A DNA stretch of 64,000 nucleotides, taken from NCBI GenBank assembly GCA_963675595.2, contig CAXXLZ010000002.1, positions 4,416,001 through 4,480,000 of the forward strand, given 5' to 3'. Position 1 is the stretch's first letter. The number at the start of each line of letters is the position of its first letter. Below the pieces are notes generated by a model. That model searched no databases and was not told the origin of the DNA. It saw only the letters and a program-made list of their open reading frames with translations. This DNA is from Thermodesulfobacteriota bacterium. Its GTDB lineage: Bacteria; Desulfobacterota; Desulfarculia; JACQYL01. Positions 1 to 64,000 of the stretch are shown one piece after another. The translations under genes and the position numbers were made by a program.

Positions 1-1077
1 GGTTCGGTCGCGGGCTGTTCCGATTCCGACGGCCTCCATTATGACGAGAACCACGCTCTTGAACAGGCCATGGATCAAGCCCACCAGGAACAAGGTTTGC
101 CCGGGATGGTCGCAACGGTAACCCGTCCGAATGGATCGGCCTGGACCGGTACCAGAGGAAAGTCCGAAATGACGACTGAAGCCGGAAATACTCCCCTGGT
201 CCAGACGGGCGATTCCCTGGACAGCCGAACCCGATTCCGCATCGGCAGCGTCACCAAAAGCTTCACGGCTCTGCTGACTTTGATTCTGGCGGAGGAAGGG
301 TATTTCAACCTGGACGACCGCCTGTCCCAATGGTTCCCGAACTTCGGGCCGAAAAGCGACGAAATCTCCCTTCGCCTTCTGTTGAACATGCGCAGCGGTC
401 TGCCCGATTACGAAGAAGAGATTACCCAGCTCATGATCAAAGAACCGTACCGGCAATGGCATCCAATTGAAATCCTGGAGCTGGTCAAGGATAAACCCTT
501 TGCCTTCGAACCTAATGAAGGCTGGACCTACTGCAATACCGGGTACATTGTTCTGGGAATCATCGCCGAACAGGCAACCGGCAGGCCTCTGCCCGAGTTG
601 ATCCGGACCAAAATACTGGAACCTTTGAAGATGAACGACACATTCATGCCCGAAGCGAATGAGATAATCGAACCATTTGCCCGAGGTTACCAGTATTTTG
701 ATAATACTTATTACCAGGGATGGACCGATGTCACTAACTGGAACCCGTCCGGCTCCGGTGCGGCTGGAAACATGATCTCCACTTTACACGACCTGACCAT
801 CTGGCTTGCAGCCCTTCAAGAGGGTCGACTGGTCACGGAAGAACATCACCGGGAGATGTTCGACTTCGTGCCCACGGGGCTGGGTGTTTCTTATGGCTAC
901 GGCATATATGATTTGGGCGGGTCCGTGGGACACAACGGCTTCATCTTCGGGTACACCACGGCAATGTATCGTTACGAAGGTTATGATTTCATCGTTCTGA
1001 CCAACGGTTCACCTAGCCTTGGGGTCGTGTCGGCCGATTCTGTTTTTCTGCGGCTGAAAGACGCTGTCTTTGAGTGA
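1..1077 (+). CDS. Serine hydrolase, beta-lactamase/D-Ala-D-Ala carboxypeptidase family; probable lipoprotein, 5' end outside window
   Basis: SxxK motif (IGSVTKSF), YCN, and HNG near the C-terminus. The frame is open from base 1 (GSVAGCSDSD...), containing a VAGC lipobox upstream of the ORF-track ATG at 70. Confidence 0.85.
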   Translation, partial: GSVAGCSDSDGLHYDENHALEQAMDQAHQEQGLPGMVATVTRPNGSAWTGTRGKSEMTTEAGNTPLVQTGDSLDSRTRFRIGSVTKSFTALLTLILAEEGYFNLDDRLSQWFPNFGPKSDEISLRLLLNMRSGLPDYEEEITQLMIKEPYRQWHPIEILELVKDKPFAFEPNEGWTYCNTGYIVLGIIAEQATGRPLPELIRTKILEPLKMNDTFMPEANEIIEPFARGYQYFDNTYYQGWTDVTNWNPSGSGAAGNMISTLHDLTIWLAALQEGRLVTEEHHREMFDFVPTGLGVSYGYGIYDLGGSVGHNGFIFGYTTAMYRYEGYDFIVLTNGSPSLGVVSADSVFLRLKDAVFE

Positions 1078-1226
1078 AGTCGCCGGGATGGACCGTGGGA
1101 GACTACGAACGAAGGATTGATTCCGTAGTGCGCATTTATAGAAAACCGCGATATCGTTTGTATGGCGCAATGGCAGCAACATTGGTGCTTTTTTCGCTGT
1201 TGTTCCCGTGTGCCGTATTCAGCGTA

Positions 1227-1254
1227 GGGGGGCGGCTTTGAGCAAGCCGCCCCC
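1227..1254. terminator. Hairpin between convergent genes, probable intrinsic terminator
   Basis: GGGGGCGGCTT-TGAGC-AAGCCGCCCCC perfect 11-bp stem. Confidence 0.65.
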
Positions 1255-1285
1255 AAGAAAGTCGAAGCGAAGATTCGATCAGGTA

Positions 1286-2341
1286 CTAGCTCAGGCGGCC
1301 CACCGCGGGACTGGGCTTTCGGCCGTACTCCCTGGCGGTGGCCACGATGGCCTTCATGTTTTCATCCTTAATGTCCGGCCACAGGTCGCAACCGGGCCAG
1401 ACGGCGTCCACGCCGCCGTCGATGTTGGCCTTGATGCCGGCGACCGCCTGTTCCACCGTGGTCTCCTCTTTGCAGGGGAGGGCGAACACGTCGAAGTTTC
1501 CGAACACCAGCACGTCGTTCCCCAGTTTCTTGCGGGATTCGACCAGATTGTTCTTGATGTCCACGCTCACGGCGTCCGCGCCGCAGTCGGCCATCATCTC
1601 GATAATCAGGTCGGTGGCGCCGCAAATATGCAGGACCTTGGGTGACTTCCACGCTTCCATGATCCGACGCATGCGCGGTTGAATCACGGTCTTCCAGGTT
1701 CTGGGGCTGATGAGGTCGGAGCCCGTGCCCATTTCACGCAGCGTGATGTAGTCGGCGCCGGCCTCCTGATAGGCCTGACCGATCTTGATGATCATGTCGG
1801 TAACCTTGTCCAAGGTGTCTTCCACCTTCTGCTTTTCCTTGAACACGCCCTTAAGAAGGATATCCAGTTCCAGCAACTGACCGCACATGGTGAAGGGCCC
1901 CAGTTGCCACGCGCCTACGGCCAGCTCGGGAGCTTCTTTCTTGCACAACTTGATCGCATCCACCACCATGGGCATGCGACCCAATTCCGTGATGTTGTCC
2001 GGAATCGTCACTTCGTCCATGTTGGTCCACATTTTGTTGGGAATGGTGGGGTAAAGGATGTCTTCGGAGTTTTCATACAGACTGATTTTATTGCCGATGG
2101 CTTCCGACTCGCAGGTCATGTCGAAAGGCACGACCACGGAGTCGAAGTCGTACATGCGGCTGGTCAGAATGGCCGATTTCGCCATTTTTTCGGCATCGGT
2201 ATGAATCTGAGGGAAGTTGTAACCAAGCTGCTTGATCGCCGGCAGGAGCACCATACCCATTCCGCTGAAAAACGGCATGGTATCCACGGGTTCTTTCTTG
2301 AATGCTTTCAAAACGCGTTCTTTAGGGGTCAACTGTGCCAT
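1286..2341 (-). CDS. MtaA/CmuA-like methyltransferase, uroporphyrinogen decarboxylase family
   Basis: N-terminus MAQLTPKERVL; Zn-ligand pattern LHICG...PGCDL; GNFD near the C-terminus. An AGGAG RBS supports ATG 2341 rather than 2368. Confidence 0.8.
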   Translation of the reverse strand: MAQLTPKERVLKAFKKEPVDTMPFFSGMGMVLLPAIKQLGYNFPQIHTDAEKMAKSAILTSRMYDFDSVVVPFDMTCESEAIGNKISLYENSEDILYPTIPNKMWTNMDEVTIPDNITELGRMPMVVDAIKLCKKEAPELAVGAWQLGPFTMCGQLLELDILLKGVFKEKQKVEDTLDKVTDMIIKIGQAYQEAGADYITLREMGTGSDLISPRTWKTVIQPRMRRIMEAWKSPKVLHICGATDLIIEMMADCGADAVSVDIKNNLVESRKKLGNDVLVFGNFDVFALPCKEETTVEQAVAGIKANIDGGVDAVWPGCDLWPDIKDENMKAIVATAREYGRKPSPAVGRLS

Positions 2342-2660
2342 AGAAAAACCTGTCTCCTTGTACTGCAAAAGTTAGTCCGAACATTCCTCAGGCCTCGAGA
2401 TCCATCGCAGGTCAAATCCTAAGTGGAAGCGGGCCTGAGACGCATGGTCCGGGCTTTATGCCTTGTGTGCACAATGGTGTCAATCGACCGGGGGACTATT
2501 TTTGGCGCCCGAGGGGACGACTTCCCGGCCGGCGGAACATTTCGTGAGTTGGATTCAAGAGGCTCCGAAGCGGCGTCGGACCCCTTCATGGATGATGCAT
2601 CGGGCGTTGCCTCGGAGCCCGGCGTTGGGAGTTCACCTCTGATTCCCGGAACGGAGCCGA

Positions 2661-3311
2661 CTAAAGGATGGTGCCGTTGACCAGCTTGACCACGCTCCAA
2701 TCGGAGAAGTAGTCGATCACGTTCACGCAGGCGTAATCCTGTTCAATGCGGAACACCTGGCTGAGATCGAGATTCAGGGCTTTGCTGAGGATGATCCGGT
2801 TGGGGCCCCCGTGGGCCACGATAAGGATGGTCTTGGATTCCTTCCCTTCCATAATCGAGTCAAGAGCCTCCACGACCCGGCTCTCCGTCTGTCGGAAACT
2901 TTCCCCCTCCGGGATGCGATATCCGGCGATATCCTTCCGCCAGGAATGGAACACGTCGGGAAGTTGGTCCGCGACCTTTTTGAATGATAGGCCTTCCATC
3001 ACTCCGAAATTCATCTCCCGGAGACCCGGTATGGGCACAGGTTCCATATTGCGACCCACGGCGATGGTATTCGCCCCGGTCACGGTTCTTTTGAGGTCGC
3101 TGGAGTAAATCTCGTCGATGACTTCATCCTTCAAGAGGTCGGCCACCGCTTCGAGCTGACGCCGGCCGAAATCGGAAACGCCGACGTCCGTGTGCCCGTT
3201 GAAACAAAAATCGGCGTGGTTTTCCACCTGGCCGTGTCGTACCAGAAACAAACGGGTTCTTTGGTCTCGGCCGGGAATGACTTTTTCCTTCCAACTTTCT
3301 TTAGGAATCAT
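2661..3311 (-). CDS. Histidine phosphatase family protein (alpha-ribazole phosphatase CobC-like)
   Basis: LVRHG, YSSDLKR, LREMNFG, GES and VAHGG motifs. Confidence 0.85.
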   Translation of the reverse strand: MIPKESWKEKVIPGRDQRTRLFLVRHGQVENHADFCFNGHTDVGVSDFGRRQLEAVADLLKDEVIDEIYSSDLKRTVTGANTIAVGRNMEPVPIPGLREMNFGVMEGLSFKKVADQLPDVFHSWRKDIAGYRIPEGESFRQTESRVVEALDSIMEGKESKTILIVAHGGPNRIILSKALNLDLSQVFRIEQDYACVNVIDYFSDWSVVKLVNGTIL

Positions 3312-3314
3312 GAA

Positions 3315-4442
3315 TCAACCCTTGTTCGGGAACACCGGTATGGAGAATTCCCTGTTGTCGTTAGGTACAATCGTATCTTTTGAGTCCGTCCAACGGCGGA
3401 CTTTGTCCATCAATGAGCCGTCGCCTTCCTGTCCGGCCAGGGCCTTCGCAATGGAAAGCATTGTCGCCAAGTCACCGCCGCAACGGCGGAGGAAGTCCTC
3501 GAATACGGCGAATGAACGGTGGTAGAGCCCGACGGAAAGCAGATAAGCGTTGTTCAGGCCGTGATCGCCGAAGCCGTGGAATCGAGGAGTCTTCAGCTCT
3601 TTTCGGATAAGGTCGAACTCGCCGAGTATTTCCTCGAATACCACTTCCCTGCGAACAAGCACCTCCTCTTCGCTCAACCCTTCTGCGTAGAGGGTTTCCA
3701 GTTGTTTGAAAGCCCGATCCATGAAGTCGGAAAATATCCTCTCGTCCCGGACGGCGTCTGATGCGAAAAGAGTCTCCTCGTGATCCGGCCCGAACCGTTG
3801 TTCGCAGAATTGTCGGGCGCCCTGCAAGCCCACGAGCACGGCCAGCCCCTCGTTGAAGTTCCCCTGACCCGATTCGTAGATGGTCACGTGGGTTAGTTCG
3901 TGAAGAATGATCTCCGCGAGAGTCGCCGGCCGCAGCTTGAGAAGATACGGGGTTACCGGGTCCTGGAACCATCCGAGGGTGCTGTAGGCGGCGGCCCTCC
4001 TCAGGACGGTGTCCATGCCGTCGCCCTCCAATTTCCGTTGTTCTTCACGGGCCTTGTCGAGGTCGAAGAAACCGAGATAGGGGATTCGCCCGGCGATGGG
4101 AAACCACCAGGTCTTGAGTTTCAGTTGGTCCTTTGGTGAGGCGGAAACGGTGTAAACCGGGGGCCGCTCCCCCATATAGACTTCGCGGTAATTCTCCGTG
4201 TGTTTGAGGCCCAATCGGGCCTCCCCGAACTCACGAATTTCCTGAGCCAATATCGCGGCGTTCAGCTCCTCCCCGGAAAGCCCGCCTTCTTCTTTCAACT
4301 CCTCCAAAGGGCGTGAACCGCGCATCATGTCCCACTGCCCCAGGCCCACGTGAACCAAGTATCCGATTCGGCATCCCGCCAGGCTCGAAAGTAGAGCCAG
4401 GCAGCAAAGTATCCGTATCGGAGTATTGGTGATTGGTCTCAT
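3315..4442 (-). CDS. Putative zinc aminopeptidase, probable lipoprotein
   Basis: LAGC lipobox; AYSTLGWF.DP, HELTH and FNEGLA zincin motifs. Confidence 0.8.
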   Translation of the reverse strand: MRPITNTPIRILCCLALLSSLAGCRIGYLVHVGLGQWDMMRGSRPLEELKEEGGLSGEELNAAILAQEIREFGEARLGLKHTENYREVYMGERPPVYTVSASPKDQLKLKTWWFPIAGRIPYLGFFDLDKAREEQRKLEGDGMDTVLRRAAAYSTLGWFQDPVTPYLLKLRPATLAEIILHELTHVTIYESGQGNFNEGLAVLVGLQGARQFCEQRFGPDHEETLFASDAVRDERIFSDFMDRAFKQLETLYAEGLSEEEVLVRREVVFEEILGEFDLIRKELKTPRFHGFGDHGLNNAYLLSVGLYHRSFAVFEDFLRRCGGDLATMLSIAKALAGQEGDGSLMDKVRRWTDSKDTIVPNDNREFSIPVFPNKG

Positions 4443-4586
4443 AAAGCCATAATACCGGGGGGTGTATGCCCGCCGCGGACCTTCCCGAATCTTCTTGGCC
4501 GGGAAGGTGCGGCTGAACTCAAAGGTCTTTCGGGAGGTCGGGAGACAAGAGCGGGCCCCGGGATCGAGGCTTCGCGCGATTTCGCA

Positions 4587-5627
4587 CTATTGTCCCTCGG
4601 CCATTCGACGGAAGGCGGCTTCATAGGGCTCGCCGGCCACGCCTTTTTCCGTGATGATCCCGACCACGAGCTCATGGGGGGTCACGTCGAAAGCGATGTT
4701 TCGCACGGGTACGTTCTTGGGCACAATGGGTTTTCCGAACACGGTGGCCACTTCGTGCGCGGGACGTTCCTCGATGGGAATCTCGTCCCCGGACTTGAGG
4801 GAAAGATCAATGGTGGACAACGGCGCGGCCACGTAAAAAGGGACCCCGTGAGTCTTGGCCAAAACGGCCAATGGATAAGTGCCGATTTTATTGGCCGTGT
4901 CTCCGTTAGCCGCGATTCGGTCCGCTCCGACCACGATCACCTGTACGGCACCGGAACGCATTAAGGTACCCGCCATGCTGTCGCCGATGACGGTAACGGG
5001 GATTCCGTCCTTCTCCAACTCCCAGGCCGTCAAACGCGCGCCCTGAAGAAAGGGACGAGTCTCATCCGCCAGGACTTGTATCTTCTTGCCGGACTCCACG
5101 GCGGCACGAATCACTCCCAGGGCGGTGCCGTAACCTCCGGTGGCCAAAGCACCGGCGTTGCAGTGGGTCAACACGGTTGCACCGTCGGGAATGAGATCGG
5201 CTCCCATGGCCCCGATGTTCTTGTTAATGGCCACATCCTCTTCCAGGATGGTTTGAGACTCCCGGAACAGAATTTCTCGAATCTCTTCAACAGGACGATT
5301 TCGGTTCGCCTCAGCCAGGGCTTTCATCCGATCCACGGCCCACGCCAGGTTCACGGCCGTGGGGCGAGCTTGCCTCAGGGCGTCGCACACCTGCTCAAGA
5401 TGTTTGTAAAAGGCTTGGTGCGTTCCAAGGTTCCGTTTGGATGCGCCCAAGGCCACTCCCATGGCGGCGGCGACACCGATGGCGGGCGCCCCCCGAATGA
5501 CCATGTTCTTGATGGCTTCGATCACGTCCTTCACGGTGCGGCAGGTCAAATATTTTTCCGCCCAGGGGAGTTTCCTCTGGTCCAGCATGAGCACTCGACC
5601 GTCTTTCCAATAAATCGTCGGCAGCAT
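4587..5627 (-). CDS. mtnA: S-methyl-5-thioribose-1-phosphate isomerase
   Basis: [44 protein letters not shown] and ANKIGTY motifs. Confidence 0.95.
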
Positions 5628-5703
5628 GTGGGTTCCGTTCTTCGCAGGGAGGCCCCGACGGAGCCGAAACTCCGCCCGGGACCTCCGGGTTGGCGTCGGA
5701 ATC

Positions 5704-7131
5704 TTAGTCCAGTAGTTTTTTCAAAGCGTCGTTGACCACCTGCGGGTTGGCCTTGCCTTTGGAGGCTTTCATGACCTGGCCCACGAAGAATCCGAACAGC
5801 TTCTTCTTGCCTCCCCGATAGGCCTCAACCTCATTGGGATTCTCATCCATCACCTTCTTGATCAAGTCCTCGATGGCTCCCGAATCGCTGACCTGAACCA
5901 GGCCTTTTTCTTCGACCACTTGTCGGGCGGATTTGCCGGAGGAAAACATTTCCTCGAAAACCGTTTTGGCGATCTTACCGCTGATGGTTTCATCACGAAT
6001 GAGACCCAGGAGACCGGAAAGCTCATCGGAAGAAACGGGGGACTGCTCGATTTCAAGGCCGCCTTTATTAAGAAAGTGCATGAGTTCCCCCATGATCCAG
6101 TTGGCGGCCATTTTGGCATCCCCGGTCTTCTCGGCGGTGCGTTCGTAGTAATCCGCCGTGGCTCTTCGGGCGATGAGCACGGAAGCGTCGTAGTCGGACA
6201 ACCCGTATTCCCGCACAAAGCGGTCCTTCTTCTCGTCGGGGAGTTCGGGCAGCTTGGAGCGTGTTTCCTGAATCCAGGCCTCGTCGACGACCACGGGAAC
6301 CAGGTCGGGATCCGGAAAATATCTGTAGTCGTGGGATTCCTCTTTGCCGCGCATGGAGAGCGACTGCCCGCGAGCGGCGTCCCAGAGGCGCGTTTCCTGT
6401 ATCACCGCCTCCCCCGAGTCCAGGAGCGATCGCTGCCGCAGGATTTCGAAATCCAGCGCCTGCTGTACGTGCCTGAAGGAGTTCATGTTCTTGAGCTCGG
6501 TTCTCGTACCGAGCTTTTCGCTTCCCATGGGACGAATAGACACGTTGGCGTCACAGCGGAAGCTGCCTTCTTCCATGTTCCCGTCGCAGATTTCCGCGTA
6601 TTGGAGAATGCTTCTAAGCTTTTTGAGGTAGAGTACCGCCTCTTCGCTGGAACGCATGTCCGGTTCGCTGACGATTTCGATCAGGGGCACGCCGCAGCGA
6701 TTGAAATCTACATAACTCACCGGACTGAAATCGTCGTGAACGAGTTTGCCGGCGTCTTCTTCCATGTGAATGCGGGTGAGACCGACGCGTTTCGTCTTTC
6801 CGGCCGGCTCGATATCCACGTGGCCGCCCACGGCCAGAGGTTCCTCGAACTGGGATATCTGGTATCCTTTGGGCAGGTCCGGGTAGAAATAATTCTTTCG
6901 GGCCAGCCTGGAAAAAGGAGCGATGGTGCAGTCGGTGGCCAGACCCATCATCATGGCGAACTCCACCACTTTGCGGTTGAGCACGGGAAGCGTTCCGGGC
7001 ATCCCCTGGCAAATGGGGCAGGTGTGAGAGTTGGGCGGGGCCCCGAATCGTGTCGAGCATCCGCAAAAGGTTTTGCTCTGGGTCAGCAGTTGAGCGTGGA
7101 CTTCCAGTCCGATGACGGCTTCGTATTCCAT
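5704..7131 (-). CDS. gatB: Asp-tRNA(Asn)/Glu-tRNA(Gln) amidotransferase subunit B
   Basis: [40 protein letters not shown] and YRYFPDPDL motifs. RBS GGAGAGG precedes ATG 7131. Confidence 0.97.
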
Positions 7132-7316
7132 GTTCCCGTTGTCCTCTCCAAGATGGTTACCCGGCCTGTATAGGAATTCTCGTTCCCGACTGTCAAGCGC
7201 CATGCCGTGTGGCCGGCGGGGCATCTCTTGACAAGGCTCGCGGGAAGTCCTTAGATGACGGGTCATCGGCTCGGAATGAGATTGGCCGATACCACAAAAC
7301 GGTCCGGGAGACTCAA

Positions 7317-10013
7317 ATGTCCGAAGAAATATCAGATTCCTTGTTGAAGGTATATCTAGTGGATGGAAGTTCGTACCTGTATCGTTCGTTTTATGCGGTA
7401 CGGGGCCTGCAGAACCGGGACGGGCTGCCGACCAACGCCGTTTTCGGGTTTGTCAGCATGATCAACAGGATTCTGAAATCCAAGTCTCCCTCTCACATGG
7501 CCATCGTGTTCGACACGCCGGCGCCCACTTTTCGGCACGAGAGATACCCCGAATACAAGGCCCACCGCGACGTCATCCCCGAGGAACTGGTGATCCAGAT
7601 TCCATATATTAAGCGGATTGTTCGCATGCTCGGCATTCCCATTGTCGAGCATGACGGAGTGGAGGCGGACGACGTGATCGGCACGATCGCGAAAGAGGCC
7701 GTGGAGAACTGGAGGGCCGAAGTGGTATTGGTCTCTTCCGATAAGGATTTTTTTCAGCTTCTTTCCGATCGGGTGCGCATGTGGGACACCATGAAGGACG
7801 TGATGGTGACTCCCGAGGACGTGGAAAGCAGGTTCGGGCTGGAGCCTTCCAGAGTCCTCGAGGTGATGGGACTCATGGGGGACACTTCGGACAATATTCC
7901 CGGCGTTCCCGGCATCGGCGAAAAAACGGCGGTAAAGCTCATTTCGGAGTTCGGGGGTCTGGACGACCTGCTGGAGCGCTGGGAGGATGTGAAGCAGAAC
8001 AAGCTTCGGCAAAACCTGCGGGAATTCCGAGACCAGGCGTTGTTGTCCAAGGAGTTGATGACAATCAAAACGGACGTGCCTTTGAATCTTTCTCAGGAAG
8101 ACCTAAAGCTCCACAGAGCGGACTGGGAGGAGCTCAAAAAACTTTATGCCGAGTTGGATTTTCAGTCCCTCATCGAGGAGGAACCGTCCGCTCCGGAACA
8201 ACGAGATAGAGACTACCGGTTGATTACCCGCCTCGAGGATCTGGACGCGTTGGTGGATGAACTGTGCGGATTGGATGTGGTTTCCGTGGACACGGAAACC
8301 ACGTCTCAGGAACCCATGCGGGCGAGGCTGGTGGGAGTCTCCCTTTGCGGCGAGCCCGGACGGGCCTATTATATCCCCTTGGGCCATTCTCCTTTGGCCG
8401 CGCCGGAACAGGTGGATTTCGAGGCGGGCCGAAGCCGGCTTCGTCGCCTCATCGAAAACGAGGCGATCCGTAAGGTGGGGCACAACCTGAAATACGACAT
8501 CCTGGTTCTGGAGAAGCATGGTTTCGAACCGGCCGGTCGCATCTCCGACACCATGGTCGCGTCCTATCTGATCGATCCCGACCGCCACGCCCATAGTCTG
8601 GAAAAGGTGGCGTGGGAATTCTTGGGCGAAAAAGTCATCACCTACAAGGAAGTGGCGGGAAGCGGGAAAAAGGAGATCACATTCGACGCCGTACCCGTAG
8701 AGCGGGCCTGCGAATATGCGGCGGAAGACGCGGACATGGCGTTTCGTTTGCACGAGACGCTGAGCGCGGAACTGCAAAGCAAGGCTTTGGATCGGCTCAT
8801 GGACGAAGTCGAGATGCCGCTGGTCTTTGTTTTGGCGGCCATGGAGCGCTGGGGAGTGAAGATCGATCGGGATCATCTGAGACATCTGTCCAAGGAGCTG
8901 TCGGAACAGGCTTGGCAAATCGAGGATCGCATTTACCAACTAGCGGGAAGAAGGTTCAATATCAATTCACCCAAGCAGCTCAGTTCGGTGCTGTTCGAGG
9001 AGATGGGGCTGACGCCGCTCAAGAAGACCCGGAAGAAATCCGGGTACTCGACGGACATGGAAGTTCTGTCCTCCCTGGCTCTGGGGGAGCCCATCGCCGA
9101 AGAGTTGGTGAACTACCGGACTCTCACCAAGCTGATTTCGACCTATATCGACACGCTGCCGCTGCTGATTCATCCCGACACGGGACGAGTACACACTTCC
9201 TTTAATCAAACCGTGACGTCCACGGGCCGTCTGAGCAGCAGCAACCCGAATCTTCAGAACATCCCCGTGCGAGGTGAATTCGGAAGACGCGTGCGGGAAG
9301 CATTTGTTCCGGAACCCGGTTTTACCATGGTCTCCGCCGATTACAGCCAGATCGAGTTGCGCGTGCTGGCCCACTATTCCGGAGATCCGGCGCTCGTGGG
9401 GGCATTTCAGGCTGGAGAGGACGTCCATACTCAGACGGCCTGCGGAATGTTCGGCGTGTCGCCCGAAGAAGTAACCTCGGACATGCGCCGGAAAGCCAAG
9501 GTGGTCAATTTTGGGATCATCTACGGTATGCAGGCTTTCGGACTCGCTCGGGAACTGAACATTTCCCGGGGAGAAGCACGGGACTATATAGAAAACTATT
9601 TCAAAAGATTCGCCGGAGTGAAGTCGTTCTTCGAAAAGAATCTCCATGAAGCGGTCCAAAACGGCTTTGTGTCCACCTTGTTGGGGCGTCGGCGATATCT
9701 TCCCCAACTCGACTCGAAGAACAACGCGTTACGGAGCAATGCGGAACGTATTGCCACTAACACCCCCATACAAGGTTCTGCGGCGGATGTGATCAAAGTG
9801 GCCATGATCCGGCTGCTCGAGGTTCTAAGAACCCGGTATCCGCGGGTGAAAATGATCCTTCAAGTGCACGACGAACTGGTTTTTGAGGTACCGGATGAGG
9901 AGCTGGACAAACTGGTCGGCGTGATCAGAAAAGAAATGGAAGGAGCCATGACCCTGGCAGTGCCTCTGTCCGTGGACGTCAATTGGGGGCGCAACTGGGC
10001 CGAAGCCCACTGA
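7317..10013 (+). CDS. polA: DNA polymerase I
   Basis: 5' nuclease ([28 protein letters not shown]), 3'-5' exonuclease (DTETT) and polymerase motifs ([27 protein letters not shown]). GGGAG RBS precedes ATG 7317. Confidence 0.97.
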
Positions 10014-10540
10014 TGCCGGAGGTCGGGGACGATGGTATGCGCAATTCCGGTATGACGGAGGGATTCGATCTCGAACTTCTGACGCGGCAGGTCGTCGAAT
10101 CACAGAGCACTCTGACCCTGGCCACCGCAGCCGGTGGGGAGGCATGGGCCGCCCCTGTCTACTATGTGAACCGCGAGGCGGCCCTGTATTTCTTCTCGAA
10201 ACCTGATTCCCGGCACGTTCGGGAAAGTCTGGCCGCGGCGGGTCAAGCAGCGGGATCGATCCATGTGCCGGCGGATTCATGGAGGGACATACGGGGAATC
10301 CAGATGTCCGGGAAGATCGAGATGGTGGGGCCGGGGGTGGAAGCGGCCAAGGCGGTGCGCGGGTATCTGCGCAAGTTCCCCTTCACCCTGGAATTCTTCG
10401 AGGGTGAAGGCGCGAAGGACCTGGATTCCTTCCGTGATCGTTTCAAGGTCCGTTTGTATCGATTTCGTCCGGAATTGGTTTACTATTTAGATAACCGCAT
10501 TCGATTCGGATTTCGAGAAAAGGTGGAAGCCGGATGGTAG
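10013..10540 (+). CDS. Pyridoxamine 5'-phosphate oxidase-like FMN-binding protein (YhbP/UPF0306-like)
   Basis: TLTLAT...WAAPVYY...SRH...IRGIQMSG...DNRIRFG pattern. The start overlaps the polA stop (TGATG); exact start uncertain. Confidence 0.75.
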
Positions 10541-10551
10541 GAAAGGGAGAA

Positions 10552-11256
10552 ATGGCCAACGATGTCCGGGGACCCAACGCTGTGGTTCTTTCCAGCGGAG
10601 GCCTGGATTCTACAACGGTCATGGCGGTGGCGAGGGATGAGGGTTTCCGCATTTTCAGCTTGAGCTTTCTTTACGGGCAGCGCCATCTTCTGGAACTCGA
10701 GGCCGCCCGCAAAGTCTCGCGGATGATGGGGGCGGTGCGACACCTGGAAGTGAACGTGGATTTGGCCCGTATCGGAGGGTCGGCCCTAACGGCCGGTATT
10801 GAGGTTCCCAAAGACCGCAGCCCGGAAGACATGGCCGGTGAGATTCCCGTTACGTATGTACCCGCGAGGAATACCGTATTTCTCGCGCTCGGACTGGCCT
10901 GGGCCGAGGTATTGACGGCCGAGCGCATCTATATCGGGGTGAACGCCTTGGACTACAGCGGATACCCGGATTGCAGACCCGAGTTCATCGAGGCTTTTGA
11001 GCGGCTTGCACAATTGGCCACCAAGGCCGGAGTGGAGGGAAAGCTGAGTATTACCGTGGCCACGCCCTTGATCAGGCTTTCAAAAGCGCAAATCATTAGA
11101 AAGGGCCTGGAACTGGGAGTGGATTATTCTTTGACCCACAGCTGCTACGATCCCACTCCCGAAGGTCTTCATTGTGGGCGTTGTGACAGCTGTCTTCTGA
11201 GGAAAAAGGGATTTCGAGACGCCGGTGTGACGGACCCCACCCGCTATAAGGAATGA
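10552..11256 (+). CDS. queC: 7-cyano-7-deazaguanine synthase
   Basis: [28 protein letters not shown] and SCY...CGRCDSC motifs. Confidence 0.96.
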
Positions 11257-11330
11257 GGCCGACGTCTTCTCCGGTGTGCGGCAAACCCACGGTCCGCCAC
11301 CAGGAGAGTCCTACGGATGTTCCGCCGGAA

Positions 11331-12002
11331 TCAGGAAATGTCCCGCAGCTTGGACCGTACCAATTCAGTCGATTCCGAAGACGGGTACTTCTCCAGAAAC
11401 TGCTCGTAGAGGGCTTTGGCCTTTTCCTTGTCGCCCAAGGCTTCGTAGAGCCGTCCCAATTCCAGAGAGACGGTCTGCCCGCCGAAGTCTTCCGGTTCTT
11501 TTTGGACCGGGATCAGCACTTCGACTCCATCGGCGTAATCTCCCTTGGCTTCAAGGGCTTGAGCTAGACTGATCCGAACCGACGTCTGAAAGAGGGTATG
11601 GTCTTTCGATTGATCGAGTGCTTCCCGGTAGGCGGTGGCCGCCGAACCGTAGTCCCCGTTTTCGAACAACGCCTTACCCAATTCGGCGGCGACCAGGGCC
11701 GAGCCTTCGGCTCCGGGATGCCGAGCGAGAAAACGTTGCAGCAGGTCGATGCGCTGTTCGGTCGTCTCGGCGGTTCCCGCTTGGGCCAGCAGTTCGTTAA
11801 ACCGGTTCAACGCCGAGCTCGAATACGTCTTGTACAACTGTCCGGCCAGCAGGACCACCACTATGACTCCCGCCGCCACCAGAGCCGTCTTCGTGAATTT
11901 CTTAGGATTCTCCAACACGTAGTTGAGTAACCGAACCGATTTGTCGAAAAACTTGTCGGGCGTCTTCAGCAATTGCTTTCTGGTGATCTTCTCGGCCGCC
12001 AT
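11331..12002 (-). CDS. YfgM-like membrane-anchored TPR protein
   Basis: KITRKQLLKTPDKF N-terminus, one TM helix, then TPR-like helices. Confidence 0.75.
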   Translation of the reverse strand: MAAEKITRKQLLKTPDKFFDKSVRLLNYVLENPKKFTKTALVAAGVIVVVLLAGQLYKTYSSSALNRFNELLAQAGTAETTEQRIDLLQRFLARHPGAEGSALVAAELGKALFENGDYGSAATAYREALDQSKDHTLFQTSVRISLAQALEAKGDYADGVEVLIPVQKEPEDFGGQTVSLELGRLYEALGDKEKAKALYEQFLEKYPSSESTELVRSKLRDIS

Positions 12003-12688
12003 GGGATATCCACCTCGGGGAAAAAGTTTTCGACTCCTTTAGCAGAGCCTGAAGGGTTCGTCAATGACGTGTCGGGTTTTGAGCGTTTCATGTCCGACTT
12101 GTGTGGCCCGCTCTTTGCATTTCCATACCAGAAAAGAACTTGTTCCGCTCCAGCAAGCGGCGGTTTCCGGTCCTTTCGGAAGGACGGCGAAATGCAGGCC
12201 GGTCGGAACCGACCGGTGGCTGCGCTGAATGGAACAAGCCCTTCGTAGGAGATGAACCGTTCCGTCGTCGGGAGCGGGAAGACCGCTCGTTCGCTGGGAA
12301 AGAGTCCCGGAGCGGAGGGTTGGAGGCGTTTCACGGGAAATTGAATGTAATGTGCCCCAAGTGGGCACTTGGTTTCACAACAGGCTGAAATGAGGACGAC
12401 TCGGGCGGTGTCCGAGCCCGCGAGAGGTGAGGTGGGCTTAACGACGATACGCGCCGTGCGAGCGGTTAGTTGCGCCCGGAGCCCGCCTATAGAAAAAACC
12501 TCTGTTTTCAGTAAGTTGCGTTGCACAAGTAGCTCGGCGGTCGGAATCCCCCGGACTTGGTGTCCGGTTCCGGCCGATTTCGATCCGCCAAGAGATGGAA
12601 ATCCCTTCCTGTGTGTCCTGATTTGCGCTCCCTATCGTCCTAAACAGTCAAGGACAGATTCTGTTGGGTGTCCGGATTAGTCTATTTA

Positions 12689-12701
12689 TTTCAGGTAGTT
12701 G
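12689..12701 (+). promoter_or_regulatory. IHF-like binding site (second copy at 12506-12518)
   Basis: TTTCAGGTAGTTG and TTTCAGTAAGTTG each match WATCARNNNNTTR with one mismatch and follow AT-rich tracts. Confidence 0.45.
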
Positions 12702-12774
12702 CCGCTATATTTCTTGATGCTCTCCTCTGGAATGCTCTTGCTCCTCTGCTTGCCTCCTTCTTCCGACTCACTGC

Positions 12775-12790
12775 CGGCACACCTCTTGCT
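12775..12790 (+). promoter_or_regulatory. Sigma-54 (-24/-12) promoter
   Basis: CGGCAC-ACCTC-TTGCT has exact GG-N10-GC spacing and lies about 75 nt before the first peptide ATG. Confidence 0.7.
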
Positions 12791-12863
12791 CTAAGACAAA
12801 AGTGACTGATCGGACATCGGTCTTTCGTTCTGAAGCGAAAACTACGCACTGGAGGATACGAAT

Positions 12864-12944
12864 ATGGCAGTGGAAAGCAGCGGAATGGTGACGTTCATGG
12901 GGATTCTGGTTTCCCTTACCGTGGTGGCCATGTTTTTCGCCTAA
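12864..12944 (+). CDS. 26-aa hydrophobic peptide 1 (MAVESSGMVTFMGILVSLTVVAMFFA)
   Basis: RBS GGAGG at 12851-12855, ATG 12864, TAA 12942-12944. Paralogue of the next ORF. Below the ORF-track size cutoff. Confidence 0.8.
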   Translation: MAVESSGMVTFMGILVSLTVVAMFFA

Positions 12945-12980
12945 TCACCTGACTGAGTTCAAAAACCAAGGAGGTACATG

Positions 12981-13061
12981 ATGTCTGTTGAAAGCACTGG
13001 AATGGTAACGATCATGGGTTTCGTCGTTTCTCTCACCGTGGTGGCCATGTTTTTCGCTTAA
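12981..13061 (+). CDS. 26-aa hydrophobic peptide 2 (MSVESTGMVTIMGFVVSLTVVAMFFA)
   Basis: RBS AAGGAGGT at 12968-12975, ATG 12981 (alternative 12978), TAA 13059-13061. 21/26 aa identical to peptide 1, with 6 synonymous codon differences. Confidence 0.8.
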   Translation: MSVESTGMVTIMGFVVSLTVVAMFFA

Positions 13062-13296
13062 TCGATTGCTGCGGAAGTCGACAAACTTAGGAAGTTTTAT
13101 ATATATGTGAAGCGGATGCGGGCGGGTGCGAACCCGCGGGATGCCGACCGGTGTTTATACGGGAATCGGCGTCCGCGCACGTCCGCTTTTCATTTTTGTA
13201 CGCCCCGTAATCATCGAGTCATGTCCCTCGGCTCTCGGGGGGAGCGGGCCCAAGCCCCGGATATCAAGCAACCTTGCCTTGCAGAGGGCGGGAACC

Positions 13297-13503
13297 GTGG
13301 AAGTATCGAACTACTTCGACCTCCTGCGTTTCGAATCTTATCAGAGCCTCATCCCTCATCGTTTCCTCTCGGATGGGACCTTTTCCTTACCTACAGCTCA
13401 GTCCGACAACCCGGCTTCTCGGCAGGTGATTCCTCCGGAATTGCATTGGGAGTGCGTGCAGGTTCAGACGCCGGCTCTCCCGAAAGCGGCATCCCGCAAG
13501 TGA
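13297..13503 (+). CDS. Possible small hypothetical protein (68 aa, VEVSNYFDLLRFESY...)
   Basis: 3' part of ORF 13126..13503. GTG start after a purine-rich GAGGGCGGGA; stops 35 nt before the kinase. No recognisable motif. Confidence 0.3.
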   Translation: MEVSNYFDLLRFESYQSLIPHRFLSDGTFSLPTAQSDNPASRQVIPPELHWECVQVQTPALPKAASRK

Positions 13504-13538
13504 CCGAAGTGCAACGATTCTGAAGTGGAGGTGCGCGG

Positions 13539-16500
13539 ATGAAACTCTTAAAGGCGCCGAATCCTTCCCGTCGGGGATCGAGACTGCTGCTCCCGGCGAT
13601 GTTGGTGGTCGGTTTGGCGGGCATCCTTATTTTGCTGAGCGATACCGATATCTTTGCCTCCACGTCGGTCGATGAGGCAATGAAGGAGGTAGTGGCGGAA
13701 GCCGGGACGTCATCCGCGGACGCGGGAAAGGCTCTATTACATTGGACGTTGCTCTTATGCGGCGCCTCGGTTTGGATCCTTCGTTCCCATTCCGGCCGAG
13801 CGAATCGGGAGCGGGAGCTCGGCGAAATGCTCCAGCGATACCAATCCATTTTGGAGACCATCGAGGAGGGCTATTACGAGGTTGATTTGGAGGGGAACCT
13901 GACGTTCTTCAACTCTCCTCTCGCCGCCATTCTGGACTACCCCGAAGAAGAGCTCTACGGAATGAACTTCAGGATATACACGCCGGAAGCGAGCAAGCAG
14001 GAGGTTTTTCGGATATTCAACGACGTGTACGTCTCCGGCGTGCCCGTCCGCGGCTACTCCTGGGAAGTTCTGCGGAAGGGGGGCGACAGGCGGGTTATTG
14101 AGGCTTCGGTCTCCTTAATTAGAGACCCGGATGGGGAACCAACGGGTTTTCGCGGCATCATCCGGGACATTACCGAGCGGAGGAGGGCGGAGGAGGCACT
14201 GCGCGAGTCCCGCAGAATGCTTGACGCCGTGATGAACAGCATTCCCCAGGCTATGTGCTGGAAGGGGCGAGATTCGGCCTACTTGGGGTGCAACCATGTC
14301 TTTGCGCAGCATGCCGGTTTGTCCGACCCCGAAGGCATCGTCGGCAAAACGGATGCGGATATCGCTTGTCTTCAGGAGGAGGCGCCGCACAACAGGGAGC
14401 GGGAAAAGGAAGTCATGGAATCCGGCATCCCGGAGCTCCATGTGATCGAGTCGAGAGCCGGCGTCGATTGTCGACCGATCCGGCGCGATACGACTCGGGT
14501 TCCCCTACACGATGCTTACGGCAACGTCATGGGCATTCTTGTGGTGTATGACGACGTGACGGAACTGAAACGAGCCGAAGAAGCGATCAGGGCGAGCGAG
14601 GAGCGTCTGAGAGTGATCATGGATGCCCTCCAGGTAGGAATTCTGCTCGTAGACGCTGAAACCAGGATGATTGTGGATGTTAACCCGGCTCTTGTTTCCA
14701 TTCTGGGCGGTACCAGGGGGCAGATTGTCGGGCGGCCGTGTGTTCTCCCGGGATGCGTGCCCCATGAAACCAAGTGTCCCATCCTTGGTGAAAGATCCAA
14801 GGAATGCAGAGTGGAACGGACTATTGTCGGCGGCACGGGTGAAAGCACCCCGGTGCTTGTCTCCGCCTCTTTGATCGGTCTTGCCGGGCGCGACCACGTG
14901 CTCGAAACCTTTGTGGATATAACGGATCGGGTCCGCGCCGAAGAAGAACTCAGGGTGCAAACCCATCGTGCCTTGAAGGCGGGGCGAGAATTGGCCGAGG
15001 TTAACGAACAGCTTGAAAACGCCGTGTCGCGGGCCAATGTGATGGCCCTCGAGGCACAATTGGCAAATCGGGCGAAAAGTGAGTTTCTTGCCAACATGAG
15101 CCACGAAATCAGGACACCCATGAACGGCGTCATCGGGTTCACGGAGATGCTTCTGGAGACTTCACTCACCGGGGAGCAAAGAGAATGTGCTGAAACCATC
15201 AAACGAAGTGCGGAAGCACTTCTGAACTTGATCGACGACATCCTTGACTTCTCCAAAATCGAAGCGGGGCGGCTTCAACTGGAGAGAGTGGATTTCGATC
15301 CCGAATTACTCCTTTATGACGTGTGTACGATTATTCGGCCCAGAGTGTCTCCAAGTGTGGAAATCGTCTGCCGCATCGGTGACAGTGTGCCTTCGTATCT
15401 CAAAGGGGATCCCCACCGGTTCCGTCAGGTACTGATCAATCTCTTGGGAAACGCGGCCAAATTCACCCAGGCCGGGTCCATCGAGCTTACGTTGGAGATT
15501 CAGGAGGTAATCGGCCACCGCTCAAAAGTGCACGTCCAGGTTCGGGACACGGGTATCGGCGTTCCATCGGACAAGCTGTCCTGTATCTTCGAGATGTTTC
15601 AGCAGGCCGACGGTTCAATGACCCGAAAATACGGGGGCACCGGTTTGGGCCTCTCCATCTGCAAAAGGATCGCCCATCTCATGGAGGGGGAGGTGTGCGC
15701 CGAAAGTGTTCTGGGAAAAGGAAGCACATTTCACTTCTATGCATGGTTCGAAGAGTCCGGCAGGGCGCCTGAAGAAATCCCTTCCGCCCGGCGGCTTGAT
15801 GGGAAAAGAGTACTTGTGGGAGACGGCAATCCGTCGGTTAGGGAAGTTCTGCTGCACACCGTGGTTGCGAACGGGGGTATCGCGGTGTCCGCGGATCATA
15901 TCGACGCGGTCATCGCGGCGGTGGTGGAAGCGGAGAAGGCGGGGACGCCTTTTAACGTCGTCTTGTTGGACCTTTCACTTCCGGGCTCGGAAAGCGCTCA
16001 TGGCATGGTGAAGAGGCTCAGGGACTTGAACGACGGGTATTCGAATATCTCGTTGGTGGCTCTATCGTCCTCTCATGAGAACGGTACCAAGGAAGCGCTC
16101 GAGGCGGGATTCGATGGAGTTCTGAGCAAACCGGTACGCCGCGGAAGGCTCGTCGAAATGGTTCAACGTCTCGGGAAGACCGAATCGAAGTCGCCCGAAT
16201 CGGAGCCGGCGGCCGAGAGCGTGAGGCGATGCGTCGACGACCAAAGCGAAGACCCTTCCATACGAATACTGCTCGTGGAGGACAATCCGGTCAACAGGAG
16301 ACTCACCGAAATGATGCTTCACAAGGCGGGATACAGGGTGGAAATCGCGGACAATGGAGAACAGGCTTTGGAGAAGTTCACTCACCGGCCCGGCGATTTC
16401 GACCTGATTTTCATGGATATCCACATGCCCCGTATGGACGGCTTGAAAGCGGCCGAGATTCTTCGGGAGAAGGGATATGCGGAGGTTCCCATCGTGGCCA

Positions 16501-16631
16501 TGACCGCGGGAGCCGTTGAAGGGGACCGCGTGAAGTGTCTGAAGGCCGGAATGAACGATTACCTCACCAAACCGGTAAAACCTGAGGAAGTGCTGCGGCT
16601 GGTGAGAACCTGGGTGCCCGTCGGAAAGTGA
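13539..16631 (+). CDS. Hybrid sensor histidine kinase (2 TM, 3 PAS, HisKA, HATPase, 2 REC)
   Basis: GGAGG RBS; three PAS/PAC units ending DITE/DVTE/DITD; H-box [15 protein letters not shown]; [15 protein letters not shown] and GGTGLGL; receivers LLDLSLP and FMDIHMP. Confidence 0.93.
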
Positions 16632-16645
16632 GTCAACTTCGTATG

Positions 16646-17296
16646 TTATGAGTCGCTTTCACCCGTTGCCGAGCCTTCTTGGGGCGAGGGTTTGGGCGAA
16701 ACCGCCTGTTCGGCGGCGGTTGTACCGTCCGTGAGGGAACGTTTGTCAAAGGTCAAAACGAGTTGACCCGTACCGGAGCCTTTGCTCTCGAGTTGCAGCA
16801 CTACATATCCGGTCGGCGTTTGCCAAAGGGACATCCAGATTCCGCAGTTTCCGAATCCGAGACATTCGTAAAACTCGTCGTCTTCGGTGAACTTCTCATT
16901 TCCCACGGTTTTTGAAGACATGGGGTCTCCAAAGGAGCGGGACAGCCGAACCTCAAATGCATCGAACGCCTCGCGGCCCAAAATGCCGTACAGATCTTCA
17001 TGGATGGGGCGCCCCTTCCAGACGACGCGATTCAGCCCGTAGGCGGGGTGCACGTATCCGATGACCGTATCGGTGTCATCCAGAGGATGGGGCAGGTCTT
17101 CCATGATCACGGCGGTGAGAACCCCTTCCACTCGGGTTTGCGTGATGCGGACGCCTGCGTCTCTCAATTGATTCTCGTGGAGGCCCCAGGAAATGCCCAA
17201 AGGAGAATCGAAGTCCGTTGGACCGCCCGCCGCTTGCCCGAAGTTGGGGAAGAGCAGACAAACAAGGATGAGGATTGAGCTTGCCGTTCGATTCAT
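16646..17296 (-). CDS. Hypothetical secreted protein
   Basis: GGAG RBS and signal-peptide-like N-terminus. Fills the gap between real genes; no family recognised. Confidence 0.65.
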   Translation of the reverse strand: MNRTASSILILVCLLFPNFGQAAGGPTDFDSPLGISWGLHENQLRDAGVRITQTRVEGVLTAVIMEDLPHPLDDTDTVIGYVHPAYGLNRVVWKGRPIHEDLYGILGREAFDAFEVRLSRSFGDPMSSKTVGNEKFTEDDEFYECLGFGNCGIWMSLWQTPTGYVVLQLESKGSGTGQLVLTFDKRSLTDGTTAAEQAVSPKPSPQEGSATGESDS

Positions 17297-17749
17297 CGCG
17301 GACTCCGAATAAACAATAGTAAAGCCCCGTGCGATCTTACCCTTCGCACCACCGGTCGGTATTCCCGGCTTACCTTCCCGAGTTCGCCGACTCGGGGAAC
17401 GAGGTCCGATTGTCGATGTGCAATGGGGTGAGCGGATTGATAAATCACATTATAAAGGGTATCCGGGGAGGGATGCAACCACGAGAGGCAAGCGGCAGGG
17501 AAAAAGGATCGGGCGTGTTCCAATAATTTGATCTCTTATCCCAATAAATAACGATGCCTCTCCGCGCTTGACGGCACACGCCGGATGCCGAACTGATTCG
17601 AATATACAGGATTCCGGGTTTTCGGTTCATTGGGGCTTCCGACTTTCCGGCTTCGGCACAGGTCGTGTGTAAATGCAATGATCGTCCGGTCGGCATTCGT
17701 CGGCAGGCTCGTACAGGCGGGATTTCGGTTCGAACCGTTGAGGAGCAAG

Positions 17750-19075
17750 GTGGTGAGCAATCGGGCATCCATATGGAACAAGACCGTCATCGGATGGAGT
17801 CTCTATGATTTCGCGAATTCCGCCTTTGCCACCACGATCTTGGCGGTGATTTTCAACAAGTACTATGCTCAGGTCGTGGCCGGTGGGGAAGAGGGGACCG
17901 TGGTGTTCGGGTATCGGGTACAGGGGGCGGCTCTGTTCGGCTATGTGTTGTCGCTGAGTTATGCCGTGATTGCGGTGGCCTCACCCGTACTGGGCGCCAT
18001 TGCGGACGCCGCCTACCGAAGAAAGAGCTTCTTGGGCGTTTGTTGCGCCGTGGGGGTTTCGGCTTCCGGTTTGCTCTATTACGTGGGGCCCGGGGACGTG
18101 TTTACGGGCAGCATGCTGTTCATCATTGCCAACATGGGCTTTGCGGGAGGAAATGTTTTCTACAACAGCTTTCTCCCGGAAATCTCCAACGAGTCCAATG
18201 CGGGTCGGATATCCGGCCTCGGTTGGGCGGTCGGTTACGTTGGGGGCGGCATGTTGTTGGGGGTGAATCTTGTGATGCTCCAATACCCGGAGTTATTGGG
18301 GTTTGCTCCCGGCACTTTCACCGTGGGGCACTGCTTCGTGTCCGTGGCGTTGTGGTGGGGGCTGTTTTCCATTCCCATGTTTGTCTGGGTTCCCGAGCAA
18401 GGGCGTCGCGGCACGGCAAGGGATCCTTCAGGCTATGTCCGTTCCGGATTTCGGAGGGTTGGAGAGACGTTGCGTCATATCCGGCGATATCGTGAGTTCT
18501 CGAAGTTTATTCTCTCCTATCTCATGTTCAACGATGGAATCGAGACCGTCATCGTCTTTGCTTCGATTTATGGAGCCACTGTGGTGGGCATGGACACCGG
18601 CGAACTCATCGTGTTCTTCCTCGTAATTCAGGGTACCGCTTTCGCCGGGTCTCTCTTGCTGGGCTTCCTCTCGGATGCTTGGGGACAGAAACGCACTCTG
18701 TTGGCCGCCTTGTGCGTTTGGACTCTGATCGTACTCTGGGCTTCCGTCCTGGGTATGTGGGACCTGAAGGGGGAGTACTGGATATTGGGTATCTTGACGG
18801 GGATCGTGCTCGGAGGTTCACAGTCCATCGCGCGTTCACTCGCGGGACTCTTGATTCCTCCGTCGAAGAGCGCTGAGTTCTATGGATTTTACGCCATCAG
18901 CGGCAAGTTCGCGGCGGTTTTGGGGCCGGCCATGTACAGTTCGGCCATCGCTCTCACCGGGAGCATGACGCGGGGTATTCTCGTGCTGGGACTGCTGTTC
19001 GTCTCGGGGATGATCGGCCTTGCGACGGTGAACGTCCCCGCGGGCATTCTTGCGGCACGGGCGGAAACCCCTTGA
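17750..19075 (+). CDS. MFS transporter, UMF1/Atg22-like family
   Basis: WSLYDFANSAF, NVFYNSFL, ISGLGWAVGYVGG, NDGIETV and QSIARS motifs; many TM segments. GAGGAG RBS precedes GTG 17750/17753. Confidence 0.88.
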   Translation: MVSNRASIWNKTVIGWSLYDFANSAFATTILAVIFNKYYAQVVAGGEEGTVVFGYRVQGAALFGYVLSLSYAVIAVASPVLGAIADAAYRRKSFLGVCCAVGVSASGLLYYVGPGDVFTGSMLFIIANMGFAGGNVFYNSFLPEISNESNAGRISGLGWAVGYVGGGMLLGVNLVMLQYPELLGFAPGTFTVGHCFVSVALWWGLFSIPMFVWVPEQGRRGTARDPSGYVRSGFRRVGETLRHIRRYREFSKFILSYLMFNDGIETVIVFASIYGATVVGMDTGELIVFFLVIQGTAFAGSLLLGFLSDAWGQKRTLLAALCVWTLIVLWASVLGMWDLKGEYWILGILTGIVLGGSQSIARSLAGLLIPPSKSAEFYGFYAISGKFAAVLGPAMYSSAIALTGSMTRGILVLGLLFVSGMIGLATVNVPAGILAARAETP

Positions 19076-19111
19076 AGGGGTTCCCACACGGCTATGCGAT
19101 TTACCGGAGGA

Positions 19112-19723
19112 TCACCGAAAGAGCTTGGCGGTGATTTCGGCCGTATGACGTCCCTGAAATCTCGCTCCATCCAGCTCATTGTCGCTCGGATATCGTTCGT
19201 TTCCACCGCCGGCGATTGTGGAGGCTCCGTAGGGTGAACAACCGGTGATTTCGTCGATCCTCCGCTGCCCATCGAAAGAATAGGGCAGTCCCACGATGAC
19301 GAAGCCGTGATGCAGCAATGTGATATGGAAGCTTAGAATGGTGGACTCCTGACCACCATGCTGAGTGGCGGAACTGGTGAAAACCCCTCCCACTTTGCCG
19401 ATGAATGCGCCCTTGGCCCAAAGACCTCCAGTGGCGTCCAGAAAAGCCCGCATTTGGCCGCACATATTCCCGAATCGTGTGGGTGTGCCGAATATGATGG
19501 CGTCCGCGTCGGCCAGTTCGCCCACCGTACAGATCGGAACATGAGAGAAGGCCTTGCGGGGTTCCAGGGCTCCCATCTTGGCAAGGACTTCCTCCGGAAG
19601 AGTCTCCGGTACCCGCTTCAGAGCGACTTCGGCTCCTTGGACTTCCCTAACCCCCTCGGCCACGGCTTCGGCCATCCTGTGAACGTGTCCGTACATGGAA
19701 TAGTAGACTACCAGGACTTTCAT
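19112..19723 (-). CDS. wrbA: NAD(P)H:quinone oxidoreductase WrbA
   Basis: [25 protein letters not shown] and SPYGAST motifs. Confidence 0.95.
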
Positions 19724-19833
19724 GATTCTCTCCTTCTGATCCGTGCCGTGTAATGGATTGAAATGTTACATGAAACCCGTTGTGCAAAGGGCCGTCACGG
19801 TCCGACCCGGCGGGGCGTTGCATGCTGGACCGA

Positions 19834-20484
19834 TCAGTCGCCTTTCGACTCCATGGACTCTCTGTAATAGACGCAATGAAGATTGAGCATGCAATCCGGG
19901 CATTTGGGTTTTTTAGCCGAGCATACCAAACGTCCGTGCCAGATGATCTGGTTGGAGATACGGGTCCAAACCGACGTGGGGAACAGCTTCATCAGGTCGG
20001 CCTCGATCTTCTCCGCGTTCTTGTTGGTCGTAAGACCCAAACGTTGAGATACTCTGCTCACGTGGGTGTCCACCACAACGCCGGGAATGCCCAAAGTCTC
20101 TCCCAGAATCAGATTGGCCGTTTTTCGACCGATCCCGGGAAGTTTCACCATTTCTTCCAGGGTTGTGGGCACCTTGCCGCCGTGTCTCTCCATAACGACT
20201 TGGGCGGAGGCTTTCAGACTTTTTGCCTTGTTGCGGAAAAAGCCCGTGGGGCGCACGGCTTCCTCCAACTCGTTGATGTCCGCCTTTGCCGTGGCTTCCG
20301 GGTCCGGATAGCGTTCGAACAAACCAGGGGTGACCTGATTGACCCGCTCGTCCGTGCATTGAGCCGAGAGAACCGTGGCGACCAAGAGCTGCCAAGGATT
20401 CTGGAAATTCAGAGCACATTTAGGTTCGGGATAGGCTTCGTCCAGTCGGGCTTGGATCCAGGCCGCCTTTTCTTTCAGATTCAT
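19834..20484 (-). CDS. nth: Endonuclease III
   Basis: LSAQCTD, HhH LPGIGRKTAN, VVDTHV, and 4Fe-4S motif C-x6-C-x2-C-x5-C. Confidence 0.95.
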   Translation of the reverse strand: MNLKEKAAWIQARLDEAYPEPKCALNFQNPWQLLVATVLSAQCTDERVNQVTPGLFERYPDPEATAKADINELEEAVRPTGFFRNKAKSLKASAQVVMERHGGKVPTTLEEMVKLPGIGRKTANLILGETLGIPGVVVDTHVSRVSQRLGLTTNKNAEKIEADLMKLFPTSVWTRISNQIIWHGRLVCSAKKPKCPDCMLNLHCVYYRESMESKGD

Positions 20485-20683
20485 AGTTGCCCTCTCGTGT
20501 CTCAATGCCTGCGGACCGGGGGAGGAGCCGGTCCCGGGTGTCGGGTTTCATCTCTCGTCGCCGCCCTCACGGAAAGAGGCGAACGACCGCCGCCGCCGTC
20601 GAAGAAGCGCCGGCTTGCACCGGGTATCCGAATCCTGTTACTAGGGACTTCCAAAAGTATCCCATCAGGAGCAGACGCTTTTT

Positions 20684-22573
20684 ATGATATATGAATATTT
20701 CATCATCTTCATCTCGGTGTTGATTGTTTACACCACCTATGATCCTCCTTCGGCCGATCCTTCCTTGTTGTGGGTGCGCTGGGCGTGTGCGGCGGCGCTC
20801 TTTTTGATTTACGGGCTGTCGGCCGTGGCTTTTTACGCAAGGCTGCGCAGGCTCGCGTCCGAAACCGGGTCGGAATCGGTGCGAAAATCCTTTCGACGAA
20901 GCCAGGGCGGCTTCGCCGTACTGGCTCTTATCGCCTTCATGATCACCGTCTATGTGGTCAATATAAAGGCGGACCTCACCTCCCTGCCCGGGTCCCGGGT
21001 GGTCCCCACCCTCGTTGATTTGCCGGCGGTCCTCTTGTTCCTGATGTATCTGGCGACGGCTTGGTGGTTCGCCTATCCGGTGGCCCGATCCATCAGCCGT
21101 GTCCGGCTCAGCCGTATCCGTTATGTCATGTCGAAAGTTCGGGTTTACGGATCCGTGTTGATGCCTTGGCTGCTGCTCTCCTTGGCTGCCGATTTTCTGG
21201 AACGGATTCCCTTTAATCCCATCCGAAACCTGAGCCCTCTAATCCGTGAAATTATTTTTTACGGCATTTTTGTGCTGTTGTTTTCCATCGTGGCTCCCCT
21301 GCTCATCCGTTACCTTTGGGGGCTCGAACCTCTCGCCGGAGGACACGCACGAAACCTCATTGAAAATGCGTGTCGAACAAGCCGATTCCGGGTTCGCGAT
21401 ATCATGCTCTGGCCTCTTTTCGATTGGGAAATGATCACTGCCGGTGTCATGGGTCTGGTGGGAAGGTACAGATATATCCTCGTGAGTCCCTCCCTCCTTT
21501 CGATCCTGGACGACGACGAACTGGTGGGAGTGGTGGCGCATGAGATCGGTCACGTGAAGAAAAAGCACATGTTTTACTACCTGCTGTTCCTGATGGGATA
21601 CCTGGTGATCAGTTACCCTTTGTTCAATCTGCTCCTGCTTCTTCTGCCGCGTGTGGACTTCATTGCCGACGCCATGATCGTCGGAGCGGAGGACGGGGGG
21701 ACCATGCTTTCCCTTGTCGCGACTTTGCCTTTGCTTTTGGGTTTCCTGGCCTATTTTCGTTTCGTCTTCGGCTTCTTCATGAGGAGCTTCGAACGTCAGG
21801 CCGATCTGTTCAGCCTGAATTGGACCGGAACGCCCGGACCGCTCGTCGGGTCCTTGCGGAAGATCTCCTTTTTTTCCGGTGTTTCCCTTCACTCCCCATC
21901 GTGGCATCATTACGGCATCGGAGAACGCATTGAAGCGCTGCAGAGAGCCGCAGCCGAACCGGGGCTTATCCGGGCTCACGACAAGCGAGTCAAGCGGAGC
22001 CTGGTGTTGTTCCTCGTGGTGGTATCGGCAATGGGCGGCGCGGGTTACGCTTTCGAAGGCAGTGCGCTGCAGGCGCGGATGCAGAGGGAGACCGCCGAGA
22101 ATTTGTTGGTTCGGTTCGCCGAGCGGAACCCCGATAGCGCCGAGGCACTTGCGACGCTTGGCGCCTACTATCACGACGCAAAGGACTATGCCCGGGCTGA
22201 GACCTATTATCTCAAAGCCTTATCCGAGTCTCCCGAGGATGCGGAGACCCTGAACAACCTGGCATGGCTCTACGCCACCGCCGAGGACAAGGTCTTCTTC
22301 CGACCGGAGGAAGCTCTGAAATGGGCAAGGAAAGCGGCGGAACTAAAACCCGTGCCTCACATTTTGGATACGCTCGCGGAGAGTCTTTATCGTGCGGGAA
22401 AATTTGAGGAAGCCGTGGAGGTGGGAAAAAAGGCGCTGTTTCTGGCTCAGCGGGACGCTTCTTATTTCGAGGGTCAACTGACCAAATTCGAAAAGGCATT
22501 GGCGGCAAATGGAAAGTCCCAAAGGGCGGGATCCGCCGGAGCGCAGGAAGAGGGAGGAAGCAGTGAACATTGA
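20684..22573 (+). CDS. M48 family integral-membrane Zn metalloprotease with C-terminal TPR domain
   Basis: Multiple TM helices, AHEIGH, FERQAD, SWHH...ERI; TPR region with TLNNLAWLYAT and LDTLA. Confidence 0.87.
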   Translation: MIYEYFIIFISVLIVYTTYDPPSADPSLLWVRWACAAALFLIYGLSAVAFYARLRRLASETGSESVRKSFRRSQGGFAVLALIAFMITVYVVNIKADLTSLPGSRVVPTLVDLPAVLLFLMYLATAWWFAYPVARSISRVRLSRIRYVMSKVRVYGSVLMPWLLLSLAADFLERIPFNPIRNLSPLIREIIFYGIFVLLFSIVAPLLIRYLWGLEPLAGGHARNLIENACRTSRFRVRDIMLWPLFDWEMITAGVMGLVGRYRYILVSPSLLSILDDDELVGVVAHEIGHVKKKHMFYYLLFLMGYLVISYPLFNLLLLLLPRVDFIADAMIVGAEDGGTMLSLVATLPLLLGFLAYFRFVFGFFMRSFERQADLFSLNWTGTPGPLVGSLRKISFFSGVSLHSPSWHHYGIGERIEALQRAAAEPGLIRAHDKRVKRSLVLFLVVVSAMGGAGYAFEGSALQARMQRETAENLLVRFAERNPDSAEALATLGAYYHDAKDYARAETYYLKALSESPEDAETLNNLAWLYATAEDKVFFRPEEALKWARKAAELKPVPHILDTLAESLYRAGKFEEAVEVGKKALFLAQRDASYFEGQLTKFEKALAANGKSQRAGSAGAQEEGGSSEH

Positions 22574-23954
22574 TCGCAATTTGGGGTCCTTGCTGTCGGA
22601 TTGTGTGTTTGAAATGGAAAGGCAGGTTCCCTATGCCGCCGCGTTGGCCATGGAGCGGGACGGGGAGCGGTTTGTCCTGAGGAACAAGAGCCGAATCGTG
22701 GAGGAGGTCGAACCCGCCAAGGGAGCCGTGTTCACCGTATTCACCGGGAAGGTCTTTCTGGAAGCATCCGTGAACGACCTCACAGCCAAGTCGATGAAGG
22801 ACGCGTGTCGGAGACTGGTCGAAGCGGCCCGGTATGAAGGTATCCGATATGACGGACCGGAAGTGGACCCGGGACCTTCTTTGAAGGAACGATTTGCGAC
22901 AACGGTCGAGATTCGTCCGGAGGACCTCGGTCTTGAAGAGAAGATGCAGGCCTTGGAGGAAACGCATGCTCGTTTGAACGCCTTGGATCCGAATACGGCC
23001 GACGCGGTCATCCAGTACGGACATGTCGCAGTCAAAGAACTTTTTGTAAATCGCACAAAAAGCTTGGAACAGTCGTTGTCCCGCACCCAGGCTGTGGCGC
23101 TGCTGATCCTGCGGGACGAGAATCGCTCGGTATCTCTGCACGCGGGCCATTGCCGTCAGGGTGGGTGGGAACATGCTTCCATGGACGATTCGGAACTGAC
23201 AAGTCTGGCGGAGGACTGCAGGCTTCAGCTGGGCGCTGAGCGGCTCGATCCCGGGTTTCATGATGTGATTTTTTCTCCTGAATTCGCCGGCATTTTTGCC
23301 CATGAGGCTTTCGGGCACGGAATGGAAGCGGACATGTTCCTGAAAAAACGCGCCATGGGAGAAGCCTACATGGGAAAAGAAACGGCCTCCCCCCTGGTTG
23401 ACATGTTCGACGACCCCAGTCTGCCCGGTCAGGCGGCCTCTTACTTTTTCGATCACGAGGGGTGCTTGTCCGCTCCTACGAGGCTGATCAACAAGGGGGT
23501 CTTGTGCGGCGCCCTGACGGATTTGAATTCCGCGCTTCGGCTGAACCTGCCCCGAACGGCCAACGGGAGACGGGAGTCCTACGAGAGGAAGGTCTACGCC
23601 AGAATGAGCAACACATTCTTCGGAACCGGAAACGACACCTTGGCGAACATGCTTTCGGATATTGAAGAGGGATATCTTCTGGATCGGCCCAGTAACGGGA
23701 TGGAAGACCCCAAAGGCTGGGGAATCCAGCTCGAGGGATATTTGGCGCGGGAGATTCGTCACGGGAAGCTGACCGGCCGGGTGAAGAGCCCGGTGATCGT
23801 CACCGGCACGGTGCCGGACTTGCTGAAGTCCATTACCATGGTAGGCGACCGAATTGAAATCTCGGGACTGGGCATGTGCGGCAAAGGACACAAGGAATGG
23901 GTCAAAGTCACCGATGGCGGACCATACTTACGATTGCGTGCCAGATTGGGGTGA
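22563..23954 (+). CDS. tldD: TldD-family metalloprotease (catalytic subunit)
   Basis: HEAFGH, NGRRESY...RMSNT and GMCGK motifs. GGGAGG RBS precedes GTG 22563, overlapping the upstream gene end. Confidence 0.88.
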   Translation: MNIDRNLGSLLSDCVFEMERQVPYAAALAMERDGERFVLRNKSRIVEEVEPAKGAVFTVFTGKVFLEASVNDLTAKSMKDACRRLVEAARYEGIRYDGPEVDPGPSLKERFATTVEIRPEDLGLEEKMQALEETHARLNALDPNTADAVIQYGHVAVKELFVNRTKSLEQSLSRTQAVALLILRDENRSVSLHAGHCRQGGWEHASMDDSELTSLAEDCRLQLGAERLDPGFHDVIFSPEFAGIFAHEAFGHGMEADMFLKKRAMGEAYMGKETASPLVDMFDDPSLPGQAASYFFDHEGCLSAPTRLINKGVLCGALTDLNSALRLNLPRTANGRRESYERKVYARMSNTFFGTGNDTLANMLSDIEEGYLLDRPSNGMEDPKGWGIQLEGYLAREIRHGKLTGRVKSPVIVTGTVPDLLKSITMVGDRIEISGLGMCGKGHKEWVKVTDGGPYLRLRARLG

Positions 23955-23957
23955 AGG

Positions 23958-25265
23958 ATGGCGTTTATCGATCTGTCTGATGTTCATGATTTCTTGTCCG
24001 GCGTGCGAGGCCTTTCCGCCTGGGAGACGACTCTCGTCCGAAGCCGTGGATTTCAGGAATTCCGCATCATGGGTGAGCCCGAATCTCGTCGGGAGATTGA
24101 AACGGAACGCCTGGGAGTGCATCTCTACGCGATACGTTCCCTGGGAGGCAAAGATGTAATGGGGGAGTCCTCCCTTACGCTGGATCCGGGCGACGATTTT
24201 GGATCGCGGATCAACAGGGCTCTCGATATGGCTCAGCTCCCGGCCAATGAGCCTTTTGAACTTCCCGACCGGTTTCAGGATTATCATGGTGTGTCCGCTC
24301 GGGATGCGTCGGCGTTTACCGATCCTTTCAAAAGGTTGAAAGATGTTGCCGATGAGATCGAGTCTTCGGCGTTTGAAGAGCGTGTCGTGGTGAGTTCTTC
24401 CGAGGTGACGGCGGAGGATCGGGAAGTCCTGTTTCATAACTCCCGCGGGCTTCATGCCGCCCGTAAGGAGTCGGAGTTCTTTATTGATTTCGTTCTGTTG
24501 GCGGCCGACCAAGTCGGCAGGGAAGTTGAAAGCAACGGGTATCGTCGCGCCGGACGCCTGAAAGAGCTGGAACCGGCGGGCATGGTTCGGGAGTACGCTT
24601 CTTTTGCCCGCGATACGCTGTCGGCCGTGGAGCCCCCTTCCGGAATCGTGGATGTAGTGTTCACACACGAATGTCTGGATACCTTGTTTCAATGGTTTGT
24701 GGCTCAGTCGGGGGGGCCGTCCGCCTACCACGGCTGGTCGAGATTCAGGGAGGGGGAGCCGGTGGTGCCCGATCCAAAAGGAGACCGATTGACTCTGGTG
24801 AGCGACCCGTTTCTGGCCGGCGGGCTCAAGACCAGACCGTTCGACGAAAACGGACTTCCGCAAAAACGGGTGGAAGTGATTCGAGACGGCATCTTTCAGC
24901 GGCGTCCGGTGGACAAACGTCATGCCGACTACCTGGAACTGCCGGCCACCGGGGCGTTCGCGAATCTTGTGGTTTCGGCCGGTTCGAGACCCCTCGAATC
25001 GCTCATGCGTCCGAAGCCCGTCCTGCAGTGCGTCCAGTTTTCCACTTTTGAGCCGAATCCGATTTCCGGAGCGTTTTCAGGGGAGATTCGCCTCGGGATT
25101 TGGCATGGGCAGGACGGTTCCCAACCGGTAAAGGGGGGCTCGGTGAGCGGGATCATGGAGCAGGCGTTTCAAGAGGCTTACCTCTCTACGGAGACGGTAC
25201 GCCGAGAGACCTATCTTGGGCCCGGGGCGGTGAAACTGTGCCGTTTGAGCGTGGCGGGCGGGTAA
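23958..25265 (+). CDS. PmbA/TldE-family protein
   Basis: FHNSRG, PFDENG, ISGAFSGE and PVKGGSVSG motifs; no HExxH; starts 3 nt after tldD. Confidence 0.82.
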   Translation: MAFIDLSDVHDFLSGVRGLSAWETTLVRSRGFQEFRIMGEPESRREIETERLGVHLYAIRSLGGKDVMGESSLTLDPGDDFGSRINRALDMAQLPANEPFELPDRFQDYHGVSARDASAFTDPFKRLKDVADEIESSAFEERVVVSSSEVTAEDREVLFHNSRGLHAARKESEFFIDFVLLAADQVGREVESNGYRRAGRLKELEPAGMVREYASFARDTLSAVEPPSGIVDVVFTHECLDTLFQWFVAQSGGPSAYHGWSRFREGEPVVPDPKGDRLTLVSDPFLAGGLKTRPFDENGLPQKRVEVIRDGIFQRRPVDKRHADYLELPATGAFANLVVSAGSRPLESLMRPKPVLQCVQFSTFEPNPISGAFSGEIRLGIWHGQDGSQPVKGGSVSGIMEQAFQEAYLSTETVRRETYLGPGAVKLCRLSVAGG

Positions 25266-25422
25266 ATACCGCCGGAGGCAGGCAGGTTTAAGGAATGGAT
25301 CCGGGACCTTGTGAAAAATAGTATTTATACCTTGATCTTTCGACGGCGGCTTGTTACAAATCTTCGTCCCGGCGGAGCCAACGGCCGGCATCCTATATAT
25401 TTTCCGGTGGAGGAGAAGGGCA

Positions 25423-26385
25423 ATGAACGCACCCAGAGGCGAACTGAAAGTTTTTTCCGGAAGCAGTAATCCGGCTCTTGCCGCTCAAATTTGCGCTTCC
25501 ATGCGGGTCCCCCTGGGGCAGGTCAAGTTGGGTAAATTCAGCGACGGCGAACTCCGGGTCGAAATTCAGGAAAATGTGCGCGGCCGGGATGTGTTTGTCA
25601 TCCAGTCCCTTTGCCATCCGGTAAACGATCACCTGCTGGAGCTGTTGCTCATCGTGGACGCGCTAAAGAGGGCTTCCGCAGGACGCATTACGGCCACGAT
25701 TCCCTATTACGGCTATGCGAGGCAAGACCGAAAGAACGCTCCCCGTGTTCCCATCAGCGCGAAGCTCGTTGCCGATCTTATCAGTACGGCGGGGGCGGAG
25801 CGGGTGGTCACCATGGACCTGCACGCCGGGCAAATTCAGGGGTTCTTCAATATTCCCGTGGACAACCTGTACGCCTCCCAGGTGTTCTTCCCGTTTATTC
25901 GCGAGGAATTCATGGGAAAGAAGGTCGTGGTGGTATCTCCGGATGCCGGGGGCATGTTGCGTGCCAGGGCCTACGGCAAAGTCCTGAATACCAAGATTGC
26001 CATGATCGACAAAAGGCGACCCGAAGCGAACAAAGCCGAAGTGATGCATATCGTTGGAAACGTGGAGGGCCACATCTGCATCATTCTGGACGACATGGCG
26101 GACACGGCGGGAACCCTATGCGCGGGAGCCAAAGCGCTCAGGGAAAACGGGGCCAAGGAGATTTACGGCTTTTGTACCCATCCGGTGCTGAGCGGCCCGG
26201 CGATCGAACGGATCAACGAATCGGTCATTGAGAGACTGTACACGAGCGACACCATCCTTCTGAACGAAACCACCCGAAACTGCCCCAAAATCCGCGTCAT
26301 CAGCGTTTCGGATGTATTTGCGCAAGCCATTATCGGCATACACAAAGACGATTCCATTTCCACTCTGTTCACGATTCATCACTAA
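25423..26385 (+). CDS. prs: Ribose-phosphate pyrophosphokinase, copy 1 (canonical motifs)
   Basis: FSDGE, YYGYARQDRK, MDLHAGQ, SPDAGG, IDKRR and DDMADTAGT motifs. GGAGGAG RBS. Confidence 0.95.
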   Translation: MNAPRGELKVFSGSSNPALAAQICASMRVPLGQVKLGKFSDGELRVEIQENVRGRDVFVIQSLCHPVNDHLLELLLIVDALKRASAGRITATIPYYGYARQDRKNAPRVPISAKLVADLISTAGAERVVTMDLHAGQIQGFFNIPVDNLYASQVFFPFIREEFMGKKVVVVSPDAGGMLRARAYGKVLNTKIAMIDKRRPEANKAEVMHIVGNVEGHICIILDDMADTAGTLCAGAKALRENGAKEIYGFCTHPVLSGPAIERINESVIERLYTSDTILLNETTRNCPKIRVISVSDVFAQAIIGIHKDDSISTLFTIHH

Positions 26386-26475
26386 TCGTGGACCGATCGG
26401 CGCCGCGTATACCCTAAAGTGAATTCATCGACGGCCGGCAAAGACAGGGGCCGAGGCGAGAAGTCTGAGGTCGGT

Positions 26476-27351
26476 TTATTGTTCGGCGTTTCTTGCTCTT
26501 GGGAACACGGCCACCACGGCCGGTATTCTCAGACGGACCGGTAGGGCCATGGAGGTGACCGGCGCTCCAGGGGTCCACCCTCCATAAGTCTCGTAGCGAA
26601 ACGCGGGAGTCTGAAGGGCGAACTGGGCCTGATACCCTCCGTCCAGCCCCATGATGCGGTACACGTCCGGTCCCAGGGTGGCCAGGAAGTCCGCAAAGTC
26701 GTGAAGCGTGTACCCTCCCTCGCTGCAGAACACCGTGATGGAACCGTCTTTCATTTCGCCCAGGGCGGCTCGGTTGGCCACCAGATCGGTATTCTTGACC
26801 CGCTTCCTGCCTTCATGGTCTACAAGCATGTAGGACTGTAAGGCGAAGGAGTAATTGCTTCCCGTGGAGTCCGCTTGGTCGTATTTCAGGTCAAGAATCT
26901 CCACGAGTCCGGAATCCTTCGGAAGCGCATTATGTTCCACAAAGAGGGCTTTCCATTGCCGGATCAGCGGTGTACCCAAATTCTCTCCACCTTTCACCAG
27001 CAACCCCATGTGGCGGCTGTCCTCGTAATACTGTCCCGCATTGAACACCAAAACGGCCTTCAAACGATCTCTCCATTCTCCGGCGTTCATCATGGCGCGG
27101 TCTTCGTTCCTGCTGTAGTGGAATGCTTCGAAGCGGTACAAGGAGGGGTCGATGCGGATGGCCCCCGTGTATCGACTCCCCTTTCTGCAGAAGGTAGGGT
27201 CGAAAATGCGGTCGAAGCTGAGCCCGGGCTGGAGTTCAACCCAACGGAGCGCTGCTTCCGTCTTCTTCTGTCCGGCCGGGGCTGGGGAAACGAGGCTTAC
27301 TGCAATGGCGGAAAGGACAAAAACAAAACAGAGACGTCGTCGTAGGCACAT
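26476..27351 (-). CDS. Phosphodiester glycosidase (NAGPA-like) family exported protein
   Basis: Signal peptide; FNAGQY, NRAALG and GLDGG motifs. Start uncertain. Confidence 0.7.
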   Translation of the reverse strand: MCLRRRLCFVFVLSAIAVSLVSPAPAGQKKTEAALRWVELQPGLSFDRIFDPTFCRKGSRYTGAIRIDPSLYRFEAFHYSRNEDRAMMNAGEWRDRLKAVLVFNAGQYYEDSRHMGLLVKGGENLGTPLIRQWKALFVEHNALPKDSGLVEILDLKYDQADSTGSNYSFALQSYMLVDHEGRKRVKNTDLVANRAALGEMKDGSITVFCSEGGYTLHDFADFLATLGPDVYRIMGLDGGYQAQFALQTPAFRYETYGGWTPGAPVTSMALPVRLRIPAVVAVFPRARNAEQ

Positions 27352-27461
27352 GGGATTTGAAGGAGAGCTCGAGTCCGGGGTCAACTCAAGACCCGATTTG
27401 GATTCGGAAAGTTACCTCCCCCGGTTCTCTCCGCAATGACGAAAAAAGGCGCGTCACGTTA

Positions 27462-27887
27462 TCAACCCGCCTCGTGGAGGCGTCCAAGAATCGAATCCAC
27501 ACTGCGGTAGATATCTTCGTCCGTGCCGTAGATTTCGTCGACGGACGGGTGGTCGATCAGTTTCTCCACCAAGAAGGAAGTGACATACAAGCTGGCGAAG
27601 TGCGGGTTCGGCACCAAGTTGCGGATAGGGGCCACGCGGTATTCGATCTCGAAGTCTTCCGAGGAAACCAATTGCTTAAGGCACAGCTCGATTTGTTTAA
27701 TCAGTTCGGCACGATTGGTGGTGGTGATGTTCCCGGATTCGGTGAGGCGCTGGGCCAAGCGATTGCTGAGCTCTTCCGCGTCGGACCTGATTTGGTAGAT
27801 CGTCCGTTCCCTGCTGTGGTCTTTCGAAGAATCCAAGCGGGACAGTATTTTTTCTTCCCGGATGTTCGGGAAAAACTCTTTAGCCAT
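27462..27887 (-). CDS. Hypothetical protein (about 141 aa)
   Basis: AAGGAG RBS before MAKEFFPN; protein-like composition; no family recognised. Confidence 0.7.
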   Translation of the reverse strand: MAKEFFPNIREEKILSRLDSSKDHSRERTIYQIRSDAEELSNRLAQRLTESGNITTTNRAELIKQIELCLKQLVSSEDFEIEYRVAPIRNLVPNPHFASLYVTSFLVEKLIDHPSVDEIYGTDEDIYRSVDSILGRLHEAG

Positions 27888-28145
27888 TTCACGCTCCTTT
27901 GGGATAAAAGAGATTAACCGGTCCGCCAAGACCCCTGCGGCAGTCCGGTGGCCGAGCAAGCTTGGGATACCCCCGTCGCCAAGGGTGAGCTTTGTTCGAG
28001 TCGTCTCTCCGTTCCGGTCTCAATTTCCGCCGTCCATCGGACTCGCCTCCGTCCGGCGGAAAGGGATGTCGCCGTCCCACTTGGAGCCATATCCCATCCC
28101 GGGCCGAAATACGTCTTGACTTGACGCCCGGGAAGCGCCTTATTT

Positions 28146-28282
28146 CTCCCATCCGGACCGGCTGTTTCGCCCGGGAGAAGGCGCTTGCAGGATGACGGTT
28201 TGAACTCCTCGACTTTCGAAAGAAGACTAACATGGAAGTAGGAGCTTCGCAAGCAGGTAACCTGAGGGGAGGGCGTTTTTTT
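28146..28282 (+). ncRNA. Putative structured RNA element of unknown class
   Basis: Nested complementary segments CTCCC/GGGAG, CTGTTTCG/CGCAAGCAG, GAACTCCT/AGGAGCTTC and ACTTT/GAAGT, followed by a T7 run. Confidence 0.3.
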
Positions 28283-28441
28283 CGACGTCGGCGGATGGGT
28301 CTGCATGAGTACTCGCGCGGACCATGGAGCGTTCTCGAGTTGCTGTGCGTATAGCCGACTAAGCGTCGAACGACGGTTCGGGAGTCCTTTGAATGCATCG
28401 CGGGAAGGTGGGACCCGAGTTTGCAGAGACGTCCCCGATTC

Positions 28442-28470
28442 TTGACAGAAGTCGATCAACGCACTATGAT
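28442..28470 (+). promoter_or_regulatory. Sigma-70 promoter for serA
   Basis: TTGACA-17 nt-TATGAT. Confidence 0.8.
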
Positions 28471-28528
28471 CCCTCTCTCGTCCTTAAGGCCCACAGCGCC
28501 ATATAACTAAGTATTATGGAGGAGTCCG

Positions 28529-30109
28529 GTGAAGATTCTAATCAGTGATGCTCTCGCCCAGGAGGGTGTGGAAACCATTCGTAACGCCGGTGGTATCCAG
28601 GTGGATAATCGCCCCGGTTTGAGTCCGGAGGAACTGTTAAGTGTGATCGGAGAATACAACGGCCTGATCATTCGCAGTGCTACGAAAGTGACCCAGGAGG
28701 TCATTGAGGCCGGAGTCAATCTCAAGGTTATCGGAAGAGCCGGCATCGGACTGGACAACGTTGACATCCCTGCCGCTACGAAGAAGGGCATTGTGGTCAT
28801 GAACACGCCGGAGGGGAATACCATCACCACGGCGGAGCATACCATGTCTATGATCCTGGCCCTTTCCCGTAATATCCCGCAGGCTACGGCTTCCATGAAA
28901 GCCGCCAAATGGGAAAAGAAGAAGTTTAAAGGCAAGGAGATCTTCAACAAGACCTTGGGAATCATAGGTCTCGGCAAGATCGGAAGCATTGTGGCGGACC
29001 GAGCCCGAGGGCTCAAGATGAGAGTGCTCGGTTTTGATCCCTTTCTGAGGCCGGAATCGGCGAGCGCCATGGGAGTGGAGCTTGTGTCCATGGATCGACT
29101 CTTGGAAGAGGCGGACTACGTCACGGTGCACGTTCCCAAGACGCCTGAGACCACTAAAATCATCAATCGTGAGACCCTTTCGAAGATGAAACAAGGGGTT
29201 TACGTGATCAATTGCGCTAGGGGCGGTATCGTGGACGAAGAGGCGCTTCTGGAAGCGCTGAATTCAGGCCGCGTCAGAGGAGCCGCGTTGGACGTTTTCG
29301 AGACCGAACCTCCCGGAGATCACCCCTTGCTCAAACTCGAGAATGTTATTTGTACGCCTCACTTGGGAGCCTCCACCGAAGAAGCCCAGGTCAATGTGGC
29401 CGTTGGAATCGCGGAGCAGATGGCGGATTACCTGCTGAACGGGACCGTGAAGAACGCGGTGAACGTTCCTTCCGTCAGTGGGGAAATGCTTTCCAAAATT
29501 GCGCCCTACGTGAGTTTGTGCGAGAAGCTCGGCAAGGTGTTGTCCGGTCTTTCGAGCGGAGCCCTTTCGTCCGTTGAGATCACTTACCGTGGGCATGTGG
29601 CCGAAATCGACACGGCGCCTTTGAAGACCGCCGTGCTCATGGGGCTGCTTTTTCCGCGTCTCCGGGGAGCGGTGAACTTCGTGAACGCCCCGATCATCGC
29701 CAAGGAAAGAGGCATCGACGTTATCGAGAAGAAATCCGAAACCGCGGAGAATTTCCTGGACCTCATCAGTGTCCGTATCCAGATCGATTCTCAGACCCGT
29801 CTGGTCGCGGGAACGCTCTTCGGTAAGACGGAACCTCGATTGGTGCGTATTGACGACTTCACGCTTGAAGCGGTGCCCGAAGGGAACATGCTCTTCATCA
29901 AGAGCCATGACAGACCCGGCGTTATCGGCAAGATCGGCAGCTACTTGGGCACGAATTCGGTCAATATCGACAATATGCATGTGGGCCAGGACTTGGCGCA
30001 CAAAATGAACCTGATTCTTATCCGCACCGACAAAGGCCTCACCGAGGATGCTCTCAAAGGGCTCAATGCGTTGGAGGACGTGGAATCGGCCCTGTTTCTC
30101 GAAGCGTGA
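28529..30109 (+). CDS. serA: D-3-phosphoglycerate dehydrogenase (long form with ASB/ACT domains)
   Basis: GRAGIGLDNVD, GLGKIG, NCARGG, LDVF and TPHLGAST motifs; ACT domain DRPGVIG. GGAGGAG RBS, GTG start. Confidence 0.95.
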   Translation: MKILISDALAQEGVETIRNAGGIQVDNRPGLSPEELLSVIGEYNGLIIRSATKVTQEVIEAGVNLKVIGRAGIGLDNVDIPAATKKGIVVMNTPEGNTITTAEHTMSMILALSRNIPQATASMKAAKWEKKKFKGKEIFNKTLGIIGLGKIGSIVADRARGLKMRVLGFDPFLRPESASAMGVELVSMDRLLEEADYVTVHVPKTPETTKIINRETLSKMKQGVYVINCARGGIVDEEALLEALNSGRVRGAALDVFETEPPGDHPLLKLENVICTPHLGASTEEAQVNVAVGIAEQMADYLLNGTVKNAVNVPSVSGEMLSKIAPYVSLCEKLGKVLSGLSSGALSSVEITYRGHVAEIDTAPLKTAVLMGLLFPRLRGAVNFVNAPIIAKERGIDVIEKKSETAENFLDLISVRIQIDSQTRLVAGTLFGKTEPRLVRIDDFTLEAVPEGNMLFIKSHDRPGVIGKIGSYLGTNSVNIDNMHVGQDLAHKMNLILIRTDKGLTEDALKGLNALEDVESALFLEA

Positions 30110-30198
30110 CGGCAGTGCGGCGCCGGCGCGCGAATCCGTTACGGGTTCGGGTGGCCGGCCGCTCCTAAAGAATGCCCGAGTCTGCCGGAGGAACCGTT

Positions 30199-30627
30199 AT
30201 GAGTGAAGAAGAAAAGGGATTCGTCATCAAGGACCGGCGTCGTTTCGATGCCGAGGGGCAGGTCAAGGAAGAGGAACCGGAAAAGGAAGCGCCCAAGGCG
30301 GAGTCCGGAGATGAACGAGCGGCCCAAGAGAAGCCGCAGACGGATGAAGCCGGTAAGCATTCGAGGGGTTCGGAAGCTCCGCTCCCCGAGATCAATTTTT
30401 CCACGTTCATTTTTTCTTTGAGTACGTCCGCTTTGATGCATCTGGGTGAACTTCCTGATCCCTCGACGAACGCCAAGGCGACGGACTTGCCCTTGGCCAA
30501 ACAGACCATCGACATCCTCGGGATGCTCCACAGGAAGACCTTGGGAAATCTTGAAGAGGACGAGAAGAATCTTCTGGAGAACCTGCTGACCGATCTTCGA
30601 CTGAAATACGTTTCCAAGAAGAAATAG
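30199..30627 (+). CDS. DUF1844 domain protein
   Basis: GFVIKDRRRF...F.TFIFSL...ALMHLG...AKQTIDIL..L..KT.GNL pattern; GGAGG RBS. Confidence 0.85.
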   Translation: MSEEEKGFVIKDRRRFDAEGQVKEEEPEKEAPKAESGDERAAQEKPQTDEAGKHSRGSEAPLPEINFSTFIFSLSTSALMHLGELPDPSTNAKATDLPLAKQTIDILGMLHRKTLGNLEEDEKNLLENLLTDLRLKYVSKKK

Positions 30628-30966
30628 CCGCTGGAGCGGGATCGTCCCCGGGCTCGAATGGAGACTTTGCCGCCATCTTTCGGACGTCACGTCGTCGGCG
30701 GATGCTGAAAGGCGAACTGGAACCGATCACGGGGGAAATCTTCTGCGAAGTTTTCCCCCGTCGTTTTTTCGGACCATATCTCCGAATTCCGTCGATCGGA
30801 TATGGAAAGAAGGCATCGGCAGGATACGGCGTCGCGGCGTTCGTACCGTGCGTTTCCATGGACTCTTTGTGGGTAACGGAGTTGCTCGGAAAGGATTTCG
30901 GGGCTTGGGAGCGTCCAAGTGGGATTTTGGTGGGAACCCGGGTCTTCATTGGAGAAGAGACCACAC

Positions 30967-31821
30967 ATGAAGTGTCGTTGCGCGAATCTGGATGCTCCGG
31001 CCAAAATCAACTTGGCTTTGTATATTGTAGGTCGAAGACCGGACGGTTATCATGACTTGGTTACCGTATTTCAGCGTCTGGATCTTCGTGATGAAGTAAG
31101 CGTTGAATGTTTGGAGGGGGGGGATATTCAGGTCCTTTGTCCCGACGGAGGGGCTCCTGAGGGAGAGCGGAATCTCGCCCACAAGGCTGTGACGATTTTT
31201 CGTCAAAAGACGGGGCATTCCACGGGAGTCCGTGTTATCATCAAAAAACGGATCCCCGCGGGAGCGGGGCTGGGGGGAGGGAGCAGCGATGCCGCCTCCA
31301 CGCTTCTGGGGCTCAACCGGGTGTGTAATTTCCCTCTTGAACGAGGAGAACTGGCGTCCATAGGTGCGGGTATCGGGGCGGATGTTCCCTTCTTTATCTG
31401 GGAATTACCCGCCGCATTGGGCAAAGGAATCGGAGATCGAATTGAACGGTTCGATGCGCCTTCGGGCGTATATCTACTCCTGAATCCCAAGTTCACGGTG
31501 TCTACCGGATGGGTTTACAGCCGCCTGAAATTGAAGTTGACAAGAAGTGACGAAAATTCTATACAAAAAACTTTAAACGAAAAATCCTGTGAAATCCCGG
31601 CCCTGCTGCATAACGACCTTGAAATGGTAACCGGCTCCGAGTTTCCTGTTATCGAAGAGATGAAGAGTCGGCTGATGGAACTGGGCAGCGAGGGGGCTAT
31701 GATGTCGGGAAGCGGTCCCACGGTCTTCGGCTATTTTCGGGATCCGGAATGTGCGGCGCATGCTTTTGAGCGTCTGCAAACGGAATCTCGGTGGTCTTGC
31801 TTTCTGACTCATTCATTTTGA
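30967..31821 (+). CDS. ispE: 4-diphosphocytidyl-2-C-methyl-D-erythritol kinase
   Basis: APAKINL, PAGAGLGGGSSDAA, GADVPFF, NDLE and MSGSGPT motifs. Confidence 0.95.
   Translation: MKCRCANLDAPAKINLALYIVGRRPDGYHDLVTVFQRLDLRDEVSVECLEGGDIQVLCPDGGAPEGERNLAHKAVTIFRQKTGHSTGVRVIIKKRIPAGAGLGGGSSDAASTLLGLNRVCNFPLERGELASIGAGIGADVPFFIWELPAALGKGIGDRIERFDAPSGVYLLLNPKFTVSTGWVYSRLKLKLTRSDENSIQKTLNEKSCEIPALLHNDLEMVTGSEFPVIEEMKSRLMELGSEGAMMSGSGPTVFGYFRDPECAAHAFERLQTESRWSCFLTHSF
31537..31565 (+). promoter_or_regulatory. Sigma-70 promoter internal to ispE
   Basis: TTGACA-17 nt-TATACA in an AT-rich patch about 270 nt upstream of tRNA-Gln. Confidence 0.6.
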
Positions 31822-31833
31822 TCGATTAAGTTT

Positions 31834-31908
31834 TGGGGTGTCGTCAAGCGGCAAGACACGGGTCTTTGGAACCCGCATTCGGAGGTTCGAATCCTCCCAC
31901 CCCAGCCA
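31834..31908 (+). tRNA. tRNA-Gln(UUG)
   Basis: Cloverleaf with acceptor TGGGGTG/CACCCCA, anticodon arm CGGGT-CTTTGGA-ACCCG, T arm GGAGG-TTCGAAT-CCTCC and encoded CCA. Classic position between ispE and prs. Confidence 0.97.
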
Positions 31909-31991
31909 AATTTTATTCTGGAGCGGGCTAGGTCGGACGTACTCCTTCGGAGTGAGCCTGACTCACCCGGAAGGAAGGCTGCGATTTCGGT

Positions 31992-32930
31992 ATGAGCGAG
32001 CCTTTGCTTTTCTGCGGCAGCTCCTGTCGTGAATTGTGTGAGGATATCTGCGGCTATCTCAAGCTGGAACCCGGCTCCGCCCTTCTCCGCAGATTCAGCG
32101 ACGGCGAGCTGTTCGTTGAAATTCAGCAAAACGTCCGCGGAACGGACATCTATATCGTCCAGTCCACTTCGACCCCCGTCAATGAAAATCTCATGGAACT
32201 CCTGATCATGATCGATGCTTTCAAACGGGCTTCGTCCGCCAGCATCACCGCGGTAATCCCCTACTATGGATATGCACGGCATGATCAGAAGGTTCTGCCG
32301 CGAGTGCCCATCAGCGCGAAGTTGGTGGCGGATCTGCTTACGGTGGCGGGTGCCGGCAGAGTGGTGGGGTTGGACTTCCACGCGGGTCAGATCCAGGGCT
32401 TCTTCGACATCCCGGTGGATCACCTGTACGCAGCGCCGGTGTTCACCAAGCATGTTCATGAACACTTCGATTCGTCGTGCGTCATTGTGTCCCCGGATGC
32501 CGGAGGGACCGAACGTGCCAGGTATTTTGCGGAACGGGTCGGGATGCAACTCGCCATTACCTACGCTCCCAGGGAGCGAGGGGAGGACAGCGGGGACGTG
32601 GACATCATCGGGGATGTGCACGGCAGGACGGCGATTCTTCTGGACGATATGGTGGATACCGGGGAAACGATTTGCAGGGCCGCCGAAGGCCTGAAGGCTC
32701 ACGGGGCCTCCCGGGTGTTCGCCTACTGTACCCACGCGGTGCTTTCCGGAGATTCCATCGAGCGCATCATGGCGTCTCCTCTCGAGAAACTGGTGGTCAC
32801 CAATTCCATTCCGGCGAGGGCTCGAGTGAAGGAATGCCCCAAGATTGAGGTGTTGTCCATTGCCGGGCTTTTAGGGGAGGCGATCAGCCGTATTCACAAT
32901 GAGGATTCGGTGAGTTCCCTTTTTAGTTAA
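31992..32930 (+). CDS. prs: Ribose-phosphate pyrophosphokinase-like protein, copy 2 (degenerate motifs)
   Basis: FSDGE, SPDAGG and DDMVDTGET are retained, but it has ARHDQK (vs ARQDRK) and AITYAPRE (vs AIIDKRR). Confidence 0.88.
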   Translation: MSEPLLFCGSSCRELCEDICGYLKLEPGSALLRRFSDGELFVEIQQNVRGTDIYIVQSTSTPVNENLMELLIMIDAFKRASSASITAVIPYYGYARHDQKVLPRVPISAKLVADLLTVAGAGRVVGLDFHAGQIQGFFDIPVDHLYAAPVFTKHVHEHFDSSCVIVSPDAGGTERARYFAERVGMQLAITYAPRERGEDSGDVDIIGDVHGRTAILLDDMVDTGETICRAAEGLKAHGASRVFAYCTHAVLSGDSIERIMASPLEKLVVTNSIPARARVKECPKIEVLSIAGLLGEAISRIHNEDSVSSLFS

Positions 32931-33135
32931 AGGGCTTGTGAAAAATGTCATAAATTCCGGGACATCCGCAACGGCCTCTACCGATCTCCATCGGGAAGGA
33001 GTCGACCTGCGTCGGCTGCGCTCGAATCAAGGCCGGAGAGGAAGTGCGAATGAATGGAATGCCCGGTTGCCAAACAACAAAAGCGCATGAAAGACGGACG
33101 AGTCACAGCGGTCGGCCGTCGGAGGAAACCATTTT

Positions 33136-33777
33136 ATGAGAAGAATCGACATCGAAGCCAACGTTCGAACGGAAACGGGGAGAGGGCCTTCCCGAAGGTA
33201 TAGAGCGCAGGGAGAAATCCCCGCCATTCTATATGGTCCCAAGACGGAGCCCATCAGCCTGACCGTTCCTGAGAAGGGCATGACTCGGATTCTGTCCAGC
33301 GCGTCCAGCCAAACCGCTCTTTTCAACCTGACCATTTCGGGCGGAGAAGGCTCGGCGTTGAAAAAGACGACCATGGTCAAGGAGGTGCAGTGGCATCCCA
33401 TCGGCAGCAGGCTTCTGCACGTGGACTTCTTTGAGGTGCAGCTGGACAAAATGATTACCGTGGATGTTCCCGTGCGCCTCGAAGGCTCTCCCAAGGGCGT
33501 GCAGTTGGGCGGCGTCCTGGAGCAGATCCGTCACGAAATCACCATCTCCTGCCTTCCCACGAACATTCCCGAGGCGATCATCGTGGACACGTCCGATCTG
33601 GATATCGGTGAAGCGGTTCACGTTGCGGACATCGACCTGGGCGAAGGGCGGGAGGCCGTAGCCGAAACGAATTTCACCATCGCAACGGTGGTTACCACAC
33701 GCGCTGCGGTGGAAGCAGAGGAAGAAGCCGAGGCTGAAGAAGAAACCGAAGCATCGCAGGAGGGAGGTGAAAGCTGA
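33136..33777 (+). CDS. rplY: 50S ribosomal protein bL25/general stress protein Ctc
   Basis: IPAILYG, KEVQWHP...LLHVDF and GVQLGGVL motifs; acidic tail. Confidence 0.95.
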   Translation: MRRIDIEANVRTETGRGPSRRYRAQGEIPAILYGPKTEPISLTVPEKGMTRILSSASSQTALFNLTISGGEGSALKKTTMVKEVQWHPIGSRLLHVDFFEVQLDKMITVDVPVRLEGSPKGVQLGGVLEQIRHEITISCLPTNIPEAIIVDTSDLDIGEAVHVADIDLGEGREAVAETNFTIATVVTTRAAVEAEEEAEAEEETEASQEGGES

Positions 33778-33807
33778 GAGAGGAGGACATCGGGATGAGG
33801 AGGCGTT

Positions 33808-34386
33808 GTGCACCTGATCGTGGGATTGGGTAATCCCGGGAAAAAGTATTCCGGGTCCCGGCACAATCTGGGCTTCTTGGTCGTGGATCGTCTGGCGGAG
33901 AAACGGTCCATTCGAGTCCAATCCGCAAAGTTTTCGAGTCTTTACGGAAGAGGAAGCATTGAAGGATGTTCCGTCGTACTGGTCAAACCGCAGACGTTCA
34001 TGAACTTGAGTGGGGAGTCGGTGACGAAATGGGTTCACTATTTCGATCTCGCTCTGCATGAAGTGTTGATCGTGCATGATGACCTCGATCTGGAAACCGG
34101 AAGAATCAAGCTCGTGCGCAGCGGGGGCCCTGGAGGACACAAGGGAATGGACTCCATCATCCGGATGTTGGGAAGCAGAGAACTCCCTCGGTTGAAGCTG
34201 GGCATAGGGAGGCCGCGGTTCCATGAACCGGTGGAAGAATATGTACTGCGAGGTTTTTACGGCGACGAAGAGTCGGCCGTTGAAGAAAGTCTGAGAAATG
34301 CCGTCCCGGCCGTGGAAAGTTGGGTGATTCATGGTCCGGACAGAACGATGAACCAGGTGAATCAACATCAATTAACAAGGAGGTAG
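33808..34386 (+). CDS. pth: Peptidyl-tRNA hydrolase
   Basis: [31 protein letters not shown] and GGHKG motifs. Confidence 0.95.
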
Positions 34387-34394
34387 AAAAGAAA

Positions 34395-36398
34395 ATGCTG
34401 GAATGGACGGTGTATGCACCCTTATTGGGTGGAGTAGGCATCATCGTAGCGTTCATGATTTACAGCTACGTGAAAAGCCAGCCCAACGGCAACGAGACCA
34501 TGCAGGAACTGGAAAGCATGATCCGCAAGGGAGCCATGGTCTTTCTGAAACGTGAATATTCGATCCTTTTCTTCTTCGCGGCGGCGGTGTTCGTTCTGCT
34601 TGGCGTGGGGCTGGGTTGGAATACCTCCATCGCCTATGCTTCCGGAGCGCTGTGTTCCATGTTCGCAGGCTTCTTCGGCATGACCGCGGCTACCAAGGGG
34701 AACTCGAGAACTGCGGAAGCCGCCAACAAACACGGCCGTGCCAAAGCGTTGAACATTTCCTACCTGAGCGGCTCGGTCATGGGACTTTCCGTGGCCTCCC
34801 TGGGTCTCCTGGGTGTGGGTGTGTTCTTCTATCTGTATGGTAAGGACCCGGCCACGGCCAGCACCATCAACGGCTTCGCCATGGGCGCCAGCTCCATCGC
34901 TCTGTTCGCACGTATGGGCGGCGGTATCTACACCAAGGCCGCCGACGTGGGTTCCGACTTGGTGGGTAAGGTGGAAGCGGGCATTCCCGAAGACGATCCG
35001 AGAAACCCGGGCGTTATCGCCGACAACGTGGGCGACAACGTGGGCGACATCGCCGGCATGGGTGCTGACATTTTCGAATCCTACGTGGGTTCGATCATCG
35101 CCACCATCGCCATCGGCGCCACCATGACCCTCACCAAGGAAGAAGAAGTCCTTAGATCCGCCTATATGGCCATTCCTCTGCTGGTGGTCATGGGCGGTCT
35201 CATAGCTTCCTTCCTGGGCGTGGCCTCCATCAAAGTGCTCAAGAACGCTGCTCCGGCGGCGGCCCTGCGCTACTCGACGTTCGTGGCGGCGGCCGGTTTG
35301 ATCGCGGCGACTTATTACGCGGTGAAGGGCCTGGGATTGCCCGTCGGCGTGTTCTGGGCGGTGATTTCCGGTCTGGTCGCCGGCATCATCATCGGCCTCT
35401 TGGCTGAGTACTACACATCCGGCGCTCCCGTTCGCAAGATCGCGGCTCAAACCCAAACCGGTCCGGCCACGGTGATCATCACCGGTATCGCCGTCGGTTT
35501 TGAAAGCTGCGCTCTGCCCCTGCTGGGAATCTGCGCCGCCACCTTCGTGGCCTATTACACGGCCGGGATGTTCGGGATCGGCATCAGCGCGGTGGGTATG
35601 CTGAGCACCGTCGGCGCCACCATGACCGTGGACGCTTACGGACCCATCGCGGACAACGCGGGGGGCATTTCGGAAATGGCGGGACTTGGGCCTGAGACCC
35701 GCGCCATCACGGACGAACTGGACGCTCTGGGCAACACCACCGCCGCCATCGGCAAAGGCTTTGCCATCGGTTCCGCGGCTCTCACCGCCCTGGCTCTGTT
35801 CGTGGCCTACAGCCAGGCAGCCGGTCTGAGCAATATCGACATCACCAATCCCTATGTGGTCATCGGCATCTTCATCGGCGGTATCGTTCCTTACCTGGTC
35901 GCCGCCATGACCATGACCGCCGTGGGCAAAGCGGCGAACGAAATGGTCGAAGAGATTCGCCGCCAGTTCCGCGAAATCCCCGGCCTCATGGAAGGCACCG
36001 GCAAGCCCGATCCGGCCCGTTGCGTGGACATCTGCACCCGGAGCGCGCTTAGGATGATGATCGCTCCCGGCTTGGTGGGTGTGTTGACCCCCGTGGCCGT
36101 GGGCTTCTTGATCGGACCCAACGCGCTGGGCGGCATGCTGGTCGGCGCAACGGTCACCGGCGTTCTGCTGGCACTGTTCATGGCCAATGCCGGTGGTGCG
36201 TGGGATAACGCCAAAAAGTACATCGAACAGGGACATCACGGCGGGAAGGGCTCCGACAACCACAAAGCCGCCGTGGTCGGCGATACCGTGGGCGACCCCT
36301 TCAAGGATACTTCCGGACCGACCATGAACATCCTCATCAAGTTGGTTTCGGTGGTGAGCTTGGTGATCGCTCCCCTTCTGCTCGTCTACTGGAAATAA
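34395..36398 (+). CDS. hppA: Membrane-integral pyrophosphatase, K+-dependent, probably Na+-translocating
   Basis: [46 protein letters not shown] (Ala marks the K+-dependent type) and [25 protein letters not shown]. Confidence 0.95.
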
Positions 36399-36427
36399 AC
36401 TTCTCCCCGAGTTTTTGACTCGGCAGC

Positions 36428-36463
36428 ATAAGGCCGGTCCCGTCAGAGGGGCCGGCCTTATTT
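36428..36463 (+). terminator. Intrinsic terminator after hppA
   Basis: ATAAGGCCGGTCCC-loop-GGGGCCGGCCTTATTT hairpin. Confidence 0.75.
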
Positions 36464-36977
36464 GCGGTCAAGGTGAGCTTGTCTCGGGGTGGAATAGGGC
36501 ATCCCGAGACGGGACTTCGCATCTTCATGCGTAGAGAGAATTCGATATCGAACGATCCTGGAAGGAAAGGGCGGGCAAAGAGGGGCAACCGCCTGAGATG
36601 CCGATGATAAGCCCCGCCCTGAGCGCGAGAATAAGCCTTGTTATTTTTTTGTGAAGATGCTAATTTCTTTTTTCGGAGTTGTGGATGTCCAGTGCTCTGC
36701 GGAGGATTTCTACCGCGCGTTCGCGGCGTGGAGGAAGCGCCGACTCGGCCGGCGGAGCGGAGCCTGCCGAAACTTCCCGAAGAACGTGCCTCTTATTGTT
36801 CCTTCGGGCGTGCGGTCCCGCTGGGTTCAACTTGGGCGGCACCGAGCCCCACATCCGCCGAAATCGGACCTAAGCAAAAAACGAGATAATCCCGAACATC
36901 AGGCTCACGGGTCGTTCGCTGCCCGTAATCTTTCCGAGCGCAGACTCGGAACGGAAGCGCCGGATTCGGAGAGGTGA

Positions 36978-37466
36978 GTGAACATGTTCAGCGCCGGTGA
37001 TATGGCCGTCTATCCCGCCCACGGGGTAGGAGTGATCGAGGCCATTGAAACCAGGGAAATCATGGGTGAAGCGCAGGACTACTATATCATGCGAATCCTG
37101 GACACAGGCATGATCATCATGATTCCCACAAAGAACGAAAACAGCGTAGGGCTCCGGCAGCTGATCTCGAAGAACGACATCGACAAGATCTATGATCTTC
37201 TAGGACAACGAAACATAGAGATCGACAATCAGACATGGAATAGGCGTTATCGAGAATACATGGAGAAGATCAAAACTGGGTCGCTTTTCGAGGTGGCGGA
37301 GGTCCTGCGAGACTTGAGCATTTTGAAGTCCGACAAGGAACTCTCCTTCGGTGAACGAAAAATGCTGGACACGGCCAGAAATCTGCTAGTAAAAGAGATT
37401 TCGTTGGCGACGGGTATGGAGGAAAGACTCATCGAGCAAAACATCAACCGCCTCTTCGAAGCCTAG
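36978..37466 (+). CDS. carD: CarD/CdnL family transcriptional regulator
   Basis: VYPAHGVG, TWNRRYRE (conserved Trp) and LSFGERKML motifs. Confidence 0.92.
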   Translation: MNMFSAGDMAVYPAHGVGVIEAIETREIMGEAQDYYIMRILDTGMIIMIPTKNENSVGLRQLISKNDIDKIYDLLGQRNIEIDNQTWNRRYREYMEKIKTGSLFEVAEVLRDLSILKSDKELSFGERKMLDTARNLLVKEISLATGMEERLIEQNINRLFEA

Positions 37467-37523
37467 ATTCGGAACAGATTCAAGCCCTTGGCTTAAGTCC
37501 GAATATCCCAGCCCGACGTTTCC

Positions 37524-38483
37524 TTGGACGGCAAAATACATTCTTTCGAAGTAGAGCGCGGGGACGGGAGCGACCGTATTGACGCGCTGGTTTCCAAAAG
37601 GCTCCCTTTTTTGTCCAGGTCGCGCGTACAGTCTTTGGTGCGCGACGGACGGGTACACGTCAACGAAAAGACGGTCAAGAACAGCTATAGACCAAAGTCC
37701 GGCGATCGAATTCAGGTTTGGGTACCCGACGCCGTCCCCCTGGAAATACTGCCTGTAGACCTCCCCTTGGACGTTCTTTACGAGGACGAGAACTGCTTGG
37801 TGATCAACAAGCCTCCCGGGCTCGTGGTTCATCCCGCTCCGGGGCATCGGAACGACACATTGGTCAACGCGCTGCTGCACCACGTATCGGGGTTGTCGGG
37901 GATTGGGGGAGTCCTGCGACCGGGCATCGTGCACAGACTGGATAAGGATACCTCGGGTGCGCTGTTGGTCGCAAAGAACGATACATCTCATCTCGCATTG
38001 TCGATGTTGTTCCGTGAAGGTCGAATGCGGAAGACCTACTTGGCTCTGGTTGGAGGGCGCCTCCCCTCGATGGAAGGCGTTGTGGACTTGCCGGTGGGTA
38101 GACACCCTACTCAGAGAAAAAAGATGAGCGTCGTGAGCAAGAGGGGTCGCAGGGCCCTCACATCCTACAGGGTCGATCGGTATTATGAAAGAACCGATGT
38201 ATCCCTTCTGGAAGTGCGCATCCATACCGGCCGGACCCACCAGATCCGTGTTCACATGGCCCAATTGGGCACTCCGGTGTTGGGCGACGCTCTTTACGGG
38301 GGAGGACGTCGAACCGAGAAACTCCTTGTGCGGAGCGGCATTGAAGTAGAAAGGCAGCTGTTGCATGCCTCCAGACTCGAATGGACCGACCCGATCAAAG
38401 GAGTGGACCGATGCGTTGAAGCTCCTTTGCCCGAGGATATGGCGTCCATTCTGGAGGACCTCGACGGGTTCGAGGAGAGTTGA
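37524..38483 (+). CDS. rluD: RluA-family pseudouridine synthase (RluD-like, with S4 domain)
   Basis: INKPPGLVVHP, RPGIVHRLDKDTSG, TGRTHQIRVH and LHA motifs. Confidence 0.9.
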   Translation: MDGKIHSFEVERGDGSDRIDALVSKRLPFLSRSRVQSLVRDGRVHVNEKTVKNSYRPKSGDRIQVWVPDAVPLEILPVDLPLDVLYEDENCLVINKPPGLVVHPAPGHRNDTLVNALLHHVSGLSGIGGVLRPGIVHRLDKDTSGALLVAKNDTSHLALSMLFREGRMRKTYLALVGGRLPSMEGVVDLPVGRHPTQRKKMSVVSKRGRRALTSYRVDRYYERTDVSLLEVRIHTGRTHQIRVHMAQLGTPVLGDALYGGGRRTEKLLVRSGIEVERQLLHASRLEWTDPIKGVDRCVEAPLPEDMASILEDLDGFEES

Positions 38484-38788
38484 GTCTTCGACTTCGTCGG
38501 ATTGCGTGGAAAGCCTCGAGCAGGGGGGAGAGGAAAATATCCGAATCGGGGAGTACGTGTGCGATGGAACGCGATGAACCGATTCGGGCTGCATGGGGGG
38601 ACTCCGGAGGGCGGGAACCGCCAAAGGGATTTTCTTCGGTGAGACTTTCGATAACTCTTTGAACGGTGATTCGGGAGTGTCGTTGGTCGAGCTCAAGGTG
38701 GGCGGGGGCAGTCACAGAAACGACGTATGGGTATTACGGACTGAGAATAGAGGAAACCATTTATTTACATAAATCGGACCGAATACGC

Positions 38789-38817
38789 TTGACATCTCCA
38801 TACCGGCGACTCAGAAT
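38789..38817 (+). promoter_or_regulatory. Sigma-70 promoter for rho
   Basis: TTGACA-17 nt-CAGAAT, about 185 nt before the start codon. Confidence 0.6.
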
Positions 38818-39001
38818 ATGTTCGAAGTACCCACCATTCTAACCAGAGTAAGTGACTATCGAACATTCCTGAACCCATAGAACTCTTTTTTTCGTCCCCA
38901 TTGATAGACTTTCGAACGTAGGGACCTTTCACAAGATCGCGCTGACAACAGAAGTCTGTCCGTTGGCACAACCTGCTATAAGTTTGCTTATAGGAGTTGG
39001 A

Positions 39002-40255
39002 ATGAACCTCGTAGAACTAAAAGGGAAGAGTATCAGCGAACTGACGGCTCTGGCCAGACAGTACGGTCTCGAAGGGGCCAGCGGCATGCGAAAGCAGGAG
39101 CTCATCTTCGCGATTCTCCAGGCTCAAACCGAGAAGAACGGGATGATCTATGGAGAAGGGGTCTTGGAGACCCTTCCGGACGGCTTCGGTTTCCTGCGGG
39201 CGCCCGATTACAACTATATCCCCGGACCGGACGACATCTATGTGTCGCCGTCTCAAATCCGTCGTTTCAATCTTCGGACGGGAGATACGGTTTCCGGCCA
39301 GATTCGTCCGCCCAAGGACAATGAGCGGTATTTCGCTCTCCTCAAAGTGGAGCATGTGAATTATGAGGAGCCCGAGGTCGCTCGCGACAAGATCCTGTTC
39401 GATAACCTGATTCCGCTTTATCCGGAAGAGAAGCTGAAACTCGAGCTGGAAGCCGAGCCGAAGAACTACTCCTTGCGGATCATGGATTTGCTGACCCCCA
39501 TAGGCAAGGGGCAGCGGGGCTTGATCGTGGCTCCCCCCAGAACGGGCAAGACCATGCTGCTCCAGGCGATCGCCAATGCCATTGCGGGGAACCATCCCGA
39601 AGTGATCCTCATTGTTCTCCTCATCGACGAGAGGCCGGAAGAAGTAACGGACATGCAACGTTCCGTGAAGGCTGAAGTCGTCAGCTCCACCTTCGACGAG
39701 CCCGCCCAGAGACACGTACAAGTGGCCGAAATGGTCATCGAAAAAGCGAAACGTTTGGTGGAGCACCGTCGGGACGTGGTCATCCTTTTGGACAGCATCA
39801 CCCGGCTGGCGAGAGCCTACAACACCGTGGTGCCTCCGAGTGGAAAGATTCTATCCGGCGGCGTGGACTCCAACGCCCTGCATCGACCCAAACGGTTCTT
39901 CGGTGCCGCCCGAAACATCGAGGAGGGCGGCAGTCTTACGATTATCGCCACCGCGCTGATCGATACCGGGAGCCGAATGGACGAAGTGATTTTCGAGGAG
40001 TTCAAAGGTACGGGCAACATGGAGATCCATCTGGATCGCAAATTGGCCGACAAGCGTATCTTCCCCGCCATCGACATCAACCGTTCGGGCACGCGCAAGG
40101 AAGAACTGCTGCTGACGCCGGAAGTGTTGAATCGCGTCTGGATACTAAGAAAGCTCCTCTCTCCTCTCACCTCGGTGGACAGCATGGAGTTCCTGCTCGA
40201 GAAGATGGAAGGCACCAAGAGCAACCAAGAATTCCTGGATTCCATGAGTCGCTGA
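39002..40255 (+). CDS. rho: Transcription termination factor Rho
   Basis: [46 protein letters not shown] and FKGTGNME motifs. AGGAG RBS precedes ATG 39002. Confidence 0.98.
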
Positions 40256-40470
40256 GTGAGGAACACTTCTTCGACCTCTCTCCGCTCCGAAGTATGCGAA
40301 GCGTTTTGAGGCGTGCCGGCGGCTGTGGATACGGGGGCGTTCGTGTCCCGTCACGAAGGTGTGCATCTTCTCTTGATATCCTGCCGGAAATGGTTAAAAT
40401 AAGTGTTTCATTTGTAAGCATGGGCGTTGTGCGCCCAAAGACGCTTTTTGATTTCCAAGGAGCATGGTTC

Positions 40471-40683
40471 ATGAAAAAAGACATCCATCCCGAATACAAG
40501 AAGACCATCGTCCGCTGCGCCTGCGGCAACGAAATGGAAATCGGATCCACCAAGTCGGACATCCGTGTGGAAATTTGTTCCAAGTGCCATCCCTTTTTCA
40601 CGGGCAAGCAGAAGCTCGTGGACTCCGAAGGCCGTGTTGAGCGTTTCCTGAGGAAATACAAAGGCTATCAAGCCCAGTCCTGA
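40471..40683 (+). CDS. rpmE: 50S ribosomal protein bL31 (Zn-binding type)
   Basis: MKKDIHPEY...CACG...[13 protein letters not shown]; AAGGAG RBS. Confidence 0.97.
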
Positions 40684-40699
40684 ATCTGCGCGGAGCGTT

Positions 40700-41653
40700 A
40701 TGAGAAAGCTTAGCGTCGGAGGACAAGCGGTCATCGAAGGCGTCATGATGCGGGCTCCCTCCTCTCTTGCCGTTGTGGTTCGCCGGTCCAATGGTGAAAT
40801 CACTAGTCGGGAGGACGCGTGGAGGTCTGTCGGGGCGAGATATCCCGTCTTGAGTTGGCCGCTTGTGCGAGGGACGGTTGTGCTCATAGAATCCCTCGTG
40901 CATGGTTTGCAGGCGCTTAATTTTTCCGCCGGAGTGGCCATAGAGGATGAACTCCCTTCGGGGAAAGAGTCAAGTAAATGGGCTTTGGCCGCAGTGCTGA
41001 TTTTCGCGTTGAGTGCGGGGCTGGGGCTCTTTGTAGCATTACCGCACCTTCTGGCATATTGGGGGGGCAGGTTGCCCCTTCTGCAATATGATGTTGATTC
41101 CATGGCCTTCCATCTGGTGGACGGCGGAATTAAGCTGTTCTTTTTTCTCGCATATGTGAAGGCTATTTCTCTTTTTCCCGATATCCAAAGGGTTTTCCAG
41201 TATCACGGAGCAGAGCACAAAGCGATCTTCACCTATGAAAGCGGTGAAGAGCTGATTGTTGAGAATGCCAGGAAATATCCCACGCTGCACCCGCGCTGCG
41301 GCACGTCGTTTATTCTTCTGGTATTGTTCATCAGCATCATCATGTTTTCCGTGGTTTTTCCGCTCCTCGACCTGCCCCGCGGGCGCTCCGGGTTTACGGA
41401 AAATCTGGGTTTTATCGGACTGAAAATGCTGCTGATGTTTCCTGTAGCGGGTCTGGCGTATGAGGCCATCCGCTGGGGAGCGAAGCACATGAATTTAGTG
41501 CCGGTCAAGATGGTTATGGCCCCCGGGCTTTGGCTGCAGCGTATGACCACGCTGCCTCCTGCGGACGAACAGCTCGAGGTGGCGTTACTCGCCTTGGCAC
41601 GGGTTATTTCCCTTGAGAAGAAGCGCGGAGTCTCTTCCGCCGCCATTGTGTAA
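40700..41653 (+). CDS. DUF1385 membrane protein
   Basis: GGQAVIEGVMM, VFQYHGAEHK and HPRCGTSF motifs; usual position between rpmE and prfA. Confidence 0.9.
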   Translation: MRKLSVGGQAVIEGVMMRAPSSLAVVVRRSNGEITSREDAWRSVGARYPVLSWPLVRGTVVLIESLVHGLQALNFSAGVAIEDELPSGKESSKWALAAVLIFALSAGLGLFVALPHLLAYWGGRLPLLQYDVDSMAFHLVDGGIKLFFFLAYVKAISLFPDIQRVFQYHGAEHKAIFTYESGEELIVENARKYPTLHPRCGTSFILLVLFISIIMFSVVFPLLDLPRGRSGFTENLGFIGLKMLLMFPVAGLAYEAIRWGAKHMNLVPVKMVMAPGLWLQRMTTLPPADEQLEVALLALARVISLEKKRGVSSAAIV

Positions 41654-41677
41654 GCGCGGCATGAGCCGTCGATATCC

Positions 41678-42751
41678 ATGGAACTTATAGAACAGCTTGA
41701 AAAAATCGAAAGTCAGTACCTCGACCTCGAGAAAAAACTCAGTGATCCGGAGATAATCAGGGATCAGGATAGTTATCAGAAGTACGCCAAAGAACTTTCT
41801 TCTCTTTTACCCATCGTTTCCGCTTATAGGAACTACCGGGAAACTCTCGAGGAAATCCGCAAAAATCAAGACCTGTTGGATGAGTCGGACGAGGAACTAC
41901 GCCAGCTCGCTCGCGAGGAAATCCGTGCTTTGAAGCCTGTTTCCGAGGATCTGGAGCGGGAACTCAGAGAAATGCTCACTCCAAAGGACCCGAACGACGA
42001 AAAGAACTTGGTGCTTGAAATCCGGGCCGGCACCGGCGGTGAGGAAGCCGCTCTTTTCGCCGCGAGTCTGTTTCGGATGTATACCCGGTTTGCCGAATTG
42101 AAGCGATGGAAGGTGGATATCCTCAGCAGTCACACCACCGGGGTGGGGGGCTTCAAGGAAATCATCGCGCTGATCGAGGGGAAGGGCGCTTACAGCAGGC
42201 TCAAATTCGAAAGCGGCGTTCATCGGGTTCAGCGGGTTCCCGTCACCGAGACTCAGGGCAGGGTGCACACTTCCACCGTGACTGTGGCCGTGCTCCCTGA
42301 AGCGGAGGAGGTGGACGTGGATATCGAACCGGAGGAGTTGCGCATCGACGTCTATCGATCGAGCGGCCCGGGCGGACAGAGCGTGAACACTACCGATTCC
42401 GCGGTAAGAGTGACGCACCTGCCCACCGGCATCGTGGTGACCTGCCAGGACGAGAAGTCCCAACACAAGAACAAGGCCAAGGCTCTCCAGGTGCTTCGGG
42501 CGCGCCTGATGGACGCCAAACAAAGAGAACTCCATGAGGAAATCTCCAAGAGCCGAAAGAGCCAGGTGGGAACCGGGGAGCGCAGCGAAAGAATTCGAAC
42601 CTACAATTTTCCTCAGGGGCGGGTCACGGACCATCGAATCGGTCTGACCCTTTACAAGCTCGATACGATTCTGGAAGGAGAGCTTGAGCCGGTTATCGAA
42701 CCCCTTATCGCCAACTATCGAAGCCGGATGCAATCGTCTGATCAGCTTTGA
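41678..42751 (+). CDS. prfA: Peptide chain release factor 1
   Basis: [15 protein letters not shown] (PxT), GPGGQSVN and RIRTYNFPQ motifs. Confidence 0.98.
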
Positions 42752-43626
42752 CCACGACCAAGCCGGAACGTACCTGGACGATCCTGGAAGTGCTGCGGTG
42801 GACCGCCGATTATTTTTCGCAGCAACGGATCGCGGAACCGTGCGCTGCTGCGGAAGTTCTCCTGGCCCACGTGTTGGGTGTGGAAAGGATATCTCTCTAT
42901 CTCGACTTCGATAAGCCTCTCAGCCGTGAGGAACGTACGCGTTTTCGAGGCCTGATCCGAAGGCGGGCGGCCGGTGAACCCACCCAGTATCTCACAGGTC
43001 GCCAGGAATTCTGGTCGATGCCTTTCCAGGTGGATCGAAGTGTACTGATACCTCGGGTTGAGACCGAGCACCTGATCGAAGAAGCGATCCGGGTTTTCGA
43101 TAAGGGGCATGAGGGTGTATTCCTGGATATCGGCACGGGGTCCGGAGTGGTGGTCGCCTCTCTGGCCAAAGAGTTTCCTGGAGCACGTCTCGTGGCCACC
43201 GACCAATCCCTTGAAGCGCTTCAAACCGCGCGCCGCAATGTGGAACGTTTGGAACTCTCCGGACGCATTTCTTTCGCGGCCATGGACTTGTTCTCCGCTT
43301 TGCGGAGCGGACCGCACTTCGATCTGATCGCCGCTAATCCCCCCTACGTGTCCACGGAAGAATATTTCAACCTCGAAAAGGAAATCCGGGAGTTCGAACC
43401 GAGGGCGGCGCTTGAGGCGGGGGAGGACGGGCTGAGCTGTCTGAGGCGCATCCTGTTGGAGGCCCATCGTTTTCTGAAGCCCGGTGGTTGGGTTCTGCTG
43501 GAAATCGGCTCCGGACAGGAAGAAGCGGTCCGAAAACTGGCCCTTGAGGCAGGTTCTTACTCGTCCGTGGACGTGTCGTGTGATTACGCCGGACTTCCAA
43601 GAATACTTCGAGCCCAAAGAGGATAG
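42748..43626 (+). CDS. prmC: Release factor glutamine methyltransferase
   Basis: [16 protein letters not shown] and NPPY motifs; TTG start overlaps the prfA stop. Confidence 0.95.
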
Positions 43627-43629
43627 GCC

Positions 43630-44943
43630 ATGGATAAGATTGGAATCGAAGGTGGTCGGCGCCTTTGCGGGGTCGTGGAGGCGAGCGGAGCCAAGAATGC
43701 CGCTTTGCCGATCCTCGCCTCATCGATTCTGACGGAGGGCCGCAACGTTTTCCGAAGCATTCCAAAGTTGCGGGACGTCGCCACGATCAGAGAGCTGTTG
43801 GGCTCCTTGGGGGTTCGGTTCGAAGAAACGCAGGCCGGCCTGGAGGTGGATGCAACGGACATTTCCGGCTGGGAAGCTCCTTATGATCTGGTAAAGACCA
43901 TGCGCGCTTCGGTACTGGTTTTGGGGCCTCTGGTCGCCCGTTTCGGGAGGGCCAAGGTCTCTTTGCCTGGTGGTTGCGCCATTGGGGCCCGGCCCATCGA
44001 TTTGCATTTGGCCGGTCTAGAAAAGATGGGGGCCGAGATCACCCTTGAGCAGGGATACGTCCTGGCAAGAGCAGGCCGGCTTAAGGGGGCGGAAATCGAT
44101 CTGGATCTGCCTACGGTAACGGGAACCGAAAACCTTCTTATGGCGGCGGGGCTCGCGCAAGGGGTGACGGTAATTCGCAACGCCGCCAAAGAGCCTGAAG
44201 TGGTGGATCTTGCCGAGGCGCTGATCAAAATGGGTGCCCGGATTCAGGGCCAGGGGACTTCGGTCTTGACCGTGGAAGGGGTGGATTCCCTGCACGGTGC
44301 CACGCACACGGTGATTCCCGATCGAATCGAAACCGGGACCTTGATGGTGGCGGGAGCCATCACCGACGGCGACGTTTGGATACGTAACGCAAGGCTGGAT
44401 CATTTGCGCGCTTTCGGAGAGAAACTGTCCGCAGCCGGAGTCGATCTCAGAGAGGAAGCTGAAGGTGGGGTTCGCGTATTGGGTCGACAGGCCGTTCGAG
44501 GCGTGGACATCACTACGGCCCCTTTTCCCGGCTTCCCGACGGACATGCAAGCGCAATTCATGGCTCTCATGAGTATTTCCAATGGTCTGAGCGTGATCAC
44601 GGAAAATGTTTTCGAAAATCGTTTCATGCATGTGAGTGAACTTCGCCGCATGGGAGCCGATGTACAGGTGGTAGGGAGAAATGCGGTGGTTCGGGGCGTT
44701 CCCAAGTTGGATGGAGCCCCCGTCATGGCCACGGACCTTCGTGCCAGTGCCTCCCTTGTGTTGGCCGGTTTGGCGGCGAAGGGGAGAACGGTGGTTGATC
44801 GGGTATATCACCTGGACCGTGGTTACGAAGCGCTCGAACTCAAACTATCTTCACTGGGCGCGGCCATAGAAAGAGTTCAGGAAAAGAAGGCCTCGCAAGC
44901 GGAGTCGGTTCAGGAGGATATGCTGCAGAAACGTATCTTCTGA
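43630..44943 (+). CDS. murA: UDP-N-acetylglucosamine 1-carboxyvinyltransferase
   Basis: [36 protein letters not shown] and HLDRGYE motifs. Confidence 0.98.
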
Positions 44944-45024
44944 CCCCTGCCATCCGGTTCCGGTCGTGCCTGAGGGTATAAGGCGTTCATTCCGCCCAAG
45001 CCTGCTCGAGTTCTGGAAACCTTC

Positions 45025-47442
45025 ATGGTGACCCGACCCCTGGTGATTTGCGTCCTATCTTTCGCGGCCGGGATTCTCTCGGCTGCCCAACTCCTCCCTT
45101 TTTCCGGTTCGTTTCTTGTTCCCATTCTTTGTGCATCCGCCGCAGCCCTGGTGTTCGTCGGACTTACCAGGCTCAGGGCGGCCTCATGCGTGTTGTTGTT
45201 TCTTTTGCTCGGAATGCTTTACGGAATGCCTGCGGCTGAGCCGGGGAGAAGTGAAGACCATGTGGTGAGGTTGTGTGACCGGGGAGGTCTTTTCCCGGTG
45301 CTGGCACGAATCGTTGACGACCCGAGACACCAAGAGGATCGGGTGATTTTCACCATTGAGGCCGAGGGACGGCTTAAGGGGGGGCGTTGGGTGCCTTGCC
45401 GAGGAAAAGTCCGCACCACGATCCTGCGGCCGCAACACAATTACTGCTCGGGTCAGTGGTTTGTACTGCCGCTCAAGCCCGGGCGTCCCCGGAACTATCA
45501 AAATCCAGGAGCGTTCGACTACGTTTCGTATCTTGCACGAAGGGGTGTTTATGCCACCGCCTTCCTCAAGAATGATGCAAACGTGGTACCGGTAATTCCT
45601 CAAAGCCGCTCCTTCATGGACAAGGTTCAGGCATTCCGGAGCCGTCTTGCCGAGTTCTTCGAATCCAGACTCGCCCCTTTGGAGAGCTCGGTGCTCAAAG
45701 CAATGGTACTGGGTAACCGGGGATATGTAGGTGCGGAAGTGCGTGAAGCGTTTCAGCGCACGGGCACTGGGCACCTGTTGGCTGTTTCCGGGCTGCATAT
45801 GGGCATGGTGGCTCTCACGTCGTTTTTTGTGATCAACCGGCTGCTCAGGCGAAGCCCTTGGCTGCTCGCCCGGATCAACGTATCCAAGGCGGCCTTGACG
45901 GCGGTCATAGTTCCTTTAGGGGGCTATGCGCTCGTAGCGGGAGGGTCCGTATCCGCTTTACGGGCGTTCTTCATGGTGGTGTGTTTCCTGGCGGCTTGGC
46001 TCCTGGATAGGGACGGGGACCCGTTGTCCGCACTGGCTCTGGCCGGACTGGTGACTTTGGCCGGGCGGCCGCAGGCGATCCAAGAGGTTTCCTTTCAATT
46101 CTCCTATGTTGCCGTCACCGCCCTCATCTGCATGGGAGGACTTGGGCGGACCGGACCCGGCGCGGGAAAAGTCGCCGGGTACGCAAGAGGCCTCGTCGTG
46201 GTGTCTGCCGTTGCGTGGTTGGCGACAACTCCCATTGGGGCGCGACACTTCAATCAGATTTCTTTGCTCAGCGTTCCCGCCAACTGCCTACTGGTGCCCG
46301 TGGTCGGACTTTGGGTGCTTCCATTGGGGCTGCTCTCCGCACTGCTTCATCCATTACAGTCGAGTCTTTCGGGCTGGGTGTTGGATATCGCCGCCTTTCC
46401 ACTATACTGGGCTGCGGATGCCGTCCGAACCATTGCCCGTTGGCCTTGGTGCACGGTAAAGGTGTTTACTCCTCGCTGGATCGAGATCGCGGGTTTTCTA
46501 ACCGTACTCCTGCTCGCATTGAACTTTCGACGATGGAAAGGGGCCAAATGGGCGATTGCCGGTGTCCTGGTATTGGGTCTCGCGGATACGGCCTACTGGG
46601 TATATCGTTCGATGAGTCCTCAAGAGTTTTCCATTACTTTCTTGGATGTAGGACAGGGGAATTCTGCAGTGGTGACATTTCCCGGCGGATCCGTGATGGT
46701 TGTCGACGGTGGGGGTACGTGGTCGGAATCATTTGACATGGGTGAACGGGTGGTGGCTCCCTATTTGTGGTGGAATCGGATTATGCATGTGGACACTTTG
46801 GTGCTGACTCATGCTGAAAGGGACCATATGGAGGGTCTGGTCTATTTGGCGGAGCACTTCGGGGTTCGAGAGCTGTGGACTTCGGGCCGAGAAGGAGATT
46901 CGGAAGTCTGGCGGCGTCTCATGGAAGTCGTTGGAAGAAAGGGAATCCGCCATCGCGTGATGTCGGCGGAGATGCCGACGGTGGTGACGGGCGGCGTGTC
47001 GACACGAGTGCTTCATCCGGGGAGGGCGACGGTAGGCGATGAGGGAATGAGCTGGAATTCCAACAACTACTCCCTTGTGCTGCAGATGAGCATGGACGGT
47101 TTGGGCGTGCTCTTGCCGGGAGATATCGAGGCGCTGGGGGAAGAGGCTTTGGTGGTTTCAGGTACTTCCTTGTCGTCGGACGTGATTCTTGCGCCGCATC
47201 ACGGTAGCGGGACATCGAGCACCAATCTGTTTCTGGACGCCGTGAATCCGGGTGTTGTGGTATTTAGCGCAGGGTCGAGAAACCCATGGGGATTTCCGGC
47301 GGCAGACGTGGTGCGCAGGTATTCCGAGCGAGGTTGCGCGGTCTACCGAACGGACCGTGACGGCGCGGTGAGTCTGGTCGCAAATGAGGGAGGAGTTGCG
47401 GTGCGAACGTACGTGGGGCGGAATTCCGGCGGAGAACCTTGA
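45025..47442 (+). CDS. comEC: DNA internalisation competence protein ComEC/Rec2
   Basis: NPGAFDY, HLLAVSGLH, FLDVGQG, LTHAERDH, PGDIE, PHHGS and RTDRDGAV motifs. Confidence 0.92.
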   Translation: MVTRPLVICVLSFAAGILSAAQLLPFSGSFLVPILCASAAALVFVGLTRLRAASCVLLFLLLGMLYGMPAAEPGRSEDHVVRLCDRGGLFPVLARIVDDPRHQEDRVIFTIEAEGRLKGGRWVPCRGKVRTTILRPQHNYCSGQWFVLPLKPGRPRNYQNPGAFDYVSYLARRGVYATAFLKNDANVVPVIPQSRSFMDKVQAFRSRLAEFFESRLAPLESSVLKAMVLGNRGYVGAEVREAFQRTGTGHLLAVSGLHMGMVALTSFFVINRLLRRSPWLLARINVSKAALTAVIVPLGGYALVAGGSVSALRAFFMVVCFLAAWLLDRDGDPLSALALAGLVTLAGRPQAIQEVSFQFSYVAVTALICMGGLGRTGPGAGKVAGYARGLVVVSAVAWLATTPIGARHFNQISLLSVPANCLLVPVVGLWVLPLGLLSALLHPLQSSLSGWVLDIAAFPLYWAADAVRTIARWPWCTVKVFTPRWIEIAGFLTVLLLALNFRRWKGAKWAIAGVLVLGLADTAYWVYRSMSPQEFSITFLDVGQGNSAVVTFPGGSVMVVDGGGTWSESFDMGERVVAPYLWWNRIMHVDTLVLTHAERDHMEGLVYLAEHFGVRELWTSGREGDSEVWRRLMEVVGRKGIRHRVMSAEMPTVVTGGVSTRVLHPGRATVGDEGMSWNSNNYSLVLQMSMDGLGVLLPGDIEALGEEALVVSGTSLSSDVILAPHHGSGTSSTNLFLDAVNPGVVVFSAGSRNPWGFPAADVVRRYSERGCAVYRTDRDGAVSLVANEGGVAVRTYVGRNSGGEP

Positions 47443-48083
47443 TGGGATGAAGAGTAAGGGGGCTGAATTCATGGTCGAGGGAATAGGTGCCCGCACCGTC
47501 GAACAGCCTGAATTAGTCGAATGCGACGCCTAGTGATTTGCTCGGCGATCATGATGCCGAAACGGTTCGGACATAACGAAACTTGTCGGCTCGGAGGTAA
47601 GAAGTCTCTCCCTTTGGAACTTGCCGCGGGATCCTCGGAGAGAAAGGGGAAAGGGCCGGGATATGTCCGGCATACATAATGGTCCAGGTGCAGGAAATCT
47701 CTTGCTAAACTCCGTTGATTTGTGTAAAGTTCCCAACGGATTATCAGGCCGAATGCCGAATAATCGAGCGTATATTGAATTTTCCAAAGAAATCGGGAGA
47801 ACTCTTCGAAGACACCATAAGAGATGGTGAAGCAACTTCACGGCCTGCGTGTGGATACTCGTGATGTGTCTTTGAAAGAACAATCTTACGATCTGTAATG
47901 CATTCATGGTTCGGTTTCGAGTCCTTCCGGTGCGCGGCGGAACAAAGGCGGCTCTCACGATTCGGAGGACGGGTGGCTCATTCCGACCGGCGGTGGGCGA
48001 AATGGTCCGGGCGGAGAAACAACGGTCCGGCGAATGCGAGGCGGGATCCGCAGCGGATGTGCTTTGTGGCCTTGTGTGCATGA

Positions 48084-48099
48084 GGGCATAATTCTTGCT
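48084..48099 (+). promoter_or_regulatory. Sigma-54 (-24/-12) promoter upstream of the large surface protein
   Basis: GGGCAT-AATTC-TTGCT with GG-N10-GC spacing; a TGT-N10-ACA site lies at 47867-47882. Confidence 0.6.
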
Positions 48100-48319
48100 T
48101 TCAGTTAGTGAAGGGTTTTTTTGTCCTTCCTTCACACTTACGTTTTCGATGTATGGAAGAAATTTGGGTGAGCCGAAAGGGGGAAAGCCGGTCGGCCGGT
48201 GTGAGATGCCGGTGGCGAGGGCCGCACCGCGGCCGGAGCATCGCGGAAACCGCGCGCCCTTCGTGGGGGCAGCGTGAAGATAAATTAAGCGACATTTTTT
48301 TGGAATAGGAGCGAACCAA

Positions 48320-51300
48320 ATGAAAGTACGTTACGTTCGGCTGTTATTCATCGCTGTCGCCCTGTGCTGCGTGGTCCTGCCCGCGATGCAGGCAAAGGCC
48401 GCGGTGGACATTGCGGGGTGGGACCATTCCATGGTCTTGGTCAATTGTCCCATCCACACCGGTGTTCTCGCCACGCGCACGGTGACGGCATTCGGCGACA
48501 ACACCCATTACCAGTTCGGTAACCCTGCGTTGGGGGCCGGACCGGGAGTGGTGCTCAACGGCGCCACGACTAATCCGCTGTATGGGGTCATTGCGGTGGC
48601 GGCGGGAGAACGTCATACGATCTTCCTCAGGTCCAACGGCACGGTGTGGATCGCCGGGACACAGTTGCCGGGCCACAGCGGCAGCGGGGAGGCTGTAAAT
48701 TATATGGCTTCTCCGGTTCCCTGGCTGACCAACGTGGTGGCCATCGCCGCCGGAAGGTATCATTCCATGGCACTCACCTCGGCGGGCCTGCTCTACACTT
48801 GGGGGCTGAACACCAACGGGGAATTGGGTTTGGGGAACACCACGCACACTCCCTATCCCAAGCTCGTGGCCGGAACTTATCGGGCCATCGCCGGGGGGTG
48901 GGAACATTCCGCCGCGGTGGGAACCGACGGAAAACTGTATTTGTGGGGGAAAAACGCCTCCGGTCAGCTCGGGGACGGCACCGTGGCGCAGAGTCTTTCT
49001 CCCAAGGTGCTCTCTTCCTCCAGCAACGTCATTGACGTGGCTCTCGGCAAAGGCTTCACCATCTATGTTCAGGGCGACGGCACCGTCTACGGCATGGGAA
49101 GGAACGACAAAGGCCAATTGGGCTTGGGGGATTTCACCAACCGATTGACCCCCGTTGCCATCGACGGGCTTGAGCGTGCCGATAACCCCGATGCGCGCGT
49201 TTTCGACGTGGCGGCCGGCGAAAATCATGCCTTGGCGTTGTACGATGACGGAATCATCTATTCCTGGGGCGACAACGCCTGGGGGCAGCTCGGCAACGGG
49301 GCGTTCGCCGAAGTCAAGAATATTCCCGTGAAAGTCAACAACATCAATTCCGGCGGCCAGATCGATGCGGGCGCCAACCACTCCATGGTGGTGACCAACG
49401 CCGGCTGCGATACGGCCGGCGGGGTCTACATGTGGGGTCTGAACAATAAGCGGCAGGTGGTTCCCACCGGCACGCCCGCTGAATTTTACGTGAACCCCAC
49501 CACCATCGGATTGACCACCTGTTCCCAACTACCCACTTTGTACCTGTCAAACAACAGTTGCGTGGAAACCACCGACCCCGAACAGCAGATCGAGGTGGCG
49601 GTGAATATGGTGGATGCCGTCAACCCGGTGAAGTTTCTCAAATTCGACATCGTCTTCCCGGATACTTGTCTGACGTGGACCGGTATGAACACCGCCAGCC
49701 CGTCTTTGCTTCAGAACTGGACCAAGTCCTGGGTTCGAACGGGGAACCGCATTCGCACCATTTTCACCATCGGAGCGGACGCGAGCAAGACTCTGGCGGC
49801 AGGCACCAGCGGGAAACTCTTCGGCATCAAATTCAACGTCAACGACTGCCGATGCGACTGCGCCGACGTTTACCTGGACTCTCTTCCGGACCAGGCCAGT
49901 CCCGATTCGGATGATACGTTGCTCTTCGGTATATACGGGACCGCCGACGACGTAACCGCTGCGGACAACTGGTGCCAGGATTGGGGCAAGGTGACCCGCG
50001 TTCCCATTATCGAAGAATTTACGGCCAACGACATGAGCGTTGCGGAGATCGAGCAGGGAGACCCGGTGACCCTCCAGTGGTCGGTGGATCCCAACGACAC
50101 CGTACCGACCGTGTTCCTGGTGCCCAACCCGGACGACGGAGTGGTTGTCTTTGTTGAAGAATTGTGGTCGCTGTACGGCGGAGTGGGCACCAAGGACGAC
50201 AATCCCGTCTATGATACCGTGTACGGACTCATCATCAACAACAGCTGCGGTGGAGCGGCCTCCGAGTCCGTGACCGTGGACGTGACCAACGTCGGCCCCC
50301 AACCGCCGGTAGCCGTGATCACCGAACCGGCGGCCGCGACCAGCACGGTGGACCGGGCCACGACGAGTATCGTGTATCTCGACGGCTGCGCTTCCTACAC
50401 CGTGCCGGCGGGGGGGACCCTGTCCTACCTTTGGCAGAAAGTAAGCGGCCCAGCCGTCACCATTCAGAATACCGGTACACCGTGTCGAGCCTACTTCGTG
50501 CCTCCGACAACCACGGGAACCCTCGTGTTCTCCTTGACGGTGACCGATACTTCCACGGCGCTCACCGACGTGGAAACGCGCACCATCATCATTACCGACA
50601 GCGGATCCGGGGGCGGCAACACGGCTCCGGTGGCCGACGCGGGTCCGGAAACGGTGACCGTGCTGGAAGGCCAGACCGTGGTGTTGAGCGGTGTGAATTC
50701 CTATGATCCGGATGGAGACACGCTCACCTACCTCTGGGAGCAGATATCCGGTCCTGCGATCACCATCGCTGCGCCGACCAACGCGACCACCTCTTTTGTG
50801 GCTCCGGCCGTGGGTTCCTCCGGCGCGGAAATCGTGATCCGTCTGACGGTTCGGGATACGTCCAACGCAGCGGACACGGATTCTCTTCTGGTGGGCGTGG
50901 TGCCCGAAGGTTCGGAAACCAACAACCCGCCGGTGGCCGTCATTGCCGGTGCCGAAACCCAGGTGGCCGTGCCGGGTCAGACTTTCACCCTCAATGGAGC
51001 CGGTTCGTACGATCCGGACGGAGACACCATTACCTACAAGTGGGTACAGATATCCGGACCCACCGTCACCATCAACGGCTCCACTTCGGCAACCGCGAGC
51101 TTCCTGGTCCCGAATGTGACGGGTAGTGCGGAAATCGTCATTCAGCTCCAGGTAAGGGATACCAGCAGCGCCTTGGGCACCGACGGAATCCTCATTGGAG
51201 TAGTGAGTGAAACACCCACCGAAAACGACCCGCCCGTGGCCAACGCAGGTCCTGACCAGGTAGTGACGACCGGACAGGTTGTCATTCTCGACGGCACCGG

Positions 51301-52441
51301 TTCCTATGATCCCGACGGAGATACGTTGACCTACCAGTGGGGTCTTACCTCCGGTCCCGCCGTGGCATTAAGCAGCGACACGTCCGCCTCGCCGACCTTT
51401 ACCGCTCCCTCTGTGGGGAGTTCGGGGGCCACGTTGGTGTTCACCCTCCAGGTGGGCGACGGTAAGGGCGGAGCCGCCTCCGATACCGTGCAGATCTTCG
51501 TGGAAAGTGCCGGACCTCCGGTGGCCAACGCCGGACCGGATCAGGTGGTGATGGAAGGCCAAACGGTGATTCTGAACGGGTCCAATTCCTATGATCCCAA
51601 GGGCGGACCGCTGACCTTCGCATGGACCTTGCTCAACCAGGGCATCTCCATTGATCCGGAGGACGACACGGGAATCGTTACCTGGTTCCAAGCGCCTTCC
51701 GTGCCCGCAGGCACCGGCCCGGACGGCATCGTGTTGAACATTAAACTGACCGTTGCGGACCAGTACCTGGAAACAGCGACCGATCAGGTCAACATTACCG
51801 TGCTGCCGGCCGCATCCTTGTCGCCCGTGACCGTGGGAGGCATCTACAAGAACGTGCCCATGGGATCGGGAGATACCGTATCGTGGAACGCGTACCTGCA
51901 GACCTACACGGACGGTTCGTTGCTGGTGATCCTGACCCAGGACTTGGTGAAGTTTTACGTGTTCACGGATTCGGATTGGACCGACGGCGTGACCATGAAG
52001 GCGGACGACACCGGATCGGGACTCAACCTGACCCTTGAGTACAACGGGGACGGCAGCATGTCGGCCGGCTTGGTCAACGGAGGCGATCCCATCGCGTTCA
52101 CTTTGTACAAGTGGTTCGAGTCCATAGACAGCGACTCTCCGCTGGATGGAATCCACAAAGAGTTGTTCAAGATCAATCTGTTTGCCCAAACCTATAAGGC
52201 ATACCAATCGGCGATCTTCATCTATACGGTGGATTACTCGAAGTTCTACGTATTCGTGGATCCTGATTGGACCGATGGAACCAGCCTGACCAACGATGAG
52301 GGAAATCACGGCTGGGATATGAATCTGGTCGAGGATGGAGGGGAGGCCACGCACATCGCCACCCTGACCCTTGATAGCGGAATTCCCAACGCCTACAATC
52401 TGGTGAAGGTTATGGATGCTCCGGCCTACCAGGCCGAGTGA
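48320..52441 (+). CDS. Large secreted/surface protein: RCC1-like beta-propeller, cohesin-like and Ig domains, five PKD/K319-like repeats, duplicated C-terminal domain
   Basis: Signal peptide ending AKA; repeated AAG..HS...WG.N..GQLG; repeated P.A.AGP....V.L.G..SYDPDG..LTY.W.Q.SGP units; AGGAG RBS. Confidence 0.88.
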   Translation: MKVRYVRLLFIAVALCCVVLPAMQAKAAVDIAGWDHSMVLVNCPIHTGVLATRTVTAFGDNTHYQFGNPALGAGPGVVLNGATTNPLYGVIAVAAGERHTIFLRSNGTVWIAGTQLPGHSGSGEAVNYMASPVPWLTNVVAIAAGRYHSMALTSAGLLYTWGLNTNGELGLGNTTHTPYPKLVAGTYRAIAGGWEHSAAVGTDGKLYLWGKNASGQLGDGTVAQSLSPKVLSSSSNVIDVALGKGFTIYVQGDGTVYGMGRNDKGQLGLGDFTNRLTPVAIDGLERADNPDARVFDVAAGENHALALYDDGIIYSWGDNAWGQLGNGAFAEVKNIPVKVNNINSGGQIDAGANHSMVVTNAGCDTAGGVYMWGLNNKRQVVPTGTPAEFYVNPTTIGLTTCSQLPTLYLSNNSCVETTDPEQQIEVAVNMVDAVNPVKFLKFDIVFPDTCLTWTGMNTASPSLLQNWTKSWVRTGNRIRTIFTIGADASKTLAAGTSGKLFGIKFNVNDCRCDCADVYLDSLPDQASPDSDDTLLFGIYGTADDVTAADNWCQDWGKVTRVPIIEEFTANDMSVAEIEQGDPVTLQWSVDPNDTVPTVFLVPNPDDGVVVFVEELWSLYGGVGTKDDNPVYDTVYGLIINNSCGGAASESVTVDVTNVGPQPPVAVITEPAAATSTVDRATTSIVYLDGCASYTVPAGGTLSYLWQKVSGPAVTIQNTGTPCRAYFVPPTTTGTLVFSLTVTDTSTALTDVETRTIIITDSGSGGGNTAPVADAGPETVTVLEGQTVVLSGVNSYDPDGDTLTYLWEQISGPAITIAAPTNATTSFVAPAVGSSGAEIVIRLTVRDTSNAADTDSLLVGVVPEGSETNNPPVAVIAGAETQVAVPGQTFTLNGAGSYDPDGDTITYKWVQISGPTVTINGSTSATASFLVPNVTGSAEIVIQLQVRDTSSALGTDGILIGVVSETPTENDPPVANAGPDQVVTTGQVVILDGTGSYDPDGDTLTYQWGLTSGPAVALSSDTSASPTFTAPSVGSSGATLVFTLQVGDGKGGAASDTVQIFVESAGPPVANAGPDQVVMEGQTVILNGSNSYDPKGGPLTFAWTLLNQGISIDPEDDTGIVTWFQAPSVPAGTGPDGIVLNIKLTVADQYLETATDQVNITVLPAASLSPVTVGGIYKNVPMGSGDTVSWNAYLQTYTDGSLLVILTQDLVKFYVFTDSDWTDGVTMKADDTGSGLNLTLEYNGDGSMSAGLVNGGDPIAFTLYKWFESIDSDSPLDGIHKELFKINLFAQTYKAYQSAIFIYTVDYSKFYVFVDPDWTDGTSLTNDEGNHGWDMNLVEDGGEATHIATLTLDSGIPNAYNLVKVMDAPAYQAE
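50300..51805 (+). repeat. Five tandem ~100-aa PKD/K319-like Ig repeats within the surface protein
   Basis: Recurring DNA motif TAYGATCCSGAYGGAGAYAC near 50702, 51007 and 51305, with diverged first and fifth copies. Confidence 0.8.
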
Positions 52442-52472
52442 TCCTGAAGTACAAGATCACCTGATTTGAATC

Positions 52473-52506
52473 AAAAGGCCCCGGCTTGGAAGTCGGGGCC
52501 TTTTTT
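52473..52506 (+). terminator. Intrinsic terminator
   Basis: AAAAGGCCCCGGCTT-GG-AAGTCGGGGCC-TTTTTT. Confidence 0.9.
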
Positions 52507-52746
52507 CGTCATAGGATCGAGATGTCGCAGACGGCGGGCCGGAACCCGAGGCGTCGTCCGCCGTCGTCCCTCATCACCTCGGATCGTGAACGCGAAGAAC
52601 AAGAAATATCCCTCTCATCCGAGCGCTTTTCGGATTGCTTGAGTAGGGAGGTCACTTTGAATAGTCTGGAGTTCGCGAACTTGGTTTCGGACAAGGTGGA
52701 ACGGTATGTTTGATGGGTCGATTTCCCAAGTCGCGGGAGGGGGCAT

Positions 52747-53409
52747 TTGAGAAATCTTGTCGTGGTCGGCGCGTCGGGTCACTGCAAAGTCGTTTTGGAT
52801 GCGGTGGAGAAGTCCGATTCGTTCCGAGTCATGGGGCTTCTGGACGCCGGCGGGACGCCGGGGGCGGAGTGGTTCGGCTACAGGATTCTTGGGGCGGAAG
52901 ACCGTCTGCCCGAACTGGTTGCCTCGGAAAATGTGGAGTCCTATGTAGTGGCGGTTGGGGACAACTGGACACGAAGACGGATCGCTTTGTCCATGGAGTC
53001 CATCGCACCGGGACTCCCCATGGCCGCCGTAGTCCATCCGTCCGCTCAGATCGCGAGAGGCGCTCGAATCGAAGAGGGGGCCGTGGTTCTGGCCGGTGCG
53101 GTGATCGGCAGTGATGCTCGAGTCGGCAGGGGATGTATTGTGAACACCCGTGCCTCACTGGACCATGACTCCGTCATGGAGGAATTCGCAAGTCTGGCTC
53201 CGGGAGTCACAGTGGGGGGGAATGTTCGAATAGGGGTCTGTTCCGCGGTTTCCATCGGGGCTCAGGTGATCCACGGTGTCCATATAGGAAACCACACGGT
53301 AATTGGGGCGGGCGCTACGGTACTAAGAGACTTTCCCGACCATTGTATGGCTTGGGGGACGCCTGCACGGGTGATCCGCGGACGGGACGAAGGAGAAAAG
53401 TACCTTTGA
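52747..53409 (+). CDS. NeuD/PglD-family sugar acetyltransferase
   Basis: VGASGH, VAVGDN..R, VHPSA, hexapeptide repeats with LDHD, and GTPARVI. TTG start after GGGAGG. Confidence 0.88.
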   Translation: MRNLVVVGASGHCKVVLDAVEKSDSFRVMGLLDAGGTPGAEWFGYRILGAEDRLPELVASENVESYVVAVGDNWTRRRIALSMESIAPGLPMAAVVHPSAQIARGARIEEGAVVLAGAVIGSDARVGRGCIVNTRASLDHDSVMEEFASLAPGVTVGGNVRIGVCSAVSIGAQVIHGVHIGNHTVIGAGATVLRDFPDHCMAWGTPARVIRGRDEGEKYL

Positions 53410-53600
53410 CCGGGAAATACTACTTTCATCCTCAAGTCGGCACCAGCCGTCAAAGATCGGGATGCGCCGATGGAGGTTCGCCTTCCGTGTCCCTTGAAGC
53501 GGGATTCGTAGGCGACGAAACCATGGGACTGTCGCACATCGTTGAGTCCCCGCCGGTTGCGGAGGAATCTCGGAGCCGCGTCGCAATGGGAGTCGGTAGG

Positions 53601-54491
53601 ATGAAGATCGCGTTCTCGATGATCCTGGTATTGATGTTTCTTTTTCAGGGAGTCCTGCCGTTTGACGCCGGCGCGGGTCAGGCCTATCGGCTGGGACCCG
53701 GGGATGTCCTGCTGATCAGCATTTTTGCCGGTGGGACCGTTCAAGAAAGCGTTGAGGTGGCGGTGAGTTCCCAAGGCGACATCGAGTTTCCTTTTCTGGG
53801 GCCGGTACGGGCCGAGGGGCGCACCGTATCGGAGCTTGCCGAAGCGGTGACCGGACCACTGGAAAGGGACTATTTCGTCCGTCCTCAAGTGCTGATCAAG
53901 GTGAAGGAATACAGGAGCTTCAAGGTTTATGTGGCCGGCGCGGTCGACAGACCCGGATTGTACGTTTTGGAGGAACCGAACACGATTTTGGAGATTTTGG
54001 CCAAAGCGGGCGGCGTCACCGAGCACGGCGGCAATCGAGTGCTGATTCTCAAAGGGTCCGTTGAGGCCGTATCGGGCGAGGCGGATGTGGAGCAGCTGGC
54101 GCGCGATGGGAAAACCGTTTCTTTGGACCTGAAATCCGTCATGGCGCGAGACGGTGCAGGCAAGAACGTCTTCTTGGAGTCCGGAGACGTGGTGTACGTA
54201 CCGCCTAAGACGTCTTCAGAGCCCGGCCGATTCAAGATTTCCGTCCTGGGCCAAGTGAAAAAACCCGGGCTTTATGATTTCCAGGAAGGCATGACGCTGA
54301 TTGACGTGTGCACCATGGCGGGAGGATTCGGTGAGTTCGCGGCGGTCAATCGTGTACTCATCACTCGGAAGTCGTCCGGTGGGACGCAGGAATCCATCGA
54401 AGTGAATGCGAAAAACGTGATTCACGGCGAGGAAAAGGACCCGGTGCTGCAACCCGGCGACCGGGTTTATGTGCCCGAATCGTGGTTCTGA
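53601..54491 (+). CDS. Polysaccharide export (OPX/Wza-like) protein with two SLBB domains
   Basis: YRLGPGDVL.I, G.I.FPFLG.V, VAGAVDRPG, VLGQVKKPG; ends RVYVPESWF. Start assigned at MKIAFS (signal peptide). Confidence 0.88.
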   Translation: MKIAFSMILVLMFLFQGVLPFDAGAGQAYRLGPGDVLLISIFAGGTVQESVEVAVSSQGDIEFPFLGPVRAEGRTVSELAEAVTGPLERDYFVRPQVLIKVKEYRSFKVYVAGAVDRPGLYVLEEPNTILEILAKAGGVTEHGGNRVLILKGSVEAVSGEADVEQLARDGKTVSLDLKSVMARDGAGKNVFLESGDVVYVPPKTSSEPGRFKISVLGQVKKPGLYDFQEGMTLIDVCTMAGGFGEFAAVNRVLITRKSSGGTQESIEVNAKNVIHGEEKDPVLQPGDRVYVPESWF

Positions 54492-54608
54492 TGAACGAAA
54501 CCGGTGACGATTGAGGTATGCGTCGGTTTCGGAATTCGACTGCTCGGGCCACACCGGATTTGCGTGGGCCGCTCGTTCATGGGAAGTCCCCGCCGGAGCA
54601 AGGAGTTC

Positions 54609-57413
54609 ATGATGGGACAAGACAACGCAGAGTGGGACCGGACCGGAGGCGCGGTTTACCCGGACTCGAGGCTTTCGGTACCGGCTTCAACCGGCGGCAG
54701 GCATGCGGCGGACTATTTTTTCCTGCTGCGGTCCCGTCTGACGGTGGTCTGTTCGGTCTTTCTGTTGGTGGTGCTTCTCACGGCTTGGATTACCTATTCC
54801 ACCAAGCCGGTTTATCGCGCGGAAACTCTCATTGCCGTGGAACCGGATATAAGACGTTCTCCCCTTTCGGGCGAACTCACGGACCCTGCGTCCGTATTAT
54901 CGGAACAGGTGATTCTAAGCACCCACGTCGGTATGGTAACGTCGCGCCCGGTACTTGAACGGGTGGCGAAGGATTTCAAGGTAGTTCCCGATCCGCCTTA
55001 CCGGGGTGCCTTGCTCAGTTTGTCCAACGTTTGGCGGCGCATGATGTCGGCTCTCGCGGGAATCTTTGAATCGAGCCCGGAACCGCCTTCGACGAACGGA
55101 CGCGCTTCTTTGGCAGGGGAAGACACTCTCCACGTTTTGAAGGAAAAAATCCACGTAGAGGAAGTGAGAAACACGAGGCTGCTCCGAATCCGGGTGGAGG
55201 ATCATAATCCCGCTGCGGCTCGTGATTTGGCGAATCGATTGGCGGAGGCATACATTGCTTACGACTCGGATATACGCACCGAACGGGCCCGCAAGAGCAT
55301 TGAGTGGCTTTCCAGGGAGTTTACCGACATCGGGAAACGACTTGAGGAGTCCCAAAGCGCTTTTCTAGACTTCAAGGAACGGGAAAGCGTGTTTTCCATT
55401 GAGGGCAAGCAAGGCCTGAGCGAGGACAGGATACGGGAGATGAACGCCGAGCTTCTGGCCGCCGGAAGCAGACGTCGTCAACTGGATACGACGATTCGTG
55501 AACTCGAAGACTTGAGTCGATCCGGAAACCGTTATGAGGCCGAAGGCTTGACCGGGCTCTTTCAGGACAATTTACTGGCGACCCTGCAAGCGGAGCTTGT
55601 GAAGACCGAAGTGGAGCGGGAACGGCTGTCGCAGGTTTATAAGCATAAACATCCCGAGATGGTCAAAGTCGACGCCAAGTTGCAGGAGTTGAGGCGGAGA
55701 ATTGCGGGAAGATTCGAGCAGGTCCTGGAGAACTTGAAATCCGAACGGGCCGCGCTGCTGAACAAAGAGAAGGCCATCAAGGAGGCGCTTTCAGGCTACG
55801 AGGCCGAGGCATTGGCCATGAACCGCAAAGGAGCTCGATACTCCCAACTGGAACAGGAGTTTAGAAGCGACCAGGAACTGGTGAACCTGCTTCGCGCCCG
55901 CATCCGGGAAATGGATCTGGAAAAGAGTGCGCCCCGACCTGTGGTGCGGTTGGTCGAGGCGGCCGAACTGCCCAAAGAACCGGTAAAACCGAATACCGTA
56001 CTGAACCTCCTTCTCGGAGTGGTATTGGGCGGCATGCTGGGAGTGGGCGCCGGATTTATTGCCGAATACCTGGATCGTACCATTCGGGGACTGGATGACG
56101 TGGAGCGTCACCTTGGGGTCGACGTTCTCTCCGAGGTGCCCAGGGTGAAGGGTTCGTCGGACGCAAAGGGAGACGGCACCGGGCCCCGGTTTCCATCCGT
56201 GAGCCGAAAAGGAATCGAACCCAGGTTTGCCGAAGCCTTTCGCAGGCTGGCCTTTCAACTCGGTCCCGACCGGAGACGCTCGGGCTCGGTAGTGCACCTG
56301 ATTTCGAGTTCCGCCGCCATGGAAGGTAAATCCACCGTAGCCCTCAACCTCGGTATGGCCCTCGCTCGGATGGGCCGGAAGACCTTGGTGCTTGAGGCCG
56401 ATCTGCACATGCCGGGATTCGAAGCTCGTCTCGGTTTGGACCCCGGCCCCGGGCTGGCCGAGGTTTTAGGGGAGGTGATGAGGGAGGAGGTCACCGCGGG
56501 AACCCTTCGAACACGCTCTCCCGGAGACCTTCATGTTCTCCTCAGAGCTAGAGGGTGCACGGGCATGTTGATTTATCGGGACGGAGACCAAAGCACCCAA
56601 TTGACATTTATCGACGGATTGCCGGTGAGTCTCAAGCGCTCTCCGGAACTCCCGGAAGCCACGATGACCGGGCTGTTGCTCGCGGCTGGACGAATCAGCC
56701 GGAGCGAAGCAAACGCGGCGGATTCCGTCGGACGCCTTCCAGGACCCACCGTTGAACAACGGCTGATTCAGATGGGAATCCTGACTCCGGAAGAGCTGGC
56801 CGCATTCACGACTCAGATCATCAAAGAGGCTGTTGGGAAGCTGAACGGGGAGTTGGATATTCGGTACGAGTTCAGGCCGGAAGACTCTTTGACCAAGTTC
56901 AAGAACGATCCGTCACTCAACCGATTTTTTCAAAGCATCGAGCAGGAAATGAGATGGAATCCGGGCAAACCGGAGCACCTTCTCAACACCATTCTCGGGT
57001 TTGTTCGTTCATTACCCTACTCGGGAGCGCACATCTTATCCGCAGGAACTCATGACGGCCGACCTTCGGACCTTTTCACGGATGGAAGATTCGAAGCTCT
57101 GCTGGGAATATTGTCCTGGGAGTTCGACCACATCCTGGTGGATACTCCGCCGGTGGGAAACATGAACGACGCCCTGATGATGGCGCCTTTTTGTGACGGC
57201 ATCATCGTGGTCATTCGAGCGGGACGTACCCATGTGGACGAAGTGCTCCGTACACTCAGGGAATTTTCCGTGCCCCGGCCGCGGATCCTGGGCGTTGTGG
57301 TCAATATGATGAATTTCAAAAAGGACCATTACTACTACGGTAGGTATCTGCGCAAATACGACAAGTATTACCGTATGGAATCGAAACGAACGTCCGGAAG
57401 CGAATCCGGATGA
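54609..57413 (+). CDS. Polysaccharide co-polymerase/BY-kinase (Wzc/GumC-like) with inserted domain
   Basis: Wzz N-domain (KPVYRAET), coiled coils with KHPEM, PVKPN plus TM, Walker A EGKS, A' EADL, B VDTPP and Tyr-rich tail. AAGGAG RBS precedes ATG 54609/54612. Confidence 0.9.
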   Translation: MMGQDNAEWDRTGGAVYPDSRLSVPASTGGRHAADYFFLLRSRLTVVCSVFLLVVLLTAWITYSTKPVYRAETLIAVEPDIRRSPLSGELTDPASVLSEQVILSTHVGMVTSRPVLERVAKDFKVVPDPPYRGALLSLSNVWRRMMSALAGIFESSPEPPSTNGRASLAGEDTLHVLKEKIHVEEVRNTRLLRIRVEDHNPAAARDLANRLAEAYIAYDSDIRTERARKSIEWLSREFTDIGKRLEESQSAFLDFKERESVFSIEGKQGLSEDRIREMNAELLAAGSRRRQLDTTIRELEDLSRSGNRYEAEGLTGLFQDNLLATLQAELVKTEVERERLSQVYKHKHPEMVKVDAKLQELRRRIAGRFEQVLENLKSERAALLNKEKAIKEALSGYEAEALAMNRKGARYSQLEQEFRSDQELVNLLRARIREMDLEKSAPRPVVRLVEAAELPKEPVKPNTVLNLLLGVVLGGMLGVGAGFIAEYLDRTIRGLDDVERHLGVDVLSEVPRVKGSSDAKGDGTGPRFPSVSRKGIEPRFAEAFRRLAFQLGPDRRRSGSVVHLISSSAAMEGKSTVALNLGMALARMGRKTLVLEADLHMPGFEARLGLDPGPGLAEVLGEVMREEVTAGTLRTRSPGDLHVLLRARGCTGMLIYRDGDQSTQLTFIDGLPVSLKRSPELPEATMTGLLLAAGRISRSEANAADSVGRLPGPTVEQRLIQMGILTPEELAAFTTQIIKEAVGKLNGELDIRYEFRPEDSLTKFKNDPSLNRFFQSIEQEMRWNPGKPEHLLNTILGFVRSLPYSGAHILSAGTHDGRPSDLFTDGRFEALLGILSWEFDHILVDTPPVGNMNDALMMAPFCDGIIVVIRAGRTHVDEVLRTLREFSVPRPRILGVVVNMMNFKKDHYYYGRYLRKYDKYYRMESKRTSGSESG

Positions 57414-57483
57414 AACGGGCCGATAGGCGAAGGGACCGACCGGTGCCCGGTCGTGACCGGACCCTCGGTTTGCACGGCCGATC

Positions 57484-59136
57484 ATGGGGTCGTCGCCGAG
57501 CTCTTCCGAGTCACTACGTTTATGGCATGCCGACCACCGCTTCCGTATACCGCTGGACGACCACGCCGTGAGAGGAAACGGAAAAGATTTTCCCTACGCA
57601 CCGGTAATGGGACCGTTTCCATTGCCCGCCGCCGCCGTGGCGTGTGCGGCTTGTATCATGACGGTGTGCTTGCTGGCCTTGTGGTCCGAAAGATTCCAAC
57701 ACTGGTTTGTAATTCCTCTGGTCCTCTGTGGAAGTTTGATGGGTGGAGACGCGGTGGCGTGGCTCCGGGGAGAGTTGGATACGCTGGACCCCAAAGGGCT
57801 TGTAGGATTTTTCGGCGTCCATTTCTTCTTCCTTTCACCCCTGTTACACGTATTCTGGGGTTATTGGATGTGGTCCATGGATTCGCCGGAAGACTGGCGG
57901 ACCTGGTTGGGATGGCTGGGCGTCCTCAATGCGGTGGGGATCCTGTGTTATCTCCCCGTGGCAAACAAGATCGCCGAGGGAGTTCCCTACAATCAGGGAC
58001 GAGGTTTCCGGGAAATCGTGGAGCACCGCTTCGTGGTGTGCGCCACGGGCCTCCTCGTGATGTCCGCCGCATTGCAGATCCTGGTTTATTATCGATTGGG
58101 CGGGCCGGCGGGGTACGTGCAGGCGGCCGCACACCGGACGGGCGGCGATTCTTTCCAGGGGTTGGGCTGGTTGGTCATTGCAGCGGAAGTCTTTCCCTTG
58201 GTGGCGCTGATGGCCTTCGCCGTCTGGGCTCGCGGGCGGAGTTGGGTCCGGCGTCGTCCGGTGCTGTTTGTTGCGGCGATCGCTTTTTTTGTCCTGAAAT
58301 TCGCCTTCGGAGGACTCCGCGGAAGCCGGACGAGCACCATCATCGTGCTTGTGTGGTTCGCGGGCATCATCTACTTCTGGGTTCGAAGATTTTCAGCAAA
58401 AACGGTTCTTTTAGGGTTGGGCTGCCTGATCGCTTTCAGTTACGGATACGGTTTTTACAAATCCATGGGAACGGATGCGTTGCAGGCGTTTGGAGACTCA
58501 GGGAAGCGTGAGCGCTTGGTGCGGCAAACGGGCAGGTCCATGCAGGCTCTACTGCTGGGGGATTTGGCCCGAAGCGATGTGCAGGCCTACCTCTTGTACC
58601 GATTGTACGGAGGGGAAAGAAATTATAGGTTCGCATGGGGCAGAACCTATCTGGGAGCGGCGGCGTCCGTGGTGCCTTCGTGGATTTGGCACAATCGCCC
58701 TGAAACCAAGGTCCGAGAAGGGACGGAGATTCAATACGGGATTTATCCCGGAGCTCACACGTCACTCGTGTCCACCCGTCAATATGGGTTTGCGGGTGAG
58801 GCCATGCTCAATTTCGGCCCTGCGGCGGTCCCGATCTTTTTTGCGGCATTCGGAGCCTTTGTCGGCTTACTGAGACGATTTCTGAGAAGCTGGACTTATC
58901 CCGACGCGCGACTTCTGTTTCTGCCGTTTCTTTTGGGATTTCCTTTTGTGCTGTTGCTCGGGGATTCGGACAATTGGGTGGTGCTTTTCGTCAAGGACGG
59001 GATGCTCCCCTTGGCCTTCATGCTGATCTCTTCGCGGCGAATCCCAAGATACATGGAAAGGGCCGGAAGGGAGGCGGGGCTTCGAGAGGAGATAAAAGAG
59101 CACGACAGGCCGGGTCGGAGGCGTAGGATCGGTTGA
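57484..59136 (+). CDS. Wzy-like polysaccharide polymerase
   Basis: About 10 TM segments, GSR motif, periplasmic loop with WGRTY, GEAMLNFG; located in the EPS locus. Start uncertain. Confidence 0.7.
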   Translation: MGSSPSSSESLRLWHADHRFRIPLDDHAVRGNGKDFPYAPVMGPFPLPAAAVACAACIMTVCLLALWSERFQHWFVIPLVLCGSLMGGDAVAWLRGELDTLDPKGLVGFFGVHFFFLSPLLHVFWGYWMWSMDSPEDWRTWLGWLGVLNAVGILCYLPVANKIAEGVPYNQGRGFREIVEHRFVVCATGLLVMSAALQILVYYRLGGPAGYVQAAAHRTGGDSFQGLGWLVIAAEVFPLVALMAFAVWARGRSWVRRRPVLFVAAIAFFVLKFAFGGLRGSRTSTIIVLVWFAGIIYFWVRRFSAKTVLLGLGCLIAFSYGYGFYKSMGTDALQAFGDSGKRERLVRQTGRSMQALLLGDLARSDVQAYLLYRLYGGERNYRFAWGRTYLGAAASVVPSWIWHNRPETKVREGTEIQYGIYPGAHTSLVSTRQYGFAGEAMLNFGPAAVPIFFAAFGAFVGLLRRFLRSWTYPDARLLFLPFLLGFPFVLLLGDSDNWVVLFVKDGMLPLAFMLISSRRIPRYMERAGREAGLREEIKEHDRPGRRRRIG

Positions 59137-59163
59137 AGAGTTGATGGGTTCGGGACCTGCTCC

Positions 59164-59192
59164 TTGACGACGCTTGCCGGGCATTCTATATT
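59164..59192 (+). promoter_or_regulatory. Sigma-70 promoter inside the EPS locus
   Basis: TTGACG-17 nt-TATATT followed by an AT-rich tract. Confidence 0.6.
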
Positions 59193-59360
59193 AATTGATT
59201 AATTATTGCATCATCTGAAACGATAATCGCCGCATCGACGTACTCACCAATAAGCGGCGTCCGAGTGCACAGCCGTAATGCTTAAAGGCCGGCGGTGCCG
59301 AGAAGCCGGCGGAGACTGAGACGACTTCCGTACCATTGGATCGGACACCGAGTGCGCACA

Positions 59361-61046
59361 ATGAGGAACATTCAGGAAAAACTAAGAAAAGGCCGCCGTG
59401 AACCGGCTGCTGCGGGCCTCCTTATGTTGTTGGTCTTGATTTCGGTGTCGGCCGGCGCTCAGGGATGGCCTTCTTCGGACCAGACGCTGAACTACATGGA
59501 AGTGGACCTGTACACCTCCACGTACCCGACCTATTACGACAGAGTCCGAAACGCCCGGATCATTGTGGGTTTTCGAATGAATACCGACTTTCCGGATCCC
59601 ATCGTCACGGATGAGGAGTTCCTAGGGAGTTATACGGAAATTCCGGATCCGCCGGAGACGTTCAAGTCGGCGTACCAGGCCGAGAACCACTTCTCCGATT
59701 TCCTGACTTACTACCAAACCGAGAACCCCGAAACCTTGATCGGTACCTACATATCGGGACGGGATTGTCAGACCTCGGCCACTTATTATCCGGTTGAAAC
59801 CGTCGCCTGCAGCGCGCTGACGGAGTGTTTCGACGATCCCGAAAACCTCGAACCGGGTCGGTACTGGGTGGATATTTCCAAGCAATCCTGCGCCGATCAG
59901 TTTGCCGATCTCATCGTGGCTGAGGCACAGGCCCGCGGGCTTCCCTTCCTCTATCTGGACAACATTATCCATCCCAGCAGCGGAGGCTTGGACGGCACGG
60001 AGATCACTTGGCAGAATATGGTGACTCATCTGCAGACCGTGCGATCTCGTCTAAACGCTCAAAATATTCGATTAGTGGCCAATGTGGCCGGTTCTCCCTG
60101 GTTGTTTTCCCTCAACAGCTACGAGGACGCGGACCTGCTCGACGGCGCGGCTGACGGAATGAGCTTTGAACTGCCGTTTAATCGGCGTTTCGCAAGACCG
60201 TATTTCGATCGGATGATCTCGGGCATGGCGGTTTACAAACGTTGGCTGGCCGACGGCAAACTGATCCTGTTCATCCCCGTGCCGGGTGAGACACAGGAAG
60301 AGCGACTTCAAGAGAAACAATTCATCGCCGCCATGGTCATGTTGATGCGTGATTCGGGACAAGCCGGCTACGTGGACAGTTGGTATTGGACCGATGAGCA
60401 GAATTTCCCTTGGCGATTGTGGCCCGGGAAGTACGGCGCTCCTTCCGGGGCCGCCGAGTCTTTGGTCCAGACGACCTATGGTTGGAAAACCGGCCGTGTT
60501 TTCGCCAACGGCAAGATCGGCGTTCTTCAGGTGAACGCTACCGAAGATAAGAAAAAGACGTTCACGTTGTCCGATGCGTCGTCCTTTACGCTTGTGTCCG
60601 AACCCCTTCAAGGAACCGTCGATATTTCCGCGCTTCCCACGATCAGCTACACGCCGGGCAAGGATTTCGACGGCACGGACGGATTCACCCTTGGGGCGGA
60701 CTGGGATGAAGAGCACCAGATTTTTCGGAATTTATTGGTGGTCAACGTTTATGTTGCGAATTGCGATCCTCCGTTGATTCTCTCTTGGACTTCGACCCCG
60801 CGTGTCTTGCCCATGGAGGGCGGCACCGCCACATTGAGCTGGTTGGTGAGCGATGCCACTTCAACTGTTATCAACCCGGGCGGCGTTTCGGTGAGTCCGT
60901 TGGAGGGGACGTACGATGTAACCGTACCCCGGAACACCAAATACACATTGGTCGCCTCCAACGCTTGTGGGAGCTCGAGTCAGGACGTGGGAGTGGCCGT
61001 GTATTGTCCGCTTACCTGGCTCCCCATTTTGTTGGAAGATGATTGA
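59361..61046 (+). CDS. Secreted protein: putative glycoside-hydrolase-like domain plus cadherin-like and Ig domains
   Basis: Signal peptide ending AGA; LIGTYI, WVDIS, LYLDN, VANV and GMSFE pattern resembles TIM-barrel GH-like proteins; PLQGTV...YTP..DF.GTD.FT is a Big_9-like motif. Confidence 0.6.
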   Translation: MRNIQEKLRKGRREPAAAGLLMLLVLISVSAGAQGWPSSDQTLNYMEVDLYTSTYPTYYDRVRNARIIVGFRMNTDFPDPIVTDEEFLGSYTEIPDPPETFKSAYQAENHFSDFLTYYQTENPETLIGTYISGRDCQTSATYYPVETVACSALTECFDDPENLEPGRYWVDISKQSCADQFADLIVAEAQARGLPFLYLDNIIHPSSGGLDGTEITWQNMVTHLQTVRSRLNAQNIRLVANVAGSPWLFSLNSYEDADLLDGAADGMSFELPFNRRFARPYFDRMISGMAVYKRWLADGKLILFIPVPGETQEERLQEKQFIAAMVMLMRDSGQAGYVDSWYWTDEQNFPWRLWPGKYGAPSGAAESLVQTTYGWKTGRVFANGKIGVLQVNATEDKKKTFTLSDASSFTLVSEPLQGTVDISALPTISYTPGKDFDGTDGFTLGADWDEEHQIFRNLLVVNVYVANCDPPLILSWTSTPRVLPMEGGTATLSWLVSDATSTVINPGGVSVSPLEGTYDVTVPRNTKYTLVASNACGSSSQDVGVAVYCPLTWLPILLEDD

Positions 61047-61354
61047 TGATGATTTCGGCGAATTCCGTGTCGCGCGCGCTTACGGTCGTGTCCTTCCAAC
61101 GGGGATAACGGAAGACAAGTCGTCGTTATTGGGAGACGACTTCAGGATACGGATTCTCCTCTTTTTTCCGGATGTCTTGCCGCACCGGTCGACCCCTCGG
61201 GTGGAGGGCGGCCCTCGTAAGCGGATCACGATCGGGATGCTGAGGCGACCCGTCGCCGGAGTCCGATGTCCCGGCCGGATGCCGCCGTCTTCCGGGAAAG
61301 TTTGCCCCGGTTCCCTCGGAATGGACACCCAAACGGTTTTCCGGACCACAAACC

Positions 61355-62728
61355 ATGGTGACGCAAAAGGCCGTTCGGTATGGATTCCATTGGACGTTCA
61401 AGGCGCTATGTGGAATTCCCTTCCGCTCCAAAGTACGAGAGGCCTGGGGATTGTCCCCGGCGGAGTACCGGCTCTTACAGGCCCGCGTTTTTCGAGAATG
61501 TTACTCCGACGCCCTGCGAACTTCCGATCATTACGCAGCACGTCGCGAGGTCTACCCCGACCTTCCCGCCGTCGGCGGGTTTGAACTCCTGAAGTTTCTC
61601 GAAGGGCTCCCCGTTGTCTCAAAAGAGGAAGTCAGGAGACGTCCGGAATCCTTTTGGGCCTCCAATCATCCGTTTCGAGCTCCGGTGCATACCACCAGCG
61701 GTACCTCGGGAACCCCTCTTCGTATACGTTCCTCCATCGGGGAACGCAGCCTGTCGCAGGCGATCCTGCAGGACTGGTTCGCCCGGCTTTGCCGTACGCG
61801 CCGACCTCGGACTTTGTTTCTATCCGGGTTCATGTCGCCGTCGGAAGGATCGAGAGAACTCTTCTGGCGCGACCCCCTGACCCAAAGCGTCTTCCTGTCC
61901 ATTTATTCCCTCGGGGAGAGGAATCGGGATCGGGTGCGGCGGCTGTTGAAGTCCTTCGATCCGAATCTCGTGTACGGGTATGCCTCCGCCGTGCACCAAC
62001 TGGCCCGCCTTACGGGGTCCGGTTGTCTGAAAAACACGGCCGGGCGTGCCGCAGTGACGACCTCGGAAGTGCTTTATCCCGATTGGAGGAATGAAATCGG
62101 GGAAGCCTTGGGTGCGCGGGTGTACAATCTGTACGGCTCTCAGGAAGGATGCCACCTGGTTTTGGAATGTCCACAGGGCGGGATGCACATCCATCCATTG
62201 ATCGGGATCATGGAGATTGTGGATGAGGCGAACCGCGGCGTCCTTCCGGGCCAAATGGGGAGGGTGCTGGTTACCGGGTTGAACCGGAGAACCATGCCCC
62301 TCATTCGGTACGATTTGGAGGATTGGGTGGAATACACGGGATATGATACTCAATGTTCTTGTGGGCTCGGTTGGCCCACCATCGGCCGGATTGTGGGGCG
62401 AAGCGAGGATTTGGCGGTTAAGAGAAGCGGTGAACGCATCGGTTACCTCTGTTTTCACGCCACGAAAAATCTGAAAGGGATCGTGGAAGCCCAGTTGGTG
62501 CAAACAGGTTTTCAACGGTTTGTCATGAATGTGGTTCTCGATTCTCACTGCGCCGCCGATCGCCGAACGACGGAGTCCTCCGTTCGCGGAGAGATTACCC
62601 GGAGAATGGGGGAGCCTGTGGAGATCGAATTCCGCTATGTTCCCACCGTTCCCAGAAGTGCCCGGGGGAAATTCAAGGCGGTGGTGGTGGACTTCCAATG
62701 CAAGGAGCCGTCTGAACGAGGGGCTTGA
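61355..62728 (+). CDS. Phenylacetate-CoA ligase-like adenylate-forming enzyme (CapK-like)
   Basis: TTSGTSGTP, GYAS, YGSQE, MPLIRYDLED, GRSED and GKFK motifs. Confidence 0.85.
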   Translation: MVTQKAVRYGFHWTFKALCGIPFRSKVREAWGLSPAEYRLLQARVFRECYSDALRTSDHYAARREVYPDLPAVGGFELLKFLEGLPVVSKEEVRRRPESFWASNHPFRAPVHTTSGTSGTPLRIRSSIGERSLSQAILQDWFARLCRTRRPRTLFLSGFMSPSEGSRELFWRDPLTQSVFLSIYSLGERNRDRVRRLLKSFDPNLVYGYASAVHQLARLTGSGCLKNTAGRAAVTTSEVLYPDWRNEIGEALGARVYNLYGSQEGCHLVLECPQGGMHIHPLIGIMEIVDEANRGVLPGQMGRVLVTGLNRRTMPLIRYDLEDWVEYTGYDTQCSCGLGWPTIGRIVGRSEDLAVKRSGERIGYLCFHATKNLKGIVEAQLVQTGFQRFVMNVVLDSHCAADRRTTESSVRGEITRRMGEPVEIEFRYVPTVPRSARGKFKAVVVDFQCKEPSERGA

Positions 62729-62917
62729 TTCCGGAATTTCCAAAGCCCTTTCCGTCACTTCAGAGAAGGGAGATGCCGGGTTGTCCAAGCCGGTCCAAGG
62801 GAACGCAGCATATGAGAGCAGCGGGCTTCCGAGGGGAGGAGTATTCATGGCCGATAATATCCCATTGACAAAGCGTAAGCCCGCGGCCGAAAATTCTTCG
62901 TTCTTCCGACGGTTTCG

Positions 62918-64000
62918 GTGAACGTTCTTGTCGGTCTTGAAATGCGGTTCGTCCGAACGCCCGATGGGCGGGTTTGGACACCCGGCGTATTCACTCCCGA
63001 TTTCTGGGCCAGGTATTTGGATGTCTTCGATGAGGTACTCGTGGCGGCGCGTGTACTGGCTCGGGCCCGGCCGCAAAGGGATTGGGTTCGAGCGGATGGA
63101 GATCGGATCGCTTTTCTGGATTTGCCGCCCTACAGGGGGCCCCGGGAATACTTACGCAGCCGAAGGCGCTTGGGGGCCATTCTACGGCGAGGACTGCGGC
63201 CCGAAGATGCGATTATTTTGCGGGTCCCTTCCCAGATCGCCCTGGCGATTGAGAAAAGTCCGGGAAGACACGGCCGGCCCTTCGCACTCGAGGTCGTTGG
63301 GGACCCCGGTACCACTTTTACCAAAGGCGGTGTGTCGCATCCCCTGAGATGGTTTTTTCGTCTTTGGTTCGGGATTCAGCTGCGGAGGCAGTGCTTGCGA
63401 TCCTGTGGGGTGGCCTATGTGACCTCCGGCACGTTGCAGAAGCGTTACCCGGCCGGATCCGGTGCGATGACCGCGGCCTATTCAAGCATCGACCTTCCAG
63501 ACGACCGGATTTCTTCGGCTCCGCGGATCCATGGAAGGCATCAAGGGCCGTATCGGCTGATTTCGGTGGGCTCCATGGAGCAGCCCTACAAAGGATTCGA
63601 CGTTCTTCTCGACGCGGTGGCGAGATGTATGTCCCAAGGGTGGGACCTGGAACTTGAAATCCTCGGAGAAGGCCGGTATCGAAGACGCATGGAGTCGCTT
63701 CGGTCGGTTCTGGGGCTTGAGCGGCGGGTGATTTTCCGGGGACACGTTTCCGGCGAAACGGTTCGGAGTCGGATGGACGCCGCTTGCCTGTTCATACTAC
63801 CATCGAGGACCGAGGGATTGCCCCGGTCCGTGATTGAAGCCATGGCCTCCGGATTGCCGTGCATCGGGACTCGGGTGGGCGGAATCCCCGAGTTGCTCGC
63901 CCGCGAAGATCTGGTCGAGCCGGGCAATGCCTCGGAATTGGCCGAAAAGATCATGGAAGTGCTGGCCGATCCCTCACGTTTGGACAAGATGTCCTACAGG
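62918..64000 (+). CDS. Glycosyltransferase family 4 protein (runs off window end)
   Basis: Not in the ORF track because no stop is in the window. Manual translation from GTG 62918 gives VNVLVGLEMRF...FWARYLDVFDEV...EVVGDP...YKGFDVLL...EGLPRSVIEAMASGLP (EX7E). Confidence 0.9.
   Translation, partial: MNVLVGLEMRFVRTPDGRVWTPGVFTPDFWARYLDVFDEVLVAARVLARARPQRDWVRADGDRIAFLDLPPYRGPREYLRSRRRLGAILRRGLRPEDAIILRVPSQIALAIEKSPGRHGRPFALEVVGDPGTTFTKGGVSHPLRWFFRLWFGIQLRRQCLRSCGVAYVTSGTLQKRYPAGSGAMTAAYSSIDLPDDRISSAPRIHGRHQGPYRLISVGSMEQPYKGFDVLLDAVARCMSQGWDLELEILGEGRYRRRMESLRSVLGLERRVIFRGHVSGETVRSRMDAACLFILPSRTEGLPRSVIEAMASGLPCIGTRVGGIPELLAREDLVEPGNASELAEKIMEVLADPSRLDKMSYR

What the first reader, a model, noticed from the sequence alone, without database searches (positions are those of the whole stretch)
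12775..13061. Hidden tandem pair of 26-aa hydrophobic peptide genes behind a sigma-54 promoter
Seen: two ORFs at a 117-nt period, MAVESSGMVTFMGILVSLTVVAMFFA and MSVESTGMVTIMGFVVSLTVVAMFFA, each with a strong SD (GGAGG, AAGGAGGT). They share length and TAA stop, are 21/26 identical, and have an invariant C-terminal VSLTVVAMFFA. The 5 amino-acid changes are conservative and 6 further codons differ only synonymously, while the flanks are not conserved, which is the signature of selection on the peptide. There is no Lys/Arg/Cys and only one charged residue (E4). A GG-N10-GC promoter lies just upstream. Established: short hydrophobic peptides act as kinase modulators (MgrB/SafA on PhoQ), as pheromone precursors whose C-terminal 7-8 residues are released (streptococcal SHPs, enterococcal iCF10/iAD1), or as type I toxins. 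I do not recognise these peptides as any named family. Inference: a previously unannotated micropeptide family acting as a signal, membrane regulator or self-assembling structural subunit.
Basis: partly seen in the sequence, partly recalled or inferred. Interest (0 to 1): 0.88.

Follow-up and report, generated by a model that had tools for sequence, protein, structure and literature searches.

The report
Sigma-54-driven tandem membrane micropeptide genes
Two tiny unannotated genes behind a sigma-54-type promoter encode 26-residue, very hydrophobic peptides that selection has preserved and that recur in one sister genus, so they are probably real small membrane proteins of a new, narrowly distributed family whose function is unknown.

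Summary
ORFs 12864-12944 and 12981-13061 (+) each encode 26 aa and are 21/26 identical. Each has a strong SD. A GG-N10-GC motif lies at 12776-12789 and a large hairpin plus U-tract at 13109-13200.

They behave as coding genes. Ten of the 15 nucleotide differences are at codon position 3. dN/dS is 0.09 with dS about 1. Flanks are at chance identity, codon usage is gene-like, and the mRNA has no excess structure.

It is 11/26 identical, keeps E4 and has no basic residue. None of 5,911 26-codon ORFs of the own genome scores near it.

No other relative turned up in 95 class genomes, 401 phylum genomes, or motif scans of genome, metagenome and viral contigs. Pfam, NCBIfam, PADLOC, PHROGs and PDB gave nothing.

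The neighbours differ between the two genomes, so a link to the adjacent histidine kinase is not supported.

Best reading: a self-contained sigma-54-switched operon for two single-helix membrane micro-proteins that act by binding a larger membrane protein. The partner is unknown. There is no expression evidence. This is a new family of a known kind, of moderate interest.

The parts
12407..12674 (+). Candidate regulator-binding region (inferred only). It holds three exact copies of GGTGTCCG at 12407, 12559 and 12667, a related GTGTCC at 12613, and a GGACA...TGTCC inverted pair at 12652-12674. These lie about 100-370 nt upstream of the -24 element.
   Evidence: family D1, three copies; D2, D5. 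Of the 33 GGCAC-N5-TTGCW sites in the genome, only this one has the 8-mer within 300 nt upstream. No binding protein is identified and function is untested.
12775..12790 (+). Sigma-54-type -24/-12 promoter, CGGCACacctcTTGCT. GG is at 12776-77 and GC at 12788-89. The expected start of transcription is about 12800-12802 (inferred).
   Evidence: one mismatch to the consensus. (N5 spacing enriched: 33 sites against 8-19 at spacings 2-8). (composite promoter+SD+ATG pattern: 108 hits against 4 controls in 95 class genomes, this site included). (one rpoN). (46 Sigma54_activat matches).
12801..12863 (+). 5' leader of about 62 nt (inferred), with SD1 GGAGG at 12851-12855.
   Evidence: The start of transcription is not measured.
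12864..12944 (+). Micropeptide gene 1, 26 codons plus TAA: MAVESSGMVTFMGILVSLTVVAMFFA.
   Evidence: codon-usage log-odds 0.46 per codon, the best of six frames. (homologue in G001).
12945..12980 (+). 36-nt spacer between the ORFs, with SD2 AAGGAGGT at 12968-12975.
   Evidence: Not conserved with the leader (12/36 identical at period 117).
12981..13061 (+). Micropeptide gene 2, 26 codons plus TAA: MSVESTGMVTIMGFVVSLTVVAMFFA.
   Evidence: 0.21 per codon, the best of six frames..
13109..13200 (+). Branched G+C-rich hairpin (13109-13189) followed by UUCAUUUUUGU. Probable intrinsic terminator closing the unit.
   Evidence: MFE -58.1 kcal/mol for 13062-13205, z = -2.65, 2 of 200 shuffles as good. 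One search lists part of it as terminator-like.

Best explanation
This is a self-contained bicistronic operon of about 0.4 kb that encodes two paralogous 26-residue membrane micro-proteins.

Shown from sequence:
- The layout is a sigma-54-type promoter, a leader of about 62 nt, SD plus ORF1, a 36-nt spacer, SD plus ORF2, then a large terminator hairpin with a U-tract.
- Each product has a six-residue polar, acidic cap (M-A/S-V-E-S-S/T) followed by a 20-residue hydrophobic segment that runs to the very C-terminus.
- Neither product has a basic residue.

Inferred:
- The genes are silent until an unidentified enhancer-binding protein (one of about 43 in the genome) activates sigma-54 RNA polymerase.
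- Both ORFs are then translated from their own ribosome-binding sites.
- The peptides insert into the cytoplasmic membrane as single helices, probably with the acidic N-cap outside. This is by analogy with small coat proteins whose acidic tails are translocated, which I recall rather than tested.
- They act there by helix-helix packing against a larger membrane protein, as a regulator or accessory subunit in the manner of MgrB, KdpF or AcrZ. They are not an enzyme, a secreted signal or a structural polymer.
- The partner is unknown. The neighbouring hybrid histidine kinase is only one candidate, and that adjacency is not conserved.
For: Coding:
- Of 15 nucleotide differences between the copies, 4, 1 and 10 fall at codon positions 1, 2 and 3 (binomial p = 0.0085). 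NG86 gives dN 0.089, dS 0.99, ratio 0.089. Flanks are at chance identity.
- All five replacements are conservative in the sense frame. In the antisense frame that shares the wobble positions the changes are radical (R/T, I/K, N/I, A/D), and that frame has no proper SD.
- Codon-usage log-odds are 0.46 and 0.21 per codon, similar to the neighbouring genes (0.26-0.41) and the best of six frames. The long ORFs in the upstream gap score -0.11 and -0.19.
- The mRNA 12800-13062 is not more structured than shuffles (z = +1.14), which argues against a structural RNA.
- Strong SDs lie at 8 and 5 nt. Only 16 such hydrophobic ORFs exist genome-wide.

Homologue:
- G001, same family but another genus, carries a 26-codon ORF MAIENTLWEVVMGFLVCSTAIAMFLI with a GGGAG SD 8 nt upstream.
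- It has the same length, is 11/26 identical to each copy, keeps E4 and has no basic residue.
- Its ungapped BLOSUM62 score is 57. The best of 5,911 26-codon ORFs of the own genome scores 29 (0 of 5,911 reach it).
- A typical neighbouring protein (TPR_21) is 43% identical between the same two genomes. The peptide has therefore diverged about as much as an ordinary protein.

Promoter:
- The genome has one rpoN and 46 Sigma54_activat matches, 42 of them at E of 1e-59 or better.
- GGCAC-N5-TTGC[AT] occurs 33 times in the genome, against 8-19 at spacings 2-8.
- The composite GGCAC-N5-TTGC-N40-70-GGAGG-N4-10-ATG gives 108 matches against 4 for the reversed control in 95 class genomes, and this site is one of them.
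- The 30 fetched composite loci precede typical sigma-54 targets.

Terminator.

Membrane location: mean hydropathy of residues 7-26 is 2.18 and 2.20.
Against: - No transcript, ribosome or peptide data exist. No RNA run was listed.
- Only three sequences define the family.
- It was not found in G002 (same family, 99% complete) or in any other genome searched.
- The sigma-54 motif is not demonstrably conserved in G001. The only candidate there has two mismatches about 215-230 nt upstream, and 4 such matches occur in 17 kb against 5.4 expected.
- No enhancer-binding-protein gene lies in the window. The nearest is about 50 kb away.
- The last 23 nt of both ORFs are identical, synonymous sites included. 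This suggests gene conversion or a nucleotide-level constraint and weakens the selection argument for the C-terminal third.
- A membrane helix with no basic residue at all is unusual, so the topology is open.
- Clustering of the variable residues on one helix face is not significant (p = 0.18).
- No partner is identified, and the two genomes share no neighbours.
Confidence: 0.55

Rival explanations
1. These are stress-induced, membrane-perturbing peptides of the type I toxin kind. On this reading, tightly repressed small hydrophobic peptides depolarise or permeabilise the membrane when induced. A sigma-54 promoter, which has essentially no basal activity, would replace the usual antisense-RNA control.
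For: They are short, very hydrophobic and present as tandem paralogues, which is common among type I toxin loci (recalled). They are stand-alone units with their own promoter and terminator in a long gene-free gap. Their neighbours are not conserved.
Against: Neither Pfam nor NCBIfam gave a match to any family, toxin families included. No sigma-70-like promoter was found on the minus strand that could give an antisense RNA (the consensus may not fit this phylum). Conservation is confined to the ORFs, whereas type I loci also conserve the antisense region. There are no basic residues at all, unlike the toxins I recall.
Confidence: 0.15
2. These are regulatory leader peptides. Translation of the two ORFs would control read-through of the downstream hairpin into the hybrid histidine-kinase gene at 13539.
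For: A large hairpin with a U-tract lies 47 nt after ORF2. No sigma-70-like promoter was found between it and the kinase start, so the kinase could depend on read-through.
Against: The homologue in G001 is followed by unrelated genes and by different hairpins without a U-tract. The whole peptide, not a few codons, is conserved. A duplicated leader would be unusual. There are 340 nt between the hairpin and the kinase start.
Confidence: 0.06
3. These are secreted or released peptide signals, that is, pheromone precursors.
Against: No receptor, exporter, peptidase or maturase gene lies beside either locus. The C-terminal residues are not kept in G001 (AMFFA against AMFLI, and residues 17-21 differ). 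The peptides have no signal-peptide n-region.
Confidence: 0.04
4. The ORFs are not translated. On this reading the pair is a duplicated DNA or RNA element, for example a repeated sRNA module, that happens to be open.
For: The antisense frame shares the wobble positions, so the third-position excess alone does not prove the sense frame. The 23-nt identical 3' block could be an RNA or DNA site.
Against: SDs, the exact ORF boundaries of the conserved block, conservative replacements, gene-like codon usage and the lack of RNA structure all argue against it. So does a same-length ORF with an SD in another genus, at amino-acid but not nucleotide similarity.
Confidence: 0.05

Closest known systems
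MgrB, the 47-aa inner-membrane peptide that feeds back on the PhoQ sensor kinase (PMC2789325, abstract read)
   Same: It is a small membrane peptide made on a signal and thought to act by direct contact with a larger membrane protein. In this window the pair sits next to a membrane-anchored hybrid kinase whose N-terminal 85 residues look, by my reading of the translation, like two hydrophobic segments around a short loop. No membrane-helix predictor was run.
   Different: There is no sequence relation (no Pfam hit). The peptides are about half the length, have no basic residues and come as two copies. The promoter is sigma-54-type, not a promoter of the kinase's own regulon as far as can be told. 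The kinase adjacency is absent in G001. Binding is untested.
Accessory single-helix subunits such as KdpF, AcrZ and CydX. Sources: start of abstract as shown in the listing for PMC3618439 and PMC7267776; one passage of the review PMC12648545.
   Same: Size class (about 30-50 aa), a single hydrophobic helix, and action by packing against a transporter or oxidase. KdpF, as I recall, is likewise almost uncharged.
   Different: Those are encoded inside or beside the operon of their complex. This pair is a stand-alone unit with its own promoter and terminator. It has no transporter or oxidase gene beside it that recurs in both genomes: the only transporter gene in the window's neighbourhood, an MFS at 17630-19075, has no counterpart at the G001 locus. 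It matches no family model.
Type I toxins (Ibs, ShoB, TisB, Ldr and the like; recalled, not searched by name)
   Same: Very short hydrophobic peptides, often in tandem paralogous copies, under tight repression.
   Different: No antisense RNA signature, no basic residues, no family match, and a sigma-54 promoter instead of a sigma-70 or LexA-type promoter.
Sigma-54-driven tandem micro-peptide operons noted earlier by this scan in other phyla (e1-1387979 and e1-1380993 with GKAGW tails, e1-1227794 with KTWW tails, e1-5053062 with four peptides of about 48 aa). These are AI notes and unchecked.
   Same: The architecture: a sigma-54 motif, two or more paralogous hydrophobic micro-ORFs that gene callers miss, and a dedicated terminator.
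   Different: The peptides here end in AMFFA or AMFLI and carry no K, G-K-A-G-W or K-T-W-W tail, so there is no sign of common descent. I could not see those sequences to compare them.

Membership tests
Sigma-54-dependent promoter | GG and GC doublets exactly 10 nt apart within TGGCAC-N5-TTGCW | tested here: met
   CGGCACacctcTTGCT at 12775-12790, one mismatch. The N5 spacing is enriched genome-wide. The composite with SD and ATG gives 108 hits against 4 controls.
Sigma-54-dependent promoter | The organism has rpoN and enhancer-binding proteins | tested here: met
   One Sigma54_DBD match. 46 Sigma54_activat matches, 42 of them strong.
Sigma-54-dependent promoter | A cognate activator and its upstream binding sites | tested here: inconclusive
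   There is no activator gene in the window. Three GGTGTCCG repeats lie upstream, with no known binder.
Sigma-54-dependent promoter | An rpoN-dependent transcription start about 12 nt downstream of the GC | not testable with these tools
   No RNA run was listed.
Kinase-modulating membrane peptides (MgrB/SafA type) | Sequence membership in the MgrB or SafA families | tested here: not met
   No Pfam or NCBIfam match at E up to 10, apart from sub-threshold noise.
Kinase-modulating membrane peptides (MgrB/SafA type) | A conserved genetic link to the kinase | tested here: not met
   The G001 homologue lies among VanW-like, AMMECR1 and Ig-like-domain genes. No protein is shared with window 1-30000 at E of 1e-5 or better.
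Kinase-modulating membrane peptides (MgrB/SafA type) | Physical binding to the kinase's membrane domain | not testable with these tools
   The complex predictor asks for chains of 30 residues or more and the peptides have 26, so no job was sent.
Type I toxin-antitoxin | An overlapping or adjacent antisense RNA with its own promoter, conserved together with the ORF | tested here: inconclusive
   No minus-strand sigma-70-like site in 11900-13700. Conservation stops at the ORF borders. The consensus scan may not fit this phylum.
Type I toxin-antitoxin | Match to a known toxin family model | tested here: not met
Accessory subunit of a membrane complex (KdpF/CydX/AcrZ type) | Encoded within or beside the genes of the complex | tested here: not met
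   It has its own promoter and terminator. The neighbours are a TPR_21 protein and a hybrid kinase, and the neighbours in G001 are different.
Peptide pheromone precursor | An adjacent receptor, exporter or processing gene | tested here: not met
   None among the neighbours at either locus.
Small single-pass membrane protein (the general kind) | A translated ORF under 50 aa with one hydrophobic helix of about 20 residues | tested here: inconclusive
   The helix and the coding signatures are met. Translation and membrane location are not measured.

The most novel reading that the evidence does not exclude
The pair is one lineage's version of a widespread, convergently evolved module that has not been described. 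In this module, sigma-54-gated operons with zero basal activity encode two or more paralogous, gene-caller-invisible membrane micro-peptides. Earlier notes of this scan report the same architecture in at least four other phyla. A 2025 review of bacterial small membrane proteins does not mention sigma factors or RpoN at all (0 occurrences of 'RpoN' and 'sigma'). If true, sigma-54 regulons would commonly include a membrane micro-protein arm, for example to remodel or retune membrane complexes on demand.
Probability: 0.12. Interest if true: 0.7.

Novelty: new member of a known kind. Interest (0 to 1): 0.42.

Why it matters
Small membrane proteins are systematically missed by annotation. These three genes are absent from a 15-billion-protein collection. 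The few that have been studied turned out to be regulators of kinases, pumps and transporters.

This locus offers a clean, testable case. It is a compact unit with a predicted on/off sigma-54 switch, two paralogues for genetic dissection, and an orthologue that marks nine invariant positions for mutagenesis (M1, E4, M12, G13, V16, T19, A22, M23, F24).

Its wider weight is limited by its very narrow distribution. That weight would rise only if the recurring architecture of sigma-54 plus tandem micro-peptides seen elsewhere in this scan proves to be a general module.

Tried and rejected
Tools not usable for 26 aa:
- Structure prediction, complex prediction, the protein-atlas search and the search of protein representatives state a 30-residue minimum and were not sent. 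No fold, oligomer or kinase-binding prediction exists.

Homologue searches that found nothing beyond G001:
- Single-peptide search of 41 relatives: 2 of 41 matched, namely G000 itself and a noise hit at E = 1.15. This search missed G001.
- Two-sequence profile on 401 phylum genomes: 81 had matches at E up to 1. I inspected the 13 of the 28 newly fetched loci that had short open frames, and none is a complete ORF.
- Three-sequence profile on 95 class genomes and 401 phylum genomes: only pieces of larger proteins.
- The search for related loci: 146 motif stretches in genome contigs, 203 in metagenome contigs and 81 in viral contigs, none confirmed. These scans need an exact 8-residue motif and would not have found G001.
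- My own patterns: VVAMFFA plus stop gave 24 stretches, 0 relevant. ESxGMVTxMG gave 66 matches in 65 metagenome loci, 0 convincing and one ambiguous in L097.
- Plasmids by tblastn: none.
- Exact look-ups in the protein collection: none.

Synteny:
- TPR_21 orthologues in G001-G004 have no small hydrophobic ORF within 1.5 kb.
- The gap DNA has no match in G001-G004.
- The kinase's N-terminal membrane part has no clear orthologue; only its PAS domains match.

A possible decayed second copy in G001 was suggested by two shared words, but the alignment scored 44 against a shuffle mean of 38 with sd 6. Rejected.

Leader similarity between G000 and G001: the parts gave p of 0.03-0.05 but in inconsistent register, and the whole leader was not significant. 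I do not claim it.

Helical-face clustering of the variable residues: p = 0.18.

Expression:
- No RNA holder was listed.
- In run X8 (kind not on record) the only contigs on 12000-13700 are 12158-12431 and 12835-13186. The second is identical over 352 nt and then runs on unlike the window. Contigs cannot show RNA ends, so nothing is claimed.
The informative comparison inside the ORFs could not be made.

Rfam: nothing in 11900-13600 but a chance miRNA hit.

Papers: searches (listings only) found no description of sigma-54-driven hydrophobic micro-peptides.

Full report
OBSERVATION

Each has 26 codons and a TAA stop. They are 21/26 identical, with residues 16-26 invariant. Neither has K, R or C, and each has one charged residue, E4. 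GGAGG lies 8 nt before the first ATG and AAGGAGGT lies 5 nt before the second. An ATG at 12978 would add one Met but is only 2 nt from the SD, so 12981 is the likelier start. The GG-N10-GC motif is CGGCACacctcTTGCT at 12775-12790.

ARE THEY GENES?

The 81-nt ORFs are 66/81 identical. At the same 117-nt register the leader and spacer are 8/40, 9/40 and 12/36 identical, which is chance level. Conservation therefore starts at the ATG and ends just after the stop.

The 15 differences fall 4, 1 and 10 on codon positions 1, 2 and 3 (p = 0.0085). NG86 gives dN 0.089, dS 0.99 and a ratio of 0.089.

There is a caveat. The antisense ORFs at 12842-12931 and 12959-13048 share the wobble positions. However, their replacements are radical, they run out of the conserved block, and they lack a usable SD.

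Other coding signatures agree:
- A codon-usage model trained on 1,463 long ORFs of the genome scores the sense frames 0.46 and 0.21 per codon. These are the best of six frames and similar to the neighbouring genes (0.26-0.41).
- The long ORFs in the upstream gap score -0.11 and -0.19, so that gap is non-coding.
- The mRNA is less structured than shuffles (z = +1.14).
- Genome-wide, only 16 ORFs of 18-45 codons combine a strong SD with hydropathy of at least 1.5, and this adjacent pair is two of them.

One oddity remains. The last 23 nt of both ORFs are identical even at synonymous sites. This points to gene conversion or an extra nucleotide-level constraint.

THE TRANSCRIPTION UNIT

The genome has one rpoN and 46 matches to the sigma-54 activator domain, 42 of them strong. 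None is in the window.

The bare motif is not significant in the window (2 matches, 1.35 expected), but two further tests support it:
- GGCAC-N5-TTGC[AT] occurs 33 times in the genome, against 8-19 at spacings 2-8. Spacing 9 has 45, which is unexplained. Seven of the 33, including this one, share TTGCTCT.
- The composite GGCAC-N5-TTGC-N40-70-GGAGG-N4-10-ATG gives 108 matches against 4 for the reversed control pattern in 95 genomes of the class. This is my sum of the table. The own genome has 4 matches against 1 control, and this site is one of the 4.

The 30 fetched composite loci precede pilins, an ammonium transporter, binding proteins and the like, but none precedes a similar micro-peptide.

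Downstream, 13109-13189 folds into a branched G+C-rich hairpin followed by UUCAUUUUUGU (z = -2.65).

Upstream, GGTGTCCG occurs three times, at 12407, 12559 and 12667. No other GGCAC-N5-TTGCW site in the genome has this 8-mer within 300 nt. I treat these as candidate activator sites only.

RELATIVES

The peptides match no Pfam, NCBIfam, PADLOC, PHROGs or PDB entry. They are not in the 15-billion-protein collection. The genome holds no further copy.

A profile of the two copies found one hit in the 95 class genomes. It lies in G001, a different genus of the same family, at E = 0.05. That E-value alone is not significant. The hit, however, is a complete 26-codon ORF, MAIENTLWEVVMGFLVCSTAIAMFLI, with GGGAG 8 nt upstream. 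It lies in a gene-free gap of about 900 nt.

As a null I scored all 5,911 exactly-26-codon ORFs of the own 6.8-Mb genome against the two peptides. The best reaches BLOSUM62 29, while the G001 ORF scores 57 and 49. It is 11/26 identical to each copy. Nine positions are invariant (M1, E4, M12, G13, V16, T19, A22, M23, F24), and it too has no basic residue. The TPR_21 neighbour is 43% identical between these genomes, so the peptide has diverged like an ordinary protein. The G001 ORF is also unannotated.

The three-sequence profile found nothing more in the class or in 401 phylum genomes. It did not find a match in G002, the third genome of the family (99% complete). Motif scans of genome, metagenome and viral contigs gave only chance matches. 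Those scans need exact motifs and would have missed G001, so distant members may exist.

CONTEXT

In the window the unit lies between a divergent TPR_21 (YfgM-like) gene and a hybrid histidine kinase. The kinase has PAS, HisKA, HATPase and two receiver domains. By my reading of its translation, its N-terminal 85 residues look like two hydrophobic segments around a short loop; no membrane-helix predictor was run.

In G001 the neighbours are VanW-like, AMMECR1 and Ig-like-domain genes. No protein is shared between window 1-30000 and 17 kb around the G001 gene. The peptide gene is therefore an autonomous unit, and the kinase adjacency gives no conserved support for a kinase partner.

G001 has only a two-mismatch -24/-12 candidate on the peptide strand. 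That is not above chance, so conservation of sigma-54 control is not shown. Its 3' flank has strong hairpins without a U-tract (z = -4.26).

MECHANISM

What is shown:
- A compact promoter, two cistrons and a terminator.
- Purifying selection on a peptide that is a six-residue acidic cap plus a 20-residue hydrophobic helix.
- The same design in a sister genus.

What I infer:
- Conditional, sigma-54-gated synthesis.
- Insertion as a single membrane helix.
- Action through helix packing with a larger membrane protein, as known for MgrB (PMC2789325, abstract read) and for KdpF and AcrZ (start of abstract as shown in the listing).

I give this reading 0.55. The rivals are a toxin-like membrane-perturbing peptide (0.15), a leader or attenuator (0.06), non-coding (0.05) and a secreted signal (0.04). 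The rest is unassigned.

KNOWN OR NEW

The kind, a small single-pass membrane protein missed by annotation, is well known. The family is new and very narrow.

The sigma-54 switch is unusual. A 2025 review of bacterial small membrane proteins has no occurrence of 'RpoN' or 'sigma' (term search only). My paper searches (listings only) found no such case. Earlier unchecked notes of this scan report sigma-54 promoters ahead of tandem micro-peptides in several other phyla. Those peptides have different tails (GKAGW, KTWW), which the peptides here lack. That suggests a recurring architecture rather than one family.

LIMITS

- No expression evidence of any kind exists, and no RNA run was listed.
- The one close strain that could have given an independent test (run X6, about 96% identical) was laid, but its differences beyond 12750 were not printed.
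- Structure and complex predictors do not take 26-residue chains.
- Supplementary files of papers were closed.

Noticed in passing
window 12003-12775: A stretch of about 770 nt upstream of the promoter has no credible gene. Its long ORFs have non-coding codon usage. It has no Rfam match and is unique in the genome. Run X8, of unrecorded kind, has a 274-nt contig covering exactly 12158-12431. That piece folds with z = -1.8 on the + strand and -2.6 on the - strand. It may hold an undescribed RNA or simply the enhancer region.
   Followed up: partly
window 12835-13186: In run X8 a 450-nt contig matches this span with 0 differences. The span runs from 29 nt before ORF1 to the 3' arm of the terminator stem. 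The contig then continues for 98 nt unlike the window. Contigs cannot show RNA ends, and the cause (a transcript-derived contig, a rearrangement or a chimera) is open.
   Followed up: no
window 13297-13503: A 68-codon GTG ORF with a GAGGG SD lies just ahead of the kinase start at 13539. Its codon score is ambiguous (0.07 per codon) and it has no Pfam match. A marine-sediment metagenome run (X12) holds 13242-13405 identically.
   Followed up: partly
L165 10148-10163 (+), genome G001: A perfect TGGCACacaagTTGCT lies about 95 nt ahead of a 490-aa Ig-like-domain gene. It is 1.5 kb from the G001 peptide gene and on the other strand. A shared activator is conceivable but untested.
   Followed up: no
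L097 4699-4773 (-), metagenome contig: A 24-codon ORF starts M-F-V-E-S-V-G-M-V-T-I-M-G. Eight of these residues were forced by my search pattern. The Met, Val3 and Ile11 agree in addition. It has no SD and a basic C-terminus. It is ambiguous and I do not count it as a relative.
   Followed up: partly
window 12955-12967 and L165 about 397 nt upstream of the G001 ORF: An identical 13-nt word, GAGTTCAAAAACC, is shared between the spacer separating the ORFs here and the G001 upstream gap (E = 0.035). The test for a decayed second copy there was negative.
   Followed up: yes
G471:C284:27490-28793 and G012:C62:12727-14043 (class relatives): Each has three successive units of sigma-54 promoter plus SD plus ATG, spaced about 610-630 nt apart. 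These are tandem arrays of sigma-54-driven genes of unknown identity.
   Followed up: no
own genome C2:488218-488304 (-), outside the window: Another 28-codon hydrophobic ORF with a strong SD (AAAGGAGT), found in the genome-wide screen. It may be a further unannotated small membrane protein.
   Followed up: no
own genome, GGCAC-N9-TTGC[AT]: Spacing 9 gives 45 matches, more than the canonical spacing 5 (33) and far more than the other spacings (8-19). This may be a repeated element. It was not examined.
   Followed up: no
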